Below the pieces are notes generated by a model that was not told the origin of the DNA, did no database searches, and saw only the letters and a program-made list of their open reading frames with translations. A DNA stretch of 64,000 nt from an uncultured Chloroflexia bacterium (GTDB lineage Bacteria; Chloroflexota; Anaerolineae; Anaerolineales; Anaerolineaceae): NCBI GenBank assembly GCA_963714465.1, contig CAVQOS010000022.1, forward strand, positions 25,433 to 89,432. The letters are read 5' to 3'. Below are positions 1 through 64,000 of this stretch, one piece after another. Position 1 is the stretch's first letter. The number at the start of each line of letters is the position of its first letter. Both the position numbers and the translations under genes were made by a program.

Positions 1-230
1 TCCAAGAAATCTCCGAATATTTTTTCTTCTGATGATGAAAGAAATGCCGACATTGTACTTTCGATTAACCCAGAAGCCGTAATAATGTTTTTTGCTTTAA
101 ATAAATAAGGATTCTTCTTTAACAATTCATTTAACGTCATTCGTGAAACTACGGCTAACCTTTTTTGATGAAAATCGACGATATTTTCATTTACATATTT
201 TTCAAGATCCTTAACGTCAAGATTATTCAT
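1..230 (-). CDS. probable type II restriction endonuclease, N-terminal part (gene runs off the window start)
   Basis: Not in the ORF track because there is no stop inside the window. The reverse complement of 1-236 reads MKMNNLDVKDLEKYVNENIVDFHQKRLAVVSRMTLNELLKKNPYLFKAKNIITASGLIESTMSAFLSSSEEKIFGDFL with no stop. AAGGA lies a few nt before the ATG at 230. It is AT-rich and on the same strand as the adjacent methyltransferase. I associate the NPYLFKAK...SSSEE.FG.FLE pattern with small type II REase families from memory only, and the family is not assignable. Confidence 0.4.
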   Translation of the reverse strand, partial: MNNLDVKDLEKYVNENIVDFHQKRLAVVSRMTLNELLKKNPYLFKAKNIITASGLIESTMSAFLSSSEEKIFGDFL

Positions 231-236
231 TTTCAT

Positions 237-2036
237 CCTTAATTGTAGATATGACTTTACTGAAAATACTCGTTTTTAAGAAGCATAACTTACCTGATTA
301 AGCGTTACACGACCTAGGCAAGCGTAAAAAATGGCTTTTAGGGAAATAAAAAAAGAAACAAACGGTTGCTCCTGGGAGCAATCCTGCTCTTTTTGTAACT
401 TCATTTGCTCAATTTCCAGCTTTACCTTGGCTTCCAGGTAGCGTTGAATACGACGGACATTCGTCATCATTGCCGATCCAATTACCATACAGGATACCCG
501 GAACTTGCCTCGCACCGGCAGCTTGCTGGCAGGGAAGGGATGTTTCACTTGGCGGACAGTGGCTTCCACAGCAGCCCGTAAGTTACGTCCTTCTTCCTGG
601 TGAATCTGGCTCCTCTGCCGCCGCTCGGACAGATTGATTTGCTTCTGATCAAAACGCAGATGGAACCGGAGATCGCGTTTGCCTCTTTGAACTGGACATT
701 TTGGTAATAATGGACACGTCAGGCAGACATTATCCTCAAAGTGAGCCACATAGGCTTTCTTTTGGCTGCTTGGGTGAACCGCGGTGCTTTGTTCTTGCGG
801 GCAGGTAATTCGAGTTGGAATACCTTTCTCAGTTTGTTTGATCTCGAAATCGGATAGGTTGAGCTTCTGATGATTGGGAATTCTGCCCCGAATGGCAGTC
901 TGGATTTGCTCGACCTGGTTAGTTTGCAAGGTCTTGTCCGCATCGGGACTGCCATAACCGCCATCTGTATACAAGGTATCCAGATCAGTCCGCTCTTTCA
1001 AATTGGGTAAGGCTTCTACCAACATCTCCGCATCCTCTGTGTGGTTGGAGGCCACCTGGACTTTGGTAACGAGTTGCAGTGGATTCTCTGGATCACAGGT
1101 TTCTGTGAGATTAGCCACATATCCTCGAAAGGACTTGTTGTTTTTCTGTCTGTAAGTGGCTTCCAAATCATCCGGGGATTGCAGACTGCTGGCACTCAGC
1201 TCTTTGCCTATCTTGATTTTCAATCCTTTCTCTTCCACCCGGAAATGTTCGCCAAAGACGCGCTCAAACATCTGGTAGACCGGCTCCTGGGCATAACTTG
1301 GTTGAAGTTCAACCAGCAGGCGCTGCATCAGTTCACCGATCTTCTGCAAATGCTCATTCGTGTCCTGTCCCTTGAGATGGTACACATACTGCCCGGCGTG
1401 CCCTTGAATATAGGGTGCAAACTCTTCAGCGTAATGTCCTTGATCTTCTTTGGTGAGCATGCGATAAACACGCTGCAATACTTCCACCAGTAACTGCAAG
1501 CGGCCCATGACACGAATATTGCTGGCAATCTGCGTGCTGTCCATCCGTTGTTTGCCGGTCTTCAGTTGGTAGGCCGAGAGCTGTTGGTCGGTCACCTTCT
1601 CGAAGGCTTTTTCCAACAGATTTATCCCTGTCTCTTGCATGTACCGGCTCAACCGTTCCCGAAAGTAGTACAGCGTGCGGGGTTCGAAGTCACCCTCTCC
1701 CAATTGCCGATATCCAAGTGCATACCGAACCTGTGAGTTATAGCCAAACTCATCAAACATCTCTTCGTCAGTCCAGCCATTCCCTGCTTTCAAATACTCT
1801 AATCCAACTAATACATTGACCGGGATATTTGGCCGTGAGGGACAATCTGCATAAAGTACTGCGAAGGGCGTTTCATCCAGCCGACAAAAGAATTCCCGGT
1901 AGAAGGCTCCCGACCAGGATGTGTCCAGACGCTTCCTTAGTTTTGGGGGTAGTTCGTCTACGTTGCTGGTGAGGGGTAACTGGAAATGGCGATGGTTTTC
2001 TTTGAACATGTTTTAGCCTTTGTTGGGATGACTCTA
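237..2036 (-). mobile_element. insertion sequence, IS1182/IS5-like, ends approximate
   Basis: A single transposase gene of host-like composition is wedged between two AT-rich R-M genes. Only 27 bp separate its ATG (2009) from the methyltransferase stop (2037), and about 45 bp separate its stop (276) from the REase start. I could not identify terminal inverted repeats by eye. Confidence 0.55.
276..2009 (-). CDS. IS1182/IS5-family DDE transposase (577 aa)
   Basis: The N-terminus (FYREFFCRLDETPFAVLYADCPSRPNIPVNVLVGLEYLKAGNGWTDEEM) resembles the DUF772/InsH N-terminal transposase domain. The length and the C-terminal Cys cluster (CLTCPLLPKCP) are typical of IS1182-type transposases. Confidence 0.8.
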   Translation of the reverse strand: MFKENHRHFQLPLTSNVDELPPKLRKRLDTSWSGAFYREFFCRLDETPFAVLYADCPSRPNIPVNVLVGLEYLKAGNGWTDEEMFDEFGYNSQVRYALGYRQLGEGDFEPRTLYYFRERLSRYMQETGINLLEKAFEKVTDQQLSAYQLKTGKQRMDSTQIASNIRVMGRLQLLVEVLQRVYRMLTKEDQGHYAEEFAPYIQGHAGQYVYHLKGQDTNEHLQKIGELMQRLLVELQPSYAQEPVYQMFERVFGEHFRVEEKGLKIKIGKELSASSLQSPDDLEATYRQKNNKSFRGYVANLTETCDPENPLQLVTKVQVASNHTEDAEMLVEALPNLKERTDLDTLYTDGGYGSPDADKTLQTNQVEQIQTAIRGRIPNHQKLNLSDFEIKQTEKGIPTRITCPQEQSTAVHPSSQKKAYVAHFEDNVCLTCPLLPKCPVQRGKRDLRFHLRFDQKQINLSERRQRSQIHQEEGRNLRAAVEATVRQVKHPFPASKLPVRGKFRVSCMVIGSAMMTNVRRIQRYLEAKVKLEIEQMKLQKEQDCSQEQPFVSFFISLKAIFYACLGRVTLNQVSYAS

Positions 2037-3089
2037 TTATATTAATTTTTTCGTCATTTCCACAGGGTATAATTTGGATAAGTTCTGTCCAGTCGTTTTT
2101 GCAGTGAAGTCAGATATGTTTTCCTTTGATATTCTGTCGATAGCAACTCGGCAATATTCGTCGTCTAGATCGATACCCAAATAGTCTCTCCCAAGCCTTT
2201 TCGCAGCTACACAAGTGGTTCCAGAACCATTGAAAGGATCAAGAACCAACTCACCAGGTTTAGTGAAAAGCTTTATGAACCATTCAGGTAAAGCAACGGG
2301 AAATGCGGCACTATGACTTTGGTTATAGCACTCGGTAGGCATATGGAGAACATTGCTTGGGTAAACCATGTCCCTACCTACCCAATTTGAAATATTCTTG
2401 CCAAATCCAGAACCAACTTTCGAATTATCCCGCTTTTTATCTGTTTCAGATAAGTTTTTCAATCTACTCTTTGCCCAATCCCCTACAGGTACCATTACTT
2501 CGTCCTGATACATAGAAAATGTTCTCGATTTCGTGAAGTGAAGCAATCTTTCCCAATTATCTCGAAAACGGTTAGGCCATTTTCCTGGGTGGCTGTTTTT
2601 CTTGTGCCACATATATTCTTCTGTCCAAATCCATCCTCTTTTTCTCAATTCAAGTATCAATTCAAGGACATATGTGTGTCTTTCGCCATTGACGACGCGT
2701 TCCTTAATATTAAGAATAAATGAACCGGTCGGTTTTAAAACTCTATAAAATTGATCAGCTTTTGGAAGAAACCATGCAACGTAGTTGTCAGGTTTGATCC
2801 CGCCGTATGTTGATGCCCGTTGGTCGGCATAAGGGGGAGATGTAATGATTAAATCCACACAATTATCTGGCAACATTCTTAAAACTTCTATGCAATCTCC
2901 AGAGATGACTCTATTCTTACTTTCAATCGGGGCAAATAATGGCGAATGTACTTCATCAAAGTTTATGGGAAATTGAATGATTTCCGAGTAATAACTCTTT
3001 TGAGGTTCCTTAACCGAGTTATTTGCGGAGGCTTTGGAATTTTCAGAATAGACTATCATTTTATTTGACGTGGGTAGTGTAGGTTCCAT
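2037..3089 (-). CDS. site-specific DNA methyltransferase, beta class (N4-cytosine or N6-adenine)
   Basis: Motif IV (DLIITSPPY) comes before motif I (LVLDPFNGSGTT), which is the N6_N4_Mtase family order. The SPPY variant is more typical of m4C enzymes. The gene is visibly AT-rich compared with the rest of the window. Confidence 0.85.
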   Translation of the reverse strand: MEPTLPTSNKMIVYSENSKASANNSVKEPQKSYYSEIIQFPINFDEVHSPLFAPIESKNRVISGDCIEVLRMLPDNCVDLIITSPPYADQRASTYGGIKPDNYVAWFLPKADQFYRVLKPTGSFILNIKERVVNGERHTYVLELILELRKRGWIWTEEYMWHKKNSHPGKWPNRFRDNWERLLHFTKSRTFSMYQDEVMVPVGDWAKSRLKNLSETDKKRDNSKVGSGFGKNISNWVGRDMVYPSNVLHMPTECYNQSHSAAFPVALPEWFIKLFTKPGELVLDPFNGSGTTCVAAKRLGRDYLGIDLDDEYCRVAIDRISKENISDFTAKTTGQNLSKLYPVEMTKKLI

Positions 3090-3335
3090 AAGATAAATAA
3101 TTATAAAACATATTTTCTGAAAGTGAAATTTGTCATATAGGGTGAAGCGATTAAGTACAAATGGGGAGGAATATTCCTTCTAAAATGAAGTCGAATGTAA
3201 ATTATGAATCCAGAATCTAATCCCTCTCTTCAAGAATAAATTTCCAACCATCTAATTTTATTCAAGCAAATATAAAATATTAAGATAAAAAATGTCTTAT
3301 TACTATATAATTAAAATAGATGACTATGGATATGA

Positions 3336-4790
3336 ATGGCTGAGCGAATACTAGTCACAGGAGCAACGGGTTATATCGGCGGCAGGCTGGTTCCGCGCTT
3401 GCTGGAGGCCGGCTACGAGGTACGCTGCCTGGCAAGGGACCCTTCACGACTAAAGGATTTTCCCTGGCGGGACCAGGTTGATGTATGGCAGGGGGATGCT
3501 TTGGATCAATCTTCTCTGGTGGATGCCATGCGAGGTATGAACGCAGCCTACTATCTGATCCATGGGATGCAGGGAGTTCGACCAGACGTGCAGCGCGACC
3601 TACGTGCTGCGACCAATTTTGCTTCCGCAGCCGAAGAGGTTGGCTTGGAACGGATCATCTATTTGGGTAACCTGACATCGCCCTCCAGGAAATCCATCCC
3701 CTATCTGGAATCCCGTTATGAGACCGGCCGCATCTTGCGCCAGGGCAAGGTCCCGGTCACAGAATTCCGCGCCAGCCTGATCATTGGTTCGGGAAGCATT
3801 TTGTTCGAGATGATCCGGTACCTGACCGAGCAGATGCCTGTGATGGTGGGTCCAAAGTGGCTGGATAACCGGGTACAGCCCATTGCCGTGGAAAATGTTG
3901 CAGATTATCTGCTTTCTGCGCTGGTAATTGAATCATGCCGGGGGAAAATTTATGAAATCGGAGGAAAAGACGTACTCACCTATTTCGAGACGATCACAGA
4001 GTATGCGCGCTTGCGCGGATTAACACGTCCCATTATCAAACTCCCATTTTTGACAGCAAAATGGATGGCTTATTTTGCGAGCAAATTAACGCCGGTTCCA
4101 CCCGACATAACCCTTCCCCTGATTGACGGGATGCGCAGCGATAGCCTGGTTCAGGATGATTCAGCCAGAAGGGACTTTCCGGATATTCGGTTGATCGATT
4201 ATCAAACCTCGGTTCAAAATGCCCTGAGCAACTTATCTCCGGTTTACCTTGAATCAATGTGGAAGCGTGGAGAGGACTCATTCGGTACGATGCAGGAAGG
4301 AATTTTTGTCGAAGCACGTAAATTGGTGTTCCTGGCTGATCCCGAATTGGTTTACCGTACCCTCTCTTGCCTGGGGGGAAAGAACGGTTGGGTATTCTTA
4401 AATTGGCTTTGGAAAATACGCGGTTTTATCGATAAGTTATTGGGAGGACCGGGGTTGCGAGGTCGTAATTCAACCGGAATGCTTTCAGAAAGAGATACCC
4501 TGGATTTTTATCGGGTAGAGGCTTTGCGTCCAGGAAAAATGCTGCGTTTGAGAGCAGAGTTGCGATCTCCTGGGATCGGTTGGATGGAATGGCGCATCCA
4601 TCCTAAATTGGAAGGCGCAGTTGAGTTATCGCAAATCGCTTATTTTGTGCCCCACGGTCTTCCGGGATTTCTTTACTGGAACTTCTTGCTTCCTTTTCAT
4701 CGTTGGATGTTTGCCGGCTTGATAAAAGCAATTGCCCGCAAAGCGATGGGCTTAACAAATGACGTTGATTCTTTGCAAGACTGTGCATAA
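3336..4790 (+). CDS. NAD(P)-binding SDR/NmrA-like protein with a C-terminal DUF2867-like domain
   Basis: ILVTGATGYIGGRLVPRLLEAGYEV is a Rossmann GxxGxxG motif. The ORF is a long 484-aa reading frame. Confidence 0.8.
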   Translation: MAERILVTGATGYIGGRLVPRLLEAGYEVRCLARDPSRLKDFPWRDQVDVWQGDALDQSSLVDAMRGMNAAYYLIHGMQGVRPDVQRDLRAATNFASAAEEVGLERIIYLGNLTSPSRKSIPYLESRYETGRILRQGKVPVTEFRASLIIGSGSILFEMIRYLTEQMPVMVGPKWLDNRVQPIAVENVADYLLSALVIESCRGKIYEIGGKDVLTYFETITEYARLRGLTRPIIKLPFLTAKWMAYFASKLTPVPPDITLPLIDGMRSDSLVQDDSARRDFPDIRLIDYQTSVQNALSNLSPVYLESMWKRGEDSFGTMQEGIFVEARKLVFLADPELVYRTLSCLGGKNGWVFLNWLWKIRGFIDKLLGGPGLRGRNSTGMLSERDTLDFYRVEALRPGKMLRLRAELRSPGIGWMEWRIHPKLEGAVELSQIAYFVPHGLPGFLYWNFLLPFHRWMFAGLIKAIARKAMGLTNDVDSLQDCA

Positions 4791-4799
4791 TGCCGTTGT

Positions 4800-4872
4800 A
4801 ACCATGAAGAAACAGAGGAAGAGGGGCGCGCGCATAATTCCACATGCCTCTCTTCCTCATGGTTCCATTTTT
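4800..4872 (+). terminator. intrinsic terminator after the SDR gene
   Basis: The arm aaccatgaagaaacagaggaagagg pairs imperfectly with cctctcttcctcatggtt and is followed by ccattttttg. Confidence 0.6.
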
Positions 4873-4932
4873 TGACTATCGCGGAACTACAATGCAGGAT
4901 TTTCCTCGAAGACAATTTTAGCTGATGCGATG

Positions 4933-5394
4933 CTAGAATTGGATCGCATCCAGCAGTTCATTGGTTTCCTGCAGCCAGGTCGTTGGGTTAGTGGAACGCT
5001 TGATGTATCGGATCACACCTTTTTGATCCAGAATGATGGAGGCGGTGCGTTGGATGCCGATAAAATTCTTTACCAGTTCAAAACTGTGATAGATATTACG
5101 CTCGGGATCTGAAAGGATTGGAAACGGCGATTTGAGTTGTTCTGCGTAACTTTGGGCTTTTTCAAGTGTGTCGCCAAGAATTACCAGAATCTGCGCCCCG
5201 GCTTTGACAAACTCATCGTTTTTGCGCCCCAACTGGGCGACATGCGCACGGCACTGCATTCAATTAAACTCCCGAACGAAAAACAAAACGACTTTAGTGC
5301 CAAGGTAATCATAAAGAGCAATTTCTCTCCCCATAGTTGAGGCGAGTTTGAAATCAGGCACCTGGGAACCAACTTGCAATTCATTATCCGACAT
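4933..5394 (-). CDS. AhpC/TSA-redoxin-like thiol-disulfide oxidoreductase, candidate selenoprotein (U45 encoded by TGA at 5262..5260)
   Basis: The ORF track gives only 4933-5259 (MQCRAH...). Reading on upstream in the same frame gives ATG at 5394, preceded by GGAGGA, then MSDNELQVGSQVPDFKLASTMGREIALYDYLGTKVVLFFVREFN-TGA-MQCRAHVAQLG. The TGA therefore sits at the first position of the CxxC-type redox motif. Confidence 0.65.
5225..5239 (-). promoter_or_regulatory. candidate bacterial SECIS hairpin
   Basis: On the minus strand, CGCCC-AGUUG-GGGCG starts 20 nt after the UGA. The G-containing apical loop is about 25 nt from the UGA, inside the range used for bacterial SECIS models. Confidence 0.4.
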
Positions 5395-5597
5395 GTAAAT
5401 TCCTCCTTACCCCTGGAAGTTTTGCCGTTCAACAACGGCATCGTCGTGTTGCACAGGAATGTTTGGAACGATTCCAAATCCCATCATCATAAATTATACA
5501 ATTGATAAACGATAAATGTAAGAATCGTTTTTAGTTGGATATCTTCTTTTCCAATTCGGGGATTGTTGATATCCTTTGACTTAACACGGAGAAAACT

Positions 5598-6575
5598 ATG
5601 GAAACCAACTTTTTTCCAAAACCCAAGGTATTTGTAACCCGAAGAATCCCTGATGTAGCCAGGGAAGAGCTTCAGAAACATGTCGATGCTGAGATATGGG
5701 ATTTTGAAACCCCGCCCCCTTATGAAGTATTGGTGGAGAAAGTTCGCGGCAAAGAAGGTTTGATGTGTTTGGTAACTGAAAAAATCGATGCAAAGTTAAT
5801 GGATGCCGGTAAGCAATTGAAAGTCATCTCGCAGATTGCAGTTGGTTTTGACAATATCGCGGTCGCAGAGGCAACTGCGCGTGGAATTCGCGTTGGGAAC
5901 ACGCCGGGCGTTCTTACCGAAACTACGGCCGATTTCGCATTTTCTTTGCTTCTGTCTGCAGCCAGGCGGATAGGCGAAGGGATTGATTATGTTCGCCAGG
6001 GAAAGTGGAAAACCTTTGGCTTATCTTTGTTATTGGGGCAGGATGTACACGGCAGGACCCTGGGAATCGTCGGCATGGGAAGAATCGGACAGGCAGTGGC
6101 GAAAAGAGCTAGAGGATTCGACATGCACGTGCTTTACACCGATCAAACCCGGATCAAACAAGCGGAAGAGGAATTAGGTGTCGAGTATTGCTCTCTCGAT
6201 AAATTGCTGCGCGAATCGGATTTTGTCAGTTTGCATGTGAACCTGAATGAACAAACGCGCGGCTTGATTGGAGAGCATGAGTTTGACATCATGCAGCCAA
6301 ATGCGATACTCATCAACACCGCCAGGGGTCCGATTGTGGACCAGGATGCGCTCTACACCGCCCTCAAGGACGGGAAAATTGCTTATGCAGCCCTGGATGT
6401 GACCGACCCCGAACCCATTGCAGCGGATGATAAATTATTGACGCTCCCCAATATTATCATCGTTCCTCATATCGCCAGTGCCACTGTGGCAACCCGCACC
6501 AAAATGTGCATGATGGCTGTGCAGAACCTGGTTGCAGGCGTAAAGAATGAGAAATTGCCTTTCCCGGTAAACTAA
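5598..6575 (+). CDS. D-2-hydroxyacid dehydrogenase (glyoxylate/hydroxypyruvate reductase-like)
   Basis: GIVGMGRIGQAVAKRA is an NAD-binding motif, and the C-terminal PHIASAT motif and overall layout fit the D-isomer specific 2-hydroxyacid dehydrogenase family. Confidence 0.85.
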   Translation: METNFFPKPKVFVTRRIPDVAREELQKHVDAEIWDFETPPPYEVLVEKVRGKEGLMCLVTEKIDAKLMDAGKQLKVISQIAVGFDNIAVAEATARGIRVGNTPGVLTETTADFAFSLLLSAARRIGEGIDYVRQGKWKTFGLSLLLGQDVHGRTLGIVGMGRIGQAVAKRARGFDMHVLYTDQTRIKQAEEELGVEYCSLDKLLRESDFVSLHVNLNEQTRGLIGEHEFDIMQPNAILINTARGPIVDQDALYTALKDGKIAYAALDVTDPEPIAADDKLLTLPNIIIVPHIASATVATRTKMCMMAVQNLVAGVKNEKLPFPVN

Positions 6576-6682
6576 GCGAAGGGAAAACCGCCGTAGGGTT
6601 GTTGGCGCGCTTTTTTAGAGATCAGATCAAAGACCATTCTGATCAGTTTGACAGGTTTTTCATCTTACTCTAAACTTATTTC

Positions 6683-8233
6683 ATGCTTTCCAGAGTCTAC
6701 TCTTGCGCTGTAGTCGGGATGGAGGGGGTCATCGTTGAGGTGGAAGTGGACACCAGCGATGGCTTGCCCAAGATGATCATTGTTGGATTGCCTGATGAAG
6801 CCGTGCAGGAATCCCGCGAACGAGTTCATTCAGCCATCAAGAACGCCGGCTTGTATTACCCCCGCAAGAAATTGACGGTAAATTTAGCCCCTGCAGTGGT
6901 GCATAAGGAAGGCGCCGGTTACGACCTACCAATTGCATTGGGAGTGCTGATCGCTTCTGCCCAATTGCCGCCGGATTGTGTGGATAACGCCCTGGTCATC
7001 GGTGAACTCTCACTGGACGGCAGCGTGCGTCATGTGCGGGGGGTTCTGCCTATTGCAGCCCTGGCACGGCAAAAAGGCTTTGTGCGGGTTTTTGCGCCCG
7101 TTGCAGATGCCGCGGAAGCGGCCCTCATTCCCGGGCTGGAAATCATCCCTGTCGGTTCGGTCGGTGACCTTTACCGCCATTTGATCCGGCAGAAAGTGAT
7201 CGCACCCCAGCCGCCGGTGCAGCCGGCAAACATTCCGGTGACCGTGCAGACAGACTTCAGTGAAATAAAAGGGCAGGAGCATGTCAAGCGCGCGCTCGAG
7301 GTTGCGGCAGCCGGGGGACACAATATCTTGATGACAGGCTCACCAGGCGCGGGAAAAACACTCCTTGCCAGGGCGCTGCCCGGGATTCTACCCCGGATGT
7401 CGCTTGATGAATCATTGGACGTAACCCGCGTTTACTCGGTGGCTGACCAGCTTCCAGCCGATACACCTTTGATTAACAACCGCCCCTTCCGCTCGCCGCA
7501 CCACACGGTCTCCTTTGCCGGTCTCGTCGGAGGCGGGAATATCCCGCGACCGGGAGAGATTTCACTGGCGCACCGGGGAGTGCTCTTCCTGGATGAGCTG
7601 CCAGAGTTCAACCCGCGGGTATTGGAAGTGCTGCGCCAACCGATGGAAGACAAGATCGTCACCATCAGCCGCGCGCATGGCACCATCACCTTTCCCGCCA
7701 GTTTTCAAATGGTGGGGGCGATGAATCCGTGCCCGTGCGGATATTACAACGATCCGGTAAAAGCCTGCACCTGTTCGGCAGGCGTCATCACCAAGTACCA
7801 GAAGCGCATCTCGGGTCCGCTGCTGGACCGGATCGATATTCACATAGAGGTCCCGCGGGTAGAGTATGAAAAGTTGAGCGACCGGCGCATGGCAGAAACC
7901 TCTGAAGTCATCCGCGCCAGGGTGGAAGCCGCCCGCCAGGTTCAAAGGCTGCGATTTACCTCTCCATCGGCAAGTGAAGAGGAGCAGGCATTCTTGCCCC
8001 TCTGTAATGCCGATATGCGTCCGGCGGAGATCCGCCAATATTGTGTGCTGGATACGACGGGTCAGGCGTTGATGAAAACCGCCATGAACCAGCTTCAACT
8101 CACGGCGCGGGCTTATCACCGCATCCTCAAGCTGGCTCGCACCATCGCCGACCTGGCAGGCGCAGTCGATATCTCACCGACGCACCTGGCTGAAGCGCTG
8201 CAGTACCGCCCGAGAACAAACACATCCTATTAA
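6683..8233 (+). CDS. YifB/ComM family Mg-chelatase-like AAA ATPase
   Basis: The N-terminal Lon-protease-like domain begins MLSRVYSCAVVGMEG. The Walker A motif is GSPGAGKT, and a C-terminal Mg-chelatase subunit ChlI-like region follows. Confidence 0.9.
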   Translation: MLSRVYSCAVVGMEGVIVEVEVDTSDGLPKMIIVGLPDEAVQESRERVHSAIKNAGLYYPRKKLTVNLAPAVVHKEGAGYDLPIALGVLIASAQLPPDCVDNALVIGELSLDGSVRHVRGVLPIAALARQKGFVRVFAPVADAAEAALIPGLEIIPVGSVGDLYRHLIRQKVIAPQPPVQPANIPVTVQTDFSEIKGQEHVKRALEVAAAGGHNILMTGSPGAGKTLLARALPGILPRMSLDESLDVTRVYSVADQLPADTPLINNRPFRSPHHTVSFAGLVGGGNIPRPGEISLAHRGVLFLDELPEFNPRVLEVLRQPMEDKIVTISRAHGTITFPASFQMVGAMNPCPCGYYNDPVKACTCSAGVITKYQKRISGPLLDRIDIHIEVPRVEYEKLSDRRMAETSEVIRARVEAARQVQRLRFTSPSASEEEQAFLPLCNADMRPAEIRQYCVLDTTGQALMKTAMNQLQLTARAYHRILKLARTIADLAGAVDISPTHLAEALQYRPRTNTSY

Positions 8234-8327
8234 TTTCTCCAGATCTATCACAATCCAGGATTGAAACCTGCGGTGACTTTTCACGTATGTTGTGTGTTCA
8301 TATATGTAATTGTGGAGCTTACACCGC

Positions 8328-9620
8328 ATGGAATCAACCCAAAACAAGCTGGATGAATTTGTGAAACACCAGATGGAAACGATGGCTCAAACCTGGCAGA
8401 ATGCCGGGACAGATTTTCCTATATTTACCCGTAGCTATTCTCTATCGGAAAAGAAACAAAACGAAGCACTTTTAAGCGAAGAACTCAACTGGTTGGTGAG
8501 CGAGCTTGAAAAGGTCGATCGGTCTGCACCCAGGCGGGATGAACTCACGGGTGAGGCTGGAAGACGCTTCAAGCAAGCCGGGAAAGCCATTTTTGAGCTT
8601 ACAGAGGACCAGGCGAATACACTGGAGAACGAGGGGATCCCTTCGATCAGTTCTCAGTTCTTTCAAACTGCCCGGGAATTTGATCCGGGCGTGACCACGG
8701 CCGATATCTTCCAGGCAAGCCGCAACGTCTGGACGATGAATTATTTGCAGGTGCTGCTCGATCTTCCCGTAAGACTGACCCCATCCATTTTTGCCTACAG
8801 CATGCTTTACCCGGTAACTGACAATTACCTGGATGACCCCAGGCGTTCTGCTGAAGAGAAACATAATTTCAACCAGCGGTTTTCTGAGTGGTTGTGCGGC
8901 GGGAACCTGCCGCCATCTTCTGAGCATGAACGCAAAGTGTTTCAACTCATAAAGTTGGTCGAATCAGAATTCACGCGAAGCGAACCACTGCAGGTATTTG
9001 ACAGCCTGCTGGCCATTCAATCGGCTCAACAGAAGAGTCTGACGCAGTGTTCAGACCGAAATGCATTCTCCCGACGGGATGGTTTGAAGATTTCCATTGA
9101 AAAGGGAGGAACATCGGTCCTGGCGGATGCGTTTCTGGTAGCGGGGTCTGTTCCCCAATGGCAGATGAAGCTCATCTTTAATTATGGTGTTTTTGCGCAG
9201 TTCATGGACGACCAGGAGGATGTAGCTGGTGATATCAAACAACATTCGGCTTCTGTTTTTACTGAGGCAGCTCGATCAGGCAGCCTGGATTTGACGATGA
9301 ACCGTTTGTTTTCCTTTGCACGCACCGTGCTCAAGGACCTGGATCGGTTTGATGCTCCGCGCTCCAGTCCGCTCAAAGAAATATCGATGAAGGGAATCGA
9401 CCTGCTGTTGATCGATGCCTGCGCCAGGACGTCGCGATTCTATTCCCCCGGGTACCTTTCCGACCTCGAACAGTATTACCCATTCCGGTTCAAATATCTT
9501 GCCGAAATCCGCAGGCAAACAGAAACCAAGCAGCCGATACTGAAACGGTTTATGGACGAGATTGCCAGATCTGAAAGTGCCAAACTCCCGGTTTGGGTTT
9601 TAGCGATGAAAACGGGATAA
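8328..9620 (+). CDS. hypothetical protein with class I isoprenoid-synthase-like Asp-rich motifs
   Basis: The ORF is long. The ATG at 8328 is preferred over the TTG at 8310. Motifs are DNYLDDPRR (8820-8837), KGGTSVL and FAQFMDDQEDVAGD (9207-9233), with about 130 aa between the Asp-rich blocks. Confidence 0.5.
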   Translation: MESTQNKLDEFVKHQMETMAQTWQNAGTDFPIFTRSYSLSEKKQNEALLSEELNWLVSELEKVDRSAPRRDELTGEAGRRFKQAGKAIFELTEDQANTLENEGIPSISSQFFQTAREFDPGVTTADIFQASRNVWTMNYLQVLLDLPVRLTPSIFAYSMLYPVTDNYLDDPRRSAEEKHNFNQRFSEWLCGGNLPPSSEHERKVFQLIKLVESEFTRSEPLQVFDSLLAIQSAQQKSLTQCSDRNAFSRRDGLKISIEKGGTSVLADAFLVAGSVPQWQMKLIFNYGVFAQFMDDQEDVAGDIKQHSASVFTEAARSGSLDLTMNRLFSFARTVLKDLDRFDAPRSSPLKEISMKGIDLLLIDACARTSRFYSPGYLSDLEQYYPFRFKYLAEIRRQTETKQPILKRFMDEIARSESAKLPVWVLAMKTG

Positions 9621-9630
9621 TTCTGGTAGG

Positions 9631-10587
9631 TTATCCTTTTGGACCTGATATTTGCAGGATTCGCTGCATGAGCGCAGGGTCGTCTTTAAACAATCCCACC
9701 TTGGGCAACCGCTGCAGGAGCAGCGCCCAGTTGGGATTGTATTCGAAAACTTTCTTAAAGATCGGCAACGCTTCATCCACTTTGCCCAAATCTGCCATGG
9801 TGGCTGCCTGCCAGAAGGGAAGTTCATCCATTTCGGGGGCAAGGATTGCGGCGTTATTATAAGCTTCGAAGGCTTCTTCGGTTTTACCGTCGCTGAGCAA
9901 AGCATCACCCTGGTTCATCATATCGTAGGCATGTTGAATTTTGATCAGGCGCTTCAATTCATTCAACGGTGAGGGATGATCCTCCACCCTCAGTTCGAGC
10001 GATTTTTGTTTCCAGGGCTGGTCGGTTTGCTCAGCGCTGACGATCACCATCGCCGCCGACTGCATCCCCCGAATATCGCCTTCTTCAGCCTGGGCAGCTT
10101 CCAAAGCCTTCATCATGCGGTCTGCCAGGCTACCAGTCGATTTCTCGTAGGCTTCAGACATGGCTGTCCAGACTGTGTTTCTGAGCATCATGTTTGCCTG
10201 TACCGAATATTGGTCTCCGGTAATATGTCCGGCTTCCGGGATGCAGCGTGAACCAGTATAAGCCGCGACGATACCTTTGGCGTTGATCATCGCCACCTGC
10301 CGTACTTGATGGTTCTCGTCCGCAGCCAAAAGGGTTTTCAAAGCACACTCCACGTCATCATTGCTCGCCATTGCGGAGAGCCCATTCGGGCCATAACTGA
10401 TATCCGCCATCGCCTGGGTCGCCACTACCCCAATTCCAGCTTCTGCCCAGGGAACCACTGATCCGACCGAAAACCAGTGGGATTGAACTGCAGCACCCAT
10501 ATCCCCTGTGATCGGATCGCGCGCGACGATGGAATAGGTGTGAGCCATCGGAAACCGATTCAGAATTTGTTCGGAATGTTGATTCAT
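9631..10587 (-). CDS. DUF1028 (Ntn-hydrolase-like) protein with a TPR-like C-terminus
   Basis: TYSIVARDPITGDMGAAVQSHWFSVGSVVPWAEAGIGVVATQA is a DUF1028 signature. The start was moved to the ATG at 10587, which has a GGAGAAAC RBS, so that it no longer overlaps the upstream gene. Confidence 0.8.
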   Translation of the reverse strand: MNQHSEQILNRFPMAHTYSIVARDPITGDMGAAVQSHWFSVGSVVPWAEAGIGVVATQAMADISYGPNGLSAMASNDDVECALKTLLAADENHQVRQVAMINAKGIVAAYTGSRCIPEAGHITGDQYSVQANMMLRNTVWTAMSEAYEKSTGSLADRMMKALEAAQAEEGDIRGMQSAAMVIVSAEQTDQPWKQKSLELRVEDHPSPLNELKRLIKIQHAYDMMNQGDALLSDGKTEEAFEAYNNAAILAPEMDELPFWQAATMADLGKVDEALPIFKKVFEYNPNWALLLQRLPKVGLFKDDPALMQRILQISGPKG

Positions 10588-10613
10588 AAAGTTTCTCCAT
10601 TCATTAAGAAAGT

Positions 10614-11249
10614 TTATGGTTTGAAAAAGAAGGCGGTATCTGATACGCCATTCGACGTCCAGAACCGGCGCCAGGGTTCGATTTGCTGCCAAACAGCCGT
10701 CCACGTTTCTCCATCCGGGCCGGCTTTGATGCTGCGTGAATTTGGCGACTTGGAAGCACTTGGCAGTGCCTTGTTGACGTTATCAATGATGAGCATGGCA
10801 TGGTGTTTGAGGAGTGGCAGCGAATGCAGCGCGCACTGGGCACGGTAAATCCCGTCGACCACCACAAAGTCCAGGCTTTCAGCGACAAACCGGGATGTAA
10901 CACCCACATATTCTGAATGTTCAACGTCAGGGTTCGCGCCATTTAGCTTGGGTGCGAAGACCAACTCAGCATTTTGCAGGGACCGAGCAGCGAGGTTGGC
11001 TTTGACCTTCTCCGCCCAGTCTGCATTGTGCTCGACGCTGGTGAGTTGGCCGACCTTTTGGGCAAACCACAGGGTGCTGCGTCCAGAGCCAAATTCAAGT
11101 CCGGTGTCCGAAGGCAGCAGATAATCCGCCAGAAATTCGATAGCCTGCGGAGAGAACCACGGCAGATCAGGATTTTGCCGGCGGTAAAGCTTTTCCTTTG
11201 AACGGTTCCAAAGATAGTTAGCTGACCAATGTGAAAAAGAACGTGACAT
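10614..11249 (-). CDS. class I SAM-dependent methyltransferase
   Basis: LEFGSGRSTLWFA is motif I, and FVVVDG is a post-I/II-like motif. Confidence 0.7.
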   Translation of the reverse strand: MSRSFSHWSANYLWNRSKEKLYRRQNPDLPWFSPQAIEFLADYLLPSDTGLEFGSGRSTLWFAQKVGQLTSVEHNADWAEKVKANLAARSLQNAELVFAPKLNGANPDVEHSEYVGVTSRFVAESLDFVVVDGIYRAQCALHSLPLLKHHAMLIIDNVNKALPSASKSPNSRSIKAGPDGETWTAVWQQIEPWRRFWTSNGVSDTAFFFKP

Positions 11250-11288
11250 GTGACTTCCTATTACTGAAAATGTTGAATTCAGTGCGGC

Positions 11289-12137
11289 TTAGGGTTTTGA
11301 ATGAAAAGCGCCCTGGATGACTTCGTCATCGAAGAATTCGCTCGTTTTACCTGTTGTTGCATATTGGTATACCGCCGCAGTATAAATTCCATTCAAAGTG
11401 CTGCTTACAAGGCTCATCAATAAGATCAGGAATAACCCTCCGACCCCGATGAGGATCATCACCCAGGCGGGCAATCCCAGGTTCGAAGCCAGGATGATGC
11501 CGACAACACAGACGATGAACAAGGCAACGCCAAGCAGGGTGAATACTGCGTTGAAGCTGAAACTACCGACCAATTGCTCTCCCCAGGTCTTTTTCAGGTA
11601 TCCCATGCTGCGTTTGATGGCTTCGACCGGTCCCACCTCTTCAACCGCCAGGATCGGGACGACCAGGAAAGTGGCTACGTTCCAAACCATGCCCAGGATG
11701 CTGACCAGGATTCTCCCCAATCCCTTGCCCCTGTCGCGAATGGCGCTTAAAAGCAATCCAACCGTGGCGGCGATGAGCGAGTAGCCGAAAATGGGTACAA
11801 GATGCTGCCAGGCGATCTTTATTCCATCGGCGAGTGTGGGGTCGCCTCCGCGCAAACGGATCAGGGCTGCTCCAACCAACGCCGTATTGCTTGAAAAAAT
11901 GATGAAATATTGCAGAACGTAAAATATGAACAAAATGACGTAATCGGTTGCCCTGAGCCCACTCACATCAACGTTGGCGAAGACTCCCAGGAAGAGCATT
12001 GGCACAAAGAAAACAACGCTTAAAAGGATCATCCCTCCGGCTGAAAGGATCGGGAAGATCAGCAATTCTTTATCTTTGGTCAATACCGCCGCACTGGCTT
12101 TGATCAAATTCCAACTGTCAGCAAATACGTTTAGCAT
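11289..12137 (-). CDS. multi-pass membrane protein (DUF6159-like, from memory)
   Basis: There are several hydrophobic helices. The N-terminus SWNLIKASAAVLTKDKELLIFPILS resembles DUF6159 family proteins. Confidence 0.6.
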   Translation of the reverse strand: MLNVFADSWNLIKASAAVLTKDKELLIFPILSAGGMILLSVVFFVPMLFLGVFANVDVSGLRATDYVILFIFYVLQYFIIFSSNTALVGAALIRLRGGDPTLADGIKIAWQHLVPIFGYSLIAATVGLLLSAIRDRGKGLGRILVSILGMVWNVATFLVVPILAVEEVGPVEAIKRSMGYLKKTWGEQLVGSFSFNAVFTLLGVALFIVCVVGIILASNLGLPAWVMILIGVGGLFLILLMSLVSSTLNGIYTAAVYQYATTGKTSEFFDDEVIQGAFHSKP

Positions 12138-12158
12138 GCTTCCTCCAAATTGTGGGTG

Positions 12159-13073
12159 TTAGAGCGTAATTTTGTCGGTGTGCCAGCGGGCAAATATTGC
12201 CATCGAGAGAAATCGTCCGCGCGATTTTTCAATCAAACCCAATTCGCCGGCGGTCGTTGTTCCTTCAAAAGACCGCATGATCTCTTCCATGGCGTAGTAG
12301 AGCGTGATCGAACTGGCTTTGACAGCGTAAGCGGTAAGCTGGACAAATAGCGGATCGGGCGCAAGAATTTGGCGGCAAGCGTCCAGCAGGATGGGAATCA
12401 ACTTGTAGAATTCCCAAACCTCACCTTTGGGTCCCCTGCCAAATTTTGGCGGATCGAGGATGATGCCATCATATGTTGCGCCGCGCCGGTGTTCGCGCTG
12501 GACGAACTTGAGCGCATCATCGATGATCCAGCGGATGGGTGCCTGGTTGAGATTCGACAGGCGTTGATTTTCATTCGCCCAGGTGACCACTTTACGCGAT
12601 GCGTCAAGATGAGTCACCTGCGCTCCCGCTTTCGCAGCAGCCAGTGAGGCGATTCCGGTGTAGCCAAAAAGATTGAGCACCTTCGGGGTGCCCCCCTTTG
12701 CCTGAATCCATTGCTGCGACCAGTTCCACTGGTTGGCTTGTTCGGGGAAAACACCAAGGTGCCGCGAGCTGGAGGGCTGAGCCCAAAAATTCAGGTCACG
12801 GTAGCTCATCTTCCAGCGATCCGGCAGGGAATGGAAAAACTCCCAATGCCCGCCATTTTCTTCAGGGGCTGGTTTATAAAATGCGTCTGCTTTCTTCCAT
12901 TCAGACTCATCCAACCCTTTCATCCAAACAGCTTCTGGTTCAGGGCGGATCAGTCGAATTTGACCGTAGCGCTCCAGCTTTTGACCTTCCCCGGAGTCGA
13001 GTAATTCATAATCCGCCCAGTCATCGACGCTGAGCAATTCAATCGTGGGTAAAGCTGCTGAGGAATGTTTCAT
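12159..13073 (-). CDS. class I SAM-dependent (r)RNA methyltransferase, RlmI/RlmK-like Methyltrans_SAM family
   Basis: YELLDSGEGQKLERYG at the N-terminus and LNLFGYTGIASLAAA as motif I. Confidence 0.7.
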   Translation of the reverse strand: MKHSSAALPTIELLSVDDWADYELLDSGEGQKLERYGQIRLIRPEPEAVWMKGLDESEWKKADAFYKPAPEENGGHWEFFHSLPDRWKMSYRDLNFWAQPSSSRHLGVFPEQANQWNWSQQWIQAKGGTPKVLNLFGYTGIASLAAAKAGAQVTHLDASRKVVTWANENQRLSNLNQAPIRWIIDDALKFVQREHRRGATYDGIILDPPKFGRGPKGEVWEFYKLIPILLDACRQILAPDPLFVQLTAYAVKASSITLYYAMEEIMRSFEGTTTAGELGLIEKSRGRFLSMAIFARWHTDKITL

Positions 13074-13203
13074 AGGCTTTCAGAACTCCAATATAAAAAA
13101 GTATACCGCGTTTGGAGTATGGCCAGCCCAAAAAAGACGATCAATTTGAATGTGAAGTAGGGGGATATAATACTAACTTGTGGCTCACACTGCGGAGGAA
13201 AAT

Positions 13204-14358
13204 ATGGCGAATATCTTTGACAATTGTCGGGATCGAAGAGATGGTGAAAGTGTCAAATGGAACGTGTACGAAAAAGATGTACTGCCCATGTGGGTGGCTG
13301 ATATGGACGTCCGCTCGCCTCAAGCGGTGATCGATGCGCTGCATGCAAGGGTTGAGCACGGTGTTTTTGGATACCCTTTACCGCCAAAAGCCTTGTCTGA
13401 AGCGATCATGCAGCGGATGGAAGAACGCTACCAATGGAAGATCAAGCCTGAGGACATTCTCTATCTTCCTGGGGTTGTGGCAGGATTCAATCTTGCAGTG
13501 CAGGCCTTCACCGACCGGGGAAATTCGCTCATCATGCAAACGCCGGTCTACCCCCCGTTTCTTTGTGCACCTGAAAATGCCCAGGTGCGGGGGATCCAGG
13601 TGGATCTTCAGCGTGCCCCGGACGGGACGTATTCCATCGATTTTGATGCTTTTGAGGTGGCTATTGCCGAAGATACCCAGACGTTTCTATTGTGCAACCC
13701 GCATAACCCGGTAGGGAAGGTCTTTACAAAATCCGAGCTCGAGAGACTTGGCGAGATTTGCCTGAGGCACGGGGTGATCATCGTGGCAGATGAAATTCAC
13801 AGTGACCTGATATTTAGTGGACACCGCCACACTCCCATTGCATCATTGAGCCATGAACTCGCAGATCAAACCGTCACGATCATTGCGCCAAGCAAGACGT
13901 TTAATATTGCCGGGTTGGACTGCGCAGCCATCATCTGCACCAACCCTGAACTGCGTGAACAATTGGAACGCGCCCGGCGTGGCACCCTGGGGCAAGTTAA
14001 CATCCTGGGGTATACCGCAGCCCTGGCAGCCTACCGTTATGGGCAAGCATGGTTGGATGAATTATTGATCGCCTTGGAAGCGAATCGGGATTTCCTGTTT
14101 GACTCCATCCGCCAGCGATTGCCCGGGGTCAGCATGGCAAAACCTGAAGGCACTTATTTAGCCTGGTTGGATTTCCGCAATCTGCAACTACCGCAAGACC
14201 CGTATCATTTCTTTTTGGACCAGGCGAAAGTGGCGTTCAATGACGGCAGGGAATTTGGCAAAGCCGGGGAAGGATTCCTGCGTCTTAACTTTGGCTGCTC
14301 GACGGGGTTGTTGGAAGAGACTTTGGTAAGGATGGAAAGCGCTCTGAACAAAATATAG
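13204..14358 (+). CDS. PatB/MalY-type PLP-dependent C-S lyase (cystathionine beta-lyase-like aminotransferase)
   Basis: RRDGESVKWNVY...MWVADMD, LCNPHNPVG and SKTFNIAG (PLP lysine). The start is at the ATG at 13204, preceded by GGAGGA. Confidence 0.85.
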   Translation: MANIFDNCRDRRDGESVKWNVYEKDVLPMWVADMDVRSPQAVIDALHARVEHGVFGYPLPPKALSEAIMQRMEERYQWKIKPEDILYLPGVVAGFNLAVQAFTDRGNSLIMQTPVYPPFLCAPENAQVRGIQVDLQRAPDGTYSIDFDAFEVAIAEDTQTFLLCNPHNPVGKVFTKSELERLGEICLRHGVIIVADEIHSDLIFSGHRHTPIASLSHELADQTVTIIAPSKTFNIAGLDCAAIICTNPELREQLERARRGTLGQVNILGYTAALAAYRYGQAWLDELLIALEANRDFLFDSIRQRLPGVSMAKPEGTYLAWLDFRNLQLPQDPYHFFLDQAKVAFNDGREFGKAGEGFLRLNFGCSTGLLEETLVRMESALNKI

Positions 14359-14384
14359 GCTGCTTTTTCTTCTTACTAATAAAA

Positions 14385-14417
14385 ACAGAGCTGGGTTTTC
14401 CAGCTCTGTTGCGTTTT
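14385..14417. terminator. bidirectional intrinsic terminator between patB-like and csp
   Basis: acagagctg / cagctctgt form a 9-bp stem, flanked by aaaaa upstream and tgcgttttt downstream. Confidence 0.8.
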
Positions 14418-14432
14418 TGACTCTTTTCTCAA

Positions 14433-14645
14433 TTATTCTACAGGAATTACATTTGCAGCCTGCAGCCCTTTTGGACCTTTTTCGACTTCAAATTCGACAT
14501 TTTGACCTTCTTTCAGCACTTTATAACCATCCATTTGCACAGCAGAAAAATGAACGAAAACATCCTCGCCATCTTCCCGACCGATGAATCCATACCCCTT
14601 GGCAGGATTGAACCACTTTACGGTTCCAACAAATCGTTCAGCCAT
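14433..14645 (-). CDS. cold-shock protein (CspA family)
   Basis: [15 protein letters not shown] and DVFVHFSAV are the RNP1 and RNP2 motifs. The protein is 70 aa. Confidence 0.95.
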
Positions 14646-14778
14646 TCTTTATCTCCATCAAAAAAAATTGAATGATGCGGGCGAACAGACCCTTGAATTG
14701 TCCTATTTTGCCTGGCATCTGCGATTTTTAAAATTTACCATCAGAAAAGAGGCATGTCAAGTTTGAGAACTTTTCGCA

Positions 14779-16230
14779 ATGAAATCTGTGTCGGCTATAA
14801 TCAAGGGTATGAATCGGGTCTCAAAAACCTTTAGCCTTTTCCTCATTTTTCTTCCGCTGCTATTCGCCGGTTTTGTCCGCTTTGCACCGGAATCCCTTTC
14901 AGCATCGACAGCCAGTCATAAGGCTTTGGAATTCGAAATGACGGAAAATTGGTTTTCCTCAGCGGAAAACCTCAAAACCGTTCTTGAAATTTCCGGTTGG
15001 CGGGCGGATGCCTGGCAAAAACTGGGAAGGGCATCCTTTGAACTAAAGGAATACGCGCAATCTGCGGCAGCTTTCGAGCAAGCCAGGAAGTCGTCAGAAC
15101 TGACATTTGATAACATTGCCAGGCTCGGGAAGTCTTATTTGCAGTTGGATCGCGTCGGCGATGCCCAAAATTTGTGGCGTGAAATTAGCTTAACCGCTCC
15201 GACGGATTTCGACTTTCTGATGGAAACCGCTGCCAACCAACGAGAAATCGGCGATACTTTTGGCACGATCACAACGCTGTTGGCGGCTTATGAGCTGCAG
15301 CCCACGAATCTACAGGTAAATTACCTTCTCGGGATCCACCTGGCGGCCACTCAACCCCAAAGTGCCGTCAAATTCCTTAAGTTCTCCGTCAAAAATACCA
15401 GCCCTGAAAAATCTGTCAGCGAATCCTTGTTAAGCGAAATCGAAAATTCCAGCCAGGACCCGGGGCTTCGCTCTGTACGCATCGGTCAAATCTTATCCAA
15501 TGCAGGTGAGTGGGACATGGCGGCCAGTTCTTTTGACCTGGCGGTTCAAAAAGACGAAACCAATGCATTTGCCTGGGCATTGTTGGGGGAAGCTCTGCAA
15601 CATACCGGAAAGGGTGGTTTGGACGAACTGCAGAAGGCACTCGATCTTGAGCCAGGGTCCGATATAGCGAATGCGTTGATGGCACTGTATTATCGCCGTC
15701 AAAACAAGCCCGAACTGGCATTACCTTATTTGTACAGAGCGGTTAAGGCAGCCCCCGGAGAAGCAACATGGCAGGTGGAGCTTGGCAATACCCTTGCCGA
15801 TACCGGGGATCTTAAATCGGCGCTGGATCATTTCATAGCAGCGACACTGGCAGACCCAAAAGACCCCTTGACCTGGCAGAGCCTGGCAACCTTTTGCTTT
15901 ACACGCAACGTTGAGATCACGCCCACCGGGTTGAACGCCGCCAGAAAAGCGCTTGAACTTGACCCCCAAAATCCGCAACTGATGGATCTGATGGGCATGG
16001 GGCTTTTGATCAACGGAGACACTGACAGTGCAGATCGATTTTTCAGCCAGGCAATCAAAATCGACCCAATGGAAGCAGCCTATCATCTGCATTACGGTCA
16101 GTTGTACATCCAGGAGAAGGATTGCGTGAGGGCTGCATCCGAACTCAGGCAGGCGATCTCGCTGGCAAAAGATGACCGTATCAAAAGTAATGCCGAAAGG
16201 CTATTATCGGATTATTGTGCTGGATATTGA
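14779..16230 (+). CDS. membrane-anchored TPR repeat protein
   Basis: An N-terminal hydrophobic helix is followed by multiple TPR-like repeats (A..W..LG......A...F..A....P). Confidence 0.75.
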   Translation: MKSVSAIIKGMNRVSKTFSLFLIFLPLLFAGFVRFAPESLSASTASHKALEFEMTENWFSSAENLKTVLEISGWRADAWQKLGRASFELKEYAQSAAAFEQARKSSELTFDNIARLGKSYLQLDRVGDAQNLWREISLTAPTDFDFLMETAANQREIGDTFGTITTLLAAYELQPTNLQVNYLLGIHLAATQPQSAVKFLKFSVKNTSPEKSVSESLLSEIENSSQDPGLRSVRIGQILSNAGEWDMAASSFDLAVQKDETNAFAWALLGEALQHTGKGGLDELQKALDLEPGSDIANALMALYYRRQNKPELALPYLYRAVKAAPGEATWQVELGNTLADTGDLKSALDHFIAATLADPKDPLTWQSLATFCFTRNVEITPTGLNAARKALELDPQNPQLMDLMGMGLLINGDTDSADRFFSQAIKIDPMEAAYHLHYGQLYIQEKDCVRAASELRQAISLAKDDRIKSNAERLLSDYCAGY

Positions 16231-16277
16231 TGCGAATGAGTATAATTGTTGAATCGGATTAACTTGTCGGGGAACCC

Positions 16278-16931
16278 ATGAAAAGCATCATTATCTCGCT
16301 TGTCTTCATAATGTTCGTCGGTCTGACTGGCTGCTCAGACATTGTTTCCATTTTGCCGATGACAGATTCGCCTGTCAGCGGGACGATTCTTTACGCAGAT
16401 GATTTCTCCAATCCAGAAGGATGGGGGACTTCGGGGCGCAGCGGCGGAAGCATTGGTTTTGATTACCAGGGGCTCCAAATCAAGGTTGACACCGCCAATT
16501 CCCTGTTTTGGACGGTGAATGGGGGATCCTACAAGGATGTACAAATTGACGTGGATGCGGTCCTCTTGAGCGGTCCAACGGATGACAATTTTGGCGCAAT
16601 TTGCCGATTCAAAGATAATAAAAACTTCTACGGCTTTATTGTCAGCCACGACGGATATTTTGGAATGTTCAAAAGCATCGACGGTGTGATTTACCCGTTA
16701 CTTGAAACTGAAGGAATGCAGTACAGCGAGATCATTCGCCGGGGCGGGATCGTGAATCATATACAGGTCATTTGTAAAAGTACCACCCTGACAATGAATG
16801 TCAACGGCGAGGAATTGGCTTCAGTTGAAGATGCCGACCTCACAAAGGGGAAATTTGGACTGATTGCCGGAGCTTACACCACACCCGGGGTGGAAGTGCT
16901 TTTTGATAATTTATTGGTAGTACAGCCATAG
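16278..16931 (+). CDS. lipoprotein of unknown function
   Basis: A signal peptide is followed by the lipobox LTGC. Confidence 0.7.
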   Translation: MKSIIISLVFIMFVGLTGCSDIVSILPMTDSPVSGTILYADDFSNPEGWGTSGRSGGSIGFDYQGLQIKVDTANSLFWTVNGGSYKDVQIDVDAVLLSGPTDDNFGAICRFKDNKNFYGFIVSHDGYFGMFKSIDGVIYPLLETEGMQYSEIIRRGGIVNHIQVICKSTTLTMNVNGEELASVEDADLTKGKFGLIAGAYTTPGVEVLFDNLLVVQP

Positions 16932-16935
16932 GGAT

Positions 16936-18210
16936 ATGAAAATCTTTTTTGATAGCGTAGGCTGCCGCTTGAACCAGGCAGAAATCGAACATCTTGCCAA
17001 TCGATTTAAAAGAGCCGGGCATTTGATCGTTGAAAAAGCGGAGAATGCCGACCTGGTGGTGATCAACACCTGTGCCGTGACGGCAGCCGCTGCCTCAGAT
17101 TCACGCGAAAAAGCGAGACTGGCATACAAAGCCGGCGCCAAGGAAATTGTGCTCACCGGTTGTTGGGCTACGTTGGAGCCCCAAGCCGCCGGATCACTCG
17201 CCGGGGTAATGCGCGTAGTCACAAATCGCGAAAAAGAATCCTTCGGAAATGATCTGCCAGGAATCTCAGCCATCGATTTCGATAGCGAGCCAATCATCCG
17301 CGAACCTTTACCCGGGATTCACCGGCGAACGCGGGCATTCATCAAAGCCCAGGATGGATGTGATAATTTTTGCACCTTTTGTATCACCCGCCTGGCCCGT
17401 GGAGCGGGGGTGAGCGTTCCCCTGGATGAGGTGATCCGCGATGTCGATTCAGCCATCCGCGGTGGCGTAAAAGAAATTGTGTTGAGCGGGGTTCACCTGG
17501 GGTCTTGGGGGAATGACCTCCACAATGGGGCGCATTTGAAGGATCTAATTCAAGCGATCCTGGACCGGACCGAGATTCAGCGGGTGCGGTTATCCTCCGT
17601 CGAACCCTGGGACCTGGATCGATCCTTTTTTGACGTGTGGCAGGATCCTCGCATGTGCCGGCACCTGCACTTCCCGCTCCAGTCAGGTTCGGGTACCGTT
17701 CTCAAACGCATGGGTCGCAACACCACCCCGGAAAAATATCGCGCCCTGGTCGAATTGGCGCGCGAGATGATCCCGGGATTGGCATTGACGACGGATATCA
17801 TCGTCGGTTTTCCGGCAGAGACCGGGGAAGAATTCTCCGAAAGCCTGGCATTTGTGAACGAGATGCAATTCGCCGGTGGACATGTTTTCAAGTATTCAGC
17901 CAGGCCTGGCACGGCTGCAGCGCGCCTGCTGGGTAGGGTGAATGGTAAAATTGCTGCGGATCGCAGTCAGAAAATGCGGGCGCTGCTGCAACAATCCGCT
18001 GAGGTCTATGCATCAGCCTTTGTTGGCAAAACACTGAATGTCCTATGGGAATCATCCACCAGGATAGGCCTGCAAGGGTGGCGGATGCACGGGCTGAGCA
18101 GTAATTATTTGAAAGCAAGCGGCATCACCCCTGAATACCGCTGGAACCAGGTCGATCGGGTGAAAGTCGTTTCGTTTAGTGAGGGGCAGCTCGAAGTAGA
18201 ACTCATTTAA
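16936..18210 (+). CDS. mtaB: radical SAM methylthiotransferase, MiaB/MtaB-like
   Basis: The N-terminal MTTase domain has GCRLNQ. The radical SAM motif is CDNFCTFC, and a C-terminal TRAM-like region follows. Confidence 0.8.
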   Translation: MKIFFDSVGCRLNQAEIEHLANRFKRAGHLIVEKAENADLVVINTCAVTAAAASDSREKARLAYKAGAKEIVLTGCWATLEPQAAGSLAGVMRVVTNREKESFGNDLPGISAIDFDSEPIIREPLPGIHRRTRAFIKAQDGCDNFCTFCITRLARGAGVSVPLDEVIRDVDSAIRGGVKEIVLSGVHLGSWGNDLHNGAHLKDLIQAILDRTEIQRVRLSSVEPWDLDRSFFDVWQDPRMCRHLHFPLQSGSGTVLKRMGRNTTPEKYRALVELAREMIPGLALTTDIIVGFPAETGEEFSESLAFVNEMQFAGGHVFKYSARPGTAAARLLGRVNGKIAADRSQKMRALLQQSAEVYASAFVGKTLNVLWESSTRIGLQGWRMHGLSSNYLKASGITPEYRWNQVDRVKVVSFSEGQLEVELI

Positions 18211-18245
18211 TCACTATACAACTCAAGAGTTGGAGAAGGAACATC

Positions 18246-19955
18246 ATGGCAGAAAGAATTCAATGGTGGAAGAAAGCTGTGTTTTACCAGATCTACCCTC
18301 GCTCTTTTGCAGATGGCAATGGAGATGGCATTGGTGATTTTACCGGGATGATCAGCAAACTGGACATCTTGAAGGACCTCGGAATCGATGCCATCTGGCT
18401 TTCCCCACACTATCCTTCGCCGTTTGTTGATTGCGGGTACGATATCGCCGATTATGAAGATGCTGCACCCGAATACGGCGGAATGACCCAATTTAAACGA
18501 TTTCTCGAAGAAGCACACAAACGCGGGATTCGGTTGATGCTGGACCTGGTTTTGAACCATACGTCCGATCAGCATCGCTGGTTCTTCGAATCAAGCTCCT
18601 CCCTGGATAATCCCAAGCGTGACTGGTACATCTGGCGCAAGGGGAACGGTGCGAATCCGCCTAACAATTGGTATTCGACATTTGGCGGAAGCGCCTGGAC
18701 ATACGATTCGACCACCGCCGAATACTATTACCATTTCTTTTACAAAGAACAACCGGATTTGAACTGGAATAATCCCGAAGTCAAACGGGCGATGTTCGAT
18801 ATGGTTCGCTTTTGGTTGGATTTGGGCGTTGATGGTTTCCGCCTGGATGCGATCGGCACAATTTACGAGGACGAGACTTATCCCGACCAACCCGTCAGCA
18901 TGACTTTGGAAGATCTATACCGCAAGCAGCGTGAGGTCAAAACGCCTGAAGACCAGGCTGAGGTGAATAAAAACTTTGAGTTAATCTTCCAATATCAGCA
19001 CGACCAGCCTGGTGTCCACGAATTAATGAAAGAGCTGCGTGCGGTTGTGAATGAATATGATGATCGGGTAATGGTAGGCGAGACGGATGATATTGCCTTT
19101 TATGGAGATGGCAACGATGAACTTCATTTGAATTTCAATTTCCCGCTCATGCAAACCCAACGATTGACTCCACAACATGTGATAGAAAATCAGAACAACC
19201 GCTTGTCTCAACTCCCGGAAGGAGCATGGCCGTGTAATACGCTGGGCAACCATGATTCTCCCAGGATGTTGAGCAATTTTGGCGACGGTCAGAACAACGA
19301 AGTCATCGCCCGGGTAAACCTGATGCTTTTGCTGACGCTCAAAGGTACCCCTTTCCTCTACAATGGCGAAGAACTCGGCATGTCTGATGTCAAAATCACC
19401 TCCCTCAACGATTTTGTCGATCCGGTGGGGCATTTCTACTACAGGCTCGAAAAAGAGGTGATGGGCTCTGATGATGACACAGCTCTGCGCGAAGCTGCAC
19501 TACGCAGCCGCGATAGAGGCAGGTCACCGCTGCAGTGGTCCGCTGATGCGAACGCCGGTTTTTGCCCGGCAGGGGTGAAACCCTGGTTGCCGCTGAATCC
19601 GGATTATGCCGACGGGGTGAATTATGCCGATGAGGTGGGACGAGAGAACTCCATTTGGAATTATTACCGGAATATCCTGGCATTCAGAAAATCATCCCCT
19701 GCGTTGATGCTGGGAGACCAGCAATTCCGCAAAAGTGTGAATGAAAATCTTTTGGCATACACGCGAGAAGTCGAAAACGAGAAGTGCCTGATCCTCTTGA
19801 ATATGGGATCCGAGCGCCTGGAAATCAGCCTAAAGAATTATCAATTTGTGAAGTATACGAAAGTGTTTGCCACTGATTTGACGAAAGTTGAAATGGATGA
19901 AGGGAAAGCAAAGTTAAGAGGGTATTCCGGGGTGATCCTGGTGGCCCAATCGTGA
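18246..19955 (+). CDS. GH13 alpha-glucosidase / oligo-1,6-glucosidase family
   Basis: WWKKAVFYQIYPRSFADGNGDGIGDF, DLVLNHTS, GFRLDA and NHD motifs. Confidence 0.9.
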   Translation: MAERIQWWKKAVFYQIYPRSFADGNGDGIGDFTGMISKLDILKDLGIDAIWLSPHYPSPFVDCGYDIADYEDAAPEYGGMTQFKRFLEEAHKRGIRLMLDLVLNHTSDQHRWFFESSSSLDNPKRDWYIWRKGNGANPPNNWYSTFGGSAWTYDSTTAEYYYHFFYKEQPDLNWNNPEVKRAMFDMVRFWLDLGVDGFRLDAIGTIYEDETYPDQPVSMTLEDLYRKQREVKTPEDQAEVNKNFELIFQYQHDQPGVHELMKELRAVVNEYDDRVMVGETDDIAFYGDGNDELHLNFNFPLMQTQRLTPQHVIENQNNRLSQLPEGAWPCNTLGNHDSPRMLSNFGDGQNNEVIARVNLMLLLTLKGTPFLYNGEELGMSDVKITSLNDFVDPVGHFYYRLEKEVMGSDDDTALREAALRSRDRGRSPLQWSADANAGFCPAGVKPWLPLNPDYADGVNYADEVGRENSIWNYYRNILAFRKSSPALMLGDQQFRKSVNENLLAYTREVENEKCLILLNMGSERLEISLKNYQFVKYTKVFATDLTKVEMDEGKAKLRGYSGVILVAQS

Positions 19956-20036
19956 CCTTAATCAGGATGAATTAAAATTATTTATTAACTCTAAAACTGG
20001 ATATAATTAGCTGAAATTCAATTAAAGATTTGTGAA

Positions 20037-20065
20037 TTGACCGAGCCGTGCAGTGAGGGTATAAT
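20037..20065 (+). promoter_or_regulatory. sigma-70-type promoter
   Basis: TTGACC, a 17-nt spacer and TATAAT, lying 44 nt upstream of the permease ATG. Confidence 0.6.
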
Positions 20066-20108
20066 TTGTCGCCATTAATTTTGCAAATATACCGGTGATT
20101 GAGATAGT

Positions 20109-22055
20109 ATGAATATCGAAGAAAAGAACGGAACGGTCGTTTTTAAGCGAACAACTGAATACAAACCAGGCAAAGACTGGCGTAACTATTTAATCGGACG
20201 CCCCCTCCAAACAGCAGATGCACCCCACCAGACCATCGGTAAGCTGCTTGGGTTGGCAGTTTTTTCGTCTGACGCGTTATCTTCTGTCGCGTACGCTCCG
20301 CAGGAGCTTTTTCTCGTTCTTTCGATCGCCGGCGCCACCGCTTTTCACCTGGCGTTGCCAATAGCCATCGTGATCTGCGTGCTATTGGGGATTCTGACCC
20401 TTTCATACGAGCAGACCATCCACGCATACCCAGGCGGGGGTGGTGCCTATATTGTGGCGCGGGATAACCTGGGTGAGCTACCTGCATTGATTGCCGGGTC
20501 AGCGCTTCTGATGGATTACATTTTGACCGTTGCTGTTTCCATTTCATCGGGCGTTGCTCAACTTGTTTCTGCTTATCCCATTCTTTTTGATCAACGCGTT
20601 TTGATCGGTGTGGTCATGGTGGCATTCATCATGTTGATCAATATGCGGGGAGTTAAAGAATCGGGCATATTGTTTGCGATCCCAACTTATTTCTTCCTCA
20701 TCATGATATACATTACTGTGGTCGTTGGTTTGATTCGCCTGGCTGGCGGCACGTTGGGCACGGTGGTGAATCCGCCCATGGATATTATGGTTCAGAACAC
20801 GATCCTGCAGCCGATCACTCTTTTCCTCATTTTGAAAGCATTTTCTTCAGGTACGACTGCATTAACGGGTGTTGAAGCCATCTCAAACGGGATCACAGCC
20901 TTTAAAAAACCAGCCAGTAAAAATGCCGGTCAGACGCTGATCATGATGGCAATCATTCTGAGCTCTCTCCTGTTGGCAATTACGTTTCTCGGTACCAAAA
21001 TTGGAGGGCTTCCCTCTGAAGACGAGACATTGATCTCCCAGCTTGCTCGGACCGTGTTCAATTCACGTGGAATTTTATATATCGGAACAATTTCATCAAC
21101 GACGGTCATTTTGATGATGGCGGCAAATACTGCATTTGCTGATTTTCCCCGGTTATCTGCTTTGATTGCGGCAGATGGCTTTATCCCCCGTCAATTTGCG
21201 TATCGTGGCAGCCGATTGGTCTATTCTCGCGGTATCGCGGCGCTTGCAGTGGTCGCCAGCCTTTTGATCATTGCTTTTCAGGCGAGTGTTTCGAAGCTAA
21301 TTCCGCTTTATGCCGTCGGTGTATTTTTGTCTTTTACACTTTCGCAAGCTGGAATGGCGCATCGTTGGTTCAAATCGGGAAAGATTAAAGCAGGTCAGGA
21401 AATTGTCGAAAGGGGATCGACTTTACGATTTGATTCCCATTGGCTATTTAAGATGCTTACCAACGGTTTAGGATCTGTGAGTACGCTTCTGGTATTGAGC
21501 ATCTTTGCGGTGACCAAATTCACCGCGGGTGCATGGATCGTAATCTTGCTGCTTCCCATCATTGTCACGATTCTGCTTGTGATTCATAAAAACTATGATG
21601 TACTTGCGAAAGAGCTTTCGCTCGAACACATTACCCCGCGGGGACGAATCACCCACCAACGCATTATTATGCCCATTGGAGGGGTCCACCAGGGAACCTT
21701 GACCGCGTTGCGATATGCAAAGACGCTCTCGGACGATATCACCGTGGTGCATGTTTCAATCGATGAGCAAGAAACTCAAAAAATCGTTGAAAAGTGGGAA
21801 CAATGGGGCGATGGTTACCGGCTGGTGGTTCTCGACTCGCCTTATCGTTTGTTTATTGAACCCCTGCTTGAGTATATCGACGAAATGGAAGCCCAAAAGC
21901 AGCCGAACGATGTGATCAACATAGTCGTCCCGCAATTCGTTCCGCGATCCTGGTTTGCAAACCTTCTGCATACTCGCACAGCAGATACTTTGCGCAGGGT
22001 GTTGCTTAATCGGAAAGATATTGTTATTTTGGAAGTACCCTACCAGGTTGACTAG
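20109..22055 (+). CDS. APC-superfamily permease with a cytoplasmic C-terminal domain
   Basis: About 12 predicted TM helices are followed by a soluble tail of about 170 aa. The protein is 648 aa. Confidence 0.8.
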   Translation: MNIEEKNGTVVFKRTTEYKPGKDWRNYLIGRPLQTADAPHQTIGKLLGLAVFSSDALSSVAYAPQELFLVLSIAGATAFHLALPIAIVICVLLGILTLSYEQTIHAYPGGGGAYIVARDNLGELPALIAGSALLMDYILTVAVSISSGVAQLVSAYPILFDQRVLIGVVMVAFIMLINMRGVKESGILFAIPTYFFLIMIYITVVVGLIRLAGGTLGTVVNPPMDIMVQNTILQPITLFLILKAFSSGTTALTGVEAISNGITAFKKPASKNAGQTLIMMAIILSSLLLAITFLGTKIGGLPSEDETLISQLARTVFNSRGILYIGTISSTTVILMMAANTAFADFPRLSALIAADGFIPRQFAYRGSRLVYSRGIAALAVVASLLIIAFQASVSKLIPLYAVGVFLSFTLSQAGMAHRWFKSGKIKAGQEIVERGSTLRFDSHWLFKMLTNGLGSVSTLLVLSIFAVTKFTAGAWIVILLLPIIVTILLVIHKNYDVLAKELSLEHITPRGRITHQRIIMPIGGVHQGTLTALRYAKTLSDDITVVHVSIDEQETQKIVEKWEQWGDGYRLVVLDSPYRLFIEPLLEYIDEMEAQKQPNDVINIVVPQFVPRSWFANLLHTRTADTLRRVLLNRKDIVILEVPYQVD

Positions 22056-22076
22056 TCAGGGTAAAGAGGATTATCG

Positions 22077-22736
22077 ATGAAAATTATTGTGGTTGGTTGC
22101 GGCAGGATTGGGGTTGAGTTGGCCTACAATCTTTACAAACGCGGACATGAAGTGTCGGTGATAGATTCAGTACCGGCGGCTTTGAATAATCTACCTGGCG
22201 ATTTCAACGGCAGAACCCAGGAGGGAGATGCGTTGAACCAGGATGTGCTCGAACGATCGGGTATTAAGACCTGCGACGCCCTGGCAGCAGTCACCAATTC
22301 TGATGCCTTAAACGTAGCGGTCAGTCATGTGGCAAAAGTGTTTTACCATGTGCCAAATGTCATCGCGCGAAATTATGACCCCCACATCCGGGCTGTATTC
22401 GAAGCGTTCAATATTCAGGATGTCAGCTCCACTGCCTGGGGTGCCCAGCGCGTGGAGGAACTGCTTTATCATACGGATGCAAAAACAGTCTTTTCTGCAG
22501 GAAATGGCGAGATCGAAGTCTATGAGCTTACGATTCCTGAGGCGTGGGATGGCCATCCTTTGAAAGACTTGATGCCTTGTGGCGATTGCAGGGCAATCGC
22601 TTTGACACATGCAGGGCGCGCGATTTTACCTGATTCGGACACGATCGTTTATGCGGGAGATATTTTGAACGTTGCTGCAACTTTTGATGGTATCGAGACC
22701 ACACGCTCTTACATCGAAAAGGGAAAGGTGGCCTGA
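22077..22736 (+). CDS. TrkA-type RCK protein (TrkA-N plus TrkA-C)
   Basis: MKIIVVGCGRIGVELAYNL is a Rossmann motif, and a C-terminal TrkA-C-like domain follows. Confidence 0.85.
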   Translation: MKIIVVGCGRIGVELAYNLYKRGHEVSVIDSVPAALNNLPGDFNGRTQEGDALNQDVLERSGIKTCDALAAVTNSDALNVAVSHVAKVFYHVPNVIARNYDPHIRAVFEAFNIQDVSSTAWGAQRVEELLYHTDAKTVFSAGNGEIEVYELTIPEAWDGHPLKDLMPCGDCRAIALTHAGRAILPDSDTIVYAGDILNVAATFDGIETTRSYIEKGKVA

Positions 22737-22737
22737 T

Positions 22738-23418
22738 ATGTTTGTAGTGATAGCCGGTGGTGGAAGAACAGGCGCACAGCTTGCGCATTATTTGATCAAC
22801 GAAGACCACAAAGTGCATGTGGTCGAGAACCGCAAGGACGTTTTGAGCCGGATTCACAAAGAACTCCCGACCGAGATCATCTTTGAAGGGAATCCATTGG
22901 ATCCGACGGTGCTTGAACAGGCAGGCATCCGTGAAGCGCAGGTATTCGCTGCAACACTTACCGCGGATGAAGGCAATTTATCGATGTGCTATTTTGTGCG
23001 TGAAATATTCCATACACCCAGGACCATTGCACGTGTAAATAATCCACGTAATGCCTGGCTTTTTGACGAGAAATTTCACGTCGATGTGGCGGTCAACCAG
23101 GCCGAGATCCTTTCCCGCTTGATCCAGGAAGAAATGTCGCTGGGTGATATGATGACCCTGCTGCATCTTCGAAAAGGAAAATACTCTGTGGTCGAGGAAA
23201 AAATTCCGCCCAATGCAAAGGCGGTGGGTGTGGCGATCATGGATATGAAACTGCCCGAAAATTGTGTCATCGCAGCCATTATCCGCCAGGGTGAAGTGGT
23301 TGTTCCCCGGGGTATTACGCAGTTTGAAGTCGATGACGAAGTCATTGCGGTAACGGATAAAGAAGGCGCGCAGCAGCTTTCCGTGCTTTTTTCGCCTCCT
23401 TCGCGTTCCAGCAATTAA
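22738..23418 (+). CDS. TrkA-type RCK protein (second copy)
   Basis: MFVVIAGGGRTGAQLAHYL. The ATG at 22738 follows the upstream stop in the sequence TGATATG. Confidence 0.85.
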   Translation: MFVVIAGGGRTGAQLAHYLINEDHKVHVVENRKDVLSRIHKELPTEIIFEGNPLDPTVLEQAGIREAQVFAATLTADEGNLSMCYFVREIFHTPRTIARVNNPRNAWLFDEKFHVDVAVNQAEILSRLIQEEMSLGDMMTLLHLRKGKYSVVEEKIPPNAKAVGVAIMDMKLPENCVIAAIIRQGEVVVPRGITQFEVDDEVIAVTDKEGAQQLSVLFSPPSRSSN

Positions 23419-23436
23419 CAGTTCCAGCAATTAACC

Positions 23437-23465
23437 TAGACCATCAGGCATCCTTGGGTTATAAT
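23437..23465 (+). promoter_or_regulatory. possible promoter of rpmH
   Basis: TAGACC, a 17-nt spacer and TATAAT. Confidence 0.4.
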
Positions 23466-23511
23466 AAGCACCTTGCATCAATATATTCATTAGTTTTTGA
23501 GAGGAAGTAGA

Positions 23512-23682
23512 ATGCCAAAACGGACCTATCAACCGAGAATTCGCCGCCGAGTGCGTGTGCATGGTTTTCGTTCTCGCATGGAAACTGCAGATGGACGTGA
23601 AGTATTGAAACGCCGCCGTGCCAAGGGTCGTCACCAATTGACCGTCACCATGAACAATCATGTCAAACATATTAAGTGGTAA
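23512..23682 (+). CDS. rpmH: 50S ribosomal protein L34
   Basis: [23 protein letters not shown]...RRRAKGR. The protein has an unusual extra tail of about 11 aa. Confidence 0.9.
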
Positions 23683-23753
23683 AAAACCGATCTAAACCCA
23701 GTGCCCAGGGCAGCGGATGGTTAAAAGAGGTCTGAAAATCGGGCAGGGATTAG

Positions 23754-24101
23754 GTGAATCGAAAGTATCGAATAGTTCGAGATACCGATTTCAAGCGGGT
23801 GCGGGGTTTAGGAAGATCAACTGCCCACCCGCTTGTTGTGTTGGTAACGATGGATGGCGAGGCTGAGAACGCCAGGGTTGGGATCATTACTTCGAAGAGC
23901 ATTGGAGGCGCTGTGCAGAGAAATCGCGCACGCCGCCAACTGCGCGCAATTCTTTCAACATTACTGCCAAAGATCACCAAAAACGTCGACATTCTTCTCA
24001 TTGCACGCAAACCCATCCGGGATGCACAATTCTATGATATATACAATGCAGTAGAACAACTGCTTGTACGGGCAAAGTGTTTGGAAAATAATGACGACTA
24101 A
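23754..24101 (+). CDS. rnpA: ribonuclease P protein component
   Basis: It lies directly after rpmH. It is a basic 115-aa protein with RNRARRQLR. The start is GTG. Confidence 0.85.
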
Positions 24102-24378
24102 TGAAGATCAGGAAGCAGTAAAAGAACCTCGGCTAAGGGATTTGCATTTTACGCTTTTCAATATCCCGCGCTGGATTTTGTTGGCTCTCATCCGTGGATA
24201 CCAGGCAGTGATTTCTCCCACGCTGCCGCCGGATACCTGCCGGTTTTACCCTTCATGTTCACATTATGGGTATCAGGCGATTTATAAATACGGCGCCATT
24301 AAAGGCGGAGTCATGACGGTTTGGCGCGTTCTCAGGTGTAATCCTTTTAATCCGGGTGGTTTTGACCCGGTTCCGTAA
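24091..24378 (+). CDS. yidD: membrane protein insertion efficiency factor YidD
   Basis: [28 protein letters not shown]...[14 protein letters not shown]. Confidence 0.9.
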
Positions 24379-24436
24379 GATCGATCCAATTCAGGTATAA
24401 TCAACGCTAACCCAATGAATAAGGGAATTTGAAAGT

Positions 24437-25489
24437 ATGAAAAAGAATATACTCCCATTGCTATCTACAATCCTGCTGGTAGGGATCCTGCTTTCTGCTT
24501 GTACAACCGGTTCTACATCAAGCAGTTGGGGGGGCGCGACCTTGTCGGATTCGGCAGTTTATTATGCAGGCGGCACAAAGGTGTTTGCCCTGAGACCCGA
24601 TAATGGCAACGTTATCTGGTCATACCCCGAAAAACCTGCAACCGGTCAATTAATTCTTGCTGCCCCGGTAGTCGCCGGGGAACAGGTCATCGTAGGCGAC
24701 TATGCCAATGGCTTGACGAGCCTCAAACCGACGGATGGTTCAGTTAATTGGACATTTGCCGGGGCAAAAGGAAAATATGTCGGGAGTCCATTAATCACTC
24801 CAGATTTGATCATCGCACCCAATGCCGACAACAACTTGTATGCACTGGACTTGCAGGGAAAGCTCAAATGGACTTTTACGGCAGCCCATTCCTTCTGGTC
24901 TCAACCGGTGACCGATGGAAAGACTGTATTTGCTTCCTCCCTCGACCACTTCCTTTATGCAGTCAACCTGCAAACAGGAGAACTCGTTTGGAAGGTGGAT
25001 CTGGGCGCTTCACTGGTTTCTGCTCCCCTGTATGACAATGGGGTTTTATACCAGGGCACCATTGTTGGCAATATGAATGCGGTAGATGCTGCGACTGGCA
25101 AGGTCAAGTGGACACAAAAAACAGACGCGGGCATCTGGTCAGCGCCGGTTCTCGCTGATGGAAAGCTCTATTTTGGTGACCAAACCTCCAAGGTCTATAT
25201 TATGAATACGACTGATGGCAGTCTTGACCAGTCCATCGATGTAGGCGCGGGGGTCATCGGCAATGGCGTTGCATTGAAAGAAGGAATCGCATTTGGCACT
25301 GAAAAAGGCGACCTTGTGCTGATTTCATTGGATGGAACGAAATTGTGGACCCATACAATTGGCGGGAAACTTTACTCGAATCTCACCGCGAATTCGTCCT
25401 TGATTCTTGTTGTAGAAACTCAAGGCGATAAACCATTAGTCGCACTCGATACTAATGGAACCGAACAATGGTATTTTGCTGGCAAATAA
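24437..25489 (+). CDS. PQQ-like beta-propeller repeat lipoprotein (BamB-like fold)
   Basis: The lipobox is LSAC. Repeated W..........P.....V..G motifs are typical of PQQ-like propellers. Confidence 0.75.
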   Translation: MKKNILPLLSTILLVGILLSACTTGSTSSSWGGATLSDSAVYYAGGTKVFALRPDNGNVIWSYPEKPATGQLILAAPVVAGEQVIVGDYANGLTSLKPTDGSVNWTFAGAKGKYVGSPLITPDLIIAPNADNNLYALDLQGKLKWTFTAAHSFWSQPVTDGKTVFASSLDHFLYAVNLQTGELVWKVDLGASLVSAPLYDNGVLYQGTIVGNMNAVDAATGKVKWTQKTDAGIWSAPVLADGKLYFGDQTSKVYIMNTTDGSLDQSIDVGAGVIGNGVALKEGIAFGTEKGDLVLISLDGTKLWTHTIGGKLYSNLTANSSLILVVETQGDKPLVALDTNGTEQWYFAGK

Positions 25490-25503
25490 GGATGGAATAG
25501 ACT

Positions 25504-26370
25504 ATGTGGGATTCAATCATCATCACCCCATTTATCAATTTTTTGCTCTGGATTTACAGCCTTATCGGTAATTTTGGCGTCGCGATTATCATTTTCACCG
25601 CGCTTACCCGCGTGGTTTTGTATCCGCTGACGGCAAAACAAATTAAGAGCTCCCAGGCAATGCAAGAGCTGCAGAAAAATCCACGCTATAAAGAAATTCA
25701 AACAAAGTACAAAGACGACAAGGAAAAACTATCACAAGAGCAGATGAAACTCTACCAGGAGTTGAAAATCAATCCGCTCTCCTCTTGTCTGCCAACCGTG
25801 ATCCAGTTCCCGATCATCATCGGGCTTTACCAGGCATTGATCCAAGCACTGGCTACAGCCCCGATCGATATGCTCAAACTAACCCGCCATATCTACCCAG
25901 GGTTTCTCGATATTGCTAACTTACTGCCTTTGAACAGCAAATTCCTTTGGATGGATATGGGTTCACCTGAAAGAGTTTTCATCCCCGGATTGTCTTTTGG
26001 TATCCCTGTGCTGGCAGTCATCGTAGTCATTACAACCTATGTTTCAACTAAAATCATCTCGCCGCCAACAACGCCGGGTGATGGTGGTCAGGGCGCAATG
26101 ATGACCAATATGATGAACATTTACATGCCGTTGCTGATGGGCTGGCTGGCATGGACCCTTTCATCCGGTTTGGCGCTTTATTTCGTTGTACAAAACGTGA
26201 TTCAAATACTACAATATGCAGTGACCGGTAAAGTTTATTGGAGCAACTTGCTGCCAAAATCAAGGACGACCACGCCGACCAAGACGACCACGCCGACCAA
26301 GTCGACCACGCCGACCAAGTCGACCAAGTCGACCAAGCCGACCAGTCAGATTACGAAAAAAAGAGTTTAG
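25504..26370 (+). CDS. yidC: YidC/Oxa1-family membrane protein insertase
   Basis: FGVAIIIFTALTRVVLYPLTAKQIKS. It lies between yidD and jag. The basic Thr/Pro/Lys-rich tail is encoded by a tandem repeat. Confidence 0.9.
   Translation: MWDSIIITPFINFLLWIYSLIGNFGVAIIIFTALTRVVLYPLTAKQIKSSQAMQELQKNPRYKEIQTKYKDDKEKLSQEQMKLYQELKINPLSSCLPTVIQFPIIIGLYQALIQALATAPIDMLKLTRHIYPGFLDIANLLPLNSKFLWMDMGSPERVFIPGLSFGIPVLAVIVVITTYVSTKIISPPTTPGDGGQGAMMTNMMNIYMPLLMGWLAWTLSSGLALYFVVQNVIQILQYAVTGKVYWSNLLPKSRTTTPTKTTTPTKSTTPTKSTKSTKPTSQITKKRV
26266..26345 (+). repeat. in-frame tandem repeat (18-nt unit x3, then 9-nt half units)
   Basis: acgaccacgccgaccaag x2, tcgaccacgccgaccaag, tcgaccaag x2, then ccgaccag. This encodes TTTPTKTTTPTKSTTPTKSTKSTKPT. 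Confidence 0.9.
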
Positions 26371-26390
26371 TCCTTTAAATTGAGGTGAAC

Positions 26391-27140
26391 ATGAACGAAG
26401 AAAAAACGACGCTTGAGATCATAGCCCCCTCTGTTGACGAAGCGGTTGCGCGAGGTTTGGAACAATTGGGATTAAGCAAAGAAGCTGTAGAGGTCGAAGT
26501 TCTGGATACGGGCAGCAAAGGAATTTTGGGAATCGGCGGACGCCAATCACGGATTCGCATTTCCATAAAAGGACAACCTCAACCAGCGACTACAACCGAA
26601 GCCGTCACTTCTGAAGCGTTTGAATCAAAAGTCAACGTTACGCCTGATGCAGATCTCACTGAGGATGATCGGAATACACTGAAAGTCGCCAAAGATATCG
26701 TTTTTGAACTTCTCGTGCGGATGAAAGTCAAAGCCGAGCTCACATCCTATTTTGTGGAACCAGAGGATGAAAATGATGAGCGCATGGTGATGGTGGATAT
26801 TCAAGGCAACGATTTGAGTATCCTTATAGGACGCCGTTCTGAAACGTTGAATGCCCTGCAATACATTTCCAGCTTGATCGTCAGCAAGGAGTTGGGAAAA
26901 TGGGTACCACTCATGATCGACGTGCAGGGATACAGGCAGCGCCGGGAACGGCAGTTGCGCCAGTTGGGTCGCAAAATGGCTGACCAGGCTGTCCAAACTG
27001 GTAAACGTCAAATCCTGGAACCCATGCCCGCAAATGAGCGCCGTATCGTCCACCTTGAATTGCGCAATCACCCATCGGTAACCACTGAGAGCACAGGCGA
27101 AGAACCCTTCCGCAAAGTGACGATTTTACCCAAAAAGTAA
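26391..27140 (+). CDS. Jag/KhpB RNA-binding protein (KH plus R3H)
   Basis: The N-terminal Jag_N domain begins EIIAPSVDEAV, and the C-terminal R3H domain has ERRIVHLEL. It follows yidC. The ATG at 26391 is preferred over the GTG at 26385 because of the TGAGG RBS. Confidence 0.85.
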   Translation: MNEEKTTLEIIAPSVDEAVARGLEQLGLSKEAVEVEVLDTGSKGILGIGGRQSRIRISIKGQPQPATTTEAVTSEAFESKVNVTPDADLTEDDRNTLKVAKDIVFELLVRMKVKAELTSYFVEPEDENDERMVMVDIQGNDLSILIGRRSETLNALQYISSLIVSKELGKWVPLMIDVQGYRQRRERQLRQLGRKMADQAVQTGKRQILEPMPANERRIVHLELRNHPSVTTESTGEEPFRKVTILPKK

Positions 27141-27157
27141 TCATTTTATGAGAAATC

Positions 27158-27192
27158 AACGGCCAGGCGTATTTAGCCTGGCCGTTTTGTTG
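27158..27192 (+). terminator. intrinsic terminator after jag
   Basis: aacggccaggc / gcctggccgtt form a perfect 11-bp stem followed by ttgttg. Confidence 0.75.
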
Positions 27193-27245
27193 ATTATTGG
27201 GGGTTTATAATTGAAGTTGTCTTTTTTACTACAACGGGAGAAATT

Positions 27246-28550
27246 ATGCGAGCAGTCGATATCATCATCAATAAACGCGACAAAGGCGAACTCAGCCGTG
27301 AAGAAATTGAATATTTCGTGAACGGTTTTGTAAAAGGTGAGATCCCGGATTACCAGGTTGCAGCCTGGGCTATGGCCGTGCTACTCAATGGAATGACGGA
27401 CGAGGAGACGACCTTCCTGACGCTGGCGATGGCAAATTCTGGAGACATCCTGGATCTATCCAAAGTGGTACCGATCGAGGTGGATAAACATTCCACCGGC
27501 GGCGTGGGTGACAAGACCACCCTGGTGGTTGAGCCAATGGTCGCCTCCTGCGGCTTGCCAGTGTGTAAAATGTCAGGGCGGGGGTTGGGTTTCAGCGGGG
27601 GAACGTTGGACAAGATGGACTCCATCCCTGGCTTTCGAACGAATCTCAGTACTGAAGAAGTGCTCGAGCTTTTGCGTACCAAAGGCCTGGTGCTGACAGG
27701 TCAAAGCCTGGATTTAGCCCCCGCGGACGGAAAATTATACGCATTGCGCGATGTCACCGGGACGGTACAATCGATACCGCTTATTGCTTCATCGGTGATG
27801 AGCAAGAAAATTGCCGGAGGAGCGAAGGCGATCGTGCTTGACGTCAAGATCGGCAGCGGCGCTTTCATGAAGAACCTGGATGAAGGGCGCGAATTGTCAA
27901 AATTGATGGTGGCGATCGGAAAATTGAGCGGCAGGCGGGTGGTGGCTTTGCTATCGGATATGAATCAACCCCTTGGCAACGCCGTGGGCAACGCCCTCGA
28001 GGTAAAAGAAGCCATCGATACCCTGCACGGCAAAGGTCCGGCTGATTTTAAGGAACACTGCCTGACGGTCGCAAGTCATATGCTGGTTGTCGGCGAAAAA
28101 AGTCGTACGCTCGAAGAAGGGCGAAAATTAGCCTTGGAAGCCCTTGAAAGTGGAAAAGCCTGGAATCAGTTCAGGGAACTTGTGATCAACCAGGGCGGCG
28201 ATGTAAGTTTTGTCGATCAACCGGACAAGTTACCCGCAGCCAGATTTGTCGAAACTGTCAAATCCGATAGAGCCGGATATCTCAAATGGATCGATGCCAA
28301 AGTGATCGGTGAGACCTCGGTTGAAATGGGGGCGGGGCGGGAACGTAAGGAAGATATCATCGACTACGGGGTGGGGATGGTGATACACCGCAAGGTTGGT
28401 GACCATGTTGTGATGGGCGATCCCTTGTTTACGCTGCATGCTGCGTCACAGGAAAGCCTGGAACATGCCAGGGAGAGGGTATCGTCTGCATTTGAATACA
28501 CTGAAAGTCCGGTCAAACGGCTGCCGTTGTTTTATGAAGTGATCCAGTAG
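27246..28550 (+). CDS. pyrimidine-nucleoside (thymidine) phosphorylase
   Basis: IINKRDKGELSREEIEYFV, HSTGGVGDK and SGRGLGFSGGTLDK. Confidence 0.9.
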   Translation: MRAVDIIINKRDKGELSREEIEYFVNGFVKGEIPDYQVAAWAMAVLLNGMTDEETTFLTLAMANSGDILDLSKVVPIEVDKHSTGGVGDKTTLVVEPMVASCGLPVCKMSGRGLGFSGGTLDKMDSIPGFRTNLSTEEVLELLRTKGLVLTGQSLDLAPADGKLYALRDVTGTVQSIPLIASSVMSKKIAGGAKAIVLDVKIGSGAFMKNLDEGRELSKLMVAIGKLSGRRVVALLSDMNQPLGNAVGNALEVKEAIDTLHGKGPADFKEHCLTVASHMLVVGEKSRTLEEGRKLALEALESGKAWNQFRELVINQGGDVSFVDQPDKLPAARFVETVKSDRAGYLKWIDAKVIGETSVEMGAGRERKEDIIDYGVGMVIHRKVGDHVVMGDPLFTLHAASQESLEHARERVSSAFEYTESPVKRLPLFYEVIQ

Positions 28551-28553
28551 CGT

Positions 28554-28582
28554 TTGATTTTTAAGACCGTTTATGGCATAAT
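28554..28582 (+). promoter_or_regulatory. promoter of the ileS leader
   Basis: TTGATT, a 17-nt spacer and CATAAT. Confidence 0.5.
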
Positions 28583-28588
28583 ACGCAA

Positions 28589-28853
28589 TACAAAAGTGAT
28601 GATGGAAAAGAGTACACCATCCCACTGTTTTACAGGGAACCCGGACCAAGTGAGAACCGGGGAACAGACATGGTCGAAAATCATTCCGGAGCTGCGATCT
28701 GAACGTGGAAACACCAGTAAGTGAGCCGGACTCATCCTCCGTTACTGGGATGCAGATCTATCGAAAGATGTATCTGACAAGTGCTCCTCACAGAGAAGCA
28801 GGGTGGTACCGCGGGAAAATTCTCTCGTCCCTGACAGGACGAGTGTTTTATTT
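28589..28853 (+). promoter_or_regulatory. T-box riboswitch leader (Ile specifier AUC at 28680-28682)
   Basis: The conserved T-box sequence is agcagggtggtaccgcg (28796-28813). Stem I base GGAA/TTCC and ACCAT/ATGGT enclose a loop ...cgaaaAUCA. A GA-motif gtgatga lies at the 5' end. The terminator is ctcgtcc-ctgaca-ggacgag followed by tgttttattt (28824-28853). Confidence 0.85.
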
Positions 28854-28866
28854 AACAGGAGGATGA

Positions 28867-31800
28867 ATGTTCAAGCCAGTCTCACCGAAACTCAATGTGA
28901 TTCAAATGGAAGAAGGCATCTTAAGGTTTTGGAAGCGCCACGACGTTTTTCACCAAAGCCTGAAGACGCGCGTAGATGGCCCAGAGTACATCTTTTTTGA
29001 AGGTCCGCCCACTGCAAACGGTAAACCTGGGGTGCACCATGTACTGGCGCGCGCCTTCAAAGACATCTTCCCGCGGTATAAAACGATGAACGGTTTTCAT
29101 GTTAGCCGCCGCGGCGGCTGGGACACGCACGGACTTCCCGTTGAAATCGAAGTGGAAAAGAAACTCGGTTTCAACAACAAACGGCAGATCGAAGAATACG
29201 GCATCGCCAAGTTTAACGAATTGTGCCGTGAATCGGCGTTTACCTATATCCAGGAATGGGAGCATTTGACAGATCGCATCGCTTACTGGGTGGACCTGGA
29301 TGAAGCATACATTACGTACAAAAACTCCTATATCGAATCTGTCTGGAATATTCTGAAAAATTACTGGGATAAGGACCTGCTTTACCAGGGTTACAAAGTC
29401 GTTCCCTATTGCCCACGTTGTGGAACTCCCCTTTCTGACCATGAAGTCGCGCAGGGGTATCACGAAGTTGCAGACCCATCCGTGTTCATCCGCATGCCGT
29501 TAGTGGATGAGCCGGGCACTTCATTGCTGGTTTGGACGACAACCCCCTGGACGCTCCCTGGAAACGTTGCGGTTGCGGCTGGCGAGAATGTCGATTACGT
29601 CAAAGTGGAGCATGCTCTGCCGGAGGGCGGCAGTGAAAAACTGATTTTAGCCGAAGCGCTGCTCGAAAAAGTATTTGGTGCAGAGCCGGTGACGGTGCTG
29701 GACCGCTTCAAAGGCAAGCAGCTAAAAGGCAAACGTTATCACCCCTTGTACACCTTTGTGCCGCTGAGCAAGCCGGCTCATTATGTGGTTTTGGGCAATT
29801 TTGTCACAACCGAGGACGGCTCCGGACTGGTCCATATCGCCCCTGCATTTGGGCAGGACGATATGCAGGTAGCGTTTGATAATGACCTGCCCATCCTCAC
29901 CACGGTACAGCCTGACGGAACCTTTATTCCTGAAGTTCGACCCTGGGCAGGTTTATTCATCAAGAAAGCCGACCCGCTGATCATCGACAACCTGCAGGAA
30001 CGGGGGCTGCTCTTCAAAGTACAAACCTACACCCATAATTATCCATTCTGCTGGCGCTGCGGTACTCCGCTGATGTACTATGCCAGGCAAACCTGGTATA
30101 TCCGCACCAGCCAATTCAAAGACCGCATGGTTGAACTGAATGACCAGATCAACTGGTACCCGGGGTATATCAAAAATGGACGCTTCGGGAACTGGCTGTC
30201 AAACAACGTGGATTGGGCGCTCGGTCGCGAACGTTACTGGGGCACCCCGCTGCCGGTTTGGGAGTGCGAAAGCTGCCATACGCAAACATGTGTCGGCTCG
30301 GTCAAAGAGCTCTCTGAGAAAGCCGGGCGTGATCTGACCGAGTTGGACCTGCATCGACCTTACGTGGACGAGATCAAATTGCCGTGCCCTGATTGTGGTG
30401 GAAGCATGAATCGCGTCCCTGAATTGATCGATGTCTGGTTTGATTCAGGATCGATGCCGTATGCTCAATGGCATTATCCATTCGAAAACCAGGATGAATT
30501 CAAGGAACATTACCCTGCAGATTTTATTTGTGAAGCAGTAGATCAGACACGGGGCTGGTTTTATTCACTGCATGCTATCAGCACCCTGCTGAATGATTCG
30601 GTCGCCTTCAAGAATGTGATCTGCCTGGGTCTCATTTTGGACGCCAACGGGCAGAAGATGTCAAAATCCAAGGGGAATGTCGTTTCTCCATGGGAAGTTC
30701 TCGAAAAGAACGGCGCAGATGCGACGCGCTGGTATCTTTATACGGCAAGTCCTCCAGGGCAGGAACGACGCTTCTCGTCCGACCTGGTAGGCGAGGTGCT
30801 GCGCAACTTCACGTTGACCCTTTGGAATACCTATTCGTTCTTCGTCACCTATGCCAACCTGGATGGGTGGATGCCGGAAGCGGGAGCAGAAATTGCCTAT
30901 TCAGCGCTGGATAAGTGGCTGCGTTCTTCATTACATACCCTGGTCCGGGATGTAACCACAGCCCTCGAAAACTATGATGTGCTTGGCGCCACTCGACCAG
31001 TGGAACAGTTTGTGGATACGCTTTCAAACTGGTATCTACGCCGCTCACGCAGGCGCTTCTGGAAGAGCGAATCGGATGCGGATAAGAAAGCAGCTTACGC
31101 CACGTTATACGAAGCTTTGGTGACGGTCAGCAAACTGCTGGCGCCTACCATGCCGTTCATCGCAGACGAGATGTATCAAAACCTTGTGCGCTCAACGGAC
31201 AAAAACGCGGTTCTCTCGGTTCACCTTGCAGACTGGCCGAAATATGATGCTGCCCTGATCGATGAGAATCTGAATCGCGATATGGCGCTGGTTATGAAAT
31301 TGGTCTCATTGGGGCATGCGGCACGCAATAAAGCCAACCGCAAAGTTCGCCAGCCCCTGGCTGAAGTCGCCTTCGCGGTGGGGAACCGGGATGAAGGGGA
31401 GACAGTGCTGGCGCATGCTGACCTGTTGGAGGACGAGCTCAACGTGAAGAGCGTTCGCCTTTTGAACGCTGCCAGTGAAGCCGTCAGCTTCAGTTTGAAT
31501 CCGCTGCCGAAGCAATTGGGGCAAAAATACGGTAACAAGTTCCCGGAACTACGCAAAGCCGTATTGGCTTTGGATGCTGAACAAACCGCCACAAGCCTGC
31601 TTGCAGGCAACCCGGTGATGGTGACCCTCAATGGCGAGTCCTATTCGCTGCTACCCGAGGAGATCGAAGTCCGGGTCATAGCGAAAAGCGGCTATGCAGT
31701 CGCTGCCGAGGGAGCTTATCTTGCCGCCCTGGTCACGGATCTGACGCCAGAACTGATCCAGGAAGGGCTGGCAAGAGAATTTGTCCGGCGCGTGCAGGAT

Positions 31801-32016
31801 CTGCGGAAATCTGCCGAGCTTGAAATCGCCGACCGGATCAGGCTTTATGTCAGTGCCACCCCTGGGCTGACCGATGCGATCAAGGCGCAGCAGGAGTACA
31901 TCGTGGCAGAAACACTCACGCGCGAGTTGTTGTTCGAAACTCCACTTGAGGGGAGTCCCTCCGTGAGCGACGAATTTGACAACGAAAAAGTCAGCGTCGG
32001 GTTGGTCAAAATCTAA
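28867..32016 (+). CDS. ileS: isoleucine--tRNA ligase
   Basis: P.ANG.PG.HH (the HIGH region) and KMSKSKGN. The protein is 1049 aa and has the class Ia editing domain. Confidence 0.97.
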   Translation: MFKPVSPKLNVIQMEEGILRFWKRHDVFHQSLKTRVDGPEYIFFEGPPTANGKPGVHHVLARAFKDIFPRYKTMNGFHVSRRGGWDTHGLPVEIEVEKKLGFNNKRQIEEYGIAKFNELCRESAFTYIQEWEHLTDRIAYWVDLDEAYITYKNSYIESVWNILKNYWDKDLLYQGYKVVPYCPRCGTPLSDHEVAQGYHEVADPSVFIRMPLVDEPGTSLLVWTTTPWTLPGNVAVAAGENVDYVKVEHALPEGGSEKLILAEALLEKVFGAEPVTVLDRFKGKQLKGKRYHPLYTFVPLSKPAHYVVLGNFVTTEDGSGLVHIAPAFGQDDMQVAFDNDLPILTTVQPDGTFIPEVRPWAGLFIKKADPLIIDNLQERGLLFKVQTYTHNYPFCWRCGTPLMYYARQTWYIRTSQFKDRMVELNDQINWYPGYIKNGRFGNWLSNNVDWALGRERYWGTPLPVWECESCHTQTCVGSVKELSEKAGRDLTELDLHRPYVDEIKLPCPDCGGSMNRVPELIDVWFDSGSMPYAQWHYPFENQDEFKEHYPADFICEAVDQTRGWFYSLHAISTLLNDSVAFKNVICLGLILDANGQKMSKSKGNVVSPWEVLEKNGADATRWYLYTASPPGQERRFSSDLVGEVLRNFTLTLWNTYSFFVTYANLDGWMPEAGAEIAYSALDKWLRSSLHTLVRDVTTALENYDVLGATRPVEQFVDTLSNWYLRRSRRRFWKSESDADKKAAYATLYEALVTVSKLLAPTMPFIADEMYQNLVRSTDKNAVLSVHLADWPKYDAALIDENLNRDMALVMKLVSLGHAARNKANRKVRQPLAEVAFAVGNRDEGETVLAHADLLEDELNVKSVRLLNAASEAVSFSLNPLPKQLGQKYGNKFPELRKAVLALDAEQTATSLLAGNPVMVTLNGESYSLLPEEIEVRVIAKSGYAVAAEGAYLAALVTDLTPELIQEGLAREFVRRVQDLRKSAELEIADRIRLYVSATPGLTDAIKAQQEYIVAETLTRELLFETPLEGSPSVSDEFDNEKVSVGLVKI

Positions 32017-32022
32017 ACAAAG

Positions 32023-32056
32023 GAGCTCCCCGTTCTCAAAACGAGGAGCTCTTTCC
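32023..32056 (+). terminator. hairpin terminator after ileS
   Basis: gagctccccgtt-ctcaa-aacgaggagctc has 11 of 12 positions paired and is followed by a short T run, tttcc. Confidence 0.5.
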
Positions 32057-32111
32057 AGTGGGGGGAATGAAATAAGGTAAAATGAAATGACTTAAGTTTT
32101 GGAGGAACCAT

Positions 32112-32654
32112 TTGAGAAAATTCATCCGGGAATACAGCGGATTATTTATCCCTGCCATGATCATTTTGATCATCGACCAACTAACGAAGTACCTGGTCCA
32201 AACCAACCTGGCGTATGGGGCGATTTGGTCTCCCTGGCCGTGGCTGACGCCTTATGCGCGCATCATCCATTGGACCAATACGGGGGTAGCCTTCGGCATG
32301 TTCCAGGGGGTGGGATGGATCTTCTCCATTTTCGCGATAGTCATCACGGTTGCGATCATTTACTATTTTCCCACGGTCGAAAAAGAAGATTGGGCAATTC
32401 GGGTGGCGCTGGTTTTGGAGATGGCTGGCGCATTGGGAAACATGATCGATCGGATCCGGATCCACGGAGCTGTCCTCGATTTCATCTCCGTGGGTAATTT
32501 CGCGGTTTTCAATGTTGCCGATTCGGCGATTACCGTTGGGGTCGCATTCCTGGCGCTGGGTATCTTGCTTCAAGACCGCCGGAGCAAGAAAAAGGACGAA
32601 ACCGCTTTGGATGCGGGACAAACGATCGATGATGAAAGTGTTAAAAATTCTTGA
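32112..32654 (+). CDS. lspA: lipoprotein signal peptidase II
   Basis: IDQLTKYLV, NTGVAFG and FNVADSAITVG motifs. The start is TTG. Confidence 0.9.
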   Translation: MRKFIREYSGLFIPAMIILIIDQLTKYLVQTNLAYGAIWSPWPWLTPYARIIHWTNTGVAFGMFQGVGWIFSIFAIVITVAIIYYFPTVEKEDWAIRVALVLEMAGALGNMIDRIRIHGAVLDFISVGNFAVFNVADSAITVGVAFLALGILLQDRRSKKKDETALDAGQTIDDESVKNS

Positions 32655-33586
32655 ACACACAAACGTTTCATTTTGTTTCAGATCAAGCTGAACCTGTTCG
32701 ACTGGATAAGTTTCTTTCCAGTCACCTGACCGATTATTCCCGCTCGCGCTTGCAGGGATTGATCATCGATGGATTCGTCAAAGTGGACGAGCTTCCGGTG
32801 GTCATTTCACGTTTCAAAGTCGAAAAAGGCAGCAAGGTCGAAATCGTCATACCGCCGGCAAAACCGGTGGGGTTGGAGCCAGAGGATATCCCGCTGGACA
32901 TCATCTTTGAGAATAAAGACCTGATGATCGTGAATAAACCTGCGGGAATGGTGGTGCATCCTTCGCCGGGACACTATAGCGGCACGCTGGTCCACGCCGC
33001 GCTTTCGCATATTCCCGATTTGGAAGGGATTGGCGGCGAGGAGCGCCCGGGTATTGTTCACCGCCTGGACAAAGAAACCAGCGGGCTGATCATCGTGGCA
33101 AAGAATGAACGGGCTCATCGTTGGCTGCAGGACCAATTCCGGCTGCGCAAAGTCCATAAAACCTACCTTGCCCTGGTGGATGGTAAACCGCCCACGCCAA
33201 CCGGCAGGGTTGAAGCAGAGATCACGCGCGACCCGGCTCATCGCAAGCAAATGGCAGTCGTTTCTGAAGGGCGCGGCCGGGAAGCGGTGACCGAATACAA
33301 AGTGATCGAATCATTTCCGCACCACAGCTTGATCGAAGCACATCCGTTCACCGGGCGTACTCATCAAATCCGGTTGCATATGGCTTTTCTTAAGTGCCCG
33401 ATCGTTGGGGATACCCTTTACGGGCACAAACACAAAAGCGTTGAGATCAGCCGTCAATTTCTACACGCCGCCAAGATCAGTCTTGTATTGCCAGGCGAAA
33501 AAGCTGAAAGAAGCTTTGAAGCACCCTTACCACCAGATTTAACCTTCATCCTGGACCAACTCCGCCAAACACGAGGAATAGCATGA
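32651..33586 (+). CDS. RluA/RluD-family pseudouridine synthase
   Basis: An S4-like N-terminus (RLDKFL) and the catalytic [12 protein letters not shown]. It overlaps the lspA stop. Confidence 0.9.
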
Positions 33587-34629
33587 AAACCATTGATCTA
33601 CGGTCAGATACGGTAACACAACCCACACCTGCAATGCGCGAAGCCATGTACAATGCCGAAGTGGGGGATGACGTCTATGGTGAAGATCCAACAGTGAACC
33701 GTTTGCAAGAGATGGCAGCCCAGCAAATGGGTAAGGAAGCTGCCCTTTTTGTCTCTTCAGGCACCATGGGTAACTTGATCGCAGTTTTGGCGCAATGCCA
33801 GCGCGGCGATGAAGTCATCATGGGCGACCTGGGTCACACATTTCTCTTTGAAGCCGGCGGAATTTCGGCGCTTGGAGGGATTTTCCCGCACACGCTGCCC
33901 AACCTGCCTGATGGTACCCTGGCGCTTGAAACGATCCAGGCCGCAATTCAGCCGGATGATATTCACCATCCCATCACCCGCTTGATCATCCTTGAAAACA
34001 CCCATAATCGCTGCGGCGGGGTCACACTTAAACCGGACTATTGCGCCTCTGTCCGTGATCTGGCAGTAGAAAATTCGCTCAGGGTCCATTTGGATGGGGC
34101 TCGAATTTTCAACGCTGCAGTGGCACTTTCCGTCCCAACCAGAGAATTGGCAGCATTTGCAGATTCTGTGACTTTTTGCCTGAGTAAAGGCCTGGCAGCC
34201 CCCGTGGGGTCTGTTCTGTGCGGTGATCGGGCCTTCATCGAAAGAGCGCGTCGTTTACGAAAAATGCTCGGCGGCGGGATGCGCCAGGCGGGTATATTGG
34301 CAGCCGCAGGCATTGTCGCACTCGAGCAAATGGTCGACCGCCTCGCGGACGACCATCGAAGAGCCAGGGAACTTGCAAATAGTTTGAGCGACCTACCTGA
34401 AATTGCATTCGACATGGGGCTTCCTCAGACCAATATGGTTTTTGCATCGCTGAAACCAAGTGTTGCGCTGGATGCAGCCGGGTTCGCGAAAGCGCTGAGT
34501 CAAAAAGGAATTCGAGTGGGGAATGTTGCCGAAAGGCGGGTTCGCATGGTCACTCACTACGGCATCGAAGACGAAGATATCAGCCAAACGATTACTGCGA
34601 TCAAAGAGGTCCTGTCCCAGGCGAATTAA
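33583..34629 (+). CDS. ltaE: low-specificity L-threonine aldolase
   Basis: [24 protein letters not shown] and the CLSKG PLP-lysine region. Confidence 0.85.
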
Positions 34630-34817
34630 GCCGTAGGTGAAGGAAGCTTGTGCAGATTAATCCATCCAGTCAAATTCCGATCTGCAGGATCGGGATTTAT
34701 GGTTTGAAGACTTGAAAATGGAGCCTCGCAGCTTTGGAGGCTCGTGCAAAAAGCGATAATGCGATTGTTTGATATAATTTGTGTGTCTGAATACCCTTTT
34801 AGCGATATGAGGATCGA

Positions 34818-35666
34818 ATGGACCAATTCGTCACGCTCAAGATGATCGATGAAGCTGTTGCGGTGATTAAAGAGAAAATTGATGTTCAACCCAAAGTTGG
34901 ATTAATTTTAGGATCCGGACTGGGCGGTTTGGCAGAATCCGTTTTCAACCCCAAAATCGTCGATTACCAATCGATCCCACATTGGCCGGTGCCTACCATC
35001 CAGGGGCATGCAGGCCGGTTGGTGACCGGTCACCTTTTTGGGATGCCTACGATGGTCATGCAAGGTCGCGTTCATTATTACGAAGGTTATCCGATGGACC
35101 AGGTCACTTTTCCCATCCGCGTGATGCAAAGGCTCGGAGTCCAACTGATAATATTAACCAATGCCGCGGGTGCCATCCATCCGGATTACGTGCCCGGGGA
35201 TGTAATGTTGATCACCGATCACATTGCGCTGATTGGCATGGCGGGAGTGAACCCATTGCGCGGGCCAAACCTGCCTGAATTTGGCGAGCGTTTCCCTGAC
35301 ATGAGCCAGGTGTACTCGCGAAAAATGCAATCCATTGCCAGGGGTGCTGCCGAAAAAATGAATATTGCCCTCCGCGAAGGCGTTTATGTTTGCCTATCCG
35401 GACCCTCCTTCGAATCACCGGCAGATTTGAGGTTCCTGCGTATGATCGGGGCAGATGCGGTTGGGATGTCAACCGTACCTGAAGCGATCGTTGCCAGGCA
35501 GGGGCGGACACTGGTACTGGGACTTTCAGGCATCAGTAATAAAGCCAACCTGGATGGTTCCACAGAGACTACCCATGAAGAAGTATTGATGGCAGGCAAA
35601 TTGATCGTACCCAAGCTGACAGGTATTATCCAGGGCGTTCTTGAATCGTCGGATCTACCCTTTTAA
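34818..35666 (+). CDS. purine-nucleoside phosphorylase (PunA type)
   Basis: GLILGSGLGGLAE, HAGRLV.G, MQGRVHYYEGY and VGMSTVPE. Confidence 0.9.
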   Translation: MDQFVTLKMIDEAVAVIKEKIDVQPKVGLILGSGLGGLAESVFNPKIVDYQSIPHWPVPTIQGHAGRLVTGHLFGMPTMVMQGRVHYYEGYPMDQVTFPIRVMQRLGVQLIILTNAAGAIHPDYVPGDVMLITDHIALIGMAGVNPLRGPNLPEFGERFPDMSQVYSRKMQSIARGAAEKMNIALREGVYVCLSGPSFESPADLRFLRMIGADAVGMSTVPEAIVARQGRTLVLGLSGISNKANLDGSTETTHEEVLMAGKLIVPKLTGIIQGVLESSDLPF

Positions 35667-35693
35667 CGAATCATCGAGAAAAATCGATCGAAC

Positions 35694-36386
35694 ATGGCAA
35701 ATCTTTTAAGATTCTTGATTCAATTTGAATTCTTGTTTTACGCTGTTCTTGCAATAGTCATCATTGTATACATCCGCAAGCTGCTTATTACAGGTAAACG
35801 GTGGAGACTGGCTTATTTCGGTCTTGAAAAGGAAACTGCCCAGGCTGAGTTTTCGCAAAACCTGACAGTTTTGATCGTCAGTGTGCTCATGGTGTTGGGA
35901 TTATTTGCATTGACGACGTTTGTCGCGCCATCGGTACCAGGTGTGCAGAGAATCGCCACCCCGACAGTAGATCTGACTGCCCAGCCGTCGCCGACACCAG
36001 AAGCAACTCCGGGGGTCGCCACCACATCGACAGGCTTTATTGGCACTCTCGAAGCCGTATATGGGCAAGGATGCATTCCTGATCAGATCAACTGGACCGA
36101 GCCGCGCACCGGAGATACGATAAGCGGGACGGTCATTTTGAAAGGGACAGTAAACGTTACCAGTCTCGGATACTATAAATATGAATATTCGTCTGTGGGC
36201 AACGAAAATTGGACGACGATCGCGGCTGGCAATCAAACGGTCGAAAACGATGCATTGGGTGGTTCGTGGGATACCACTAATTTGACCCCAGGGGATTATT
36301 TATTACGCCTGGTCGTCACCGACAGTCAAAACCAGGCATACCCTGCCTGTACAGTTCAAATTAAAATCACAACTCCCGCCAAGTAG
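35694..36386 (+). CDS. membrane-anchored protein with a Pro/Thr linker and an Ig-like C-terminal domain
   Basis: Two N-terminal TM helices and a PSPTPEATPG linker, followed by a beta-rich C-terminus. No recognisable catalytic motif. Confidence 0.6.
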   Translation: MANLLRFLIQFEFLFYAVLAIVIIVYIRKLLITGKRWRLAYFGLEKETAQAEFSQNLTVLIVSVLMVLGLFALTTFVAPSVPGVQRIATPTVDLTAQPSPTPEATPGVATTSTGFIGTLEAVYGQGCIPDQINWTEPRTGDTISGTVILKGTVNVTSLGYYKYEYSSVGNENWTTIAAGNQTVENDALGGSWDTTNLTPGDYLLRLVVTDSQNQAYPACTVQIKITTPAK

Positions 36387-36392
36387 GTAAAA

Positions 36393-36932
36393 ATGCCGCA
36401 AATACAAATTCGCCCCGCAATTTCTTCTGATATCCACACCCTGATGAAAATCGATGCCTCGTGTGCAACGACACACGTCTGGCAAATGGACTACAACAGC
36501 GAGCCGGGTCAAATTGGCGTGGTGTTTCGTGACATTCGCCTTCCCCGTTCAGTAAGGTTGGAATATCCGCGCACCACTACGTCCATGGCGGATACCTGGC
36601 TACAGAAGGATTTGTTCCTGGTGGCGGTCATGGATGATAACCTGGTTGGCTATCTGACCCTGGTGACAGATCAGGAAACCAAAACTGCCAGGATCGCCGA
36701 CATTGTGGTGACAGAAAAACTCCGCCGCCAGGGAATCGCATCCACTTTGATCCTCGCGGCACAGGATTGGGCTTCACGTCAAAAGCTCAGGCGGATGATG
36801 TTGGAAATGCAAGCCAAAAACCATGCGGGCATCAACCTGGCGCGCAAATTGGGTTACGATTTCTGCGGATTCAACGATCATTATTTCGCCAATCACGATA
36901 TAGCAGTATTCTTTACTTATATTTTGAAATAA
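36393..36932 (+). CDS. GNAT family N-acetyltransferase
   Basis: VVTEKLRRQGIASTLI is the acetyl-CoA binding motif A. Confidence 0.8.
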   Translation: MPQIQIRPAISSDIHTLMKIDASCATTHVWQMDYNSEPGQIGVVFRDIRLPRSVRLEYPRTTTSMADTWLQKDLFLVAVMDDNLVGYLTLVTDQETKTARIADIVVTEKLRRQGIASTLILAAQDWASRQKLRRMMLEMQAKNHAGINLARKLGYDFCGFNDHYFANHDIAVFFTYILK

Positions 36933-36947
36933 CCCGGGTGGATTTTA

Positions 36948-38861
36948 GTGGCTGAATGGCTGGATAGCATCTTAAGAGTATTGATCACGATCAGCCAGAT
37001 TTTGACATCTGGCATCGCAATTACGGCTTTTGCATTACTCCTCTATGCCTTAACCTTTAATTTAAGAGACCGGGTCGCCCGTTCGTTTGCGATTATCTTG
37101 ATCTGCCTGGTCGTCCTTTTCTCGGCTGATTCCTTCGGCAGCACCGCGCAGACAGTGGCAGGGATTGGTTTTTGGCTGAATGTTCAATGGGTCGGCATTA
37201 TTTTCCTACCTGTTTCGTTCCTGAACTTTTCCGACGCGCTTCTCTCCACCACCGGCAGACCCTCACGCTGGCGCCGGCGCTGGGCGATCCGCGTGTCTTT
37301 ATTGATATCTGTTTTCTTCTTCGTCGCGTTGATCATTGGACAATTTGCTGGACCAGTGATCACAGAAAATACCGTGGCGCCGCACAATCAGCAGACCGTT
37401 CTCACTGAAGCATTTACGATTTTCTACATGGTGATCATGGTGATGGCATGGTTCAATTTCATCCGTGCCTATCGAAGAACCTTAACCCACTCCAGCCACA
37501 GGCGGATGTTATATCTCACCACATCAGCCCTGGGTCCAGCTTTAGGCTCATTTCCATTTTTACTGTACAGTTCGTCTTTTGCAGCAAACATTCCCGTGGT
37601 TTTTTGGTTTATCACCATCGGTGCCAATGTCATCCTGGCTGTTGCGCTGATTGCGATGGCCTATTCGGTGGCATTCTTCGGCGTGTCATGGCCTGACCGC
37701 CTGGTCAAAAGCCGCTTGTTCAAATGGCTGTTACGCGGACCTTTTACCGCGAGTTTGACTTTGGCATTGGTCACGATCATCCGGCGTGCAGGTGATTTGT
37801 ACGGCAGCCCTTATACGCCATTCGTACCGATTGCGATGGTCGTGTGTATCCTGATGACCGAATACCTGATCACCATCTTTTATCCTTACGTCGAGGGATG
37901 GCTCTTCTTTGGCAAGGATGTGCAGGAAGTTGAAGCCCTTCGCTCGATGGAGGAAAAGCTGATCACACGCAGCGACTTGAGGCAATTCCTCGAAATGGTG
38001 CTGGCGTCAGTTTGCGACAGGCTGCAAGCACCGGGAGCTTACCTCGCGGCGGTTACGCCTGAAGGCATTGATATTATGTGCGAAACCGGCACCAGCAGGG
38101 TGTCGGATGAAAAACTTCAAGCTCTGACTACGTTTGTGAAGGACAATTCGGTGACCGGGTTTACTGCATGGCAGGGTGACGGGATCTACCCCATCATGAA
38201 TGGAATTGGCCAGGCAACACCCGTGGTCGAAGGATACCTGGGAATCGAAGGGTTCGGCGCGCGGGAAGAATTGGATGAAGATGACCTCTCCGCTCTTCAG
38301 ACTTTGAGTCAACGGGCAGCCTTAGCCTTGAAGGACCGCGAAGCCCAGGAGCAGATATTCCGCTCGTTGGAATTGATGTCACCCCAGGTTGAACTGATCC
38401 AACAATTACGGGCTGCCGGGCGGTACGACCGTAACGGTTTGATGAAAATTGAAACAAGCCCAAAACAGGTTGAAATGACCCAGTGGATCAAGGATGCGCT
38501 GACCCATTATTGGGGCGGACCGAAATTGAGCGAGAGTCCGTTGATGGACCTCCAGGTGGTAAAGGACATCCTCCCTGAACACGACAACAATCCACAGAAT
38601 GCCCTGCGCAGTATCTTGCGAACTGCCATTGAGCAAACACGGCCAGAAGGCGAACGAAAATTCACAAGTGAATGGATATTGTATAATATTCTGGACTTGA
38701 AATTTATGGAAGGGAAAAGAGTACGTGAAATTGCCCGAAGACTGGCTATCTCTGAAGCGGATCTTTACCGCAAACAACGCGTGGCTGTGGAGGCGATCAC
38801 CAATAAAATTGTCCAAATGGAACTCAAGGCGCTGGAGATTAAAAAGGGTACCAATGGGTAG
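36948..38861 (+). CDS. polytopic membrane protein with a GAF-like middle region and a C-terminal sigma70-region-4/LuxR-like HTH
   Basis: About 300 aa of TM helices come first. The C-terminus reads GKRVREIARRLAISEADLYRKQRVAVEAI. The start is GTG. Confidence 0.6.
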   Translation: MAEWLDSILRVLITISQILTSGIAITAFALLLYALTFNLRDRVARSFAIILICLVVLFSADSFGSTAQTVAGIGFWLNVQWVGIIFLPVSFLNFSDALLSTTGRPSRWRRRWAIRVSLLISVFFFVALIIGQFAGPVITENTVAPHNQQTVLTEAFTIFYMVIMVMAWFNFIRAYRRTLTHSSHRRMLYLTTSALGPALGSFPFLLYSSSFAANIPVVFWFITIGANVILAVALIAMAYSVAFFGVSWPDRLVKSRLFKWLLRGPFTASLTLALVTIIRRAGDLYGSPYTPFVPIAMVVCILMTEYLITIFYPYVEGWLFFGKDVQEVEALRSMEEKLITRSDLRQFLEMVLASVCDRLQAPGAYLAAVTPEGIDIMCETGTSRVSDEKLQALTTFVKDNSVTGFTAWQGDGIYPIMNGIGQATPVVEGYLGIEGFGAREELDEDDLSALQTLSQRAALALKDREAQEQIFRSLELMSPQVELIQQLRAAGRYDRNGLMKIETSPKQVEMTQWIKDALTHYWGGPKLSESPLMDLQVVKDILPEHDNNPQNALRSILRTAIEQTRPEGERKFTSEWILYNILDLKFMEGKRVREIARRLAISEADLYRKQRVAVEAITNKIVQMELKALEIKKGTNG

Positions 38862-38899
38862 GGCCAACTGATTATTCGTAAGCAAGGGAGGGGATTTAA

Positions 38900-39847
38900 A
38901 TGGAACAGGACGGGGTGATTCGGGAGGGTTGTGATGATGTCCCAGAGATCGACGAGGGATGGTGGTCATCTATTTTAGGTGATGAGGGTTCTTATACAGA
39001 AGATTCCAACAATGCGGATGGTAAAGTGGGGGTACAGCCTGCCGTTGGAGCGTTGGATTGGGATTGCGTAAAAGAATTATACGAACATGATGAAGTGGTT
39101 TTACTCAATGTGTATGGGTTCAATCGGGGCGGACTGTTGGTTCAGGGCGACTGCGTCCAGGGTTTTGTACCGGTAAGTCACCTGGTTGATATGCCTTCCA
39201 ATATCAGCGATGAGCAGCGGCACAATCTGCTTTCGGAATATATCGGAAAATCTCTTTATCTCAAAGTCATTGAATGCGAGCCATCCTGCGATAGGGTTGT
39301 GCTTTCAGAACGTGCTGCCCAGGCAGGCGAAGGAAAAAGAAAAGAACTTTTCGAGTCTTTACGGGCAGGTTCGATCCTTAGCGGGGTGGTCACAAATATT
39401 ACTGATTTTGGCGCTTTTATTGATCTTGGTGGTGTAGAGGGATTGATCCACGTTTCGGAATTGTCCTGGGGCAGAGTGGATAAGCCGGACAAGTTTCTGA
39501 CGGTAGGGCAGCAAGTGAGAGTAATGGTACTGACCGTGAATGTAGAGACCAGCCGGATTGCACTAAGCCTGAAACGTCTGACCCCCAACCCCTGGGAGGA
39601 ACTGACGAAGAAATACACCATCGGTGACACGGTCGAGGCGCATATCACTTCCATTCTTAAATTTGGCGCTTTCGCCAAGCTTGAGGAAGGCGTGGAGGGA
39701 TTGATCCATGTTTCCTGCATAGCTCAAGGAAACGACCATCCCAATCTGCAGAAGATGTTTGTGAGCGGTCAAAAAGTGACCGTGCGAATTCTACATATCG
39801 ATGCAGAAAGACGGCGGCTTGGATTGGGCCTGGTTATTGTAGAATGA
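38900..39847 (+). CDS. S1 RNA-binding domain protein (three S1 repeats)
   Basis: GFVPVSHL, GAFIDLGGVEGLIHVSELS and GAFAKLEEGVEGLIHVS. Confidence 0.85.
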   Translation: MEQDGVIREGCDDVPEIDEGWWSSILGDEGSYTEDSNNADGKVGVQPAVGALDWDCVKELYEHDEVVLLNVYGFNRGGLLVQGDCVQGFVPVSHLVDMPSNISDEQRHNLLSEYIGKSLYLKVIECEPSCDRVVLSERAAQAGEGKRKELFESLRAGSILSGVVTNITDFGAFIDLGGVEGLIHVSELSWGRVDKPDKFLTVGQQVRVMVLTVNVETSRIALSLKRLTPNPWEELTKKYTIGDTVEAHITSILKFGAFAKLEEGVEGLIHVSCIAQGNDHPNLQKMFVSGQKVTVRILHIDAERRRLGLGLVIVE

Positions 39848-42012
39848 ATTCGAAACCGGATCCAGCGCGGCGTACACCCAACAGCAAGAACTTGCTCCTC
39901 GAGCCTTTTCCTCCCAGTCCCACAGGAGGAAGGCAGGTGGTTTCTCAGATCCGAAAATTTGCCTGGGACCTTTTAGGCACCCTTTTGCTGCTGCTGGCTG
40001 CTTTGATCTTTCTGGGCACCTTCCGTTTTTCGCAGGGTGTGCTGATCAATCCGCTGGTAGTTTTGGTTAAGCAGGTCATGGGTTGGGGGATATATCTCTT
40101 TATTTTGACCCTTGTACTCCTGGGCGTTGTTTGTTTCCGACACCGGGCAGGAAAAAGAATTGGACTTTCACTTGGTCAGGTGGTTTCTCTAGAAGGATTG
40201 TTCTTTTGCCTGATCAGCCTGGCTTCAATTTTTGGCGGATTCTCCATCGATCGGGCAAGTTCAGGCCAGGATGGGGGAGTTATCGGATGGGGGTTGGCTC
40301 AATTTGTCTTTTCATTCCTGCCGGCACCCTTTGGAACGATATTTTTTATTGTCCTGAGCTTGCTCTTCGTTTATTGGGGGTTTGGGATTTCCCGGATGAT
40401 CGCACGGAATGTCAATCAATGGGTGGATTCTACTGCGAGACCGATACCTACCGCGGAGGAAGCCCGAGCTGACCTGGCCAGTCGCGAGAAAATGAAGCCG
40501 CGGTCCAAAGATCCGCAGATTGTCGAACAGCTGAGACCCCAAACATTTTGGCGGGATGACCGTCTTCCTCCGATAAACATCTTAATCCAGGATCAAAATA
40601 TCAAGCCGGATGAAGAGATGATCCGGATGAATGCGCTCACGATCGAAAAAACGTTGAGCGAGTTTGGAATTCCAGCAAAGGTCATCGGTTACCGCATGGG
40701 ACCGACGGTCACCCAGTATGCTCTTGAACCAGGTTTTATCGAACGCCCAGGTCCGGATGGTGAAATCATCAAACAGAAGGTCAGAGTTGCCCAGATATCG
40801 ACGTTGTCGAAAGACCTCGCCTTGGCATTATCTGCAGAGCGCTTACGTATCGAAGCCCCAGTTCCCGGTAGATCGTATATGGGGATCGAGGTTCCAAATT
40901 CCCAAAGCGCAGTGGTTCATTTGCGCAGTCTATTGGAGACCGAGGATTTCAAACACATGGGGTCGCCTTTGGCGCTTGCCCTGGGCAAGAGTGTTTCTGG
41001 AGAGGTCGTCCTGGGAGATTTAGCGCGCATGCCGCACCTTTTGATCGCAGGGACGACAGGCTCGGGAAAATCGGTGTGCATTGCCGAGATCACCGCCTGC
41101 CTGGTAATGAACAATACCCCGGAAGACCTCAAAATGGTGATGCTCGATCCGAAAATGGTTGAGTTGGTCCGGTTCAATGGATTGCCGCATTTACTGGGCA
41201 AGGTGGAAACAGACCTCGAGAGAATGCTAGCCGTACTGAATTGGGCACAAACGGAAATGGATGCCCGCTATCGAATGCTCGAAAGCGTCCATGCGCGTGA
41301 ATTAGAGGATTACAACCGCAAGATGCAGCGCAAGAAACAACCCACCCTGCCGCGGATTGTGCTTATGATCGATGAATTGGCAGATTTGATGATGTCAGCC
41401 CCGGAGCAAACAGAACATGGCTTGGTGCGGTTGGCCCAAATGGCGCGCGCGACAGGGATTCACCTGGTGGTTGCCACCCAGCGTCCGAGTACGGATGTCG
41501 TCACCGGGTTGATCAAGGCCAACTTTCCAGCCAGAATTTCGTTTACCGTTGCTTCATCCATTGATTCACGCGTGGTCCTGGATATGAATGGCGCTGAGAC
41601 GCTTTTGGGCAAAGGGGATATGCTTTTCCTCGATCCTGAGGTCGGCACATTACAGAGAGCCCAGGGTGCCATGGTGATGGACCAGGAAATCGAAAAGATC
41701 ATGATCCATTGGCAGGGTTTCAAAAAGGCTGAAAATGATGCTCCGCCTCCGTGGGAATCCCTCCTGGCAGAACAAGGTGGAGATGATTCCGACAAGCTCA
41801 TCGAACAGGCGATAGAGGTGGTAAAACATGCAGGCAAAGCCAGCGCATCATTATTGCAACGCCGCCTTCGGGTGGGTTACCCGCGGGCTGCCCGGTTGAT
41901 CGACGAACTTGAAGACATGGGAATTGTTGGACCTGGTGTGGGTAGCGGAAAAGATCGCGAAGTTTTGATCGACGGCGCGGCTGACCCTGAAACTGACGAG
42001 GATATCGACTAA
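39844..42012 (+). CDS. ftsK: FtsK/SpoIIIE DNA translocase
   Basis: N-terminal TM helices, Walker A GTTGSGKS, and a C-terminal gamma domain LLQRRLRVGYPRAARLIDELE. Confidence 0.95.
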   Translation: MNSKPDPARRTPNSKNLLLEPFPPSPTGGRQVVSQIRKFAWDLLGTLLLLLAALIFLGTFRFSQGVLINPLVVLVKQVMGWGIYLFILTLVLLGVVCFRHRAGKRIGLSLGQVVSLEGLFFCLISLASIFGGFSIDRASSGQDGGVIGWGLAQFVFSFLPAPFGTIFFIVLSLLFVYWGFGISRMIARNVNQWVDSTARPIPTAEEARADLASREKMKPRSKDPQIVEQLRPQTFWRDDRLPPINILIQDQNIKPDEEMIRMNALTIEKTLSEFGIPAKVIGYRMGPTVTQYALEPGFIERPGPDGEIIKQKVRVAQISTLSKDLALALSAERLRIEAPVPGRSYMGIEVPNSQSAVVHLRSLLETEDFKHMGSPLALALGKSVSGEVVLGDLARMPHLLIAGTTGSGKSVCIAEITACLVMNNTPEDLKMVMLDPKMVELVRFNGLPHLLGKVETDLERMLAVLNWAQTEMDARYRMLESVHARELEDYNRKMQRKKQPTLPRIVLMIDELADLMMSAPEQTEHGLVRLAQMARATGIHLVVATQRPSTDVVTGLIKANFPARISFTVASSIDSRVVLDMNGAETLLGKGDMLFLDPEVGTLQRAQGAMVMDQEIEKIMIHWQGFKKAENDAPPPWESLLAEQGGDDSDKLIEQAIEVVKHAGKASASLLQRRLRVGYPRAARLIDELEDMGIVGPGVGSGKDREVLIDGAADPETDEDID

Positions 42013-42019
42013 TCCATGC

Positions 42020-42048
42020 TTGACAGCAGCCCTCTGACCGATTAGCAT
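42020..42048 (+). promoter_or_regulatory. possible promoter
   Basis: TTGACA, a 17-nt spacer and TAGCAT. Confidence 0.4.
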
Positions 42049-42075
42049 ACATCAATCTTAATTATTGGAAGTGAC

Positions 42076-42699
42076 ATGCTTAAAGAAGGAACGCAAATGC
42101 AGGAAGAAAAATGGTCGCTTGAACAATTTCTTAGAAATACATTCAAACGACCGCTGGATTCGATCGCAGGGTTCCTGCAACGGGCGGGTGTGACGCCCAA
42201 TGGGATTACCGTGTTCGGATTATTGGTCAGCGCTGCGGCGGCTGTACTGCTCGGGTTGGGAAAGTTCACGGCAGGCGGGTTGGTGCTGCTGATCGGTGCG
42301 CCAATGGATGCTTTGGACGGCGCGCTCGCCCGCTTGACAGGCAAGCCTTCGAGTTACGGTGCATTCCTGGATTCGGTAACCGACCGTTACGCAGAATTGA
42401 TCCTATTTGCTGGACTCCTATATTATTACCTCCAGGCTGGCGATCAAACGTCGAGCTTGTTGGTGTTTGCAGCAGCCGCTGGCAGCGTGCTGGTATCGTA
42501 TGTTAAGGCGCGGGCGGAATCTCTGGGCTTTGAAGCCAAGGTCGGATTGTTTTCAAGAGTGGGAAGGTTGGTGGTTTTGATCCCTTGCTTGATATTCAAT
42601 ATACCGGTCGTCGCCTTGTGGATTTTGGCAATCTTCACCAACGTCACCGCTTTACAACGGTTCTTCCACGTCCGGAAGCAATCGCAGCTTCCACAATAA
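42076..42699 (+). CDS. CDP-alcohol phosphatidyltransferase family protein
   Basis: DALDGALAR...GAFLDSVTD matches D(x)2DG(x)2AR...G(x)3D(x)3D. Confidence 0.85.
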   Translation: MLKEGTQMQEEKWSLEQFLRNTFKRPLDSIAGFLQRAGVTPNGITVFGLLVSAAAAVLLGLGKFTAGGLVLLIGAPMDALDGALARLTGKPSSYGAFLDSVTDRYAELILFAGLLYYYLQAGDQTSSLLVFAAAAGSVLVSYVKARAESLGFEAKVGLFSRVGRLVVLIPCLIFNIPVVALWILAIFTNVTALQRFFHVRKQSQLPQ

Positions 42700-42730
42700 C
42701 CATTTCACTAATAGAGAAGGTCAATCAATC

Positions 42731-43546
42731 ATGCCCACAGGATTTACTATTTTCGGATTAACCATTCATTATTACGGTGTCATCATCATGTTTGGCGCAA
42801 TTGCTGCCGCTTTCATGTCTGCCTGGCTGGCAAAGAAACACGGCCAGGACCCTGACACGGTTTGGGATATGCTACCCTGGTTATTGGTCGCGGGGATCAT
42901 CGGGGCTAGGCTCTGGCACGTTTTCACCCCTCCTGCCTCCATGCTGATTGATGGCAAAAATCCCTACTTGATTCATCCGCTGGACGCTTTGATGATCTGG
43001 CGGGGCGGACTGGGAATTCCCGGTGCTGTAATGGGCGGGGCGTTGGCGCTTTATATTTACGCCAGGGTTAAGAAGACCAGCTTCGCCATGTGGGTTGACA
43101 TCATCGCACCCGGCCTGGCGTTGGCACAGGGTATCGGGCGTTGGGGTAACTTCGTCAACCAGGAAGTGTATGGTTTGCCAACCAATCTCCCCTGGGCGAT
43201 CTATATCGACCCTGCCCATCGTTTGCCTGGTTTTGAGAATGTAGCTTATTATCACCCCACATTCTTTTACGAATTTCTGTGGAATTTGCTCAATATGGCA
43301 GTGCTTTTGTGGCTGGGCAAAAAGTTTTCCGAGAAACTCAAAACAGGGGATATCTTCCTGATTTACCTGGTCATTTATCCGGTGGGCAGATTCTTCCTCG
43401 AATTCATACGCATCGAATATTCACCGATCGCAGGCATAAACATTAACCAAACCCTGATGGCAGTAATCGCCATTTGTGCTTCATTGGTTCTTTTCTTGAG
43501 ACACCGCAAGAGCTCAAAACCGGCTGATATAGTGATGCCTGAATAA
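42731..43546 (+). CDS. lgt: prolipoprotein diacylglyceryl transferase
   Basis: GGLGIPGAVMGG and GRWGNFVNQEVYG. Confidence 0.9.
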   Translation: MPTGFTIFGLTIHYYGVIIMFGAIAAAFMSAWLAKKHGQDPDTVWDMLPWLLVAGIIGARLWHVFTPPASMLIDGKNPYLIHPLDALMIWRGGLGIPGAVMGGALALYIYARVKKTSFAMWVDIIAPGLALAQGIGRWGNFVNQEVYGLPTNLPWAIYIDPAHRLPGFENVAYYHPTFFYEFLWNLLNMAVLLWLGKKFSEKLKTGDIFLIYLVIYPVGRFFLEFIRIEYSPIAGININQTLMAVIAICASLVLFLRHRKSSKPADIVMPE

Positions 43547-43620
43547 ACATTGATCCGCTCAACAAATGGTTGCCTGCCGTATAATGGATTAGGCAGCCAT
43601 TTTCGTTTAAAGGAGACATT

Positions 43621-44373
43621 ATGGAACGGTTAACCATTCTCGGCTCAGCATACGCAATCCCCAATCCCAACCAGGATAACAGCCACTTATTGGTTGAAAC
43701 ATCTAAACGGGTGGTGTTGATCGATTGCGGGAACCATCCGGTGGTCAAACTGGCGAAGGCAGGAATTGCGATCAACGCCGTAACAGACTTGATCATCACC
43801 CATTTTCACGCCGACCATGTCGCTAGCCTGCCCCTGTTACTGATGGATATGTGGCTTGAAAAACGAAGCGAGCCATTGCGCATCTACGGTCTGGAATTTA
43901 CCCTCGAGCATATCCGGCGCTTGATGGATGTATTCGACTGGCAAAAATGGGAGGGGATGTTCCCGATTGAATTCATCAGGTTGTCGGATTCCAGCGAAAC
44001 CACCTTGATCAGTGACGACCAGTTGAAGATTCTCAGTCTGCCGGTCAAGCACCTGGTGCCCAATGTGGGTTTGCGAATGGAATTTACCGCCCGCCGCTAT
44101 GTTGCGGTGTACACGAGCGATACTGAACCCTGTGATAATATCATTCGTCTTGCCCATGGTGCGGACGTACTGCTGCAGGAAACATCCGGCAGGGCAAAAG
44201 GGCACACGTCTGCCACGCAAGCCGGCGAATTGGCGGCTGAAGCCGGCGTCAAGCGCCTGATCATGATCCATTACGACTCGACCGTGCCCAAGGAGCGTTT
44301 GCTCGCTGATGCGGCAAAATCATTTAGCGGAAGGATCGACCTGGCCGAAGACTGGATGGTTCTGCTGGATTAA
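43621..44373 (+). CDS. MBL-fold metallo-hydrolase (RNase Z-like)
   Basis: The HFHADH motif, in a 250-aa protein. Confidence 0.8.
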   Translation: MERLTILGSAYAIPNPNQDNSHLLVETSKRVVLIDCGNHPVVKLAKAGIAINAVTDLIITHFHADHVASLPLLLMDMWLEKRSEPLRIYGLEFTLEHIRRLMDVFDWQKWEGMFPIEFIRLSDSSETTLISDDQLKILSLPVKHLVPNVGLRMEFTARRYVAVYTSDTEPCDNIIRLAHGADVLLQETSGRAKGHTSATQAGELAAEAGVKRLIMIHYDSTVPKERLLADAAKSFSGRIDLAEDWMVLLD

Positions 44374-44375
44374 CC

Positions 44376-44879
44376 TCACCACCCCTTCAGAAAATTCTCC
44401 CATTCCTGGTTATCCGCAAGGTAATGCCCAAAAATATAATTGGCGGAATGGGGCGGCTCTTTGGGAGTGGTGATCAAAGTCATTCCGGAATCGTTGAGGG
44501 ACATGCCCCCTTTGCGGTGATTGCAGCTTGAACATGCCGCGACGACATTCGTCCAGGTGTGGGCGCCTCCCAGATGACGCGGCAATACATGATCAATGAT
44601 CAAAGCGCCGCTGAGTTTTCCGCAGTATTGACAGGTGAAATGGTCGCGCCGCAGAATTTCACGCCTCGAAAGGCGTACATGCGGATGGGGTGCGTGTATC
44701 ATTTTCTGCAGGCGGATGATCGAAGGGATGGGGAACTCAGCCTGGGCAGTATGCACAACCCCTCTGCCATTGAGGATCAGGGAGGCTTTATCCGTCAGCA
44801 TCAAGCCGAGCGCGCGGTGGAAATTGCAGACGTTAATGGGTTCGTAATTTGCATTAAGAACTAAAACGGCATGCTCCAT
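44376..44879 (-). CDS. HNH endonuclease
   Basis: CQYCG...DHV.P...GG..W.N.V..C..CN..K. Confidence 0.85.
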   Translation of the reverse strand: MEHAVLVLNANYEPINVCNFHRALGLMLTDKASLILNGRGVVHTAQAEFPIPSIIRLQKMIHAPHPHVRLSRREILRRDHFTCQYCGKLSGALIIDHVLPRHLGGAHTWTNVVAACSSCNHRKGGMSLNDSGMTLITTPKEPPHSANYIFGHYLADNQEWENFLKGW

Positions 44880-44938
44880 ATTTTTTGGATTATAGCATCG
44901 AATAAGTCAAAGAGTAAAGAAAGTCAGGAGAGGAAAAA

Positions 44939-45850
44939 ATGCGCATAGCCATTATAGGCGGAAGAGGATTGATCGGGTTTGCATTGGCCCAGGAATTACG
45001 CTCTGCTGGTCACGAACCCTTACTCCTCAGTCGAAAGGCTGAAGGGAGCCACGCCATCCAGGGAATCCCTCTGGCCGCCTGGGATGGAAGAAACGCGGCG
45101 GAGTTGGCAGCCATCCTAGACGGGATGGACGGGCTGGTCAACCTGGCGGGGGAGAGCTTGGGTAAGAGCCGCTGGACAAAGAAGAGAATGAAGGTTCTCC
45201 TCGACAGCCGCCTGGTGCCTTCACGTGCGGTGGAACAAGCCTGGTCAATCATGAAATCACCTCCCAGGGTGTTAATTCAAGCCAGTGCTATCGGTATTTA
45301 TCGACCTTCCGATCAACCAACCGATGAACAATCTCCCCTGGGGGATGGTTTTGGGGCGGATTTGTGCAAGAACTGGGAAATTTCGACCCTGGGAGTGACC
45401 CGCCATCAGACACGCCATGTGATCATCCGCTCAGGATTGGTGTTGGAGCGAAAGCGGGGAATCCTGCCCCAAATGATGCTGCCATTTCGGCTCTTCGCAG
45501 GCGGACCCATTGGACCAGGTTCGCAGTGGATCACCTGGATCCACGTTGCTGACGAATCCCGGGCAATCCGCTACTTTTTGGAGAATGATAAAGCTGCTGG
45601 GGCGTACAATCTCACCTCTCCCAGCCCTGTAACGAATGCGAATTTTGGAAAGGCTATCGCAAAAGCCCTGCACCGGCCTTACTGGTTTTGGATTCCGGGC
45701 TTCTTACTCAAGCTTGTGCTTGGCGATATGAGCAGCTTACTGTTGGAAGATAAGAGGGTAATTCCAAGGCGGCTTTTGGACGAAGGATTCAACTTTCTTT
45801 ATCCAGATTTACCCACCGCGCTTGCTGAATTGCTTGATTCGAATCATTAA
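44939..45850 (+). CDS. TIGR01777/YfcH-like epimerase family protein (NAD-binding plus DUF1731)
   Basis: MRIAIIGGRGLIG, and the C-terminal PRRLLDEGFNFLYPDL. Confidence 0.85.
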   Translation: MRIAIIGGRGLIGFALAQELRSAGHEPLLLSRKAEGSHAIQGIPLAAWDGRNAAELAAILDGMDGLVNLAGESLGKSRWTKKRMKVLLDSRLVPSRAVEQAWSIMKSPPRVLIQASAIGIYRPSDQPTDEQSPLGDGFGADLCKNWEISTLGVTRHQTRHVIIRSGLVLERKRGILPQMMLPFRLFAGGPIGPGSQWITWIHVADESRAIRYFLENDKAAGAYNLTSPSPVTNANFGKAIAKALHRPYWFWIPGFLLKLVLGDMSSLLLEDKRVIPRRLLDEGFNFLYPDLPTALAELLDSNH

Positions 45851-45926
45851 ACCGCTTGGAAAAGTGAAAGGGTTGGTATAATCAGGACGTTAAACCTTTC
45901 TCACCCATCTTAAAAAGGAGGCCGCA

Positions 45927-47142
45927 ATGAACATTAATGAACAAGTCGAATATTTAATGCAGGGAACTGAATATGGCGACGAGCAGCTCAAACAAAATAT
46001 GGCAGACGAGCTGCGCTCACGGTTGATCGCATGTCAAAAAGAAGGACGTCCTTTGCGTGTTTATTGCGGTTTTGACCCTCGCACCACCGATTTGCATCTC
46101 GGCCACACCGTACCCATGCGCAAGATGCGTCAATTTCAAGAACTCGGTCACGACGTAACGTTCCTGGTCGGCAACTACACTTCGCTCATCGGGGATCCTT
46201 CGGATAAGGATATCCTGCGCCCGGTGTTGACGCCAGAGATCGTTCAGAAAAATGCGATGACGTATGCTGAGCAGTCGTTTCGCATTTTGGACCGGACGAA
46301 GACGGACGGTGCGCTTTAACGCGGAATGGCTCTCGAAGCTCACCTTCGAACAACTGATCCAACTGGCTTCGAACTTTACCCTTCAACAATTCCTCACCCG
46401 TGAAAATTTCAAGCTTCGTTGGGAAAAGGGAGATGCCATTTACCTGCACGAAACCTTTTATTCGTTAATGCAGGGCTTCGATGCGCATGCCTTGAAAGCA
46501 GACGTTCAAATCGGCGGAACAGATCAGCTTTTCAATATCATGACCGCTGCCCGGAAAATCATGACCTCGCTGGGCGACCAGCCCAATATTGCCATCATCG
46601 TGGGTATTCTCCCGGGAACTGACGGCGTTGTCAAAATGAGCAAATCGTTGGGAAACCACGTTCCCATCAATACCGACGCAGTTGACATGTACGGGAAGGT
46701 GATGAGCATTCCGGATAGCGCGATGGGGCAGTTCTTCCGGCTTGTGACCCCTTTGACTCCGCCGCAAATCGCTGAAATCGAAAATGGGGTAAAGGCCGGG
46801 ACGCTTCATCCGCGCGACGCGAAAATGCGCCTGGCTTTCGAGATCGTAACGGCTTTCTACAGCAAAGCCGAAGCAGAAAACGCGCAAAGGAATTTCGTCG
46901 AGACTTTCCAAAAAGGCGGGGTACCAGAAGAAATGGATGAATTCAAGTTGGATTCTTCTCTAACACTGGCTGATCTTCTCGTGGCTGCCGGGCTGGCAAA
47001 AAGCAAGACTGAATCCCGCCGCCTGATCGATCAAAAGGGTGTGAAAATCGATGGCACGGTTCTCACCGATCCAACGCAATTGATCCTGGACGAAGGCATC
47101 CTCCAGGTAGGCAAACGTCATTTCCTGAAGTTGATCAAGTAA
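45927..47142 (+). pseudogene. tyrS: tyrosine--tRNA ligase, interrupted by a +1 frameshift near 46308 (likely a 1-nt G insertion)
   Basis: ORF 45927-46319 carries HLGH. ORF 46264-47142 carries KMSKS and an S4 domain. The total is 1216 nt, which is 405 codons plus 1. Removing one G at 46308/46309 gives ...ILDRTKTDVRFNAEWL..., which fits the ILD..KTEVR.N.EWL pattern I recall in this TyrRS type. Confidence 0.85.
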
Positions 47143-47149
47143 ATTTGAA

Positions 47150-47183
47150 AAAAATCTCCTGACGAAGCAGGAGGTTTTTTTTG
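47150..47183. terminator. bidirectional terminator between tyrS and the SEDS gene
   Basis: The hairpin ctcctg-acgaag-caggag lies between aaaaaaa and gttttttttg. Confidence 0.8.
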
Positions 47184-49808
47184 TCAATTTCCAAAGGGTG
47201 TTACAGAAGCCAGGAACATCTCTTCTCCGATGGCGCGGGTTTTTTCGGGTGTTCCATCCTCCAAAACCACGACCAGAGCCAAAGGTGTGGCTTTCCAAGC
47301 GGGCGTGGTTCCGGCGATGAACCAGACGATCGTCTGGTCATTGTTTTTTACCTTGGATAGGGTTTCCCAACCTGGAAAAGAAGTCATCGACAGGGCTGCT
47401 GAAGCAGCATCAGCTTCAACCGGGTTGACTGTTTTTACAGCCGATGGGACGGGTAATGCGATCCATTCATCCAGCGGATCTTTGTAAGCTGTGACCAGCA
47501 CTGGCGGCGTGACCACCCCGTGATCGGACAGGGCTGCGGCAGCGATGACCAATTGCAGCGGGCTGATGCGCCAAGTGCTGGTCGGGGATGTCAGTGTTTG
47601 GGTCGTGATGGGATAAGTGAGGGTTGTTGCACTGGCTGTTTCAACTGGCAAGCCGGGCTTGGCAAAGAATCCAAGTTGTGTCAAAAGATCCCACTGTACG
47701 GTGGGTTGGATGGATTTTGAAAGTATCTGGGTGGCGATCGGGCAACCAGAGGTGACCAGGTTGGGAAAGTCAGGCGCTGAACCTGGATCAACTGCGCAAT
47801 CTGCCAGGTCAGAGGCACTCAAGCTGGCTGGCACTGGGGGAAGTCCGCTTTTCAAAGCGCTGGCATACAGGAACGCCGATACTGCCGTGCCAAGAGGGTA
47901 TTGTCCCTGGGTGACCCGATTCAACAGCGGTGCGTTCTTGTCGGCCATCCAGGTACTCCAGTTTGTGCTCAACTCGTTTGCATTGAATGTGGGCGCTGTA
48001 GCCATGGCAAGAATCTCGCCTGACACAGCATTGATCAGGACAATGGCTCCTTTTTGATCTTTCAACAATGATTCCGCTTTATTTTGCAGCGAAGAATCCA
48101 GGCTCAGGCGGATATCCAACCCGGGAGGATATTGACCATAAAGCGACTGAGCCAGCCAGACGGCCGAAGTTGTATTTCCCTCGATCCCGCGCAGATACCC
48201 ATCCATGCTGTATTCGATCCCCGTTTGCCCGTAATCGGGGTTGCTGTAGCCAACGGTCGCACTTAACGATGGAAGATTTATCGTTCGCACGTAGTGTCCT
48301 ACGGCTCCGGTCGATTCGGCAAGGACGAGATTGTTACGATCCAGGATTTTCCCGCGTAGAACATACGAATCAGAAATCGCCCGGCGTGGATTATCGCTCC
48401 TGGAGAGAAGGTCAGATGCGCGTACCATTGACCACCAGCCGGTAAACAAACCGATGACGAAAAGCCCTGCCAGGAATATTGTTCCAATCAACGTATACGG
48501 CTTTAAGCGTTCGATGGTTGCCGGCTGGTCTTCTGCCTGGTTGCTGATGATCAACAATAATAAAAATGAAAAGAAGGATGTCACGAGCGAAGAGCCGCCG
48601 TACGAGACAAACGGCAGGGTTACCCCGGTCAGGGGGAAGAGGCGGATATTGCCCCCGATGATCAAGCCCGCCTGAACGATAAACGTACTCGATATCCCAA
48701 TCGCCAGGAACCTTTGGTATTGGTTGGGTGCATGCAGGGCAATTTCGATGCCCCGCACGGTGATGATCGCCAATACGATCGCCAATCCAACCGCACCGAT
48801 CAACCCGGCTTCTTCAGCAATCGCCGAAAAGATAAAGTCAGATTGGGCAACGGGCACCACCCCCGGGCTGCCAAGACCCAATCCGCGACCGAGGACACCG
48901 CCATTTCCAATGGCCATTAACGATTGAACGATCTGGTAGGAACGTCCAGAGGGATCCAACCAGGGATTGATCCAGGCTTCGATACGGAGGCGGATCACAT
49001 CGAAGATCAAATACCCTGAAACAAGCCCGATGATGATCACGAAGAAGCTGATCAACAACACCCTGCGTCTACCTGATGCAATATAAACGATCAAGGTGTA
49101 CAGAATAATGAAAATCGAGGCTGTCCCCAGATCTCGTTGAGCGATCAGGATGACGACGGCTGCGCCTGCGACTACCAGGGTGGGCGCCAGTAATTGGATG
49201 ATGCCAAAATGCGCCGGCAGGCTGTCTGCCAGGTATGCGGCGAGGTAGATGATCAACGCTAATTTGAGAAATTCTGAAGGCTGCAGGTAAATCCCGAACA
49301 TGTCCAACCACAGCCCTGGTCCTGTCCCCGATCCGCCGGGGTAAGTACCCAGGAAGAGGGTGAGGAGGGTGAGTGCCAGGATGCTGGTCAGCCAAACGTA
49401 TTTATACCGCCGTAAGACGGGCAGCAGTTTTTGAAAACGGACTCCGATCAAGAATCCAACAATACACACAACCAGCCAAATCATTTGGCGAAAACCGAGC
49501 GCAGGGTTCAAGCGGAAGATCGTGATCAATCCCCAACCTGAAAGCAATCCGACCATAGGCACCAGGTAAGGGTCACGATCCGGCAGGAACCGATTAACAC
49601 TGTGATACAGGACTGAAAAGCCAACCAGCCATACCCCCCATCCCACCCATTGTTCCCAGCGAACGGTCCCCGTCCATTGATGCAATCTTACCGCAGGGGC
49701 AAAGGTCAACACAATGCAGTTAAGAAATAGGAACAATGCCGCCAAAACCATCAAGCGGCTCTGGAGTTTATTGTGCGGTGCTTCAGTGGTTGGAAATAGA
49801 AAGTTCAC
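47184..49808 (-). CDS. SEDS (FtsW/RodA) glycosyltransferase fused to a class-B-PBP-like domain with degenerate active-site motifs
   Basis: The N-terminal half has SDFIFSAIAEEAGLIGA and LPFVSYGGSS. The C-terminal half has RGKILDRNNLVLA, GAIVLINAVSGEILAMATAPTFNAN and VWFIAGTTP...VVVLEDG. It reads YPLGTAVS where YPPGS.FK is expected. Confidence 0.85.
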   Translation of the reverse strand: MNFLFPTTEAPHNKLQSRLMVLAALFLFLNCIVLTFAPAVRLHQWTGTVRWEQWVGWGVWLVGFSVLYHSVNRFLPDRDPYLVPMVGLLSGWGLITIFRLNPALGFRQMIWLVVCIVGFLIGVRFQKLLPVLRRYKYVWLTSILALTLLTLFLGTYPGGSGTGPGLWLDMFGIYLQPSEFLKLALIIYLAAYLADSLPAHFGIIQLLAPTLVVAGAAVVILIAQRDLGTASIFIILYTLIVYIASGRRRVLLISFFVIIIGLVSGYLIFDVIRLRIEAWINPWLDPSGRSYQIVQSLMAIGNGGVLGRGLGLGSPGVVPVAQSDFIFSAIAEEAGLIGAVGLAIVLAIITVRGIEIALHAPNQYQRFLAIGISSTFIVQAGLIIGGNIRLFPLTGVTLPFVSYGGSSLVTSFFSFLLLLIISNQAEDQPATIERLKPYTLIGTIFLAGLFVIGLFTGWWSMVRASDLLSRSDNPRRAISDSYVLRGKILDRNNLVLAESTGAVGHYVRTINLPSLSATVGYSNPDYGQTGIEYSMDGYLRGIEGNTTSAVWLAQSLYGQYPPGLDIRLSLDSSLQNKAESLLKDQKGAIVLINAVSGEILAMATAPTFNANELSTNWSTWMADKNAPLLNRVTQGQYPLGTAVSAFLYASALKSGLPPVPASLSASDLADCAVDPGSAPDFPNLVTSGCPIATQILSKSIQPTVQWDLLTQLGFFAKPGLPVETASATTLTYPITTQTLTSPTSTWRISPLQLVIAAAALSDHGVVTPPVLVTAYKDPLDEWIALPVPSAVKTVNPVEADAASAALSMTSFPGWETLSKVKNNDQTIVWFIAGTTPAWKATPLALVVVLEDGTPEKTRAIGEEMFLASVTPFGN

Positions 49809-50671
49809 TTAAAGTATTTGTCCACCAGCGGTCCCAGTTTCTGAATGGTTTCAGCAGGAATGGCATCTTTATGGCTGATAAACGCGTTTTCAAGAGCGTG
49901 CATGCAATTACAGGTGGATTCTCCGTGCAGATTTTCAACCATCGCTGCGATGGTCTTTTGAGCGACCTCGGTATTTTGCTTCAAGGTTTTGACCACGATA
50001 TCCACGCTTACGTCTTCTTCGTGTAAATGCCAGACATCATAATCGGTTACATGCGCCATGACGGCGTAGCACATCTCGGCTTCGCGAGCCAGAAAAGCTT
50101 CAGGGGCAGTGGTCATACCGATCAGGGAGACACCCCACGAACGATAGGTATTGGACTCAATTTTGGTCGAAAACCGCGGACCTTCGATGGTGATCATCGC
50201 GCCGCCCAGGTGAGCTTTGGCGTCCATGACGGTGACGGTTTGGAACAACTGCGTCGATAAGTCGGGGCAAAAAGGATCACCCGGGCTGATGTGGACGACC
50301 AATCCATCCCCAAAAAACGAACGGGCGCGGTTCTTGGTATTGTCAAAGAGCTGGTCAGGGATCACAATTTCACCTGGTGCAAAATCTTCGCGCAGCGAGC
50401 CGCACGCGCTGACGCTGATGATGCGCGTGACCCCCAAGGCCTTGAGGGCAAAGATGTTTGCCCGGTAAGGCACCTCAGAAGGCGAGATCGTGTGTCCTAC
50501 GCCGTGCCTGGCAAGAAATGCCACAGGTTTGCCTGAAAGCGTCCCCAACGCGATAGGGGCACTCGGCTTTCCGAAGGGTGTATCTGGATAGATCGTTTCG
50601 ATATTCTCAAGGGCAGGAAAATTATATAATCCTGACCCTCCAATTACTGCAAGCACTGGTGTTTTGTCCAT
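49805..50671 (-). CDS. mtnP: S-methyl-5'-thioadenosine phosphorylase
   Basis: LAVIGGSGLY, TPFGKPS, FLARHG and ISVSACGSL. The start is the ATG at 50671 with a GGAGAAAC RBS. The stop overlaps the SEDS start (ATGA). Confidence 0.85.
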   Translation of the reverse strand: MDKTPVLAVIGGSGLYNFPALENIETIYPDTPFGKPSAPIALGTLSGKPVAFLARHGVGHTISPSEVPYRANIFALKALGVTRIISVSACGSLREDFAPGEIVIPDQLFDNTKNRARSFFGDGLVVHISPGDPFCPDLSTQLFQTVTVMDAKAHLGGAMITIEGPRFSTKIESNTYRSWGVSLIGMTTAPEAFLAREAEMCYAVMAHVTDYDVWHLHEEDVSVDIVVKTLKQNTEVAQKTIAAMVENLHGESTCNCMHALENAFISHKDAIPAETIQKLGPLVDKYFK

Positions 50672-50684
50672 GTAGGTTTCTCCA

Positions 50685-51119
50685 TTATTGTTCAATCGAT
50701 TGAATTTCAACCAGGATCGGGATTTGACCAATTCGAATCTCATCTCCGTTGATGATGATCGTTGGCGTTTCGACCTTTTCATCATTTAGAAAAGTTCCAT
50801 TGGTGGATTGCATGTCTTCGACCCACCACTGCAGGTAGCGGTAACTCAAGCGAGCATGCCTGGCGGAGACCGTCTCATCTGTGAGCGGGAAATCGCAGGC
50901 GGTGTCTCTGCCGATGACCAGTTCTGAGGAGGTAAATGTTTTTCGTGTATCTTCGGCTTCATTGGCAAGGCTCAAGATGATGGGAGGAATTTTTCGCGTG
51001 GTAACCATTTGGCTCTGAAAGCGTAAATCACGCCAGAGCGTATACAAAGCCCATCCCAGGAAGCTAAAAAGGGCAATGGCTGCCAGAATTCGTAGGACGA
51101 AAATCAAGAAAGGAAGCAT
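50685..51119 (-). CDS. membrane-anchored FHA domain protein (FhaB/FipA-like)
   Basis: An N-terminal TM helix plus the FHA core GRD...D..VSARHA...W.V.D..STNGTF.N. Confidence 0.85.
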   Translation of the reverse strand: MLPFLIFVLRILAAIALFSFLGWALYTLWRDLRFQSQMVTTRKIPPIILSLANEAEDTRKTFTSSELVIGRDTACDFPLTDETVSARHARLSYRYLQWWVEDMQSTNGTFLNDEKVETPTIIINGDEIRIGQIPILVEIQSIEQ

Positions 51120-51125
51120 TCTGTC

Positions 51126-51911
51126 TTATCCCTGGTCTGTGGTGGGCTTCATGTCTGTCGTAATATGCCTGGGTTTGGTATCGGCACCTGGTTCGTCAAT
51201 GGCAAAGATCATTTTTACCCCAGCCAATGAGATGACATCTCCTGACCTCAAGCGGAATTGGCTGATACGTTCTCCATTGATATATGTGCCCCCTGAAGAG
51301 CCAATATCGAAAATCATGAACCCGCCGTTCACAAATCGGATCTGGGCATGGGTACGGGATACACGCAGGTCATTGACGACGAGGTGATTTGTGCTGCGGC
51401 GCCCAAGGTTAGTCACTTTGCGAGCGAGCGGATAACTTTTTTCGTTCTCGAGAATGAGCCGCGCTTTTACAGGTATCTCCAGGGGTGAGTTGGAAGGCAA
51501 TCCATCATTATTAATGGGCACTGCATTGGTCACCCCCAGTTCGTTATCGGGGTAGACCGGTTCGATGAGAATTTCGGAATAATTCAAGGCAGTGCTTGAA
51601 ATCAGTTGGAGTGAAGGGGTATTTTCAAACTTGCGGCCGAGTTCCTGAGCGGTATCTGCCAGCGTATGGATGATGGCGTTTTCCCAATCAGGCTCAGCTT
51701 TCCACCTGGCACATTCCTGCGGATGCATGAAAATGTTGAACCGGTTGGGCAGGTTCTTTTGGTCCTGGCTCTCAGAATTGATAAAAGTCTGAAATGCTTC
51801 CACCAGCCGATGCACAGAATTGGCGTGCTCGTCCATCCATGGAAACAATGCAGCGCTGCTTTCGATGATTTCCTTAATTTTACTTTCAATCAGGTCGATA
51901 GGGTTAGCCAT
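51126..51911 (-). CDS. FhaA-like protein (DUF3662-like N-terminal domain plus C-terminal FHA)
   Basis: The C-terminus reads LGRRSTNHLVVNDLRVSRTHAQIRF..GGFMIFDIGSSGGTYING. Confidence 0.8.
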   Translation of the reverse strand: MANPIDLIESKIKEIIESSAALFPWMDEHANSVHRLVEAFQTFINSESQDQKNLPNRFNIFMHPQECARWKAEPDWENAIIHTLADTAQELGRKFENTPSLQLISSTALNYSEILIEPVYPDNELGVTNAVPINNDGLPSNSPLEIPVKARLILENEKSYPLARKVTNLGRRSTNHLVVNDLRVSRTHAQIRFVNGGFMIFDIGSSGGTYINGERISQFRLRSGDVISLAGVKMIFAIDEPGADTKPRHITTDMKPTTDQG

Positions 51912-51969
51912 ACGTTATTATTATAATCAAAGAGTGTGCATAATTTATGAAAATAGGTTGAGTGATTCC

Positions 51970-52365
51970 GTGGGATACCAGGAAATCGAACACCTCTCAG
52001 ATCGAGCCATAAGGGTTGCGTCCAAAACACTCGAAGGTCTATTTGTGGATGCCGCCCTCGGGATGTATTGCATTATGGATGTTCACTGCTCGGAGGTCAG
52101 GATTACCCGCAGACTCAGCTTTGATGGGTTGGATTTGGAGAGCCTGCTGGTTGCATTTTTATCAGAATGTTTGGCCATGGCTGAATTGGAGAACCTGGCG
52201 CTGCAGTCGGCTGCGATTTCATTTACAGAAAATCAATGCACCGCAGCCATGATCCTTTCGCCAATACTCCAGAAAACTGAAAATATCAAAGCGGTTACAT
52301 TTTCCGAGATGAAGATTCTGAAAAATGCCAGCGGGTTCGAGACCGATGTGGTTTTTGATCTTTAG
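51970..52365 (+). CDS. archease (RtcB activator)
   Basis: YQEIEHLSDRAIRVASKTLEGLFVDAALGM, immediately upstream of rtcB. The start is uncertain (GTG at 51970 or TTG at 51958). The longer track ORF would overlap fhaA. Confidence 0.75.
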   Translation: MGYQEIEHLSDRAIRVASKTLEGLFVDAALGMYCIMDVHCSEVRITRRLSFDGLDLESLLVAFLSECLAMAELENLALQSAAISFTENQCTAAMILSPILQKTENIKAVTFSEMKILKNASGFETDVVFDL

Positions 52366-52375
52366 TGGAGGCGGA

Positions 52376-53827
52376 ATGATCAAACAATCCGTGATCAAAA
52401 GAATTTCTGATTTTGAATGGGAAATTCCGGCAGAGACGCTTTCTGAAATGCTTGTACCTGTGCGCATCATCGCCACCGAAGACATCATCCGCCACGCGCT
52501 GACTGACAGCTCATTCAACCAGGCGATGAACGTTGCCTGCCTGCCAGGGGTGGAAAATCCAGTGGTGATTATGCCGGATGTGCATCAGGGGTACGGCTTT
52601 CCAATCGGGGCGGTCGCCGCCATGCGGTTGGGCGATGGTGTGATTTCGCCGGGCGGTATCGGCTACGATATCAACTGCGGCGTGAGGCTGCTTTCTTCGC
52701 AGCTTCTTTTTGACGAGGCAAAAGGCAAATTGGAGCGTCTTTCTTTTGCTTTGAACGAAGGCAGTCCCAGCGGGGTCGGCGCAACGAGCAAGTTTTCTCT
52801 AAAGAAGAATGATTTTGAGCAAATTTGTGTCGATGGAGTTTCTTGGGCTGCCAGGGAAGGGCTGGCGAGTGAAAATGATTTGCGCCGTACCGAGGAGCAC
52901 GGTAAACTGACAGGCGGTTCACTAAGCGCCGTCAGCAAGAGAGCAATCGAACGCGGGATCCACCAGTTGGGCACATTGGGTGCCGGCAACCACTTTCTCG
53001 AAGTTGACGTTGTGGATGAAGTGTATTTTGCCCAGGCGGCTGCGGCGTACGGACTGTACAAAGACTGCCTGGTCGTGCAAATCCACTGCGGTTCCCGTGG
53101 ATTTGGTCATCAAATTTGCACCGATTACGTTCTTGATTTTCAATCCGCTGTGCACAAATACGGCATCCACGTATTGGATCGTGAATTGGTTTGCGCACCC
53201 TTGGATTCCATTGATGCCGAGCAATATCTCCAAGCCATGCGGGCAGCTGCGAATTTTGCCTTTGTCAACCGGCAAATTTTAGCCAATGCCTGCCGGAATG
53301 CTTTCGAAAAATGTTTTGCAGGGAGTGGATCCAATACCCATTTGCAGCAAGTCTATGATGTGACTCATAACATTGCGAAATTTGAAACTTATATTGTGGA
53401 TGGCGTAAAGAAAAAGCTTTGCATCCATCGCAAGGGTGCAACGCGGGCTTTTGGCCCCAACCACCCTGAACTTCCTGAGGAATACCGCCCGGTTGGGCAG
53501 CCTGTGCTTATCCCAGGGAGTATGGGGACGGCCTCCTGGGTGTTGGCAGGTACACAGAAGAGCATGGAAGTCTCTTTCGGGTCAGCCTGTCATGGCGCGG
53601 GAAGGTTGAAAAGCCGATCTCAGGCAAAAAGGGAAGTTCGTGGAGAGGATTTGGTTCGATCGCTGGCTAAAAAGGGAATCATTATTCGAGCGGGATCGAT
53701 GAGCGGGGTGGCTGAAGAGGATCCTGCGGCATACAAGGATGTCGATGAGGTGATCGAAGCGGTTTGCGGGGCAGGCATCGCACGTAAAGTTGCCCGTCTG
53801 CGCCCGGTGGTTGTAATCAAGGGATGA
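52376..53827 (+). CDS. rtcB: RtcB RNA 3'-phosphate ligase
   Basis: GGIGYDINCGVR, GAGNHFLE, HCGSRGFGHQ and CHGAGR. Confidence 0.95.
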   Translation: MIKQSVIKRISDFEWEIPAETLSEMLVPVRIIATEDIIRHALTDSSFNQAMNVACLPGVENPVVIMPDVHQGYGFPIGAVAAMRLGDGVISPGGIGYDINCGVRLLSSQLLFDEAKGKLERLSFALNEGSPSGVGATSKFSLKKNDFEQICVDGVSWAAREGLASENDLRRTEEHGKLTGGSLSAVSKRAIERGIHQLGTLGAGNHFLEVDVVDEVYFAQAAAAYGLYKDCLVVQIHCGSRGFGHQICTDYVLDFQSAVHKYGIHVLDRELVCAPLDSIDAEQYLQAMRAAANFAFVNRQILANACRNAFEKCFAGSGSNTHLQQVYDVTHNIAKFETYIVDGVKKKLCIHRKGATRAFGPNHPELPEEYRPVGQPVLIPGSMGTASWVLAGTQKSMEVSFGSACHGAGRLKSRSQAKREVRGEDLVRSLAKKGIIIRAGSMSGVAEEDPAAYKDVDEVIEAVCGAGIARKVARLRPVVVIKG

Positions 53828-53836
53828 GGGTATCGA

Positions 53837-54313
53837 TTATAGAAAAGTGATGATGGGGGCAATTCGGGCATTGGTTACTTTGACGAGATCAGCCGGGTCA
53901 AGGCGGATATTTAATCCCCTTTGACCGCCTGAGATATGGATGAGGGGCAGAATCAACGCCGAGTCATCCAGGATCATGGCGAAGCCTTTATTCAGCAGTG
54001 CGAGCGGCGAAATTCCGCCTGCCTGCAACCCGGTCTGCGATTCAGCCTCCTGCTGGGTCGGGACGTGAACCTTCTTTTCTCCGAGAAAAGCGGCAACGGC
54101 TTTCAAGTCCACTTCGCTATTTGCGGGAACCATGCACAATACCAACTTACCATTGGCTCGTTTGATCACGATTGTCTTATACACCATTTCCAGGGGGACG
54201 TTCAAGAACTGGGCGGTTTCGATCGCTCCCAGTTTTTCGGGGGGGAGATCGAAAGCGGTGTAAGCAATTTTCTTCGCATCCAAAAGACGGGTTACATTAT
54301 TGGAAATCGTCAT
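53837..54313 (-). CDS. YbaK/EbsC-type aminoacyl-tRNA deacylase
   Basis: The YbaK-like domain, in a 158-aa protein starting at the ATG at 54313. Confidence 0.75.
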   Translation of the reverse strand: MTISNNVTRLLDAKKIAYTAFDLPPEKLGAIETAQFLNVPLEMVYKTIVIKRANGKLVLCMVPANSEVDLKAVAAFLGEKKVHVPTQQEAESQTGLQAGGISPLALLNKGFAMILDDSALILPLIHISGGQRGLNIRLDPADLVKVTNARIAPIITFL

Positions 54314-55385
54314 ATTTGTTTTTCTTTTGGATGTGGATAGGATTTGAGAATATCCATCCACGATACATCCCATGAAATTCGATCAAACACTCCACGCGAT
54401 ATGCACCCGGCTCGGAGGCAGTTGCCACCATTTGATCAGTGCCGTCCCAGGTGCGGATGACTTTTCCATTGAAGATCAACCTGGTTTTCGCTGGTCTTGG
54501 AAGGCGGATCCGCAAAGTTGCCCCATTAACCATCTTTATGGTTTGACCCATCGACACTGTTTCGTCCCCGGTTTCTGCTGTAAACCTGAAGCCCCGCGTG
54601 CTCGCCGGGCGGTCGTATCCCACAAAAGCGGACCCTTCGCGGAACGCACGATAAATCAAGTTTCGATCATGCTCCACATCGAAATTCAGCTCTTCCTGGA
54701 GCAGCAGGTGGGTGTTGATGTTGCTGAAATGAAACGCATACGGGAAAATCACTTTGTGCAGCAGCGATTTCTTAAATTGGATTGCGTGCGCGTCGGAACC
54801 GCCAACCCCTACGACTTTGATACCTTGCGAAAGCAGCTCGTCCCATTTTGCCAACGTTTGCTGCCTTGGACCACGGGGATAGTATTCCGGGAAAAAGGCA
54901 TAAAACAAGACAGTCCACAACGTCCGGGCTGCATCCTTAAACTCGCTGAAGTGGTTCCAAATTTCAAGACCGGTGAAGCCCTGTACTCCCCAATCCACCC
55001 ATGAGATATCGGGTTCATGGAACATCGGCAAATCGGCTTCGTTGGGATGGGCCAGAAAGGTCAGTCCGTTGGTTTTGTTCGCCTGTTCGATTAGTTCCTG
55101 GGGGGAATAAGCAAATTGTGCAAGTTCGCGGTTCGCCCCGATCACAAGCATGTGATTCTTTTGGGGTTCACGGTTTTGATCGTGTACTTCTTCGGCTGCC
55201 AGGAACATAAGGTGTTTGTCGCCTTTGGACACGTACCGGTCAGCTCCCTCGACAAGAACGTTATGGTCAGTGATAATCAGCACATCGATCCCAGCCGCGA
55301 TTGCTTGATCGATAACATAAGCATGCGTACCGCTGCCGTCGGAGTAAAGTGTGTGATTATGTAGGTTGGCGACAAGCTCTTTCAT
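54297..55385 (-). CDS. PHP-domain metallohydrolase (CehA/McbA-like)
   Basis: NLHNHTLYSDGSG and ITDHN motifs. Confidence 0.75.
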   Translation of the reverse strand: MKELVANLHNHTLYSDGSGTHAYVIDQAIAAGIDVLIITDHNVLVEGADRYVSKGDKHLMFLAAEEVHDQNREPQKNHMLVIGANRELAQFAYSPQELIEQANKTNGLTFLAHPNEADLPMFHEPDISWVDWGVQGFTGLEIWNHFSEFKDAARTLWTVLFYAFFPEYYPRGPRQQTLAKWDELLSQGIKVVGVGGSDAHAIQFKKSLLHKVIFPYAFHFSNINTHLLLQEELNFDVEHDRNLIYRAFREGSAFVGYDRPASTRGFRFTAETGDETVSMGQTIKMVNGATLRIRLPRPAKTRLIFNGKVIRTWDGTDQMVATASEPGAYRVECLIEFHGMYRGWIFSNPIHIQKKNKYDDFQ

Positions 55386-55428
55386 AGGTCGTAATGACTC
55401 AAAATAAAAAGTTACTTTAGAGGTAACG

Positions 55429-55458
55429 TTGACTAATTTAGAAAATAAAGGGTATAAT
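55429..55458 (+). promoter_or_regulatory. sigma-70-type promoter of secG
   Basis: TTGACT, an 18-nt spacer and TATAAT. An AGGAGG RBS at 55478-55483 precedes the TTG start. Confidence 0.55.
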
Positions 55459-55489
55459 TTTCGATGTTATTTAATCCAGGAGGTTTATC

Positions 55490-55714
55490 TTGACACAATA
55501 CATTGACATCGCATTGATTATAACTTCAATCGCTCTCATCGTCAGCGTGATTTTGCAAAACAAAGGTGTTGGCTTGGGCGGTTTTGGCAATATGGATACC
55601 GGCGGTGTCTTTACAGCGCGACGGGGCATTGAGAAAACCTTGTTTTGGGTAACGATCATACTTTCGGCATTGTTCTTTATTCTTACATTGACCTCGGTAA
55701 TCATTTCGCGCTAA
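55490..55714 (+). CDS. secG: preprotein translocase subunit SecG
   Basis: A 74-aa protein with two TM helices and a Gly-rich loop, LQNKGVGLGGFG. Confidence 0.85.
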   Translation: MTQYIDIALIITSIALIVSVILQNKGVGLGGFGNMDTGGVFTARRGIEKTLFWVTIILSALFFILTLTSVIISR

Positions 55715-55806
55715 AGGTATTCCCTGGATTTTTCTATAAAATCATCCCAGGAATTCGAGGGCGACTCTCCTTGATGAAGGGAAGTCGCCATTTTACTATA
55801 GAGCCT

Positions 55807-57498
55807 ATGAAAAAATTTAGATGGCAACTGATAATCATTTTCCTGACGGGTTTAATCGTTGGGATACTGCTGTTGTTGGAAAAAGGTGGAGGCGGCATTA
55901 CACCGTCATCCTCGAATCCAGCCGCTGGCGGTGTTTATACTGAAGCGCTGGTTGGACAATTCAAACGGCTAAATCCACTGTTGGATCAATCAAACCTGGC
56001 AGACATGGAGGTTGACCGTTTGATCTTCTCGGGTTTGTTGAAGTTCGATTCAAGAGGGCTCCCCGTGCCGGATTTGGCTGATACTTGGACCATTTCTGGA
56101 GACGGCACCATTTACACGGTTACACTGAAAAATGGACTTAAATGGCACGACGGAAAGCCCTTAACCACGCAAGATATTGCCTTTACGGTTGACTTGATGC
56201 GCAACGGTGGGGATGTCATTCCTGCAGACGTGAAAGCGTTCTGGGGAGAGGTCAAAGATGTGGTATTGGACGACACCCACATGCAATTTGTACTACCCGA
56301 AACCTACGCCCCATTTCTAGACCATCTCACTTTTGGCGTGCTGCCGAAGCATCTTCTGGGTGACTTATCCATGGATCAAATCGTCAGTTCGCCTTTCAAC
56401 TTAAATCCAGTGGGAAGCGGTCCATACAAGCTTACCAGCGTTGAATCCGAGAATAACGTAATCCTTGGACTAACCCTAACGGCGTTTAAAGATTACGCAG
56501 GCAGCGCACCCTACATCAGTCAGATCGTCTTCAAGTACTATCCCGATAGTGCAGCGGCATTCAAAGTCTATCAAGATGGACTGGCCCAGGGAGTGAGCCA
56601 GATCACACAAGATGTTCTACCGAATGCTCTAGCGCAACCTGACCTCTCTTTGTATACCAGCCGGCTGCCGCAAATCAGCATGGTTTTAATGAACATGAAT
56701 GACGAATCGGTCAAATTCTTTCAGGATGTGAACATTCGCAAAGCCCTTTACATGGGCATCGACCGGACAGCGATCATCGACCAGGTGCTGAACGGGCAAG
56801 CCATTCAAGCGAATGGGGTGATCTTTCCTGAATCATGGGCATACCTTTCGAGCCTTTCAGAGACCGATTATGATCCGACGCAAGCAGCCTTGCTTTTGAA
56901 AGAAGCAGGTTATGTGATCACCGGCGAGGGAAGCACCGTAAGGATGAAAGATGATGTTGCGTTAAAGTTCGTTTTTTCCTACCCCGAAGATGCCACCCAC
57001 CAGAAGATTGCCGAAATGATTCAAAAGAATTGGCAAAACCTGGGAGCAGATGTCACTTTAGAGCCTGTTCCGGCGGATCTTTTTGTTACCGATAAACTGA
57101 GTTCAAAGGCTTACCAGGCTGCCCTGGTCGACTTGAATTTATCCAGCACACCCGACCCTGATCCATATCCGTTCTGGGATCAAAGCGAAATGACAGGCGG
57201 TCAAAATTATTCGCAGTGGAATAATCGCCTCGCAAGCGACATTCTAGAACAGGCCAGAACCACAACCGATTTGACAGAACGTACCCGCTTATATCACAAT
57301 TTCCAGGCAATATTTGCCCAGGAGCTGCCTGCCCTTCCTTTGTACTACCCTGTTTATACTTTCGGGATCAACCAGCAGGTTCGAGGAGTGACGGTAGGTC
57401 CATTGATCGACACCGGTTACCGCTTCGACACGGTGACCGCATGGTATCTTGTTGCCAACCGTACAGCAAATACAACTGAAACGCCTCAGGCAAAATAA
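55807..57498 (+). CDS. ABC transporter substrate-binding protein, family 5 (peptide/nickel type)
   Basis: An N-terminal TM anchor (MKKFRWQLIIIFLTGLIVG) and the SBP_bac_5-like body (W.DG.P.T..D). Confidence 0.8.
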   Translation: MKKFRWQLIIIFLTGLIVGILLLLEKGGGGITPSSSNPAAGGVYTEALVGQFKRLNPLLDQSNLADMEVDRLIFSGLLKFDSRGLPVPDLADTWTISGDGTIYTVTLKNGLKWHDGKPLTTQDIAFTVDLMRNGGDVIPADVKAFWGEVKDVVLDDTHMQFVLPETYAPFLDHLTFGVLPKHLLGDLSMDQIVSSPFNLNPVGSGPYKLTSVESENNVILGLTLTAFKDYAGSAPYISQIVFKYYPDSAAAFKVYQDGLAQGVSQITQDVLPNALAQPDLSLYTSRLPQISMVLMNMNDESVKFFQDVNIRKALYMGIDRTAIIDQVLNGQAIQANGVIFPESWAYLSSLSETDYDPTQAALLLKEAGYVITGEGSTVRMKDDVALKFVFSYPEDATHQKIAEMIQKNWQNLGADVTLEPVPADLFVTDKLSSKAYQAALVDLNLSSTPDPDPYPFWDQSEMTGGQNYSQWNNRLASDILEQARTTTDLTERTRLYHNFQAIFAQELPALPLYYPVYTFGINQQVRGVTVGPLIDTGYRFDTVTAWYLVANRTANTTETPQAK

Positions 57499-57508
57499 AA
57501 GGTGATTC

Positions 57509-58060
57509 ATGGACGATGGAGCTGACGATCAAAGGTATTTGATATCTGGTGCGGATGGATTAACCTCTTATTTGGAATCGGACGTCTTATTCTGGCCGCT
57601 CCAATCTGAATCACAACCCCTCACAATCGGCAACCTTCTTCTCGCTCAGAAGAAGGTTGTGCCTATACAAAGAGGACCCAATTCGCAGGGATTACTTGAA
57701 GCACTCGACCAAATCAACCAGGCGAAGGATAAAAAAAGAGCTGTCTGGCAAAGAAAGGCATCGGCAGAGTTTCATTCCAGGTTGACCCAATATAAATCCA
57801 TTCTTATGGATGCATCCGAAGACGACAGTGCCGTGGTGAACTATTCCGTTGTGGCGAGATTGAGAGCCATCCTCGAGCTTTTGAAGGATGAGGTTTATCG
57901 AGACGATCAATCGGATGTTTTGCTTGCCAATTTGGACGGGAAACTCAAGGCTTTGGTATCGCCATCCGGTTTTCTCTGGTCGAACGACCTTCAGGAAAGC
58001 TTTCCGGCCGAGAAATACTGGTTCCTTTACGCAAAGTCTGCGAGAGGGGGCGTTCGATGA
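57509..58060 (+). CDS. hypothetical protein
   Basis: A 183-aa ORF with a 4-nt stop/start overlap with the downstream adenosyltransferase gene. No motif recognised. Confidence 0.55.
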   Translation: MDDGADDQRYLISGADGLTSYLESDVLFWPLQSESQPLTIGNLLLAQKKVVPIQRGPNSQGLLEALDQINQAKDKKRAVWQRKASAEFHSRLTQYKSILMDASEDDSAVVNYSVVARLRAILELLKDEVYRDDQSDVLLANLDGKLKALVSPSGFLWSNDLQESFPAEKYWFLYAKSARGGVR

Positions 58061-58608
58061 GCAAACTTTTTTCGCGTGCCGGGGATGATGGAAGTACAGG
58101 GTTCCTGGGCGAGGGCCGTATTCCCAAAGAGGATATCCGTTTTGAGACCCTTGGGACTTTGGATGAAGTTTCAGCTCAATGCGGTGTCGTCCGCGCAGCT
58201 ATGAACTTTCCTGGCGAGCAGGAATTGATCAAGCATATCCAACAGGATTTATACAGGATCATGGCTGAAGTTGCTTCGGATAAAGAAAACGCAGCAAAAT
58301 TCCGCACCATCGGAGCTGATCAGGTCACCTGGCTTGAAGAACAGGCTGAGCGCATGGCATCCTCCATAAACATGCCATCCGGTTTCATCCTGCCGGGGGA
58401 AACGAAATTGAGTGCCGAAGTTTCGGTTGCGCGGGCAGTTACCCGCCGGGCAGAACGTAGACTGGCTGCGATGGTCCATCAAGACATGATCGAGAATTCC
58501 TTTCTCTTACAGTATTTGAACCGGCTATCTTCTCTGTTTTTTGTGCTTGAAGTACGAACATCAAAAACGGCTGGTTCTGACATCACATTTGCCAGGAAAG
58601 AAATTTAA
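58057..58608 (+). CDS. PduO-type ATP:cob(I)alamin adenosyltransferase
   Basis: FSRAGDDGSTGFLGEGRIPKEDIRFETLGTLDEV. Confidence 0.85.
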   Translation: MSKLFSRAGDDGSTGFLGEGRIPKEDIRFETLGTLDEVSAQCGVVRAAMNFPGEQELIKHIQQDLYRIMAEVASDKENAAKFRTIGADQVTWLEEQAERMASSINMPSGFILPGETKLSAEVSVARAVTRRAERRLAAMVHQDMIENSFLLQYLNRLSSLFFVLEVRTSKTAGSDITFARKEI

Positions 58609-59313
58609 TGACCGGTACTCTATTGAATGCGGCTACCATCCTTGTCGGTGGAGGTTTGGGCTTGTTATTAGGCTCCAGACTCTCCTCCAGGTTGAAGCAG
58701 ACCATCATCGCAGGTCTCGGTCTGTTTACCCTGGTTTATGGAATTACGATGTTTTTGAAAACCCAGAACTCGTTGATCGTCCTGGGGAGCCTTGTCATCG
58801 GCATTATCCTGGGGGAGTGGATGCACCTGGAAGAAGGGTTCGCCGCTCTGGGGGCGAAACTTGAAAACACCTTCAACCACGGAAATGGAACGGAAGAAAA
58901 AGAAAGATTCATCAAAGGATTTCTCACCGCCTCGCTCATTTTTTGCGTCGGTCCAATGGCGATTTTGGGTTCGATCGAAGCTGGATTGACGGGTAACATC
59001 AACACCCTGGCGGTTAAATCCATTCTGGATGGGTTCACAGCCATGGCATTTGCATCCACCCTGGGTGTAGGTGTTTTGTTCTCGGCTGCGCTTGTTTTGG
59101 TTTACCAGGGCGGGATCACCTTATTGGCTGGACAGGTGCAAAACATCACGACCAGCATGATGATGAACGGAACTTACAGCCGTTGGCGGTGTGATCCTGG
59201 TGGGGATCGCGATCAGCGGGTTGTTGGAGATTAAGAAGATTCGCACAGCAAGTTTTCTGCCTGCGTTGATCCTGGCTCCCGTGATCGTTTATGTAATTTC
59301 CCTTTTTGGATAG
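58608..59313 (+). pseudogene. DUF554 family membrane protein, frameshifted near 59169 (1-nt G insertion)
   Basis: The track ORF ends at 59234 with an unnatural tail. Dropping one G in aacGGaact restores MMNELTAVGGVILVGIAISGLLEIKKIRTASFLPALILAPVIVYVISLFG*, ending at 59313. The total is 706 nt, which is 235 codons plus 1. Confidence 0.8.
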
Positions 59314-59340
59314 TTACTATTTCACCAATTAGTTGATTAA

Positions 59341-59372
59341 TAAAAAATAGCTGGAGCAATCGCTCCAGCTAT
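59341..59372 (-). terminator. intrinsic terminator of the DsbA-like gene (may also stop the plus-strand transcript)
   Basis: atagctggagc / gctccagctat form an 11-bp stem. A T6 run follows on the minus strand. Confidence 0.8.
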
Positions 59373-59386
59373 TGTGTCTTGCATTC

Positions 59387-60088
59387 TTACTTGCCGGCTG
59401 CGGCAAGAGCAGCATCGATCGTTTTGGTGAGGTCGCCAGCATAAACGAGCGTGCCATTGACAAGGAAGGAGGGAGTGCCTGTCACACCGAGTCCCTGGGC
59501 ATAGGTGTTATCGTCGGAGATCTTTTGTTCGTATTTCTTGCCATCGTAACACGCGTTAAAAGCGGTCATATCCAGGCCGAGTTTTTCGGCAAATGCAACC
59601 AACCGGTCATTGGAGAAACCGCCAACATTTTCTCCCTGGTAATTGGCAAACAGCGTGTCATGGTACTCCCAGAATTTCCCCTGGTCATTGGCGCAATACG
59701 CAGCTTCTGCAGCGCTGACCGATTCCGGACCGAGGAAGGAGAATGGGGCAAAGGTGTAATACACTTTGCCGGTGGCGACGTAGGTTGAAATGACGGATGA
59801 TTCCATTTGCAACCAATATTGGTGGCATACCGTGCACTGGAAATCAGCAAATTCGATCACCTTTACCGGAGCGTTTGGATCTCCCAGGTTCAGTTCAACC
59901 GGTTGAGGTTTCGCTTCAAGTGTTGGAAGAACTACTTCAATTTTGGGTTTCAGCTGTGAAATGATGATCATTGCCACAACAACAACGGCAAACGCAGAAA
60001 TGATCAGGATGACGGTCAGGTTTGTTTTCTTCTTCTGTGCAGCACGATTTTTCTTCTTCGATTCAGTTTTCGCCATGAGTTCCTCCAA
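59387..60088 (-). CDS. membrane-anchored DsbA-family thiol:disulfide oxidoreductase
   Basis: A TM anchor and the CxxC motif in IEFADFQCTVCHQY. Confidence 0.85.
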   Translation of the reverse strand: MEELMAKTESKKKNRAAQKKKTNLTVILIISAFAVVVVAMIIISQLKPKIEVVLPTLEAKPQPVELNLGDPNAPVKVIEFADFQCTVCHQYWLQMESSVISTYVATGKVYYTFAPFSFLGPESVSAAEAAYCANDQGKFWEYHDTLFANYQGENVGGFSNDRLVAFAEKLGLDMTAFNACYDGKKYEQKISDDNTYAQGLGVTGTPSFLVNGTLVYAGDLTKTIDAALAAAGK

Positions 60089-60141
60089 ATAAACTAAATT
60101 CTCCCATAAAGGAGAAGAACTGTCCAGTCATTGTTCTGCTG

Positions 60142-60987
60142 TCAGCGGTTGTAGACCAGGATTGGATAGTGCTCCCCCGTCAATTCAAAACCCAACTTAC
60201 GATAGAGCGTCAGTGATGAAGAGTTTGTCTGCTGTGTATTCACCGTGATTTGCATGATGTTTTGCTTGCGGAAGTGCAAAAACATCGAATTGACCAGGCT
60301 ATAACCAATGCCATGCCGTTGAAAATCAGGATGCACAGCCAGGCGGGCGAGGTGTGCCGAAAACTGGTTTGCGGTACTCATCTGATAACCGACGATCTCT
60401 CCATTGTGTTCGATCACCTCGGCAAATTCAGACTGTTGGAAAGCAAGGTGAAGGGTTTCGGCTGAATTGACCCATAATGCTTCAAATGATCTTTGATCCA
60501 CTTTTGCCACTTCCTCGATATCACTTTCCAACATGGGTCGCAGTTCAAAGAGGGGAGGCAGCGGACGAAGTTGTGGAATTTTTCGATTCCAGGCAAGAAC
60601 AATGATGTCTTGAAAATGTGAAAAGTTGTTCGAAGTCAGCAAGGTGGAAAACCACTCCTGCAGCCCTACGGCACAGATGACGGCTTTTTGAGTTTCGTCC
60701 ATTTTTAAAGATTCTGCAAACAATTCTCCCCAGATTTTCGTTGGAGAGAAGAGCGGGGCGCAGGCATAACAACGGATCCATGAAATACCCGGTGGGTCCT
60801 GGGGAAAAGCGAGCAGACCTACGATGCGGCTGGATTCTTCGAGAAGACAAAAGGGCTGTGTACCCACCCATTCGATCGTAGAACGCCAATCCAGATGCCG
60901 GTGAATATACCTTGCCGAAGCCAGAAACGACGCAATGGCAGGAATATCAGATTTCGCCGCTGGTCGGATGGTGTGATTCTCGCTCAT
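60142..60987 (-). CDS. GNAT family acetyltransferase (two GNAT-like halves)
   Basis: LARLAVHPDFQRHGIGYSLV. The start was moved to the ATG at 60987 to avoid overlapping the upstream gene. Confidence 0.75.
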   Translation of the reverse strand: MSENHTIRPAAKSDIPAIASFLASARYIHRHLDWRSTIEWVGTQPFCLLEESSRIVGLLAFPQDPPGISWIRCYACAPLFSPTKIWGELFAESLKMDETQKAVICAVGLQEWFSTLLTSNNFSHFQDIIVLAWNRKIPQLRPLPPLFELRPMLESDIEEVAKVDQRSFEALWVNSAETLHLAFQQSEFAEVIEHNGEIVGYQMSTANQFSAHLARLAVHPDFQRHGIGYSLVNSMFLHFRKQNIMQITVNTQQTNSSSLTLYRKLGFELTGEHYPILVYNR

Positions 60988-61000
60988 ATTCTTCTGAGGT

Positions 61001-61537
61001 TCATGCTTTCTTACGCATGAAGAGCTTGTCGAATGCTTTTTGAAGGAATTTTTCTTTGATCCCGCGGTTGGGTCTCTCATCGAGAGACGTATCGAATGTT
61101 GCGACCCCCTGGTAGATGTCTTTGGTTTTGGCCTGTAGCATAGCCTTGCGCTTCAAAAGCATGGATCGGATTTCGCCTTGATTTTCACCCTTCAGCACAT
61201 CGATTGCCTGATCATAGAACTCCAAAGCTCGTGGAAAATCCTTAAGCTCTTCCAGTGCTTGGGCGGTGTTACCCAGAGCCATTGCCTGGCGCTTTATATC
61301 TTTATGTGCAAGAAAAACCTGGTCAGTCCCGAGGGCGGCTTCGTAGGCCTGTTGCGCATTCCCTGCGAACAACATGGCTACGCTTAAATTATTACGCTGC
61401 TCTGCTTCATCAACATCCTGATGCTCTGCATGGGCGAGATCGGCTGCACGTGAGAAAAAGTCTGCTGAAAGCGAATAATCCTTCTTTTGAAAATGCTTCA
61501 TTCCTGTTTGGGAAAGGCTTTGATAATCTTCGCTCAT
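61001..61537 (-). CDS. TPR-like repeat protein
   Basis: Helical repeat pattern. The protein is 178 aa and lies in an operon with neighbouring minus-strand genes. Confidence 0.6.
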   Translation of the reverse strand: MSEDYQSLSQTGMKHFQKKDYSLSADFFSRAADLAHAEHQDVDEAEQRNNLSVAMLFAGNAQQAYEAALGTDQVFLAHKDIKRQAMALGNTAQALEELKDFPRALEFYDQAIDVLKGENQGEIRSMLLKRKAMLQAKTKDIYQGVATFDTSLDERPNRGIKEKFLQKAFDKLFMRKKA

Positions 61538-61545
61538 AGGTTCCT

Positions 61546-62229
61546 TTAGTAGGTAATCTCCAAAAGACTTTCTGCAATGGCCCGTAAACGGTCTACATTC
61601 ATAGCGCTTAGTTTTTGCGCCAATTCAAGGTAAGGACGGTTGATGGGCTTGTTGATGAAGTCCACAAACTCTGGTGGAAGATCCCCGATCTTTTGATTCG
61701 TCTCGACCATTTCAGCGGTTTCTGTTTTTTGTGCGAGAGGGCCGTGGGCGGCATGCAGTGATGAAAGATCGATTTCCAGGAATTTGCTCAGTCCTTCCAG
61801 AACAGGGTAGGGAATCGATTTTTCAGCGTTTTCATAAGCCAACAAATCCTCTTCACTGATGCCGCAACTGGCAGCCAGGGATTCTGACGTTAATTGTTTA
61901 TCCTTGCGTGCTTTTGAGATGTAGGCGGCAATCACGTGATCGCGTAATTTTACGATTTTATCCAAGGTGGCAGCGTCAAACTTGGGTTTAGATTCAGAAT
62001 CAGGGCGCCACTTGATCAGATGCTCGATCGGGACGTTAAAAAAGGCTGCAAGCGATTCAAGTTGGGGTAGTGATGGGGTGGTTACGCCTTTTTCAAAAGC
62101 AGTGTATTGCTGGGGAGTAATTCCCAGGTATTCCGCGGATTCCTCGACCGACTTGCGTGTATTCAACCGGGTGTCTGCCAGGCACACTCCGATTTTCTTC
62201 GATCGTATGGTTAATAATTTAGGGTCCAT
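61546..62229 (-). CDS. XRE-family protein with two helix-turn-helix domains
   Basis: SVEESAEYLGITPQQYTAFEKG and SESLAASCGISEEDLLAYENA. Confidence 0.7.
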   Translation of the reverse strand: MDPKLLTIRSKKIGVCLADTRLNTRKSVEESAEYLGITPQQYTAFEKGVTTPSLPQLESLAAFFNVPIEHLIKWRPDSESKPKFDAATLDKIVKLRDHVIAAYISKARKDKQLTSESLAASCGISEEDLLAYENAEKSIPYPVLEGLSKFLEIDLSSLHAAHGPLAQKTETAEMVETNQKIGDLPPEFVDFINKPINRPYLELAQKLSAMNVDRLRAIAESLLEITY

Positions 62230-62310
62230 ATTTTCCTCGTGTCCCTGCTGAAATTATTGGCTGATATTAAGAATTATACATTAGCCTGTATCGAATTCAA
62301 CCAAAACCGG

Positions 62311-63006
62311 CTATTGGTTCACGACAGGCATTTGATATCCCATACCAGTGCGGGTGACAATATGAACCGGTGAATGAGGATTATCTTCCAATTTCTGGCG
62401 CAAGCGGGCAATACTGACCCACAAAATTTCCTTTTCATCTTTATAGGTCATTCCCCAGGTCGCTTCAAGCAGTTCCTCGGCGGTCAAGACCTGTCCAACG
62501 TGATGCGCAAAGTGCAGCAGGAGTTTGTATTCAGTGGCGGAAAGGAATATTTGCTTCTCACCCTTATAGACTTCCGCTTTGGCGAGATCGATTTTTAAAG
62601 AGCCATGGGTGAATATTTTGGTTGTTTCTGACGCAGCTCGAATTTGAGTCCGGCGCAGCACCGCTCGTACGCGTGCAACGAGTTCAGTGGCGGAGAATGG
62701 TTTGACGACATAATCATCGGCGCCAATATTCAGACCATTCACGCGATCGTGTTCCTCTCCCATGGCTGTGAGCAGAATGATCGGAACAGTCGAGAATTGA
62801 CGAATTCGCAGGCAGGTCGTGATGCCATCCATTTTCGGCATCATTACGTCCAAGATGATCAGTTCAGGCACCTGCCGCGAGACCATTTCAAGCGCCTGTT
62901 CACCATCTGCGGCGGTCAATACTTCATAACCTTCTGATTCAAGGTTTACTTTGAGTAAGTGGATGTAAAGCGGTTCATCGTCAACGACCAAAATCTTGGC
63001 AGCCAT
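62311..63006 (-). CDS. OmpR/PhoB-family response regulator
   Basis: The receiver domain has ILVVDDE...DVMMP. The winged-helix C-terminus has TEYKLL..........R. Confidence 0.9.
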   Translation of the reverse strand: MAAKILVVDDEPLYIHLLKVNLESEGYEVLTAADGEQALEMVSRQVPELIILDVMMPKMDGITTCLRIRQFSTVPIILLTAMGEEHDRVNGLNIGADDYVVKPFSATELVARVRAVLRRTQIRAASETTKIFTHGSLKIDLAKAEVYKGEKQIFLSATEYKLLLHFAHHVGQVLTAEELLEATWGMTYKDEKEILWVSIARLRQKLEDNPHSPVHIVTRTGMGYQMPVVNQ

Positions 63007-63016
63007 AAATCAACTC

Positions 63017-64000
63017 CTATTCATTGCATTCGGTCCCGGAAGGCTGTACGGGCAGGGTGATCGTAAACAGCACTCCTTCACCATTTGGCGAGGCAACCGT
63101 TAACGTACCGCGATGTTGCTCGACAATTTGCTTGCAGATGTACAATCCAAGTCCCGTTCCATGGGCTTTGAGTGCCTGGTCAGGGGTGCGATAGAACCGG
63201 GTAAAGATTTGGGATAAGTATGGCTCAGGTATTCCCGGACCGGAATTGCTGTAACGAATGGTCATCACGTTCGTATCGTGCCTTACTTCGAATTTGATCG
63301 TTGCACCTGGGGCATATTTTCGGCTGTTGCTCAATAAATTGTCGAATACCTGTGCCAGGCGGCGCGGGTCTCCTTCGATGGGCGGCACTTCGGGTTCAAA
63401 ATCAAAACGTACATCCAAATCGGGATGGTTAAGCTGAGCTCGTTTGACTTCATCTCTGATCAAAGAATCAACCCTGACCGCCTGCAAATCAAATTTGAGT
63501 TGTCCGCTCTGCAACCTGGCTGAATCAAGTAAATTATCGAAGAGATCTTCGAGATGATTTGTTTCACGATCGATAATGTTCAGAAAATCAGTTTGGGTAT
63601 TCTTGTCCCACTGAATATCTTCACGTAAAAGGGTGGTTACGTATCCCTTGATGAAACCAAGGGGGCTGCGCAACTCATGCGAGATGGTATGAATGAATTC
63701 TTCCTGCAGCCTGGAGGCTTTACGCTGGTTTTCAACCACAATACCCATTTCGTTAACGATCTTCCTTGCAACGATGCCGTTGACTTGTTGTGCAGCAAAT
63801 TGGGCAAGCTCCTGGTCTGCCCTCGAGAAATCAGGTCCGCCAAACCGAATAAACACCAGGCTGCCAGGTAGATTTTCGCCTGCCATGAGAGGAATGCCTA
63901 ATAACAATGGAGATGCTAAACGATCTTGGACGTTGGTGTGGCTTGGAGAGTCGAGCAAGGATTTTTGCTCCTGGGCAACCGCTGCAGCAATGGATTCTCC
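63017..64000 (-). CDS. sensor histidine kinase, C-terminal part (gene continues past the window end)
   Basis: The HisKA H-box is FIHTISHELRSPL, and the HATPase motif is GTGLGLYICKQIV. The reading frame stays open upstream to position 64000. Confidence 0.9.
   Translation of the reverse strand, partial: GESIAAAVAQEQKSLLDSPSHTNVQDRLASPLLLGIPLMAGENLPGSLVFIRFGGPDFSRADQELAQFAAQQVNGIVARKIVNEMGIVVENQRKASRLQEEFIHTISHELRSPLGFIKGYVTTLLREDIQWDKNTQTDFLNIIDRETNHLEDLFDNLLDSARLQSGQLKFDLQAVRVDSLIRDEVKRAQLNHPDLDVRFDFEPEVPPIEGDPRRLAQVFDNLLSNSRKYAPGATIKFEVRHDTNVMTIRYSNSGPGIPEPYLSQIFTRFYRTPDQALKAHGTGLGLYICKQIVEQHRGTLTVASPNGEGVLFTITLPVQPSGTECNE

Follow-up and report, generated by a model that had tools for sequence, protein, structure and literature searches.

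At positions 4933..5394 on the minus strand of the 64,000-nucleotide stretch of DNA analysed here (the window), one single gene appears to encode a 153-residue AhpC/TSA redoxin with a thioredoxin fold and the active site U45-M-Q-C48, in which an in-frame TGA is decoded as selenocysteine (Sec) by means of a hairpin in the mRNA. We assign a probability of roughly 0.88 to this interpretation. It is carried by a single translated frame through the TGA, the pairing of Sec with Cys among relatives, a conserved hairpin specific to the TGA forms, the fold together with the position of the motif in it, and the presence of Sec machinery in relatives, all of which are established by the analyses described below. 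The interpretation of the locus as a selenoprotein gene is supported.

Gene layout and genomic context

The minus-strand frame begins with an ATG, comprises 44 sense codons, a TGA and a further 108 sense codons, and ends with a TAG. The joined product reads ...VVLFFVREFN-U-MQC-RAHVAQLG... around the TGA. The original prediction had described a 108-aa open reading frame with a TGA directly upstream (5262..5260) and 44 codons leading back to an ATG at 5394, preceded by a purine-rich site at a distance of 6 nt. All of these elements are present, the purine-rich site being AAGGAGGA at 5408..5401. The features of the locus are as follows:

4933..5394, minus strand: predicted selenoprotein gene, complete, 153 codons plus stop (translation, Pfam AhpC-TSA, dN/dS)
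5392..5394, minus strand: start codon ATG (read from the sequence)
4933..4935, minus strand: stop codon TAG (read from the sequence)
5401..5408, minus strand: Shine-Dalgarno-like AAGGAGGA, 6-nt spacer to the ATG (read from the sequence)
5260..5262, minus strand: in-frame TGA, presumably read as Sec, residue 45, position 1 of UxxC (aligned codons in relatives)
5251..5253, minus strand: TGC for Cys48, second redox position of UxxC (invariant column; HMM alignments to 5enu and 2h1b)
5047..5049, minus strand: CGC for Arg116 in the IQRTAS motif (invariant or nearly so; aligns with the catalytic Arg of peroxiredoxins)
5223..5242, minus strand: candidate bacterial SECIS hairpin (comparative evidence: loop, stem, synonymous constraint in TGA forms)

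The list of open reading frames contains the 108-aa piece only (4933..5259), and in public annotations of identical DNA the gene is cut into products of 44 aa and 108 aa, as had been expected of gene callers faced with such a gene. The N-terminus of the joined protein, M-S/A-x-x-E-L, lines up with that of full-length relatives.

A promoter scan revealed a single promoter-like site (5522..5493), which is no more than expected by chance, and no terminator was found by a terminator scan at the locus. Furthermore, no conserved operon partner was detected. Since synteny is limited to the near-identical loci L001 and L002 and, in part, to L014, the neighbouring genes provide no clue to the function of the protein.

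A single translated frame through the TGA

Selection on the coding sequence was estimated for 14 species-level genomes carrying the TGA form, using the 40 codons before and the 104 codons after the TGA. The dN/dS ratio was 0.14 for the upstream and 0.13 for the downstream codons, which indicates that both halves are translated. The codons at positions -9 to -3 relative to the TGA encode the peptide VLFFVRE, which is 100% conserved at the protein level while each residue is encoded by two to six synonymous codons. Conservation on both flanks of an in-frame UGA that pairs with Cys in homologues, the general hallmark of a selenoprotein gene, is therefore seen at this locus.

The codon directly 3' of the TGA in the window is an ATG (5259), and translation might accordingly terminate at the TGA with the 108-residue frame starting at this ATG representing a functional protein of its own, possibly produced by termination-reinitiation. 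Such a product would be consistent with the direct abutment of the ATG and the TGA in the window, with the sequence GGGAG 9 nt upstream of ATG 5259 and with the models of the gene callers, which have exactly this extent. However, Met follows the TGA in only about half of the relatives, the others having Leu, Ile, Ala, Val or Pro encoded by CTG/TTG, ATC/ATT, GCA, GTN or CCG, so that the internal start is not conserved. The GGGAG consists of Arg-Glu codons that vary synonymously, and purifying selection acts on the 40 codons upstream of the TGA as strongly as on those downstream. Moreover, the fold is confidently modelled as one domain, of which the 108-residue piece would lack strands β1-β3 and the first redox residue. 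We consider a separate 108-residue product extremely improbable.

Selenocysteine and cysteine forms among relatives

A search of 5.8 billion proteins yielded 491 relatives, 120 of which were listed. Most of the listed relatives are truncations of 106-114 aa covering about 70% of the query, and those that were read start with MQC.... The clusters of truncated proteins carry either no name or the name "peroxiredoxin". Six relatives of 152-153 residues were read and have a "W" in the Sec column; for one of them (database protein P0001) the codon was checked in the DNA and is a TGA. More distant relatives, with 52-63% identity, have Cys in this column, which results in a CxxC motif.

When each GTDB species was represented by one genome, the gene was detected at 47 loci, all of which belong to metagenome-assembled genomes (MAGs) of Anaerolineae/Chloroflexota. 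The aligned codon is TGA at 26 and TGC or TGT at 21 of these 47 loci. Among the 80 best metagenome contigs the TGA was identified in 79, the remaining one being left unplaced by the motif search. The check proposed with the original prediction, namely whether homologues have Cys or TGA in the aligned column, thus returned these two states and no other residue. The clade was seen only in Anaerolineae MAGs and in metagenome contigs of unassigned organism. At one locus (L003) two TGA-containing paralogues are arranged in tandem.

A neighbour-joining tree shows the TGA forms as a paraphyletic group and the Cys forms as one large clade, which includes the three MAGs of Candidatus Villigracilis, plus a single sequence (L022) nested among the TGA forms. 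This topology suggests at least two switches between Sec and Cys in the history of the family.

A single base separates TGA from TGC or TGT, and the window codon could hence be a Cys codon turned into TGA, either in a dead gene or through a wrong base in the assembly. A few relatives do have the appearance of decayed genes (an extra in-frame stop in L009, a mere fragment in L049), and a TAG is located within the hairpin in the second copy at L119 and in L128. On the other hand, the same TGA is kept in more than 100 contigs that are independent of each other and originate from many samples and assemblers, with proteins of 57-100% identity, dN/dS is about 0.14 on either side of it, and the synonymous sites of the hairpin specific to the TGA forms are conserved, as described in the following section. 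Due to the conservation of the TGA and the purifying selection on both of its sides, a pseudogene or a sequencing error can be regarded as excluded for practical purposes.

A candidate SECIS element downstream of the TGA

The G+C-rich hairpin that had been predicted to start 20 nt after the UGA is present at plus-strand positions 5225-5239 (CGCCC-AGUUG-GGGCG). On the minus strand its core stem pairs 5239..5235 with 5229..5225 and encloses the apical loop AGUUG (5234..5230); two more lower pairs are formed around a bulged U at 5240. If the nucleotides are numbered from the U of the UGA, the stem occupies positions 24-28 and 34-38 and the loop positions 29-33. Underneath this core a U is bulged out at position 23 in most sequences, and as many as four additional pairs come after it; the others have a continuous stem with no bulge.

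The bacterial SECIS (bSECIS) consensus goes back to Zhang & Gladyshev 2005 and is summarised in PMC13188914. In this model the loop has 3-9 nt and a G in its first two positions, after which G or U is usual, the upper stem has 4 bp or more, the loop lies 16-37 nt from the UGA, and the minimum free energy (MFE) does not exceed -7.5 kcal/mol. The window element has a loop of 5 nt with G and then U at loop positions 2-3, a stem of 5 bp, a distance of 25 nt from UGA to loop and an MFE of -10.1 kcal/mol. The window hairpin thus agrees with all four of the published bacterial SECIS constraints. It resembles the bSECIS of the E. coli fdhF type in its location within the coding sequence just downstream of the UGA, its small apical loop with G-U, its spacing within 16-37 nt and, in most members, the bulged U below the upper stem. 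It differs in its unrelated sequence and in its shorter stem with a core of 5 bp. Furthermore, no match to the SECIS families of Rfam was found, and a permissive search of 5150-5300 returned DicF only, as a chance hit.

The hairpin is highly conserved among 79 distinct TGA-form sequences. The loop reads AGUUG in 71 and AGUUA in eight of them, and the pairs 27-35 and 28-34 are C-G throughout (79/79). Compensatory changes were observed at pair 26-36, which is C-G in 72 sequences, G-U in three and G-C in two, and at pair 25-37, with one change from G-C to U-A. The formal covariation is modest (two pairs and three cells in the set of 26 sequences), and in this set a register slid by +2 reaches an equally high covariation score.

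The codons +7 to +12 after the TGA (V-A-Q-L-G-R), which coincide with the hairpin, have a normalised synonymous-codon entropy of 0.23 in the TGA forms compared with 0.75±0.19 in the rest of the gene. They represent the lowest six-codon window of the gene, and they do so in the Sec forms only. In the Cys forms the entropy of the same codons is 0.83 compared with 0.71 in the rest of the gene, and the codons at the hairpin vary, for example between CAA and CAG, between CUC, CUG, CUU and UUG, and between GGG, GGC and GGA. In addition, the MFE of the hairpin region is -11.4±1.8 kcal/mol in the Sec forms (n=26) and -5.4±2.6 kcal/mol in the Cys forms (n=21; Mann-Whitney p = 3e-8). The Sec and Cys forms fall largely into separate clades and contrasts between them are not phylogenetically independent; the contrast within the gene among the Sec forms is unaffected by this separation. 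The constraint at synonymous sites, which is confined to the TGA forms, provides the strongest evidence for the putative SECIS element.

Folded on its own, the 68-nt stretch does not exceed shuffled sequences in stability (z = +0.69), and the support for the hairpin is hence comparative rather than thermodynamic. Within all loci searched, the hairpin behind a TGA was detected in this gene family only and in no other genes.

Selenocysteine machinery and genetic code

The original prediction had proposed a search for the genes of Sec biosynthesis and insertion. Such genes are linked to TGA-form genes in relatives, and none was found in the window. In the 64-kb window ARAGORN detected no tRNA genes, Rfam at the gathering score returned a T-box only, and the scans of 26 window ORFs with NCBIfam and Pfam models revealed no selenium-related gene. 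When the E. coli proteins SelA, SelB and SelD served as queries, neither the window nor the first 49 loci gave a tblastn match to selA, selB or selD. A second gene with an in-frame TGA was also not detected in the window, where the candidates were out-of-frame or overlapping artefacts.

A gene for tRNA-Sec with the anticodon TCA is located 1.6 kb downstream of the TGA-form gene on a MAG contig (L004) whose protein is 72% identical to that of the window (Rfam RF01852, 72.1 bits compared with a gathering score of 47). A copy of this tRNA-Sec with 98% identity occurs at the same position beside the TGA-form gene of L065. Extending the tblastn search to all 131 loci revealed a selD fragment 3.2 kb from the gene in L052 (74% identical; TIGR00476, 266 bits compared with a cut-off of 125); selA and selB were seen neither in the window nor in the loci of relatives. 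The Sec trait has been documented for Chloroflexi/Chloroflexota (PMC1794560, PMC13326102).

These results also bear on the possibility that the UGA is decoded as Trp, Cys or Gly, by a reassigned code or near-cognate suppression, with the hairpin merely stimulating read-through. Some annotation pipelines indeed used a code with TGA for Trp, which accounts for the "W" written in homologues, and the lack of Sec machinery within the 64-kb window would be in line with such a decoding. However, the stop codons of 49 long ORFs in the window are TAA (29), TGA (11) and TAG (9), and since TGA serves as an ordinary stop there, the code is not reassigned. Homologues that lack the TGA carry Cys and never Trp or Gly, and the column corresponds to the nucleophile of a CxxC redox motif, which is a classic site for Sec. 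Taking furthermore into account that the hairpin agrees with the model of a SelB-type bSECIS and that tRNA-Sec and selD are located beside TGA-form genes in relatives, a decoding other than Sec seems quite improbable.

Protein family, fold and active site

For profile searches the joined 153-residue sequence was used with U written as C. As proposed originally, the protein is AhpC/TSA-redoxin-like: Pfam AhpC-TSA (PF00578) matches in one alignment that runs over the TGA (residues 8-131, model positions 1-124 of 124, E 2.4e-27, 95.8 bits compared with a gathering threshold of 26). The joined protein also matches Pfam Redoxin and, marginally, AhpC-TSA_2 (29.3 bits, cut-off 27). The top NCBIfam model is the SelL-related redox protein NF040769 (E 5.4e-21), with a partial alignment of residues 11-109 to model positions 2-102 of 173, yet the score of 75 bits lies below the curated cut-off of 120, and the protein is thus not a member by NCBI's criterion. 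The scores for PrxU (NF040737, 38 bits, cut-off 270), BCP (NF006960, 49 bits, cut-off 140) and ResA (NF002854, 38 bits, cut-off 170) are also below the cut-offs. Its profile matches thus place the predicted protein in the AhpC/TSA superfamily and, as its NCBIfam scores fall short of the cut-offs for SelL-related, PrxU, BCP and ResA proteins, in no curated equivalog family.

When the profile is aligned to solved structures, U45 is placed opposite the first Cys of the CEPC motif of ResA, in agreement with the suggested location of the TGA at the first redox position, and with the Thr of the peroxiredoxin motif T-P-G-C. C48 aligns with the second Cys of ResA and with the peroxidatic Cys of BCP/PrxQ. 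Of the peroxiredoxin motif PxxxTxxC the Pro is replaced by Val and the Thr by Sec, and the peroxiredoxin Arg is kept as R116, whose counterpart in 5enu is the Arg of "GIERS-TFLID". Among the relatives the C48 column is invariant and R116 is invariant or nearly so. Judged from these alignments, the protein is not a canonical peroxiredoxin as it lacks the Pro and the Thr of PxxxTxxC.

An AF2 model of the Cys homologue P0020 (pLDDT 89.5) places the Cys that is aligned with Sec directly before helix 46-57. A Foldseek search with this model identified BCP/PrxQ (TM about 0.8) and ResA as the top solved folds. The N-terminus MSDNELQVGSQVPDF contains no hydrophobic segment, and no signal peptide or membrane anchor was recognised in it; consequently, the protein is probably located in the cytoplasm.

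Relation to known selenoproteins and redoxins

That UxxC Prx-like proteins are a known class of selenoproteins, as stated in the original prediction, is confirmed by the literature. The Prx-like thiol:disulfide oxidoreductases (PF00578, UxxC/UxxU) are a selenoprotein family "predicted with high confidence", for which Kryukov & Gladyshev 2004 is the listed source (PMC13188914), and "Prx-like 1, pfam00578, UxxC" is among the abundant selenoprotein families of the GOS survey (PMC2398784). The window protein shares with these selenoproteins the PF00578 domain, the Sec as first residue of a UxxC motif following a β-strand, the existence of Cys homologues, the predicted function and the routine mis-annotation. 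Its PF00578 domain and the Sec at the first UxxC position are the features that define the class. Two GOS reads of Prx-like 1 show no more than marginal similarity to it (E 0.008 and 0.3 at 19% identity), and its motif, FFVRE-x-x-U-M/L-Q-C-R, differs from R-x-x-W-U-P-x-C in three GOS sequences. Signature peptides of the Anaerolineae clade were absent from the GOS datasets searched. On the basis of these comparisons the window protein is best described as an Anaerolineae-centred member, or subfamily, of the Prx-like UxxC class.

The protein has the same fold as PrxU and BCP/PrxQ (Foldseek TM about 0.8 to 3drn and 5enu), keeps the peroxiredoxin Arg and has Cys48 at the position of the peroxidatic Cys. 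It differs in that the Sec of PrxU is itself peroxidatic (TxxU), whereas the Sec of the window protein is located three residues earlier, in the place of the Thr, and in that Val replaces the Pro of the PxxxTxxC motif of BCP/PrxQ. From B. subtilis ResA it is distinguished by the retained peroxiredoxin-type Arg and by the absence of an N-terminal anchor or signal, and it resembles ResA in its matching fold and in the correspondence of U45 and C48 to Cys74 and Cys77 of the CEPC motif. Of the characteristics of the ResA/TlpA group, the window protein has the thioredoxin fold with a CxxC-type motif that caps the N-terminal end of helix 1 (alignment and AF2 model of P0020); the extracytoplasmic location and a family score above the cut-off were not found. 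Like the window protein, proteins of the type cd02970 (PRX_like2) have a CxxC-type redox motif whose second Cys corresponds to the peroxidatic Cys of peroxiredoxins and lack the peroxiredoxin Pro and Thr. SelL of fish has a UxxU motif, whereas the Anaerolineae family has UxxC.

It is tempting to regard the Anaerolineae clade as a distinct, as yet undescribed selenoprotein subfamily that is not orthologous to the Prx-like proteins of Geobacter and the GOS survey or to SelL, but we consider this rather doubtful. Such a subfamily would have a hybrid active site with Sec in place of the Thr of TxxC, the peroxidatic Cys and the Arg kept and the Pro lost, which might reduce peroxides or disulfides via a U45-C48 selenenylsulfide. 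It would also have its own nearly invariant SECIS element with the loop AGUUG, and Sec would be ancestral in it and have been replaced by Cys two times or more (in the large Cys clade with Candidatus Villigracilis and in L022).

Proposed mechanism

Sec insertion in the source organism, the binding of SelB, the substrate and the reductant are inferred. During translation the UGA would be followed by the G+C-rich mRNA hairpin, whose AGUUG loop, with G-U at loop positions 2-3, starts 25 nt past the UGA. When the ribosome arrives at the UGA, the SelB·GTP·Sec-tRNA(Sec) complex would bind to this hairpin and Sec would be inserted in place of termination. In the folded protein Sec45 would cap the N-terminal end of the first helix, where the nucleophile of a CxxC motif is found, and its selenolate may attack a substrate in its oxidised state, which would be a disulfide or perhaps a hydroperoxide. 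Cys48 would then resolve the intermediate to yield an intramolecular selenenylsulfide between U45 and C48, which may be re-reduced by a thioredoxin-type reductant. The protein would thus presumably function as a cytoplasmic selenol/thiol oxidoreductase with a disulfide or a peroxide as substrate.

Implications

More than 100 public protein clusters appear to be 106-114-residue fragments, splits into 44 and 108 residues or "Trp" translations of one and the same selenoprotein, and functional or structural inferences drawn from such fragment or "Trp" clusters would be wrong. The finding changes no concept, since both the UxxC Prx-like class of selenoproteins and the way its genes are mis-annotated are well known. 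A literature search found no paper discussing the use of selenium in Anaerolineae. In the literature covered, "selenoprotein" occurs together with Anaerolineae in seven papers, only in passing (one to three times each), and judged by title or abstract none of the six listed has selenoproteins as its subject. The close TGA and Cys forms represent a natural experiment in which the constraint on the RNA comes and goes with the UGA, and the set of TGA and Cys forms may be used for training or benchmarking predictors of bacterial SECIS elements. For the Anaerolineae, the gene described here would add a selenoprotein to their repertoire.

Surroundings of the redoxin gene and other features of the window

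The features considered in the window, with strand, are:

276-2009 and 2037-3089, both minus: IS1182-family transposase ORF (assignment scoring under the curated cut-off) and adjoining adenine-specific DNA methyltransferase-like ORF
5493-5522, minus: sigma-70-like site CTTACA-18-TATAAT, 10/12 matches
8310-9620, plus: 436-aa ORF without family assignment
28590-28835, plus: T-box leader (Rfam RF00230, 98.8 bits)
28867-32016, plus: ileS, isoleucine-tRNA ligase (TIGR00392, 978 bits)
47184-49808, minus: 874-aa ORF, N-terminal half matching FtsW/RodA (SEDS), C-terminal half matching a PBP2-type transpeptidase

The transposase/methyltransferase-like pair, which may represent a mobile or restriction-modification remnant, is separated from the selenoprotein gene by about 2 kb. 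The sigma-70-like site is located approximately 100 nt 5' of the redoxin ATG, in a divergent intergenic region common to the redoxin gene and a glyoxylate/hydroxyacid reductase gene (5598-6575), and such sites were no more numerous than chance would give.

Neither Pfam nor NCBIfam gave a match for the 436-aa ORF; its counterpart in the Anaerolineaceae MAG contig L014 (64% identity) adjoins yifB. Based on its two halves the 874-aa ORF appears to encode a SEDS-bPBP fusion protein. The ileS gene is immediately preceded by the T-box leader, which is a tRNA-sensing riboswitch arrangement of the ordinary kind.

The redoxin gene and its neighbours in relatives

The following features were detected on contigs of relatives carrying the redoxin gene (own coordinates):

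L004, 12022-12117, same strand as the redoxin gene: tRNA-Sec gene
L065, 12155-12250, same strand as the redoxin gene: tRNA-Sec gene
L052, within 6427-10218: tandem pair of genes for GltD/YgfK-like NAD(P)H iron-sulfur flavoproteins
L003, 9270-10460: two tandem redoxin-gene paralogues, TGA at 9402 and 10133
L022, 10124-10190: weaker hairpin at the SECIS position of a Cys-form gene, -9.6 kcal/mol
L024, 10118-10184: weaker hairpin at the SECIS position of a Cys-form gene, -8.5 kcal/mol

The two tRNA-Sec genes, which are 98% identical, are each located about 1.6 kb 3' of a TGA-form redoxin gene, from which they are separated by ORFs without any family match. On L052 the two GltD/YgfK-like genes are flanked by the TGA-form gene on one side and, at the contig end, by a selD fragment on the other. 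The flavoprotein genes gave partial matches to two models, one named "putative selenate reductase subunit YgfK" and the other "dicluster-binding protein near Sec", in each case under the cut-off of the model.

Both L003 paralogues carry the TGA and the same hairpin; a tRNA-Ser(cga) called by ARAGORN on the opposite strand within the first copy (9543-9621) is probably a false positive. Other copies are apparently decayed and could be pseudogenes or assembly errors: the L009 gene (10001-10459) contains an additional in-frame stop (FIGI*RTAS), the hairpin-loop CAG is changed to TAG in the second L119 copy (near 6102) and in the L128 copy (near 219), and the L049 copy (near 1102) is a fragment with a broken frame.

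Compared with the Cys-form mean hairpin energy of -5.4 kcal/mol, the L022 and L024 hairpins are more stable, and in the neighbour-joining tree the Cys-form gene of L022 is nested among the TGA forms. The two hairpins may be "fossil" SECIS elements remaining after replacement of Sec by Cys.
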